Origin: Thermoproteaceae archaeon
GTDB taxonomy: Archaea > Thermoproteota > Thermoprotei > Thermoproteales > Thermoproteaceae
Length of the DNA stretch: 27,967 nt
Assembly: GCA_020833025.1 (NCBI GenBank)
Contig: JAJHRB010000014.1
Span: 1 to 27,967, forward strand
Reading direction: 5' to 3'
Shown one piece after another: positions 1 through 27,967 of this stretch (positions within the stretch are counted from its first letter, which is position 1; each line of letters opens with the position of its first letter). Made by a program: the position numbers and the translations under genes. A model generated the notes under the pieces. That model was given only the letters and a program-made list of their open reading frames with translations. It searched no databases and was not told where the DNA came from.

Positions 1-1413
1 CAGAGCGTCTCGCTCTGCATCGCGGCCCGCCTCCCGACTCCCGGAGGCCCTGAGCCTCACTTCGGCGGCTGCTTCAGGGGCGTGCCCGTGGTTAAGATCC
101 CCTACGGCGCGATAAAGCCGTACATCGACATGTGGGTGGCGCACTTGAGGGCGACGAACGTATCTGAGGGCGCGATTAGGGAGCATATCACCGGGATGTT
201 TATGGACGTAGTTCTGGTCAACATGACCAGCAGAAGGCCTCTGTACATCGCCCACGGCGGCGTAGAGATCAGGCTGGGAGACTTCGAGAGGCCGAGGGTC
301 GTGTACTACACACTGTACGTCAGGAGGGGCGCGCCGGGAATCGAGCACAGCAAGGCCCTGGACCCGCCGGTGCTGGCAGCCGGGGAGGTCGTCACGGCGG
401 CTAAGGTGGAGGCAGCCGCGGCGGCCGGCGAAATTGACTGCCCGTGCATTACGGACTGCGTGTGCGCCAAGTACATACTCGTCACGACGCCTGATAACAT
501 GACCGCCTACCTGCCGGGCGACTACTTTGAGGTCGTGAGCGGCCTGCGGTACGTGAAGACGCCAACTGTGATCGTGTACAACAAGTACAGCTACTCGGGG
601 CTCATTACAGGTAGCTTTAAGCTCACGCTAACGCAAGAGAAACTACAGATCAGGGAGGTGTACGCCGTGGGGGATCTCGTCTCGAAGCTCATGGCAGGAA
701 TTAAGCCGAGCGTGGACCTCCAACTCGGCGGCGCGACGTGGGGAGGCACGCAGTACAGCTTTGTGACAAGCTTCCCTGTAGCGCCTGAGAGGGTTACGTG
801 GGTCTACATAATGGCAAGACCCGTTTTCATGCTGTACAAAGTGTATTTATGCGCGCTCCCGTGCAGAACCGACGAGTGCCTGGAGTATTCTTGCAGCTGG
901 GTTCACGACGTGGCCGACGCCTATGTCGAGCACGTGCTGGCGAGCGGCAATAACATTAAAGGAGGGGGCGCGGACGGGTGGCCTCACAGCACCCTCATGA
1001 ATTACCTGTTTCAGGGATCCCAGTTGAGCGGGCCTCTGTGCATACCCGGGACGCCTCTCGACGACTGCAAGCTGGACCCCGGCGAGACTATTGAGTACAA
1101 GTACGTGTTCCAGACGTTTGACACGTGCGGCGCCGGCTTTGAGGTGGGAGTTCCAGTCGGCGCGTGGCTCGCCGCCGCGATTGCCGCCAGGGCGAATCCG
1201 GTCGCGGCCGCCTTCGCGGCGGCGCTCAGTGCCTCGCTTGACTACGCGCCGGCCGGCGTGTACGTTGAGGGCTGGTTGACTAATTGGGGGCAGTACAGCG
1301 GCATAGGCTATAACACGTACGAGCAAATTTATGTTGCGACTAGCAGCTACGTCTACTCCTACGGGAGCTGCAAGTACAACGTGCCAGTGGGCGTTTACTT
1401 CGAGTCAAGATAG
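1..1413 (+). CDS. Hypothetical Cys/Tyr-rich, probably extracellular Thermoproteaceae-type protein, 5' partial
   Basis: Frame is open from base 1 with no stop before the GTG at 82, so the gene probably starts left of the window. It has many Cys, a Tyr/Val beta-rich composition and a hydrophobic Ala-rich stretch (GAWLAAAIAARANPVAAAFAAAL) near the C-terminus. Confidence 0.8.
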   Translation, partial: QSVSLCIAARLPTPGGPEPHFGGCFRGVPVVKIPYGAIKPYIDMWVAHLRATNVSEGAIREHITGMFMDVVLVNMTSRRPLYIAHGGVEIRLGDFERPRVVYYTLYVRRGAPGIEHSKALDPPVLAAGEVVTAAKVEAAAAAGEIDCPCITDCVCAKYILVTTPDNMTAYLPGDYFEVVSGLRYVKTPTVIVYNKYSYSGLITGSFKLTLTQEKLQIREVYAVGDLVSKLMAGIKPSVDLQLGGATWGGTQYSFVTSFPVAPERVTWVYIMARPVFMLYKVYLCALPCRTDECLEYSCSWVHDVADAYVEHVLASGNNIKGGGADGWPHSTLMNYLFQGSQLSGPLCIPGTPLDDCKLDPGETIEYKYVFQTFDTCGAGFEVGVPVGAWLAAAIAARANPVAAAFAAALSASLDYAPAGVYVEGWLTNWGQYSGIGYNTYEQIYVATSSYVYSYGSCKYNVPVGVYFESR

Positions 1414-1448
1414 GCGCGGCTGGTAGCGTCGTGGCCTCTCGATCCCGG

Positions 1449-1453
1449 TTTTT
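1449..1453 (+). terminator. Possible oligo-T terminator after the first gene
   Basis: TTTTT 36 nt after the TAG at 1413, in the gap between convergent genes. Confidence 0.3.
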
Positions 1454-1493
1454 CCTACCTCGCCCTCCACTGCGCGGGGGCGCGGCCTGCAGG

Positions 1494-2201
1494 CTACAGC
1501 ACGACGACGACCTCCCTGTCGCAGAACACACGGGGCGCAATCTCGCCGAGGCCCCTCGTGACGTACATCACGGCACTGCCCCTCCTGTAGAGGCCCCACG
1601 TGTAGCCAAAGTGGCTGTTCGTGCGCAGCGGGACGTTGCGGGGGAGGCAGAGCTGGCCTCCGTGCGTGTGCCCCGCGAGGTATATACCGGCTCTCGCCGC
1701 GTGGAACGCGTCAGGCGAGTGTACCAGCACTATGTCGGCGTCAGGAGCGGCAGGGTAGTCCCTCGGGTCCTCCCTCCAGTCCAGCCCGTAGATCTTGAGC
1801 CCGGCGGCGTGAGTCCAGTCGTCGACGAGGACGTGAACCCCCGCGCCCTCCAGCGCCTTGATGCCCTCGCGCAGGGGGAACTTCTTGCTGCTCCAGTGCT
1901 CGTGGTTGCCCAGCACCGCAACCTTGGGGCCGCGGAGGCCTCCCAGCGTCTCCACGACTGCGTCTAGGCTCGGCGTGAACTCGTCGTAGGTGTCGCCGCC
2001 TACGAGCAGCAGGTCGTACTCCGGCAGCTCTAGGCGCCTGGCCCCGTGCAGGTGGAGGTCGGCGATGAACACGACCTTCCTGCCGAACCCCATGTTGACA
2101 GTTGAGGTCTCGACGCCCACCGAAGTCACGCCGGCGGTGAGCGACGCGAGGAGGGACCCCGCGGCCAGCAGCACGAGAAACTTCCGCCTGCTTACTCTCA
2201 T
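1494..2201 (-). CDS. Calcineurin-like metallophosphoesterase (YkuE/COG1408-like) with twin-arginine signal
   Basis: Motifs ADLH, GGD, GNHEH, HSPD and GHTHGG. N-terminus SRRKFL followed by a hydrophobic stretch. 4-nt overlap with the lysJ stop. Confidence 0.9.
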   Translation of the reverse strand: MRVSRRKFLVLLAAGSLLASLTAGVTSVGVETSTVNMGFGRKVVFIADLHLHGARRLELPEYDLLLVGGDTYDEFTPSLDAVVETLGGLRGPKVAVLGNHEHWSSKKFPLREGIKALEGAGVHVLVDDWTHAAGLKIYGLDWREDPRDYPAAPDADIVLVHSPDAFHAARAGIYLAGHTHGGQLCLPRNVPLRTNSHFGYTWGLYRRGSAVMYVTRGLGEIAPRVFCDREVVVVL

Positions 2202-3349
2202 GCCCGCTCTGCTCGCCTCAACACATCAGACACCGCGTGGTGAACCAGCTCTATATCCTCCTTAGTGATCATGTACGGCGGGAGGAGCCTGAGTGTGTTA
2301 ACGCCCGCCGTGAGCGCCAGGAGCCCCCTCTCCAGGAGCGGCCTTATGAACTGCTCTGCCTTGACCCTCAGCTCCAGCCCGAGCATCAGTCCCATGCCCT
2401 TGACCCTAACCGCTAGCCTGCTGTTAACCTCGGAGAGGGCCTTCGCGAGCTCGGCCCCCGCGCGCTCCGCCCTCGCCGTGACACCCTCCTCGCGCAGGAG
2501 CCGCGAGGCCGCGGCCGCCGCTGCCATCACGACAGCATTCCCGGCAAACGTCGAGCCGTGCTCGCCAGGCTCGAAGACGTCGCCGAAGTCCTCCCGTGCC
2601 ACTGCAAGCCCTATTGGCAGGCCGCCCGCCACTGCCTTGCCTGCCGTGAAGATGTCGGGCTCCACGCCGTACTTCTGAAAGGCCCACACGGCGCCTGTCC
2701 TGCCGAAGCCCGTCTGGATCTCGTCAAATATCAGCACGGCCCCCCTCCTCGCCGTCTCGTCCCTGAGCGCCTTCAGGAACTCCGTCGCCGCCGGGTTAAC
2801 GCCTCCCTCTCCCTGTATTGGCTCGACGATGGCGCAGCACGTGTCCTCGTCAATCAGCTTGTCGACCTCCCACGCGGCGTTGAACGTGCCGAAGCGCACG
2901 TGGGGGTACAGCGGCTCGAAGGGCTTCCTGTATTTCTCATTCCAGGTTATCGAGAGGGAGCCCATAGTCCTGCCGTGAAAGCTGTTCGTGAAGGCCACTA
3001 TCGTGCGCCTCCTCGTTAGCTTCTTGGCGATCTTAACGGCCACCTCGACGGCCTCGGTGCCGGTGCTCTGCAGGAATATAACGCCGAACTTGGCAGGGAG
3101 GAGCTCTGAGAACTCCTCGAGGAAGCGCTCCCTGGCGGGCGTCTGGAAGTTCAGCGGCACCACGAGTATCTCGTCGAGCTGTCTCTTTACCGCCTCGGCG
3201 ATTTTTGGGTTTGCATGACCGAGGAACGCAGCGCCGTGATTGGTATTACAGTCGAGGTACTGCCTCCCCGCGCCGTCCCACACGTACTGCATGAAACCCC
3301 GCACAATTCTAATGCCGTACTCTCTGTAGTACCTTGCAATTCTCGCCAC
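2198..3349 (-). CDS. lysJ: [LysW]-aminoadipate/glutamate semialdehyde transaminase (class III PLP aminotransferase, LysJ/ArgD)
   Basis: [26 protein letters not shown] and PLP-lysine TAGK motifs. Start moved from 3580 to GTG 3349 ([11 protein letters not shown], 383 aa) because a TATATA box sits at 3369-3374 and the longer ORF overlaps the upstream gene. Confidence 0.92.
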
Positions 3350-3393
3350 GGGGCGCAGAGCGGCTCGGTATATATGTGCTCCGGCCGCGCCGG

Positions 3394-4500
3394 CTATCGT
3401 CTCCCGCGCGCGGCAAAGCGCTCTGCAGAGAGCGGGCCCCCCGGCCTGCGTCTCCCGAGCGCCAGATCGGCGGCTAGCCTGCCGAGCGCCGGCGCGTAAG
3501 TCCAGCCGAGCCTGCAGGCGCCGGTGACGACTACCGTGCCGCCGATCACGTCCACGACGGGGAGGCCGTCGGGCGTGCACGGCCTGTACCCAACGGCCAT
3601 GTCTATCACCTCGAACGTCCCTAAGAGCCTCCTGGCCAGCTTTAATACCATCTGAGACGGGCTGTGGTCCTGAGAGCCGTCGAGATCGAACCTGCCCGTC
3701 ACTTTAGTCCAGCCTGACAGAGGGACTGCCGCCACGCCTCTCGACGCGTCCACCAGCATGCACTTGGCGCGGGCCGTCACTCTGAATCCGTAGCCCTTAA
3801 ACGGGGCGACTGGCACTCCGAGCTCTCTCGCCCAGTACCCCGCGGCGACGACTACGGCATCCGCCTTTATGACGCGCCCTCCCTCGAGCCGGACCCCGCC
3901 GGCCGTGACGCTCTCGGCGGCACCCCTCACGAGCTCGACTCCCCTGAGCTCCCTCAGCATCCTGTCTATGAGCGCCTCCGTGGAGAGCTTAGCGGCGTCG
4001 AGGTACAGAAGTGCGTCGGCCCCGCAGCACCTCCCGGCCTCCACCCGCGGCGACAGGGGATCTCTCCTCGCCTCCTCCAGCTCCTTGCTCACGTCAACGC
4101 CAATCTCGCACAGGGGCTCCTCGGAGTACTCGAAGTCGTTCCTCTCCTCGGCGAGTGCTCTGTACTGGCGCCTGGAGAGCTCCCCGAGCTCGCGCAGCGC
4201 CTCCCACGCGCCCCCGGGAGGCTTGCTGTTCAGCGCCTTGAGGTACGCCGCCAGCCACTTGAGGTCCAGCGTCTTGACTCTCGCCTCGCCGCGCAGCATC
4301 ATGCGCAGGTAGCGCAGTGCGTAGGAGCTGGTGTTTATTACATTGATCTTGTACCGCGTGAACTCAAGAATGCCGGCGGCAGCCCTGGACCACTCTCCCG
4401 CGGTGCTGCGCTCTATTATCACGACGCCGGCGCCCTCCTGCTTTAGGTGAAATGCGGTGAAGAGGCCAATGATGCCCCCGCCCACCACAACTGCGCGCAC
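3394..4500 (-). CDS. dpdh: FAD-dependent D-amino acid dehydrogenase, Pyrobaculum D-proline dehydrogenase type
   Basis: N-terminal Rossmann motif VVVGGGIIG and C-terminal [13 protein letters not shown] and GACRLGWT. Closely resembles Pyrobaculum islandicum D-proline dehydrogenase as remembered. Likely start is GTG 4500, with a TATA-like box at 4523-4528. Confidence 0.85.
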
Positions 4501-4546
4501 GCCGGCTAGCTCTTGCAGCGCAATTATAGCTTGCCCCGGCGCCACG

Positions 4547-4554
4547 TTTATAAA
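4547..4554 (+). promoter_or_regulatory. TATA box (TTTATAAA) for the rps14-adk transcript
   Basis: Canonical archaeal TATA about 25 nt upstream of GTG 4574. Confidence 0.65.
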
Positions 4555-4573
4555 GAGCCGCCAGACCTCTGGC

Positions 4574-4738
4574 GTGCCTTCAGTTAAGCCGCCTAAGATG
4601 AGGCCTTACGGCAGGGCTGTGATGCGCTGCCTGAGGTGCGGCACCAGAGAGGCAATAATCCGGAAGTACGGTCTCTACCTCTGCAGGAGGTGCTTCCGCG
4701 AGGTGGCGCCGCAGCTGGGCTTTAAGAGGTATTACTAG
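4574..4738 (+). CDS. rps14: 30S ribosomal protein S14 type Z (uS14)
   Basis: CLRC...CRRCFRE zinc finger and IRKYGLYLC. 54 aa from GTG 4574. Confidence 0.95.
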
Positions 4739-4748
4739 CCGCCCGCAG

Positions 4749-5345
4749 TTGGGCGCCCAGGCCGGCGGGAGGCCGAGGGTCCTCATCACGGGAACGCCGG
4801 GCGTAGGCAAGACCACGCAGTGCAGGAAGCTCGCGCGGCGGATCTCCGCGCGCTGCCTATCGCTTGGGGAGCTCCTGGCGGGAACGCCTTATGTCAGGTA
4901 CCTGCCGGAGCTTGACACTCACGAGATAGTTGACGCGAGCGGGGCAAGGCAGTTCGTGCTAAGCCGCGTGGCAGACGGCGACGTGGTAGATACGCACGTG
5001 GTGGAGCTGTCCCCCGACCCGGAGGTGGTGGTAGTGCTGCGCAAGGCGCCTGACATCCTGTACTCAGAGCTGGTGGCGCGCGGCTGGCCACTCAGAAAGG
5101 TTGTCGAGAACGTGTGGGCGGAGATCCTCGACGTGATTTACGTCGAGGCGAGGAGGCGCTGGCGCGACGGCGTGGTTCAGGTAGACGTCAGCAAGAGAGA
5201 CCCAGATGAGACGCTTGAGATCATAGTGGCCTGCGTCGTGGGTGGCAGGTGCGTCAACGAGGAAGTCGACTGGCTGGGCCATGCCGAGCGGAGCGGGTTT
5301 CTGGATTTCATCTCGCGCCTGGAAAGACAGTCTGGCGCTCAGTAG
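4749..5345 (+). CDS. adkA: Adenylate kinase, AK6/Fap7 (hCINAP) family
   Basis: LITGTPGVGKTT P-loop, VVDTH motif and the LxxRGW...ENVWAEI lid region. Start uncertain (TTG 4749). Confidence 0.88.
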   Translation: MGAQAGGRPRVLITGTPGVGKTTQCRKLARRISARCLSLGELLAGTPYVRYLPELDTHEIVDASGARQFVLSRVADGDVVDTHVVELSPDPEVVVVLRKAPDILYSELVARGWPLRKVVENVWAEILDVIYVEARRRWRDGVVQVDVSKRDPDETLEIIVACVVGGRCVNEEVDWLGHAERSGFLDFISRLERQSGAQ

Positions 5346-5752
5346 CGCGCGGACTCAGAGCCGGCCCCGCTCGCGGCGCTTGCCCTCACCAGCCTCTCTA
5401 TGAAGACCAGGAGCTCCCATCCCTGCTGCGCTAGCCTCTTGGCGACCTTTCTCAGAGTGCCGTGCGGCGAGATTAGGAGAGCGTAGTGCACAATACCGCC
5501 GTGTGTGTAAAGCCTGGCTATGTAGCGCCTCCTCAGGGAGTCCTCTAGGACTAAGTCCAGGGCATACATGTCTTTTAATTTTGGCATGACTCCTGCTAGC
5601 TCCTCCTGTATTGCGTTCAGCTCGCCGGCGTGCCTCGACAGTTCCGCGTCGGTCTCCCTCAGCCCCGAGATTCTCATGTCGAGTGCCGTCACGCCGTAAT
5701 CGCGCCTGACCCTGAAGAGCGCAATCGATCTCACGACCACGTGAGGCGCCAC
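5339..5752 (-). CDS. Conserved hypothetical protein
   Basis: Protein-like 137-aa ORF filling the gap, with AT-rich promoter-like DNA at 5761-5775. The start may be GTG 5740 or 5734. Confidence 0.7.
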   Translation of the reverse strand: MAPHVVVRSIALFRVRRDYGVTALDMRISGLRETDAELSRHAGELNAIQEELAGVMPKLKDMYALDLVLEDSLRRRYIARLYTHGGIVHYALLISPHGTLRKVAKRLAQQGWELLVFIERLVRASAASGAGSESARY

Positions 5753-5789
5753 GCACTTGAATATAACAGTTATTACCCGCGGCAGCCCC

Positions 5790-6779
5790 TCATTTAACGG
5801 CGCCGGCCGCTACCTCAATTATGAGCCGCGCCGGGTTCTCGAACTTCATGGGAGTGCTCCTGCCAGCTCTCAGCACCCCGTCCACGGCCCTCACGCAACT
5901 CTCCGCGTCCAGGCACCTGAACAGCGGGGCTCCCAACTTCTGCAGGTACGTGTCAATGTAGTAGCTGGCGGGGAAGTATGACAGAGCAGGGACTCCGAGG
6001 AGGGCTGCCTCCGTGGCCATCGTCGATCCGCCGGTCACTACGCACGCAGAGAAGTACGCGAGCTGGAGGTGGTCCACGGCCTTTGTGATGTTAATTGCGC
6101 CGTCCAAGAGCTGGTCGGGATACCTCGGCACGTTGACGACGACAAGCCCCCTCCTTTTGAACTCCTCCACGAGCCCCCTCCGCACCCTCGAGAACTCCCA
6201 CTTGTAGTATGCAGCGTGCGACTCCTCCGGCCTGAAGACCACGTACTCCCCCGGCCCCAGCCCGAGCCGCTTTATGACTCCCTCGTCCGGCTTGAATCTC
6301 GACGTCCACATGTACTCAAAGACGCCCTCGAACGTCACTACGCGCCCGGGGCAGTACTGCCTCCACGCCTCCTCGGGCACCGCTGACGGCGCTATTAAGA
6401 CATCGGCCAGCGGAAGCACGAGCTTGTTCACGTGAACCGCGTGCGGGGTGTCGTTAAGGACAATCACAGGCTTCCCGAGCCCGAAAATCACGCGCGCGGC
6501 GTCCGGCGACGGGAAGCTCAGCATTCCGTCGACGGACTCTGCCAGCTCGAGGAGCCTGGCCTGCCTCTCGAGCCCGTGGAGGAGCTTCTCGCGTGTGGCG
6601 ATGCCGTACTTACCAATGCAGACGTGAGGGACCCCGTACATCTCGAAAATATCTGCTAGGTGCATGTACTCGCGGCAGGTAATTACCAGCGCGATCCCGC
6701 GACTCGCGGCCTCCCCGTACAGCGTTGCTGCGACTCTTGCCTGCTTCGGCGTCAGCGCATCGAAGAGGAGCCTAGTCAT
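5790..6779 (-). CDS. DUF354 family protein (GT-B glycosyltransferase-like)
   Basis: FDALTPKQ N-terminus, DTPHA, VVFRPEE..AAYY and [21 protein letters not shown] 6779 overlaps the gltX stop. Confidence 0.85.
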
Positions 6780-8493
6780 GACACAGCACGAACAGATCCG
6801 GCCCCCTCTTCTTTGCAAACCCGTACCTCACGAACTGCACGTAGGAGCCTGTGCTGACCGAGCGGAGCGCCGGCTCGGCAAGGCCCACCTCTTCTACCTT
6901 CCTGCCGACGGCAATGGGCTTTACAACGCAAACCTCAATAGGGCTGTGGACCCACTGTATTACCGGCGCTCTCAGCCTTCTGGCCTCCTCAAGCGACGTG
7001 CCGTGGAGGCGGCCGTGGGCCACGCCTCCCTCAACGCTGTCTATCCTGACGTTCGCAAGCTCCATCAGACGCACCACCCTGCCCGCCTCGACGTCCTGCC
7101 CCGGGACGTAGACCTCGACGCGGCCGGGGCCCAGTCTGTAGACCCTCTCGCCTCTCTCCCTGAAGCTCGGGTGCAGTGGTATCGCCGCCGTGAGCTCTCT
7201 GTCCGTCTCGAAGATTAGCTTCACCGCGTCACTCCTGCTCACATACATGTACCTATTCGCGACTGGCTCCAGGTACTTCCTATTAATCGCAAACAGGTTG
7301 GCCAGCGACACCGTCGCGTCAGACGGCTTTATGCCCGCCGAGAGTACCAGCTCCCACACTGCCTCCGGCAGCACGCCGCGGCTCCTCAGCCCGGCAAGCG
7401 TCGGGAGAGTCTCGTCGTCGTACCTGAGCCCGAGCGACTTGAGCCTGGACTTGCTCAGCGCGGCCCCCTCTATCTTCAGCCTGCCGAAGTGTACTGTCAC
7501 CGGCTGCCTCCAGCCAAAGTGCCTGAATATGTAAGACTGCTTGACTGTGTTCACGCTGTGCTCCTGTGCTCTGAGGACGTGAGTGACGCCCATGAGGTGG
7601 TCGTCCACTGACACCGCGAAGTTGTACGTCGGCCACACGATGTACCTGTCGCCGACTAGCGGGTGTGGCGTCTTGGTCGTGTCGATGACTCGGAGGGCGA
7701 CCCAGTCCCTGACGCTCGGGTCCTGATGCGCCATGTCGGTCTTTACTCTCACGACGGCATCCCCCTCGCCGAAGTGCCCCTCAAGCACCCTGTCCCAGAG
7801 CTCGAGGTTCTCCTCCGGGCTCTGGCCTCTGTGCGGGCACGGCCTTGCCGCATCCCTGTATTTCCTCCACTCCTCCGGCCTGCAGAGGTCCACGTACGCC
7901 GCGCCCATTTCGAGCAGCCTCTTCGCGTGCTCGTAGTACACCTCCATTCTCAGGGACTGTATGTACTCCTCGTCCCACCTCACGCCGAGCCATCTTAAGT
8001 CCTCGCGTATTGCCTCGTACGCGTTAACGTCATCCGTCACGAGCGGCCTCTTCGTCCTCGGGTCCGTGTCCTCGAAGCGCAGTATTAACCTGCCCCCGTA
8101 CTTGAGCTTGTACGCGTAGTTGAGAACGGCCGGCCTGGCGCTGCCGAGGTGGAGGACAAAGTCAGGATTGGGCGCGAAGCGCAGCACGACGGCGCCCTGC
8201 CTGGCGCCGGGGAGCTCCGGCAGCCCCTCCACTCCCGCCCTTTTCTGCTCGGCCCTCCTTTCCTCCAGCATTTCAGGCCACCTCTCCCCCAGAAGCCTCG
8301 CCTGCTCCTCGGGCGCCATTGCATTAACTCTGGCAACGGTGCGCTCGACAATCTCCCTCACCTCTCTCGCCCTAGGCCTCAGCTCCGGGGCCTCCGACAT
8401 CACTCTCGCCATCACTGCCTTGACGTCTGCCCTCCCGCCGTACTTGACGGCATTGGCAAGCGCGTGCTTGAGCGCGAGCTCCTCGATATTCAC
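6772..8493 (-). CDS. gltX: Glutamate--tRNA ligase
   Basis: [16 protein letters not shown] (HIGH-like), [20 protein letters not shown] and LSKS (KMSKS-like). Start is GTG 8493 or ATG 8523. Confidence 0.96.
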
Positions 8494-8568
8494 GCCCACG
8501 TCCGTGCTAACGGGGCGCGCCATTTTTAGTCTTATTAGGGGAGTGCATTTTCAGGGCGCCGCAGCGCG

Positions 8569-8621
8569 GGCCAGAGCCGGCGGGGTAGACTCGCCGGGAG
8601 CTTCGGGGAGCTCTCCTGGCC
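8569..8621. ncRNA. Candidate structured RNA element (three-way junction)
   Basis: GGCCAG/CTGGCC closing stem enclosing hairpins CCGGCG/CGCCGG and GAGC/GCTC, in non-coding DNA. Confidence 0.3.
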
Positions 8622-8646
8622 AGGTCGTCTGTCCTCCGCTTGCCGC

Positions 8647-9078
8647 TCAATCGGGCGGCGGCGCCTGGTAGAACACACGCCCCCTGTATGTCCTCGGCGC
8701 CATCCAGTCTACAAACTGGCGCACATTACTTGTCTTGACGGTGAATGTTATAGGGCCCAGGGGAGACTCGCCGGCCTCCGTCACGAAGCTCACAACGCCG
8801 ACGTAGGCCGCCTGCTTGTTTATGGAGAACACAACAGTGTCCTCAGAGACTATGCCGCGCGATATCACGCTCCTGGCCGCGTCCTGAATTCCCTGGCGCC
8901 ATATCGCGCTCCTGAGCCTCTTCAGGCAGGAGGGCCCCTCGCAGCGCGCCACTATCACGACTCCGGTCTCGCTGGGCCTCTCCTGCATCGTCATCGGCGT
9001 GAATACATTATTCAGGGCCTTGAGCACCTTGTCTCTATCCTCGGTGTGCCTCACCTCGACAACCGCCTCGACCAGCAT
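8647..9078 (-). CDS. UPF0201 (DUF54) putative RNA-binding protein
   Basis: TEDRDKVLKALNNVF, IQDAARS, FSINKQAAYVGVVSF and ESPLGPI signature segments. Confidence 0.9.
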   Translation of the reverse strand: MLVEAVVEVRHTEDRDKVLKALNNVFTPMTMQERPSETGVVIVARCEGPSCLKRLRSAIWRQGIQDAARSVISRGIVSEDTVVFSINKQAAYVGVVSFVTEAGESPLGPITFTVKTSNVRQFVDWMAPRTYRGRVFYQAPPPD

Positions 9079-9194
9079 CGTGCGCGAAGCCGGCCAGGCT
9101 ATTTTTGCGCTCCCCGCGGCGTCTCAGCCGGCGCCGCGCGCAGCGCGTCGAGATGGGAGCCTTTCGGAGTGGCGCTTAGGCCGTGTCGGGACTG

Positions 9195-10022
9195 TCACCC
9201 GATTGGCTCCACATGTATCAGCCTTGTGTACCTCTGCAGGATGCCCAGCGCGGCCCCGAGCTTGTCTCTCGTCACTATGGCCACGATGTCCGTCCCCCTC
9301 ACGCCGCCGAGGGCGCATGCGTCGACCACGTAGTGGCCGAACCAGCTGGGGCCGAGCGGCTTCAGCGGGAGCTCGACGTATTTGGGCAGCTCCACGACCC
9401 TCACGGTCCGGTTCTGCGGGTGGAGGAAGTACCTGACCGTGTTGCTCACGGCAACTCTGGGTCCCGGCGGCCCGTAGTAAGTGCCGTTGCAGAAGGGTAT
9501 GGCCCACGCGCTGTATGCTAGTGGTATGTCGTAGAGATAGTCCACGAGAGCGCCGCTAAGTACGACCTTGGTATATTCGTCCACCTCGCCGCTCTGCAGC
9601 GCTTGCCACAGCACGTCCTCTACGGACTCGCCTGTAAACCTCAGCTCTCTGCCCCCGTGACGGTAAATTAGCACGTACCGCCCGCCCTCCTGGAGGAGCC
9701 TAGCACAGCCTATCTCCCTCGCTGTGCCGTTAAAGTGATACACGCGGCGCTCCCCGCACGGCAGTGAGAGCCTCCTTAGCGCGGCCAGCCTGCCGCTCTC
9801 TGCTGCGATTGACACGCGGCCCGCCCAGGAGGCCCACAGAGAGACGTCTTTTAACTCCCTTAGCGCCTCGCTGAAGTTCCCAGAGGGGCCCAGATGCGCG
9901 GAGACCAGGTGGAGCTTTGCCTGCGCCGGCCTGCCGGCCGCCATGAGCGCCAGAGAGGCTGCCGCGATGAGCGCGGCGCAGCTCAAAACAATAACCAGGA
10001 CGACAGCCCTCCCCCTAGTCAT
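9195..10022 (-). CDS. Hypothetical membrane-anchored/secreted protein
   Basis: N-terminal hydrophobic signal/anchor (AVVLVIVLSCAALIAAASLALM). 275-aa ORF overlapping the upstream gene's stop by 8 nt. Confidence 0.8.
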   Translation of the reverse strand: MTRGRAVVLVIVLSCAALIAAASLALMAAGRPAQAKLHLVSAHLGPSGNFSEALRELKDVSLWASWAGRVSIAAESGRLAALRRLSLPCGERRVYHFNGTAREIGCARLLQEGGRYVLIYRHGGRELRFTGESVEDVLWQALQSGEVDEYTKVVLSGALVDYLYDIPLAYSAWAIPFCNGTYYGPPGPRVAVSNTVRYFLHPQNRTVRVVELPKYVELPLKPLGPSWFGHYVVDACALGGVRGTDIVAIVTRDKLGAALGILQRYTRLIHVEPIG

Positions 10023-10430
10023 AGTAAAGCGCTAGTGTGAAGCTCGTGTAGTAGGATGGCTCCACAATACAGCTATTCTCGGCGTATACGTACACTTCAT
10101 CACTGTAGTACGGGTTCGGGTAAAGGCCTAGGGTCTCGCCCTGCGCGAGGCAGTCGCCTACTCGCTCCTCATAGCCGGAGCTGCTTACTCGCAGTATCTC
10201 ATAGTACAGCCGGCCCCAGCCGCTGGCAAAGGCCTCCGGCGTGCAGAAAGGCTTGCCGAAAGCCTCCAGCGAATCGACATATAAGGGTAGGGCGTGCCTG
10301 CACTGACGGGGCCCCACAGAGCTGAGTACGTGACGCACCCCTCGCCCGTGTAGTAGACTCTGATTAATGCATAAGCCGCGCCAGCCGCTAGTGCGAGCAG
10401 CAGTAGCGCGCGCGTGATGCGCCTCAGCAC
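10015..10430 (-). pseudogene. Small secreted protein split by an apparent 1-nt frameshift near 10280-10292
   Basis: The 10430 frame has a signal peptide and protein-like sequence up to ...GTPYPY. The 10015 frame is protein-like only from ...LYVDSLEAF onward. Each frame looks like junk outside those segments. Confidence 0.6.
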
Positions 10431-10452
10431 GGACGGTCGTCATTTCTGCCTT

Positions 10453-10992
10453 TTAAGTTCTTGCCGGCTCGTCGAGGCGGCGCGCAAGCGCCCTTACCTC
10501 CGCCTCGAGCTCCTCTAGGCTCTTCCCCTCGTTGAGAACTACGTAGTCCGCGCGCGCGAGGAGGTCCGCGAGGCCGAATTTCAGCTCTCTCAGGTCGCGC
10601 ATCAGGAACTGTGACAGGCTGGCCGGGTCGTCCCCCCTCCCCCTTCCCGCCAGCCTCTGGTATCTAGTCCTCCTGGACGCGACCACGTACACGAGAGTTA
10701 CGCTGCCGAGCGCCTCCTCTAGCGCCTCCAGCTCCTCGGGGCTCCTGACGCCGTCTATCACAATTCTCTCGCTGCTGCCGACCCTCTTGAGGAGCGCGGC
10801 GGCAAGCGCTCTCCTGCCTTCCCTGAGCCTGGAGAGGACTGCCGCCTTGTCGGGCGGGACTCCGAGCTCCTGTGCCCTCTCGCGGACAATGTCGCCGAGG
10901 CAGTAGTACGCGTAGCCGTACCTCTCGAGAATCTTCGCCACGGTGGTCTTCCCCGAGCCGGGCAGCCCCGCCACGGCGATTACTCGCGGCAT
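10453..10992 (-). CDS. UPF0200 family P-loop kinase (dephospho-CoA kinase-like fold)
   Basis: VAGLPGSGKTT, GDIVRE, VIDGVRS, RYQRLAGRGRGDD and ADYVVLNEG. TATA-like box at 11012-11018. Confidence 0.85.
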   Translation of the reverse strand: MPRVIAVAGLPGSGKTTVAKILERYGYAYYCLGDIVRERAQELGVPPDKAAVLSRLREGRRALAAALLKRVGSSERIVIDGVRSPEELEALEEALGSVTLVYVVASRRTRYQRLAGRGRGDDPASLSQFLMRDLRELKFGLADLLARADYVVLNEGKSLEELEAEVRALARRLDEPART

Positions 10993-11035
10993 GCCGCTGC
11001 AGAGACGCCGGATTATAATCCGAGCCGCCGGCCGG

Positions 11036-12109
11036 CTACATGAACAGCGCGCGCCTGACCTCGCCGTATGAGGCCTCTGCCTTAAACCCGTCGCTGGCCG
11101 CGTGGGTCCTCACGGCGTAGATCCCCGCGCCCCTAAGCGCCGCGAGCGCCTCCTTGAGCCTCACGCTTCTGCCCTCGACCGCAAACTCTGGCACCCTGTA
11201 GTACCACGGCACGTGCGCCGAGTACTCCTCCTCCAGCAGCAGGAGGAAGTCCCTGTGGGGCCCGTGCTCGGCCATCTTGCGCACCACAGCGGGATCTCCC
11301 AGCGGCCCCACCCACAGAGGCCCCAGCGAGCGCTCGCCGGGGCGGTTGACTACCCTCCTCTCGCCCCGCCTGTACTCGATGTAGGCCACCTGCCCGAGCG
11401 CGTCGTCTGCATCCCTGGCCCCCCTCACTGCCCTCGCGCACACTCTGAAGTAGTGCCCCTCCCAGTACGCGATGAGCGGCTGGACCTGAAAGTCCTCAGA
11501 CGCCGCTACCCTGGCCACGTATCCGATCAGCACCCTCAGGCCCACCTCTATGTAGAACGGAGTCCTCCTGACGGCTGAGCCATAGCGGCGCAGGCACTTC
11601 CTGGGGTGCTTGCCGGTGAGCACCGCGGTGTCCGTCGCCGTCACGCAGATGAGGCCCTCGTCCCTCAGCGCCCTGAATGCTGCGTGCATGAACGGCGCTG
11701 GCGAGCCGAAGGGATCTATGTCCACGAAGTCGCACGCGCCCGCGAGCCTGTAGAGCAGGGCATTCGCGTCCTCGTTGTACACCTCGGCATCAATGCCGCT
11801 CAGCTCTAGATTCATTTTTATCGTCTCGACGGCCTCCTTAGATATGTCGTTGAGCACAAGTCTGCCCACAACGCCGCTCTCAACGGCGTACCTCATCCCT
11901 CTGACGCCGGTCCCGCTAAGCGGCTCGCAGACTGACAGCCCGCCCCCGTAAATGCTACCGTATGCCTTAAGCAGCAGCACTGACAGCGTTCTATTCCTCT
12001 CCATGGCGGGATTGTAGAACACCGGCGCAGCGTATATGCTGCCGTACTTACTCACGTCAGGCGCGTAGAACCTCACGCTCCCCTCCTCTCTGAGCACTAA
12101 GTGAGTCAC
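11036..12109 (-). CDS. trm1: tRNA (guanine(26)-N2)-dimethyltransferase
   Basis: PVFYNPAMERNR, EPLSGTGVRGMRY, LNDIS, DIDPFGSP, VTATDTAVL, EVGLRVLIG and GPLWVGPL. Confidence 0.96.
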   Translation of the reverse strand: MTHLVLREEGSVRFYAPDVSKYGSIYAAPVFYNPAMERNRTLSVLLLKAYGSIYGGGLSVCEPLSGTGVRGMRYAVESGVVGRLVLNDISKEAVETIKMNLELSGIDAEVYNEDANALLYRLAGACDFVDIDPFGSPAPFMHAAFRALRDEGLICVTATDTAVLTGKHPRKCLRRYGSAVRRTPFYIEVGLRVLIGYVARVAASEDFQVQPLIAYWEGHYFRVCARAVRGARDADDALGQVAYIEYRRGERRVVNRPGERSLGPLWVGPLGDPAVVRKMAEHGPHRDFLLLLEEEYSAHVPWYYRVPEFAVEGRSVRLKEALAALRGAGIYAVRTHAASDGFKAEASYGEVRRALFM

Positions 12110-12861
12110 GCCCTCTCTATCTCCGCGCCGAGGGCGCTAGCCAGCTCTGCAGCCCTCTCGTACTTCTCCCGGCTTGCCGATATGAAGACTGCCTTGTTGT
12201 CATCGGTCACCCTCACGGCGTCTGGGTGGCTCTCGACGAGCCTGTACGTGCTCCCGCCCACGTGCCTGCTCAGGAGGTCCTCCGGGGTCACTCTCGGCGC
12301 CTCGTCGATTTTAACTCTGTGTATGACGTCCTCTCCGAAAAGCGCCGCGAGTCTCTTCGCGATCTTCGCGGGCACCTCTACCTCCTCGCGCTCGTAACGG
12401 TATACTGTCTCCCGAGTCACGCCGAGCTTCTCAGCCAGGTTCTTCAGGCTCAGCCCTTCCTCAATTCTCCTCTCTCTCAGCCTCTTGCCGTTCACAGCTG
12501 CCGTCACGGTCCCGCGGCTCAGCTTAAAGACAGGCTCCTTGCCGTCCAGCATGTCAATGAACGTCGAGAGAGACATGAAGAACGCGCCGCCCCGGATGTA
12601 GACAATGCCTCTCTGTAGCACCTGACCCTTAACGCGGGACACTATTAAGGCGCTCGGCGTTTTCGTGCAGCTGCCAATGAGCTTTATGTCACGCACAGCG
12701 CTGCTCGAGACTCTCTCGGCGTCTTGCGACACCTTGAGCAGGAACTTCTTGTTCCCGAACCTCGCAACCAGGGTGTACGCGTAGGACTCGGACGCGTCTA
12801 AGAATAACGACTCCCCCCGGCTCTCTACGATATTCAGCGTGGCTTTCAGCAACTTGTTCAC
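12106..12861 (-). CDS. Archaeal Cro/C1 (XRE) HTH transcriptional regulator with N-terminal domain (COG1395-like)
   Basis: LRERRIEEGLSLKNLAEKLGVTRETVYRYERE HTH. 4-nt overlap with trm1. TATA box at 12884-12896. Confidence 0.85.
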   Translation of the reverse strand: MNKLLKATLNIVESRGESLFLDASESYAYTLVARFGNKKFLLKVSQDAERVSSSAVRDIKLIGSCTKTPSALIVSRVKGQVLQRGIVYIRGGAFFMSLSTFIDMLDGKEPVFKLSRGTVTAAVNGKRLRERRIEEGLSLKNLAEKLGVTRETVYRYEREEVEVPAKIAKRLAALFGEDVIHRVKIDEAPRVTPEDLLSRHVGGSTYRLVESHPDAVRVTDDNKAVFISASREKYERAAELASALGAEIERA

Positions 12862-12883
12862 TGTAAGAACTCAAGGCACCCGG

Positions 12884-12896
12884 TTATAAATAAAAG
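12884..12896. promoter_or_regulatory. AT-rich TATA element (TTATAAATAAAA), possibly bidirectional
   Basis: About 25 nt upstream of the HTH gene GTG on the minus strand. It also reads as a TATA box on the plus strand. Confidence 0.6.
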
Positions 12897-13153
12897 GGCG
12901 CAGGCAAAGGGGGTTAGTATAGTCACAGTGACATCTCGCAGCGAGGAGGCCTGGCGGGGCCAAGGCGCGAATCAATCATGCACCGGCGGGTGCCCGCCCT
13001 CCTGGCGCAGTGCGGCACTAGCGCCCGGCGGCTCGATAAAAACTGCGTGGGGGGCGTGCGAGATGCGGCCGGCACAACGGCCGGGACAGCCCGCCTCTCG
13101 GGGCGTGAGGGGTCGTGGCCATGCTTAATAGCCGGCCGGCAACTGGGCTGGCG

Positions 13154-13666
13154 GTGAGGCGGGTCAGGCTGAGCAACAAGGACGTCAAGAGGCTGCGCGA
13201 GCAGTGCACCGCCCTCGCGCCCGTGCTGGAGGGCGCTGGCGCTGTCGACGAGATACAGCTGTCGGAGAGAGAATTCCTGTACCTGATCGACGGAGAGCCG
13301 CTGCTGCTGAGAACGTCGCGGAGAGACGCCGGCAATTACGTGCTCCCCACGCTGTATTTGGTCCACAAGTCCGAGAGAAGGAGGCTCCTGCCGCCGTACC
13401 CCATGGCGGTCGTGGATGCAGGCGCCGCCGTGCGGATAGTCAATGGCGCCGACGTCATGCGCCCCGGCATCAAGCATATTGCCGGCGAGTTCGGCAGCCG
13501 TGCCGTCGTGCTCGTGACAGACGAGAGGGCGCGCACAATTGCCGTGACCCTTTCGTTGTACTCTAGCGCAGAGATCCTGCAGATGCAGAGGGGCAAGGTG
13601 CTGCTCAACATGCACCATCTCGGCGACAGGGTCTGGAGGGCATGTCTAGAGCTGGTTAAGAAATGA
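13154..13666 (+). CDS. PUA-domain RNA-binding protein (DUF1947+PUA, Tma20/MCT-1-like)
   Basis: VLPTLY and AVVDAGAAVRIVNGADVMRPGI. Likely start is GTG 13154 (MRRVRLSNKDVK) with TATA-like CTTAATA at 13124-13130. ATG 13121 is an alternative. Confidence 0.92.
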   Translation: MRRVRLSNKDVKRLREQCTALAPVLEGAGAVDEIQLSEREFLYLIDGEPLLLRTSRRDAGNYVLPTLYLVHKSERRRLLPPYPMAVVDAGAAVRIVNGADVMRPGIKHIAGEFGSRAVVLVTDERARTIAVTLSLYSSAEILQMQRGKVLLNMHHLGDRVWRACLELVKK

Positions 13667-14332
13667 CAGCAATACTTTCCTGAATGCTTCGTCACACTTG
13701 CACCTCTTGTACTCCCTCAGCGCCGGCACCGGGAGCTTGAGCCCGAGCCTCGCCAGCCCGCTCGCCACCTGCGTTACATTGCTCCCGCCGCCGAGAGTTG
13801 CCGACTCGAAATCTACGATCACGGGCCTGTCCCGCTCGACTAGCACGTGCCTCTCGAGCCTGGACAGCTCGTTGTGCGATATCCCGGCCGCATCCAGCCT
13901 AAAGGCCTGGCTCAGCAGCTCCTCCACGAGCGCCCGCTTCCTCTCCGCCGCCGCGGACGCCCACCACTCGTCTATGAACGCCCCGTCGACGTACCTGCAC
14001 GCCACGACGTCCCTGCCGTACGCGTAAAGCTCGGGCCCCACGCCGACCGAGTTCGCAAGCTTGAGGAGCTGCGCCTCGCGCGCGAGAGTTTGTCTGCTCG
14101 CATCCCCCCTCCTCAGCTTGCACGCTAGGACGAAGTTGCCGACGGCGGGCCTGCACTTGAACACAACGCTGTTCGTGCCCTTTCCCACTACCGGCACGCC
14201 GTTTACTATCACGCTGCCGCCAATTATCAGCTCGAGCTGGAGGTCAGAGAGCTGCCTGAAGACGCTCACGGCATGGCTCAGGCCGCCCCCGAGCGTTAGG
14301 AGGAGCGCGCGCAGAATACCGGCATTGTCCAC
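13646..14332 (-). CDS. Atypical Ser/Thr protein kinase (COG2112-like, RIO/Bud32-related fold)
   Basis: VGKGTNSVVF glycine loop, ACKLRR lysine, REAQLL, HNELSR catalytic loop and VIVDFESA. Confidence 0.82.
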   Translation of the reverse strand: MDNAGILRALLLTLGGGLSHAVSVFRQLSDLQLELIIGGSVIVNGVPVVGKGTNSVVFKCRPAVGNFVLACKLRRGDASRQTLAREAQLLKLANSVGVGPELYAYGRDVVACRYVDGAFIDEWWASAAAERKRALVEELLSQAFRLDAAGISHNELSRLERHVLVERDRPVIVDFESATLGGGSNVTQVASGLARLGLKLPVPALREYKRCKCDEAFRKVLLSFLNQL

Positions 14333-14380
14333 GCCGCCGGCAGCGCACAGGCTTTAACGTCATCCGCCGCGGCTTGACGC

Positions 14381-14653
14381 GTGGGTTTACTCGCGCGGCT
14401 TCGCAGAGAGCGCTCTCGGCGGCTTCTCAAGACTTCTTGTGCGGGTTGCTTACACGCAGCAGGTTTCCGGCGCGACATGAGGGCGTGCAAGGCGCTGCTG
14501 CGCCACGACATAGAGAGACCGCCGCCGGAGGTCCAGCAGAGACTCTGCCGGAGCAACGGCAGGATAGAGCTGCCCGAGCAAGGCCCGCCGAGGCGCCCCG
14601 CCGAGGGGTTTGTCCGCGCCGCGGGCGTGCGGGGTGGCTGGGAGGGCAGGTGA
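14381..14653 (+). CDS. Small hypothetical protein, 4 Cys
   Basis: GTG start about 25 nt downstream of TTTAAC (14352-14357), a box apparently shared with the divergent kinase gene. No family recognised. Confidence 0.5.
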   Translation: MGLLARLRRERSRRLLKTSCAGCLHAAGFRRDMRACKALLRHDIERPPPEVQQRLCRSNGRIELPEQGPPRRPAEGFVRAAGVRGGWEGR

Positions 14654-14707
14654 TCAGGCGCGGCGATTGCGGCTGACGTGTAGACGGAAGCTCGGTGAGG
14701 GAGCTGA
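14650..14707 (+). ncRNA. Candidate box C/D sRNA overlapping the stop codon of the upstream ORF
   Basis: C-like GTGATCA 14650-14656, D' CTGA 14673-14676, C'-like GTGTAGA 14678-14684 and D CTGA 14704-14707. Length 58 nt. The C box is imperfect and the guides are long. Confidence 0.45.
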
Positions 14708-15084
14708 AGGAGGGTGAGGGCTATCCGATGAGAGGTGGGCGCTGCCGGATTCCGGCATGCCCGAGGTGCGGCCCCGAGGCGGGCAGGGACGGCGTCCCCA
14801 ATATTGTGGGCAGTGAGGCGTCTCGATGGAATTGCTGCAGACGGCCAGATCCCAACCCCTCTTTTTCCGCGCCGTGCTGGTCGCGCCGAGCGAGTTTTGA
14901 ATGCTTATTAACCATAGCTGTCTAGCCCGTCACATGGGCAGACCGCTGCCCAGCTGCATTGCCGCCCACAGGCCGCCCCGGCGCCGTCGCGCCACACGCT
15001 CTGCCCCGCCGCCGAGCCTCAGGAACGCCGATAGGCCTCCCGGGGCCTCCCGCTCCCGGGGGACGGCGGGGAGATGAGGGGGGC

Positions 15085-15462
15085 ATGGAGGGGGAGAGAG
15101 ATCCGGTGAAGAAGATAGCGCAGTTGGTCAGAGCCGGAGCCGTGCTCACGGCGTACACGTGCCCGGCATGCGGCACCGTGCTAGTCAAGCTCAAGACAGG
15201 CGAGCTCTACTGCGCCAACTGCGAGAGGGCGGTGGTTGTCGTCAGGAGCGAGGAGGAGGCCCAGCAGGCGCTCGAGGTCGTGCAGCTGAGAGAGGTCAGG
15301 AGGATAATCTTTGACAAGATACTGCAGCTCGGCAGGGAGATCGAGAGACTCTCCGCGAGCGAGATGCTGGAGCACTTGAGGTCCATGAATCTGCTCCTGG
15401 AGGTATACGAGAGGCTGAGCCGCATTCACGCAGAGACGGTAAGACAGAAGGCGCCGCACTAG
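15085..15462 (+). CDS. UPF0148 / autoantigen p27 (SSSCA1-like) zinc-ribbon protein
   Basis: KKIAQLVRAGAVLTAYTCPACGTVL...LYCANC followed by coiled coil. ATG 15085 is preceded by a purine-rich GAGGGGGG. Confidence 0.88.
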   Translation: MEGERDPVKKIAQLVRAGAVLTAYTCPACGTVLVKLKTGELYCANCERAVVVVRSEEEAQQALEVVQLREVRRIIFDKILQLGREIERLSASEMLEHLRSMNLLLEVYERLSRIHAETVRQKAPH

Positions 15463-15545
15463 CCGCCTCGGCGCTGTAAACCCGCCTCACCGGTCGCCAG
15501 CGGTCGCTCTCGTCACAGACGGCAAAAGAGTCCGGCGCGCGAGCT

Positions 15546-15560
15546 GAAAAAAGTTTTTAG
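15546..15560 (+). promoter_or_regulatory. BRE+TATA promoter of the box C/D sRNA
   Basis: GAAAAAA immediately followed by GTTTTTAG, about 25 nt upstream of 15582. Confidence 0.65.
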
Positions 15561-15581
15561 GGCGCTCGTCACTGCGCGACA

Positions 15582-15640
15582 GCCCGTGATGTAGTGGTTC
15601 TACGAGGATCTGGTGAGCAAGCCCCTACCCGGCTGAGGGC
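15582..15640 (+). ncRNA. Box C/D methylation-guide sRNA
   Basis: Terminal stem GCCC/GGGC, C box GTGATGT 15586-15592, D box CTGA 15633-15636 and degenerate internal D'/C' (CTGG/TGAGCA). Length 59 nt, intergenic, with its own promoter. Confidence 0.75.
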
Positions 15641-15658
15641 CTGGCCCCGCGCCTCTCG

Positions 15659-18603
15659 CTAGACAGGCCGCGGGCTCCCGGCCCTCCCAATTTTTATTCT
15701 CACGGTCTTGCCATCTATTTCCCACTCCCTCCCTCCCGCCGCGCTGCCAAGTCTCACCTCGACGGCCCTGGTCTCGCGCGCTATGTAATCGTGGAATGTC
15801 TCAACCGCTCTCCTCACGTCCTCCGAGCCGGCCTCCACGAACACGCTAATAGTCTCGCTCACGTCGAGGCCCATTTCCTTGCGCATTACCTGAACCCTCC
15901 TCACGATCTCGCGCGCGAGGGCCTCGTAGTAGAGCTCCGGCTCAACCCTCCCGGGGATGCAGACTTCAATGCCGCGCTCGCCCGCCTTGATGTAGTCCTC
16001 CGGGCACTGACCGGCCCTCACCTCCTTGACGTTGCCGAGGTACCTCAGCAGCTCGGCATATCTCTCAACGTGCCTCGCCCCGCTGACGTAGGCCTCGCGC
16101 AGCGGCCACCTCAGCTTGATGCCGGCCCTATTCCTGGCCTCGGCGAGTATTGAGAACACAGTGAATAGCTCGCGGAACGTCTCGAGAAGGCCCGCGTCCG
16201 CGGGCCCCGCGCCCGGGAGCTGCGCCAGATGGACGGACTCCGGCGCGTCGCGCTCGTACTTCCTCACGTATGCCTGCCATAGGTACTCTGTTATGAATGG
16301 CACAAATACCGAGCCCAGTATCAGCACGCTCTTCAGCGCGTGGTGCAGCACGGCGTATGCCGCAAACTTGTCGGGCCTCGGCTCCTCGGCCCACACGCGC
16401 CTCCTCACGAGCCTCACGTAGTGGTGGCTCAGTGTCTCAACGACGAAATCCCTCCACAGGGATGCGGCCTTGTGCAGCTCGAAGTCTTCCATGTGCCTGA
16501 CAAACTTCGTTATCATCTGGCTGAGCTCTGAGAGCATCCATCTGTCCTCGTCGAGGAGGCTGCCGGCCAGCCTCTCGAGGGGGTGCCTCTCGGGGGAGAA
16601 GCCATCCAGCGTCATGTACATGTCGGCGAATCTCACTACATTCCAGAGAATGCTGAGGTCGCTGACGGCGCGCCTCACCTCGTCCGGGTCGAACGCCAGG
16701 TCCTCCCAGGGCGCCGCCTTTGTCAGTATGTAGAGCCTGACGGGGTCGGCCCCGTATTTCTCGAGCAAGTCGTCGGCCCATATCACATTGCCCTTGCTCT
16801 TTGACATCTTCTGCCCGTGCTTGTCTAGCACAAGCCCCTGGATCAGTATAGCCTTGTATGGCGCCCTGCCCGTGTAAAGCACCGATGTCACGAGCAGCGA
16901 GTAGAACCAGCCCCGGGTCTGGTCAACGCCCTCTGTGATGAAGTCGAAGGGGAACAGCCTCTCCCAGAGCTCTCTATTCCTCTCGCCGTCAACCGATGCA
17001 ATCCACGCCACCCCGCTGTCAAGCCACACGTCCATCACATACGGCTCTCTCACCCACTCGTCGCAGTCCGGGGTGGAGAGCATCACGCGGTCGATCCACG
17101 GCCTGTGGACGAGCTTGAAGTCGTCAACTGGCAGGAGCTCCTTCGCGAGCCTCCTCAGCTCCTCAAGCGAGCCCACTACCATGATCCGCCCGTCTCTCTT
17201 GCACCTCCACACCGGCAGGGGAGTGCCCCACACCCTGCTTCTTGAGATGTTCCAGTCCTTGGCGCTCTCCACGAATCTGTCAAATCTATCTCTCAGCTTC
17301 TCGGGCACGACCCTCACGCCCCGGAGCTCCGAGTACGCTCTGTCGCTGATCTTGGAGATGGCAATGAACCACTGCCTGTCAGCGCGCATGATGAGCTTCG
17401 AGCCGCAGCGCCAGCAGTGCGGGTACTCGTGGCGCACTCTCTCCTCGTGCACCAGGAGGCCCTTAGCCTTCAGGTCCTGTATCACCTCACTCTCCACGTC
17501 ATACACGTGCTTGCCGCTGTACTTGCCGCCCAGCTCGTTAAACACGCCGCTGGCCTCAACGCTATTGGTGATCGGCATGCCGCACTTCCTGGCAACTTCG
17601 AAATCCTCGGGACCGTGCGCTGGCGCTAAGTGCACGAGCCCAGTTCCTTGCTCCAGCGTGACGAAACTGGCCGCGACGACCGCGTGCGGTCTTGCCGCCC
17701 GCTCCGGCACTTCCTCGGCCAGCGGGTGTGCGTAATGCATGCCGACGAGCTCCCTGCCCGGCCTCCTGTCAACCACGCGCCAGCTCTTGATGTTGAACTT
17801 TGCCATCAGCTGCGGCACCAGCGCCTCGGCGAGCCACCAGCACTCGCGGCCCTCGACCTCGACCTTGGCGTACGCGAGGTCGGGATTCACGGCAACGGCC
17901 TCGTTGTCGACAATTGTCCACGGAGTAGTTGTCCATATGACGAGATACTCCCTGTCCGAGCCCTCGACCCGGAACTTTACGTAAATTGACGGGTCCTCCC
18001 TCTCCTCGTAGCCCAGGGCCACCTCGTGGTCGCTCAGCGAGGTCTCGCAGCGCGGGCAGAACCACAGCACTCTGTAGTCCTCCACCAGAAGCCCCTCCTC
18101 GTGCGCCCTCTTGACCAGGCGCCACGCATACTCTATGTACTGCGGCCGCCGGGTCTCGTACGCGCCCTCCAGGTCTAGCCAGAGCCCCAGCCTCCGGGTC
18201 CCCCACTCCCTCCAGTAGGCGAGATACTCGTCCACGAGCGCATTGCACGCCGCCGCGAAGTTCTCCAGGCCGAACTTCTCGACGTCTTTCTTGTTTCTCA
18301 GCCCGAGCCTCTTCTCGACCTCCCACTCAACAGGCATGCCCTGCATATCCCAGCCGGCTTGAGCCCACACGTCGTACCCTCTCAGCCTGTAGTACCTGAG
18401 CACGACGTCCTTGTACGTGCGGCCCCGTACGTGGCCGACGTGAGGCATTCCGTTAGTCGTCGGCGGGCCCTCTAGGAATGCAAAGACGCGCCCGCCGCGC
18501 CGCGCCCTCCACTTCTCGGGTATCCTGTTCCTCTCCCAGAACTCGAGGACCTCCCTCTCGACGGCCTGCGGATTGTAACCGGCCAGGAGCTTCAGATCCC
18601 CAT
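15659..18603 (-). CDS. ileS: Isoleucine--tRNA ligase (apparent 1-nt frameshift right after the start codon)
   Basis: FLEGPPTTNGMPHVGH (HIGH), WTTTPWT, GTGLVHLAPAHG, DWNISRSRVWG and KMSKSKGN. The frame stays open above 18448 up to the stop at 18650 with no in-frame ATG/GTG/TTG. The ATG at 18603 has an RBS and TATA but is out of frame by 1 nt. Confidence 0.95.
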
Positions 18604-18649
18604 GGCCCTCCCCCTCCTGCCGGGTACTAAAAGTCTTCCGGCAGCCCCG

Positions 18650-18961
18650 CTATGCGAGGGCCTCGTAAACGAGATTCCCCTCGTCGTCAAGCCTCCTCCT
18701 GAGACGCCTCCGCGACGTGAGAGACTCGATGGCCCTCATGAGCTCCGCAGCGGAGACCCCCCTGGCCTTGGCCCACTGCATTACGTCGTCCTTGCCGGCC
18801 CTCCCCCTGCTCTTGATATATGCATACAGCTCCTCCGCCACGTCTCTCTCTCGCGCTCCCTCGGGCTTCGCTGCCCCCTCCGCCCCGGCCTCCCCGCCGC
18901 GCCTCCCGCCCGCCATGAAGTCAAGCAGAGTGGGGCCGCGCGGCGCCTCCTTCCTCCGCAC
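18650..18961 (-). CDS. Small winged-helix-like hypothetical protein
   Basis: TLLDF motif, then ELYAYIKSRG...ELMRAIESL...RRRLDDEGNLVYE with a helix-helix-wing pattern. TTTTAAATA box at 18982-18990. Confidence 0.75.
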   Translation of the reverse strand: MRRKEAPRGPTLLDFMAGGRRGGEAGAEGAAKPEGARERDVAEELYAYIKSRGRAGKDDVMQWAKARGVSAAELMRAIESLTSRRRLRRRLDDEGNLVYEALA

Positions 18962-19003
18962 GAAGAGCGAGCGTCGCGGGGTTTTAAATACGGATCCCGC
19001 TGC

Positions 19004-19678
19004 CTAGGGCGCGAACGCGCCGTACACGCTCCTCACCACGCAGCTCACGTCAACTCTGTACATGTCGTGCGGCGGCTCTATCCTGCTGCACTCGCTCACC
19101 AGCACCTCGCCGACTCCCGCGTAGAACTCGCGCCCGATCTTTAGGCAGCGCCTCTCGCAGTAGTCCAGCACGGCCCTCACGACGGGGTCTCCCTGAAAGC
19201 GGATGAGAGAGCGCTGCCTTGAAATAGCGCCCGCGTCTTCTGCCAGCCTCACGAGCGCCCTGAACGCAACTCTGTTCAGCCAGGCGCTCGACGACAGCTT
19301 AGAAATTCTCTCGTTGGCCGCCGCGTAGAGATCCTCGGCGCCTACCTCCAGCCTCTCGGCCGCGACGTCCACAACAACTCTGTACTGCGGCACTCTCTGG
19401 TAGAGCAGGGCGTGGTAGGCCGGGAGGCCTAGGCTCTCCTTAAGGCTCACCAGCAATGCCCCGACGCTTGTCAGGCGGACGCACGCCCCGTCGTACTGGA
19501 CGGCGCCCACTCTCTCGAGAAATCTCGTTATGTCGCCGCGCCCGCGCCCTATCTCGAGCCCCCGCTCTCTCAGCTCGGCGAGCATTGCAGCGCGCCTCGC
19601 CACGTACGTGACGTACTCGTCGATTTTCTTGAGCCCTATCGGCGGAAATGTGACCGACCGCTGGATTATCAGCGCCAC
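19004..19678 (-). CDS. Hypothetical protein, possibly with tandem winged-helix folds
   Basis: Protein-like from VALIIQRSVTFPP onward. GTG 19678 lies about 25 nt from TTTAAA 19698-19703. The longer ORF start at 19903 overlaps the divergent gene. Confidence 0.75.
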   Translation of the reverse strand: MALIIQRSVTFPPIGLKKIDEYVTYVARRAAMLAELRERGLEIGRGRGDITRFLERVGAVQYDGACVRLTSVGALLVSLKESLGLPAYHALLYQRVPQYRVVVDVAAERLEVGAEDLYAAANERISKLSSSAWLNRVAFRALVRLAEDAGAISRQRSLIRFQGDPVVRAVLDYCERRCLKIGREFYAGVGEVLVSECSRIEPPHDMYRVDVSCVVRSVYGAFAP

Positions 19679-19781
19679 GCACACACACACGGCTTCGTTT
19701 AAACAGCACGGTTGACACCGCGGTAGGATAGATGTTATATGGGCACCCACATTTATATTACCGGACGCTAAAATAGGAGTC

Positions 19782-20363
19782 GTGGAGGGCCAGATAGTCT
19801 GGCTTCTCAGCAACAGGGGCGAGTTGACGGCAGCCGAAATAGCCGAGGCGCTGGGCGTGCCGCGCCACAGAGTAATGAAGGCGCTGAGACTGCTGTACTT
19901 CAAGGGAGTGGTGGAGCCGGTGAAGAGGGGAAGGGGGTACTACTGGCGCCTCGCGGGCGGCCACATGGCCGTGATTCCGCTTCACCTCACGCTGAGACCA
20001 GTGCTTTATCTGGAGGGGGTCATAGAGCCAGTCTACAGGAGGTCGCGAGGTAGAGTGAATGCATTCATCTTTGTCCACGTGAGAGGCAAGACGTTCTGGC
20101 TCTGCGACTGCGACACCGGGTACTTCATCGCTACCGACGAGCCAATAGCCGGCTGCAACTGCAAGATGAAACACGCGTTCGGCAGTAAGAAGCTCGGCAT
20201 GATTTACCTCCCGAGAGATCTATACTTCAGGTACTGGAGGAGCTATAAGTATGACAACGGCGACGTTGAGTTCGTGCTGCTGGTGCCCGAGAGCGGCAAC
20301 TCGCCCCATCTAGTCCACAAGTACGAGAGCTACGTCAGAGGCGCGACGCAGCAGAGCTCCTGA
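19782..20363 (+). CDS. Winged-HTH transcriptional regulator with an uncharacterised Cys-containing C-terminal domain
   Basis: LTAAEIAEALGVPRHRVMKALRLLYFKGVVEPVKRGRGYYWRL wHTH. AGGAG RBS and TTTATATT at 19752-19759 upstream. Confidence 0.85.
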   Translation: MEGQIVWLLSNRGELTAAEIAEALGVPRHRVMKALRLLYFKGVVEPVKRGRGYYWRLAGGHMAVIPLHLTLRPVLYLEGVIEPVYRRSRGRVNAFIFVHVRGKTFWLCDCDTGYFIATDEPIAGCNCKMKHAFGSKKLGMIYLPRDLYFRYWRSYKYDNGDVEFVLLVPESGNSPHLVHKYESYVRGATQQSS

Positions 20364-22299
20364 CCCTCGCGGCGATCCTGCCGAGGAGCGCGTCGAGCTC
20401 GCTGTCCGGCACTGCCCTGCACGCGACCTCCTCCACCACGTCGTCGAAGTGCCTGGCCCTCGAGAGCGCCTCCTCTATAGTGCCTCTCGCAATTATCTCG
20501 TAGACTCTTGCCCACCTCTTGCCCGGCGACGCCCTCACGACCCTCCCCACGCGCTGTACCATCTGCCTCACGGAGCCGGTGCCGCTGACTATCACAGCAA
20601 CGTCGGCATCCGGCACGTCAACGCCCTCGTCAAGCACGGTCGTCGTCACGATGCATCTGACGGCGCCGGCGCTGAACCTCCTGAGCGCCACGTCTCTGTT
20701 GCCGCTCTCGGACGTCACTAGCTCGGCCGCAATGCCGGCTTCGCGCAGCCTCCTGTAAATCTCCTCCGCCTGCTCTATGAACTGCGTGAAGACGAGGACC
20801 TTGGACCCCAGCTCGACCTCTCTGGCCACTATGCGCGCGGCGACTGGCACCTTGCTGGAGCTTCTCGCCGCAGCGTTTCTAAGCGCTATTGGGTTGTCGC
20901 CAGGCAGTGACCTGTAAGCCGCCGACTCCTCTGCAGTCATTCTGACGTACACCCTGTAGTGCTCCACGGGAACCACGAGGCCTGCCTCCACCATTGACAT
21001 GTACGACGCCCGGTACACCACGGGGCCCACCGCCTCGTAGACTATGTGCTCGTTTCCATCCTCTCGCTTTATGGTCGCCGAGAGGGCCAGCCTGCGGGGA
21101 GAGTCCAGCTTCAGGGCAACCTCCTTGAAGGTCTCGGCCGGGACGTGGTGCGCCTCGTCGAATATCACCAAGCCGAACCTCCCCACCAGCTCGCCCACGT
21201 GCCTGACCGCCGAGTTGTAAATGGCAACGGTCACGTCTCTCACTTCGTGCGAGCCTCCCCCGAGAAGTCCCGGCGCAATGCCGAGGTGCCTCTTTATGCG
21301 CTCTGCCCACTGGAGGGCGAGCTCCCTCGTCACTACCAGCACTAGCGCCGACGTGCCGGCCCTGTACATTGCCTCCATCCCTATGTACGTCTTGCCGCCG
21401 CCCGTCGGGATCACGACGGTGCCCCGCATCCCGCGCGCGGCCCACCTCTCCACCGCCTCTGCCTGGAACGGGTGGAGGGAGAGCGACCTCCTGTACTGCA
21501 CTACCGGGTACTCGACCTGCTCCTGCCTAATCGCGTAGCCAAGCTCTCTGAGTATGCCGATCACCGCATCGCGCGCGAATACCGGGAATCTGACCACGTA
21601 GGTCCCGCCGCTTCGCTCGACGCGCGCCAGCCTTATGTCCCTCTCCTCAACGCTCCCGTCCTTCCTGACGACGTAGTACTTCATCTTGAGCCCGGCCAGG
21701 CGCCTCAGCAGCCCGGACGCCAGGAAGTTCAGCCTGGCAGTGACGGGGCCCACTGCCGCCGTCCTCCAGCTCCTCCTCCTGCTGAACAGCTCCCTCAGCC
21801 TCTCGGAGGAGAGCACGAACTCCCTGGCGCTCTCCAGCGCCGCGTCCAGGTCTCCCAGCACTTGCACGCCGCGCAGCAGCTCTCTGAGCTTGCCGATGCC
21901 GGCCTCCACGAGCCCCTCGAACGTCTCTGCCTGCGCTATGCTCCTGTCGCGCGCCACGAACTCGCGCAGGAATCTCGTCAGCGAGACGAGGTGCGTGCCC
22001 CCCTCGCTGGCGAGCACGCAGTCCCTGAGGCCCTCCGGCAGCTGGCCGATTGCGACGACAGCACCTCCCTGTGTCTCGCGCGCCAGCGTTGACAGCAGCG
22101 AGATGTACTCCTTCTCGCTGAGGTTAATCAAGTGCTTGAGCTTCACGATCACGCCGAGGTCCCGCGTCCTGCCGCGCCAGCCGGCGCCGTCCCACCGGAA
22201 GCCAAGTCTCTTCAACTCCTCCTTCACGGCCGCGATTCTCTCCCACGCCCACTCCCTGCACACCTCAACGCCATTCACGATAACGCAGAAGCGCGGCAT
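20335..22299 (-). CDS. XPB/Rad25-like SF2 (DEAH) helicase with a long N-terminal extension
   Basis: IPTGGGKT, FDEAHH, LSAT, VLDEGVDVPDAD and QRVGRVVR. Start moved to ATG 22299, with TTTAAA at 22325-22330. Confidence 0.9.
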   Translation of the reverse strand: MPRFCVIVNGVEVCREWAWERIAAVKEELKRLGFRWDGAGWRGRTRDLGVIVKLKHLINLSEKEYISLLSTLARETQGGAVVAIGQLPEGLRDCVLASEGGTHLVSLTRFLREFVARDRSIAQAETFEGLVEAGIGKLRELLRGVQVLGDLDAALESAREFVLSSERLRELFSRRRSWRTAAVGPVTARLNFLASGLLRRLAGLKMKYYVVRKDGSVEERDIRLARVERSGGTYVVRFPVFARDAVIGILRELGYAIRQEQVEYPVVQYRRSLSLHPFQAEAVERWAARGMRGTVVIPTGGGKTYIGMEAMYRAGTSALVLVVTRELALQWAERIKRHLGIAPGLLGGGSHEVRDVTVAIYNSAVRHVGELVGRFGLVIFDEAHHVPAETFKEVALKLDSPRRLALSATIKREDGNEHIVYEAVGPVVYRASYMSMVEAGLVVPVEHYRVYVRMTAEESAAYRSLPGDNPIALRNAAARSSSKVPVAARIVAREVELGSKVLVFTQFIEQAEEIYRRLREAGIAAELVTSESGNRDVALRRFSAGAVRCIVTTTVLDEGVDVPDADVAVIVSGTGSVRQMVQRVGRVVRASPGKRWARVYEIIARGTIEEALSRARHFDDVVEEVACRAVPDSELDALLGRIAARVRSSAASRL

Positions 22300-22364
22300 C
22301 TCCAGCTCGTGACGGCGCGGCCCATTTAAAGTGAGACGCCGGCACTCGCGCAAAACGCCCCGCC

Positions 22365-22820
22365 CTACCTGGAGAGCGGCGCGGCCCTCCTCGCGAGAGC
22401 GATCGCCAGGGCGAGACTGGCGGCTATCAGCGCGTGCATTGCCGTGCAGTAGACGCACACCGCCCTGAGCACTGCAAGCTCGACGTAGACTAGGTAGGGC
22501 ACGGCCGCGGCCCCCAAGAGCCCCCACAGCAGGAGGAAACGCGCGGCGTTCCTGCCCGGGCGCGCTAGCAGCGCAAGAGACGCCGCCAGGCTGGCCGCGA
22601 ACCAGGCGGCGGCGAGGGCCTCTAGCGGCAGGGGGCCGGCGCGCGCGTACACGCTCGTTAAAACTCTGGCGCAGTCCAGCGGGACGCCCGGCAAGGCCCC
22701 GGCGCCCGAGGCGCAGAAGGGCGGGAGCTCTCGCAGCGCCTCGAGCTCGTAGAGCAGCAGGGCCGATATCGCAAGGCCGGCGGACGACAGCGCCGCGAGG
22801 GCCAGTGCCAGCGCCCTCAC
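22365..22820 (-). CDS. Vitamin K epoxide reductase (VKOR) family membrane protein
   Basis: Loop cysteines (FC...DC), four hydrophobic segments and a CVYC active site. Start GTG 22820. Confidence 0.9.
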   Translation of the reverse strand: MRALALALAALSSAGLAISALLLYELEALRELPPFCASGAGALPGVPLDCARVLTSVYARAGPLPLEALAAAWFAASLAASLALLARPGRNAARFLLLWGLLGAAAVPYLVYVELAVLRAVCVYCTAMHALIAASLALAIALARRAAPLSR

Positions 22821-22839
22821 GCCGGGCCGGGCGCCGCCC

Positions 22840-22847
22840 TTATTAAG
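22840..22847. promoter_or_regulatory. Shared bidirectional TATA (TTATTAAG) between VKOR and radical SAM genes
   Basis: Only AT-rich box in the 51-nt gap, about 25 nt from both start codons (22820 minus, 22872 plus). Confidence 0.6.
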
Positions 22848-22871
22848 CCCTGCCGCCAGTGCTGCTACACG

Positions 22872-23708
22872 ATGCCCTGCAGCTACAGGGCGTACGAGAT
22901 CAGGGCCCGGCAGGCGCTGGTACCCTCGAGACTCCCGGAGTACGACTACGCGCTGAATCCCTACGCCGGCTGCTCTCACGCGTGCATTTACTGCTACGCC
23001 GCAGATCTCACTAGGGGGCCTCCGGGTTCCGCGTGGGGAGAGGTCGTGTACGTCAAGAAAAACGTGCCGGAGCTCCTCAAGAGAGAGGTGAGGCGGCTAG
23101 CGCCAGGCGTCGTGGGCCTCTCGACGGTCACCGACCCCTACCAGCCAGCGGAGCGGGAGTACATGCTCGCCAGGGCGTCTCTGGAGGTACTCGCAGGCGC
23201 CGGGTTCCGCGTGTCGATCCAGACGAAGTCCGATCTCGTGCTGCGCGACCTGGACGTGATTGTAAAATACCGCCACGCAGTTGACGTCGGCTTTACAATA
23301 ACGTCGCTCGGCGAGAGAGCCAGCGCGGCGGAGCCGTGCGCGCCGAGCCCTCTGGCGCGCGCCAGAGCCGCCGAGATCCTGGTGGGGCGCGGCGTGCGGG
23401 TGTGGATATTCCTGGGCCCGATAATACCCGGCTATAACGACTCGGCGCGCGAGCTGGGCGGCGTAATTGCGCTGGCCCGCAGGATAGGCGCCGAGCTCGT
23501 CTACGACAGATACCGCGCGACTCCGCGCGCCGGCGCGCGGCTTCGCGCCGCGCTCGGCGCCGGCGAGCCGAGCCCGGAATGGTGGCGCAGAGTACGCCGG
23601 GAGGTAGAAGTGCTATGCGCGAGGGAGGGGGCCCGCTGCAGGTCGATGGAGGAGGAGTGGGGGCTGGCTAGACGTGATAGTAAAAGAGCTTCAGGAGGGC
23701 CAGCCTGA
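22872..23708 (+). CDS. Radical SAM protein, SplB/Rv2578c-like (COG1533)
   Basis: LNPYAGCSHACIYCYA (CxxxCxxC), STVTDPYQPAE, IQTKSDLVLRDLD and GFTITSL. Confidence 0.9.
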   Translation: MPCSYRAYEIRARQALVPSRLPEYDYALNPYAGCSHACIYCYAADLTRGPPGSAWGEVVYVKKNVPELLKREVRRLAPGVVGLSTVTDPYQPAEREYMLARASLEVLAGAGFRVSIQTKSDLVLRDLDVIVKYRHAVDVGFTITSLGERASAAEPCAPSPLARARAAEILVGRGVRVWIFLGPIIPGYNDSARELGGVIALARRIGAELVYDRYRATPRAGARLRAALGAGEPSPEWWRRVRREVEVLCAREGARCRSMEEEWGLARRDSKRASGGPA

Positions 23709-26628
23709 ACTCCTCGCGCCCGGGATCGCAGCACGACGCGAGAGCACCCCTGAAGAGCTCGCCGAGTAGGCCGGAGAACTCCTCGGAGCCGCGCAGCAGG
23801 TGCGCCCTTGCCAGCTCCGCGCGCCCGCTCAGAAGCGCGTGAAGCGACAGGGCGAGCTGGGCGGACGAGCTGCCCGGCGCGAGCAGGTGGACCAGCTCCG
23901 CGCCCTCGGTCAGCGCGATTCTCTCCGCCACCTCGTCGCTCAGCATGCCCCAGAGGGCGTCGAGCGCCTGCTGGTCGCCCCCGAGCGCGAGAATCGCATT
24001 GACGCATAGATTGTAGCGGCTCTCGTCCGCCAGACTGCCGCAGTCAGAGAGGGCGCCGTCTCTGTCCTTGACGCCGAGCGCCGCCGCGAGCGCCGGCGCG
24101 TACCTCACGTCGACGTCCACGTCGTGCAGGAGCTCGTCCGGCCCGACCTCAACTGGCGCGCCCATTGCCCTCAGCATGAGTTTTGTGAGCGCCGGCTGGA
24201 GGAGCGCGCCCCGCAGCTTTCTCATTGCCCTCTCGAGCCTGTCGAGCGCGCCGATTGAGGCCAGGTAGACGGCATACTCGCTAGCCAGCGCCGAGAGCGC
24301 CTCCGCGTACTGAGCCGAGCGCTCCCCGGCGCTCACGGCCTCTAGCAGCAGGTCCTCGAGCCCGCCGGCCGCGTCGGCGTAATCCGCCATGTCCTCTGCC
24401 GCCATGACTCTCGCGCGAATGGACATGCTCCGGCTGATGAGGTAGCCGGCCCGGTCGCCTAGCTCACGGTATGCGAGAGCCGCCTTGTTGAAGGCCTCGG
24501 ACGCCTCCAAGGGCCGCGCCAGCTCCAGCAGGCGGATTGCAAGCGCGTGCGCGGCCCGCGCCATGGCGTCCACGACGACCTCCCTTGCGCTCCTAGACGC
24601 GAGCCCTGCGAGCTCGGCCGCGGCGCCGACGGACGCGCCGTCCCACGCTGCTCCCTCCAGGGTGCGTATCGCGCCGGCAATCTCCTGCACGACGTCAATG
24701 CCGCACTTAAGCTCGACGAGCGCAGAGGCGTAGGGACTGCGGAGGAGCGGCGCGAGCACGAGGGCGCGGCCGAGCGCGGAGAGCTCGTCTCCCGCGGCGC
24801 GCAGCCTCTCAAGAATGGCGCATATCTGCAGCACGGCCCCCTCGCGCTCCTCCGCGCTCAAGAGCGCGGCGTAGGCGCCCAGAAGTCTCGCGTACGTCTC
24901 AGCCGCCAGCAGGAGGGGCCACTCCAGTCTCGCCAGCTCCTCCTCGTGCGAGCCGTACACGTAACCCGTCAGCGCGTAGACGAGCTTTGCCGCCAGCCTG
25001 TCAAGCGCGAGCGCCGAGGTCGCGTGCAGCAGCGCCAGGTAGTACTGCGGGGCGATGTCGGCGAGAGGCTCTAGCGCGGACAGGACGAGCCAGGCGCGGC
25101 GCGGCTTCACGACGCCGCTGTCCACCGCGCGCACGGCCAGCCTCAAGAGCAGGCCGGCGTCCTCAGCGCCGACACGCACCTTGGCCCCCGCAGCGCCGGC
25201 GGCAATTGCCGCGAGCCCCACAAGCGCGCCCTCCCGGCGCTGCGGGGGCCCGGGCGCCAGCTCTCTCGCCGCCCGGAGCGCCTCGCCGTGATGCTCAGCG
25301 AGGGACTGCACAAGCGGGCTGGCGCGTCCCGCCCCGCGCGCTGCCAGCGCGGCGGTGAGCGGCGGCACCGCGCCGCCCGCCTTGATGTACCTCAGAGCCT
25401 CGCAGCGCGCCCCTCCCCCGTCCTGCGGCTCCTCGCACCCGGCAATGGCGCATCCAAGCGCCGAGGCCACGTCCTCAAGACAGGCCGCGGCGAGCTCTCG
25501 CAGCCGCCCCGAGAGCGCCCCGCCGAACTCCCTCACGAACATGTCCACGGCCTCTTGCTCGCTCTCAGGCACTGGCTGCGCCCCGCACTCGGCGAGCGAC
25601 GCCTCCAGGGCCTCCTCGATTATGTCGTGCTGTCTATACGCCAGCAGTGCGGGCGCGCCGCCGAGTAGCTCCAGCACTCCCGGCGGCACTATCGGCCTGC
25701 CGGCAGGCGTCCAGCGGGCGAACGGCCTCCTCAGCGCGGCCGCCTTGCACAGAGGCCCGGACGGCGCCACGATATTCAAGGCGCGCGCGGCAAGCTTGAC
25801 GGCATCATAACCAGAGACTCTGAGCAGCTCAAGGGCGGCGCCCGCATCGCAACCAGCAGCGCTCAGCACGCTGCCGAGCAGCGCCGCGGTGACGGCGTGG
25901 CCTTCGTTGAGTCTCATCAGTTCGCGCGCTATTGCATCGAGCCCCTCCCTACCGACCCTGTCGGCACAGCCGTCTGCGTGCACCGATATCAGCTCTCTCA
26001 GGAGCTCTGCGTCGTAATACGCGGTGATTTCGCGCGCTCCTGGCAGCTCTTTAATGCTCTCGCCCGCCGCGCTGTAAGCCCTGTCAGAAAGAAGCAGCAA
26101 AACCGGCGGCCCGCCGCCGTCGCGCCCCCGCGCGATGTCCATCACGACCTCTCTAGCTCTGAGCGCGGGGAGCTCGCGTGGTCTCATGTCGCAAATCATA
26201 AGCACGCCTCCGATAATGTCGGCGAATTCTCCATAGCGCCTTAGAAATGCCGCAACGGCGCTGTTGCTGGACGCTAGCGCGACCGTCTTGACCGCGCCTC
26301 CCGCGAGCAGCTCCCATGCAATGGCAGCGGCGAGCGTCGACCTCCCGGTGCCCCGAGGCCCCGCCACTATCACTATGCCCCCACCTTTCAACGCCTCGAC
26401 AGCGGTCTCGAGAGCGCGCGCGAAGGCCCCTGCCCTCACGACGTGTACGAGCCTGTCGAGAGAGTTGACGCGGAGTCTCCCGCCGCTGGCTCTCACGTGC
26501 GGGAAGAGACCGCCCTCGCCGAGCTCGCTAGCATCCATGAGGGACACGCGCGTGATGAGACTCCACTCTGAGAGCGAGCGCTCTTTGGCCAGCCTAACCG
26601 CCTCGTCGGCACTCGCGCCTGATTTCAC
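23668..26628 (-). CDS. Large P-loop (STAND-like) ATPase with alpha-helical/TPR-like C-terminus
   Basis: VIVAGPRGTGRST Walker A-like motif, LMICD Walker B-like motif, then a long helical region with a TPR-like segment (ARAAHALAIRLL...AFNKAALAYRELGD). TAAAATTT box about 25 nt upstream. Confidence 0.8.
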   Translation of the reverse strand: MKSGASADEAVRLAKERSLSEWSLITRVSLMDASELGEGGLFPHVRASGGRLRVNSLDRLVHVVRAGAFARALETAVEALKGGGIVIVAGPRGTGRSTLAAAIAWELLAGGAVKTVALASSNSAVAAFLRRYGEFADIIGGVLMICDMRPRELPALRAREVVMDIARGRDGGGPPVLLLLSDRAYSAAGESIKELPGAREITAYYDAELLRELISVHADGCADRVGREGLDAIARELMRLNEGHAVTAALLGSVLSAAGCDAGAALELLRVSGYDAVKLAARALNIVAPSGPLCKAAALRRPFARWTPAGRPIVPPGVLELLGGAPALLAYRQHDIIEEALEASLAECGAQPVPESEQEAVDMFVREFGGALSGRLRELAAACLEDVASALGCAIAGCEEPQDGGGARCEALRYIKAGGAVPPLTAALAARGAGRASPLVQSLAEHHGEALRAARELAPGPPQRREGALVGLAAIAAGAAGAKVRVGAEDAGLLLRLAVRAVDSGVVKPRRAWLVLSALEPLADIAPQYYLALLHATSALALDRLAAKLVYALTGYVYGSHEEELARLEWPLLLAAETYARLLGAYAALLSAEEREGAVLQICAILERLRAAGDELSALGRALVLAPLLRSPYASALVELKCGIDVVQEIAGAIRTLEGAAWDGASVGAAAELAGLASRSAREVVVDAMARAAHALAIRLLELARPLEASEAFNKAALAYRELGDRAGYLISRSMSIRARVMAAEDMADYADAAGGLEDLLLEAVSAGERSAQYAEALSALASEYAVYLASIGALDRLERAMRKLRGALLQPALTKLMLRAMGAPVEVGPDELLHDVDVDVRYAPALAAALGVKDRDGALSDCGSLADESRYNLCVNAILALGGDQQALDALWGMLSDEVAERIALTEGAELVHLLAPGSSSAQLALSLHALLSGRAELARAHLLRGSEEFSGLLGELFRGALASCCDPGREEFRLALLKLFYYHV

Positions 26629-26900
26629 TGAGCAGTCAGGTCATTCAAAATTTTAGCCTGAGGCGCGGCGCCCTGCACCGCGGCAGCGCGTCGCAGGCCG
26701 AGCCTGTAGGGAGCCTCGCTGGGCTTTATGATGCCTGTCGGCCGAGCGCAGGGAGGGCGCTCGCGCTGCCGGCGTCGCGCTTGCAGCCGCCGCAGTCGCA
26801 CCAGCACGGTACATAGGCGTGGAGGGCGTCAGGACGCTGACTGAGGGCTCTCGCCGCCCGTAAGGGAGCTCTACGCTTACATTACGAGGCACGGCTGCCA

Positions 26901-26948
26901 GGGCTGAAGGCCGCGCGAAATCAGCCCCTCTCGGGAGGGAGGGGGGAG
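26901..26948 (-). terminator. Possible terminator/3' structure of the paREP15-like gene
   Basis: Pyrimidine tract CTCCCCCCTCCCTCCC directly after the stop, followed by a GGGCTGA/TCAGCCC 7-bp hairpin (26901-26927). Confidence 0.3.
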
Positions 26949-27482
26949 CTACACACCCTCACGGTCCCACTCCCTCGGCCACCTGCCCTGGCCGCGCAGC
27001 ACGCCCTTCAGCACGGCGATGAGCATCCTAAGCCTGTAGTAGTAAGCCACGAGGTCCTCGCGCCCGCCCTCCTCTGCCTCCCTCTCGATGAGTTTTGCTA
27101 TGCGCTGGAGCTCCCTCACGTCGCCGGGCGTGAAACTGCCCTCCTCGACAGCCTTTAGAATTTCAGCAAGCCTTCTCCGCACCTCCTCGGTGTAGTACCT
27201 CGACGTGACGTGAGGAATCGCTTTCAAATACCCCGCTAGCGCTCTCGCCTCGGAGACAGACAAGACGCCCTTGGCGGAGAGAGTCTCGAGCAACGCCTCG
27301 CTGAAAGCGCAAAACGCCCAGCCAAGCCTGTCGACCCGCTCCTCGAGGCGGCCCAGCCGCACCTCGATCCGCCTCTCCATTCTATCGATCCTTCTGCTCA
27401 ACACCACGTAAAGTGCCGCCACTGCTGCCGCCACCAGCGGCGCCTGTCCGAGCATCGCCTCCAGGATGCCCCAGGCGTCCAC
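26949..27482 (-). CDS. paREP15-like coiled-coil protein
   Basis: QAPL plus hydrophobic N-terminal segment, short heptad region, SRYYTEEVRRRL and GREDL..YY motifs, resembling the Pyrobaculum paREP15 family from memory. TATA at 27499-27510. Confidence 0.75.
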   Translation of the reverse strand: MDAWGILEAMLGQAPLVAAAVAALYVVLSRRIDRMERRIEVRLGRLEERVDRLGWAFCAFSEALLETLSAKGVLSVSEARALAGYLKAIPHVTSRYYTEEVRRRLAEILKAVEEGSFTPGDVRELQRIAKLIEREAEEGGREDLVAYYYRLRMLIAVLKGVLRGQGRWPREWDREGV

Positions 27483-27698
27483 GCCGCAAATGCCGCAATA
27501 TTATTTAAAATAGGCTCTTGCGCCGTCCCGGCTGCGAGAGCCCGCCGGGCAGCGGATCCCTGAGCGCGCCGAGACGCCGGGCCTCACGGCGCCACTCTCG
27601 CGGCGCGCCGAAGAACGGCGTCACGGCGCGACCCAGCGCCGCGATCGATGAATGTAAAGCGCGCCCCGAAAGCGGGCGCCGAGAGAGCACGCGAGAAG

Positions 27699-27713
27699 CG
27701 AAAAGCTTAAAAA
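27699..27713 (+). promoter_or_regulatory. BRE+TATA promoter (CGAAAAG-CTTAAAAA), CRISPR-leader-like position
   Basis: The TATA begins 36 nt before the repeat and 58 nt before the nre start, so the predicted TSS is just upstream of the repeat. Confidence 0.65.
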
Positions 27714-27742
27714 GTGCCGGAAGGCGCCCAGCGTGAGCGGTC

Positions 27743-27764
27743 GAATCTCAAGAAGGGTTGAAAC
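27743..27764 (+). CRISPR. Solitary degenerate CRISPR repeat (no array)
   Basis: GAATCTCAAGAAGGGTTGAAAC. Differs from the Pyrobaculum/Thermoproteus repeat type GAATCTCAAGAAGAGGATTGAAAG (remembered) by two single-base gaps and the last base. Ends in the typical TTGAAA(C/G). No second copy seen in the window. Confidence 0.6.
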
Positions 27765-27967
27765 GTGATGAGCAGGCTCAGCCTGCGCGGCCTCGTCTAC
27801 TGCCCGCTGCCAGTGCGCCGCATCGCGCTGCCGTCAAGGACGCGCGTCCGCGATCAGCTCTACGGCTCGAGCCCGCCGTCGGTCTTCGTCGGGAGGGTCG
27901 GCTACCCCGACGTCATGCTGTACCCCGCCGCGCCGCCCGAGACGGGAGACACGTCAGTTTACGAGAG
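27765..27967 (+). CDS. nreA: DNA repair protein Nre (DUF650 N-terminal domain), 3' partial
   Basis: Translated by eye: VMSRLSLRGLVYCPL...LYGSSPPSVFVGRVGYPDV...PPETGDTS, where GSSPPSVFVG.xGYP is the DUF650 hallmark. An in-frame TGA at 27759-27761 fixes the start at GTG 27765 or ATG 27768. Confidence 0.88.
   Translation, partial: MMSRLSLRGLVYCPLPVRRIALPSRTRVRDQLYGSSPPSVFVGRVGYPDVMLYPAAPPETGDTSVYE

Follow-up and report, generated by a model that had tools for sequence, protein, structure and literature searches.

How did a CRISPR leader ending in a single repeat come to stand directly in front of nre, a conserved DNA-repair gene, and what has become of the gene since? The junction lies near the end of a 27,967-nt stretch of DNA (hereafter the window), which is the whole of contig C50 of a Thermoproteaceae metagenome-assembled genome (MAG; G000) that comprises 126 contigs and 1.56 Mb at 62.6% G+C and has a completeness of 93.9%. 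The original prediction described a CRISPR-type BRE/TATA promoter and one repeat abutting the GTG of nre, an arrangement that we found with the coordinates and sequence as described (Table 1). The best explanation that we can offer, with a probability of roughly 0.7, is that a leader-repeat module was swapped in upstream of nre, that nre is now the tail of an array driven by the CRISPR promoter, and that the shortened Nre protein is still functional.

Table 1 Coordinates of the features discussed. Positions without a contig name are those of the window.
Feature	Position	Strand	Remarks
Divergent neighbour gene, 177-aa ORF	26949..27482	-	start codon is the left limit of the swapped segment
AT-rich stretch, probably the promoter of the divergent 177-aa gene	27483..27519	.	
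CRISPR leader, paralogue of the host array leaders	27520..27739	+	
CRISPR promoter (BRE/TATA) AAAAGCTTAAAAA	27701..27713	+	transcription start predicted at ~27734-27738
Single CRISPR repeat, 25 nt	27740..27764	+	exact copy of the host repeat; predicted Cas6 cut at 27756/27757
Junction filler, 18 nt	27765..27782	+	supplies GTG and ATG start codons and the new N-terminus (V)MSRLS
5' part of nre (type-A Nre)	27768..27967	+	runs off the contig; Pfam Nre_N
Single-repeat units in the MAG	C5:12038, C13:7807, C17:3246, C46:16584, C50:27743, C59:9289, C105:1688, C112:2096		

The repeat and leader belong to the host CRISPR family

We compared the repeat with the arrays of the host and its relatives. Its 22-nt core occurs once in the window, where no copy is expected by chance, and, with up to 3 mismatches allowed, 33 times in the genome, where real arrays of 10 repeats on C89 and of smaller size on C86, C103 and C112 are among the hits. 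The core is also identical to the ...GAAAC-type repeats of arrays with 16 and 25 repeats on unbinned contigs of the MAG's source metagenome, and the ...GAAAC repeat forms four arrays in G015, a closed genome of the same genus. The repeat had been called degenerate, which this identity corrects, and an unrelated repeat in the host arrays, named beforehand as grounds for refutation, is the opposite of what the comparison returned: the host uses this very repeat.

The similarity extends well upstream of the repeat: the leaders on C86, C89, C103, C112b and C13 can be aligned over ~220-240 nt with the DNA at about 27520-27739. The BRE/TATA promoter singled out in the original prediction is present, but the element to which it belongs is a whole leader that aligns with at least five other loci. 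The window leader contains the genus-wide leader motif ATGTAAAG at 27652-27659, whose pattern recurs in 25 leaders from 8 closed genomes. Its promoter, AAAAGCTTAAAAA, differs by one base from the published Pyrobaculum sequence AAAAACTTAAAAA (PMC3396285), a promoter type that is ultra-conserved in 37 Pyrobaculum arrays (Bernick et al., PMC3396285) and that we found in many closed genomes of the window's genus. The repeat begins 26 bases downstream of the promoter, and the predicted transcription start given in Table 1 follows from the usual archaeal spacing between TATA box and start. When leader and repeat were searched across the genus as one pattern with strict spacing, it matched in this genome only.

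The machinery that such a locus would use is encoded by the same genome, with cas1 on C118 (E = 6e-59) and cas6 on C46 (TIGR01877, above cut-off). The Pfam Cas6 model PF01881 has no match in the MAG, and this model also misses Sulfolobus in the control set; on the locus itself, Rfam returned only a sub-threshold match to CRISPR-DR45 on the wrong strand (E = 0.61). Set against the features by which a CRISPR locus is recognized, the window thus contains the host repeat and a homologous leader with its promoter in a genome with cas1 and cas6, and one repeat in place of two or more repeats with spacers. We conclude that 27740-27764, together with the leader, is a bona fide minimal CRISPR locus of the host repeat and leader family.

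Two further observations concern members of this family. At 27661-27687, the window and the locus L064, described below, differ at nine clustered leader positions, and each of the two versions matches a different leader paralogue (C105-like versus C86/C89-like), which suggests gene conversion among leaders or a mixing of paralogue reads in assembly. On C103 (C103:1084-1233), a small array carries the same 42-nt spacer three times in succession, and its repeat ending shifts from ...GAAAG to ...GAAAC along the array.

The nre reading frame and its neighbours

A GTG (27765) and an ATG (27768) stand directly 3' of the repeat and open the nre ORF, which matches positions 2-63 of Pfam Nre_N (E = 8e-14) before it runs off the contig. 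Because the repeat holds an in-frame TGA (27759-27761), nre cannot start earlier than 27765. The remainder of the gene is found on contig C71, beyond a 190-nt assembly gap that follows C50; in other assemblies, the full gene encodes 389 aa, and the full-length protein P0001 comes from a 33.9-kb JGI contig. The genes around nre encode tRNA synthetases, Trm1, an XPB-like helicase, phosphopantothenate synthetase and ThiC. A 105-nt copy of the nre 3' end and the adjacent intergenic DNA, 95% identical to the original, lies at C74:50-154.

On the other side of the leader, the 177-aa divergent ORF (26949-27482) matched no Pfam family. Its nucleotide identity to the lineage of the locus L092 is 86%, compared with 95% for its neighbours, a sign of much faster evolution, and it has paralogues on C47 and C20. 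It is adjoined by a gene for a 986-aa protein (23668-26628, minus strand), the only matches of which are sub-threshold ones to STAND-like NTPases.

An ancestral allele reveals a replacement

An orthologous locus, L092, from the JGI metagenome 3300042965, allowed us to compare the fused allele with one that has no CRISPR sequence. L092 is ~95% identical to the window on both sides and has the same neighbours, the two alleles having in common the STAND NTPase gene, the small divergent ORF and, downstream, the genes for phosphopantothenate synthetase, GHMP kinase and ThiC. At L092, neither a repeat at up to 7 mismatches nor a leader motif was found. Its intergenic region is unrelated to that of the fused allele and holds a TATTTTT element ~26 nt before the GTG, and its nre opens with an intact N-terminus, ...ELCVRCRGGRYLCGLVYCPL. 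Past the start codon of the divergent ORF (window 27482), the two alleles cease to be homologous until window 27783, from which it follows that ~250 nt were swapped for 300 nt made up of the leader, the repeat and the 18-nt filler. The AT-rich stretch at 27483..27519, which includes AATATTATTTAAAATA at 27498-27513, likewise could not be aligned with the ancestral L092 intergenic region.

The direction of the change is given by the protein. All 36 other Nre homologues that we aligned, from the same order and from both paralogue groups, carry an N-terminal C-x2-C-x6-C-x4-C motif, so the L092 state is ancestral and that of the window derived. In the fused Nre, C-x2-C is deleted and the third cysteine is replaced by arginine, which leaves only the fourth. 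On this comparison, a leader-repeat module replaced the gene's own promoter and its first ~16 codons, and the event is better described as a recent replacement-type insertion of such a module. Two parts of the original prediction give way to this reading. The repeat had been taken for a 5' UTR placed before an intact nre, when in fact the promoter, ~16 codons and three of the four cysteines were replaced; and a scar left by array deletion does not agree with an ancestral allele that has no array at this site or with an orthologous locus, L093, that carries a spacer.

We looked for the source of the junction and for the fate of the lost DNA. The 18-nt filler has no similarity to the ancestral nre, and the first 46 nt after the repeat have no 14-mer in common with the rest of the MAG. 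For the lost 5' fragment of nre, a search of the MAG yielded nothing beyond a chance match to LCVKC in AT-rich intergenic DNA on C34, and no synteny with 37 nre loci from the same order was found on either side. Recombination between a self-targeting spacer and its protospacer was rejected for this locus, as the 18 nt past the repeat mismatch the ancestral gene.

Slightly further into the gene, at 27810-27839 (nre codons 15-24), the window and L064 have five substitutions within 30 nt, one of them non-synonymous (Leu to Pro), the alternative state being common to L093, L094 and the ancestral allele; this cluster may be a small conversion tract beside the junction.

The junction recurs in independent assemblies

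Independent assemblies of the junction were reached through protein clusters; exact-pattern scans of genome and metagenome contigs for its nre side, in which near-identical records are apparently masked, gave no match. The leader-repeat-nre junction recurs in three other JGI metagenomes, which answers favourably the earlier proposal to look for it in related genomes. The first, L064 (JGI 3300045883), is a 33.9-kb contig that is 99.7% identical to C50 and 99.1% identical to C71, spans the 190-nt gap between them and has an identical leader-repeat-nre junction; near the junction, its SNPs lie in the distal leader only, apart from one base at the third position of the repeat. L094 (JGI 3300045887) starts within the leader and has one repeat with the same nre junction. 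On the 116.6-kb contig L093 (JGI 3300045908), the leader is followed by a repeat, a spacer of ~40 nt and a second repeat, and then by the same GTGATGAGC...nre. The absence of a spacer and of a second repeat had been noted for the window, and this is true of it, as of L064 and L094, whereas the orthologous L093 locus has both.

The four fused alleles differ by at most 1.5%. The promoter AAAAGCTTAAAAA is the same in all of them, and so is the whole stretch from promoter to ATG except for one base. The L093 spacer is GC-rich; none of its 27-mers is found exactly in IMG/VR, and the MAG contains no copy of it at up to 3 mismatches. We regard the nre locus as a working array that takes up or loses spacers, with one strain carrying a spacer. 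L093 also has a 39-nt AT-rich insertion in the DNA that separates its leader from the divergent ORF (alignment A2, columns 167-205), where the promoter of that ORF presumably lies.

The shortened nre shows the marks of a functional gene

We next asked whether nre has decayed since it lost its N-terminus. Over its full length, the 389-aa P0001 has both PF04894 and PF04895, that is, Nre_N and Nre_C; it is 72% identical to the type-A orthologues of the genus and is similar at the C-terminus to the orthologue P0002. Of the 47 columns that do not vary across the 36 homologues, the fused Nre retains 44, and of the 103 that do not vary among 28 type-A orthologues it retains 99; every invariant column that it has lost lies in the cysteine motif. 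The reading frame of 389 codons is open in all three full-length assemblies, and both of its parts in the MAG are open as well.

Substitution patterns point the same way. Between the fused and the ancestral nre, dN/dS is 0.071 (47.5 synonymous and 10.5 non-synonymous differences), lower than the values of 0.22 and 0.36 for two neighbouring genes. Amongst the four fused alleles, 16 codons segregate, some of them perhaps through recombination with ancestral-type alleles; 10 of these differ synonymously and 6 non-synonymously (P = 0.0026 under neutrality). We found no second Nre paralogue in the MAG (93.9% complete). The Cys4 domain is common in Nre proteins without being universal, and Haloferax NreA, which lacks it, still acts in the repair of mitomycin-C damage (PMC4929162). 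Judged by these patterns of constraint, the shortened Nre appears to be still functional and under purifying selection.

Probable expression of nre from the CRISPR promoter

If nre is under purifying selection, it must be expressed, and between the divergent gene and the nre ATG, the CRISPR promoter is the only conserved element that resembles a promoter; in L093, what stands between it and the gene includes the GC-rich spacer and the second repeat. Since the neighbour is divergent, this promoter is the only conserved one and the gene is selected, nre is most likely transcribed as the 3' end of a pre-crRNA, with the repeat as its 5' UTR and with promoter and start point as predicted from the sequence. 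The original prediction had the nre mRNA begin with the repeat and had a CRISPR element donate the promoter to nre, and both ideas gain support here. A plus-strand transcript from the AT-rich element at 27498-27513 is also possible.

The sequence of events that we propose begins with the placement of a leader and one repeat between two divergent genes, where they would have replaced the intergenic region and the first ~16 codons of nre. The gene would thereby have lost its own promoter and three cysteines and gained start codons from the 18-nt filler. From then on, the leader promoter would transcribe nre as a 3' 'trailer' of the pre-crRNA, with a 5' UTR that consists of the repeat or, in the L093 strain, of repeat, spacer and repeat. 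Cas6 is known to leave an 8-nt repeat tag on the downstream RNA (PMC3396285), and with Cas6 encoded by the host and a repeat of canonical form, cleavage of the nre transcript is probable. The cut would probably fall 8 nt before the end of the repeat and leave the 8-nt tag GUUGAAAC, so the processed nre mRNA would start with GUUGAAAC-GUG-AUG whatever the number of spacers upstream. The predicted mRNA leader of 29-32 nt, or 8-11 nt after the predicted cleavage, has no Shine-Dalgarno sequence; the 16S gene, needed for a comparison with the anti-Shine-Dalgarno sequence, is absent from the MAG. Folding of the 5' UTR predicts a repeat that is almost structureless (-1.7 kcal/mol).

Other single-repeat units in the lineage

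The nre locus is one of several units of its kind. About 8 of the 12 leader-bearing loci in the MAG have a single repeat (C5, C13, C17, C46, C50, C59, C105 and C112a), with leader homology that ranges from ~60 to ~240 nt, and several of these copies abut truncated genes. Single repeats are rarer in the closed genomes of the genus, where 1 of 25 leaders, in G015, has one. The G015 unit (1575351-1575372; L053:1052-1073) consists of a full leader and one slightly degenerate repeat, and it abuts a ~60-codon remnant of a P-loop (Walker-A) ATPase gene on the opposite strand that reads into the repeat.

The C13 site (C13:7807-7828, L056) has its leader and repeat in three other assemblies. In L097, a 333-nt segment with a 95-codon ORF (L097:3369-3701) takes the place of the unit, and the end of the C13 repeat abuts precisely the first 14 codons of this ORF, all that C13 retains of it. 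The leader-distal junction lies in a short GC-rich microhomology, and the polarity of the site is ambiguous. The model in which a self-targeting spacer recombines with its protospacer, rejected above for nre, does agree with the precise border of the C13 repeat. A further comparison concerns L088 (Ga0326760_1000385), which is 93-97% identical to C46:14951-18251 and has a leader-repeat unit ~1 kb from the position of the C46 unit; each of the two sequences has ~0.6-1.4 kb that is absent from the other. Taken together, these sites suggest that leader-repeat modules have been gained and lost by replacement-type events in this lineage.

Alternative explanations

We weighed several other explanations against promoter capture by module replacement. 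An artefact of assembly, with a chimeric junction or a longer array collapsed to one repeat, would account for a window that stops 203 nt past the repeat and for a gene split over two MAG contigs, and single-repeat units are far more frequent amongst the leaders of the MAG (~8/12) than amongst those of the closed genomes (1/25). We nevertheless find it barely credible: the same junction stands in three further assemblies, on contigs of up to 116.6 kb and with SNPs and a one-spacer variant; the source metagenome assembled arrays of 16 and 25 repeats intact; and a leader with a single repeat also exists in a closed genome of the genus. Furthermore, homology with the ancestral nre resumes only at 27783, past 18 nt of unmatched sequence, and therefore the locus encodes a remodelled N-terminus, not an intact nre 5' end butted onto a repeat. 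Misassembly or a collapsed array, which the original prediction had listed as grounds for rejecting it, thus runs against both the independent assemblies and the long arrays that came through uncollapsed. A real junction could still be a neutral scar, in which the leader and repeat wrecked the 5' end of nre and left behind a pseudogene, no longer expressed, whose ORF has yet to decay. Such a view draws on the loss of the native promoter and of three of the four invariant cysteines, and on the recency of a fusion whose alleles are at most 1.5% apart. It is highly improbable given a 389-codon ORF that is open in all three full-length assemblies and both MAG parts, the retention of all 99 invariant positions outside the cysteine motif, a dN/dS of 0.07 and an excess of synonymous polymorphism amongst the fused alleles (P = 0.0026), to which may be added that other Nre proteins can dispense with the Cys4 domain (PMC4929162) and that no compensating paralogue was found in the MAG (93.9% complete).

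The remaining explanations accept the capture of the promoter and add to it. In one of them, Cas6 cleavage switches the translation of Nre on or off, or the tagged 5' fragment enters Cmr or Cascade as a crRNA-like decoy that would link immunity to repair; either function would come in addition to the capture of the promoter. In its favour are the canonical repeat and the presence of cas6, a mature 5' end that would not vary between one-repeat and two-repeat strains, and a stretch from promoter to ATG that is identical in the four fused alleles bar one base. Promoter capture, however, explains the arrangement fully; there is no evident target, the 46 nt past the repeat sharing no 14-mer with other parts of the MAG (in this search for pseudo-spacer targets, seeds shorter than 14 nt could not be told from chance); a repeat that is barely structured (-1.7 kcal/mol) offers no obvious switch; and the fusion is young and confined to one lineage. 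We consider regulation or a decoy quite unlikely as a whole, Cas6-dependent control of Nre translation being conceivable. A broader reading sees in the locus the birth of a CRISPR locus: leader-repeat modules spread by replacement-type insertion, one of them captured nre, and the production of Nre requires the Cas6 cut and is co-regulated with CRISPR transcription. The spread itself might proceed by break repair templated on an array or by an aberrant Cas1-Cas2 reaction at a repeat border. We put this reading forward tentatively, as a rather unlikely one.

Comparison with known CRISPR-derived elements

The nre locus shares with a canonical array the host repeat and leader, the promoter of the genus, cas1 and cas6, and, in one strain, a spacer. 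It differs in that the window has no spacers and in that the coding sequence of a conserved repair gene takes the place of the trailer and depends on the array promoter. A leader with one repeat is nonetheless a minimal array sufficient for spacer uptake, according to Yosef et al. 2012 as cited in PMC3396285.

Amongst CRISPR-derived elements with roles outside immunity, degenerate mini-CRISPRs encode CreA/CreR RNAs (bioRxiv 10.1101/2023.03.10.532045). CreTA belongs with these elements, and Racr is an RNA anti-CRISPR of mobile elements. The nre locus resembles these as a CRISPR-derived element that affects gene expression in a non-immune capacity, but CreA/CreR elements lie in cas loci and have two degenerate repeats around a pseudo-spacer complementary to the promoter of a cas or toxin gene, whereas the nre locus has one perfect repeat, no pseudo-spacer target and no cas neighbour, and its effect would be exerted in cis as promoter and 5' UTR. 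The suggestion of a CreA/CreR-like element accordingly falls away, as the 16 kb around the locus, searched with up to 7 mismatches allowed, hold no further repeat-like sequence and the window has no cas operon. Solitary repeat units (SRUs), as described by Faure et al. 2019 in the account given in the review PMC8616872, lie on viruses and proviruses and have been proposed to act as decoys. Like an SRU or Racr, the nre unit has a single repeat that matches the host arrays; unlike these, it is a chromosomal unit with a full leader that lies between housekeeping genes and acquires spacers. We therefore rejected an SRU or RNA anti-CRISPR as an identity for the locus, its neighbours being chromosomal housekeeping genes and the ancestral allele having the same chromosomal context, and the Racr-like decoy that had been entertained for it does not fit a context that is not a mobile element.

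The predicted processing has a counterpart in engineered systems, in which Cas6 or Csy4 sites placed in mRNA 5' UTRs let an endoribonuclease set the 5' end of the mRNA (PMC4604432, PMC9095627). Both have a CRISPR repeat in a 5' UTR, those designs being synthetic while the nre case would be a natural one with a predicted cleavage. As for the origin of the site, both the nre locus and a neo-CRISPR are new chromosomal CRISPR sites, and what sets the nre locus apart is that a complete leader-repeat was copied, displacing resident DNA. Neo-CRISPRs lack a leader and come from the duplication of a repeat-like sequence already present at the site. They reportedly arise via off-target spacer integration, as is said to have been described by Nivala et al. 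in 2018 and Shmakov et al. in 2020. Our searches of the literature found no direct precedent for the transposition of a leader with its repeat or for a natural gene that shares the transcript of an array in front of it, and no before-and-after pair for the insertion of a leader-repeat module.

Discussion

The origin of new CRISPR loci is poorly documented, and the nre locus gives a dated pair of states, before and after, in natural populations: an intergenic region was displaced by a complete leader-repeat module, and one strain has since added a spacer to it. The literature we searched describes no other case of a conserved host gene under selection whose only evident promoter is a CRISPR leader and which lies right after the terminal repeat. 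The locus also represents a natural deletion of the Cys4 motif of Nre that selection has tolerated.

With an ordinary gene at the end of an array, the fate of RNA past the last repeat and the loading of such RNA into effectors become testable, as does the translation of an RNA that is cut by Cas6 and carries an 8-nt tag in an organism whose mRNAs are mostly leaderless. If the broader reading of the locus as the birth of a CRISPR locus were true, nre would provide a natural mRNA that is matured by a CRISPR endoribonuclease.
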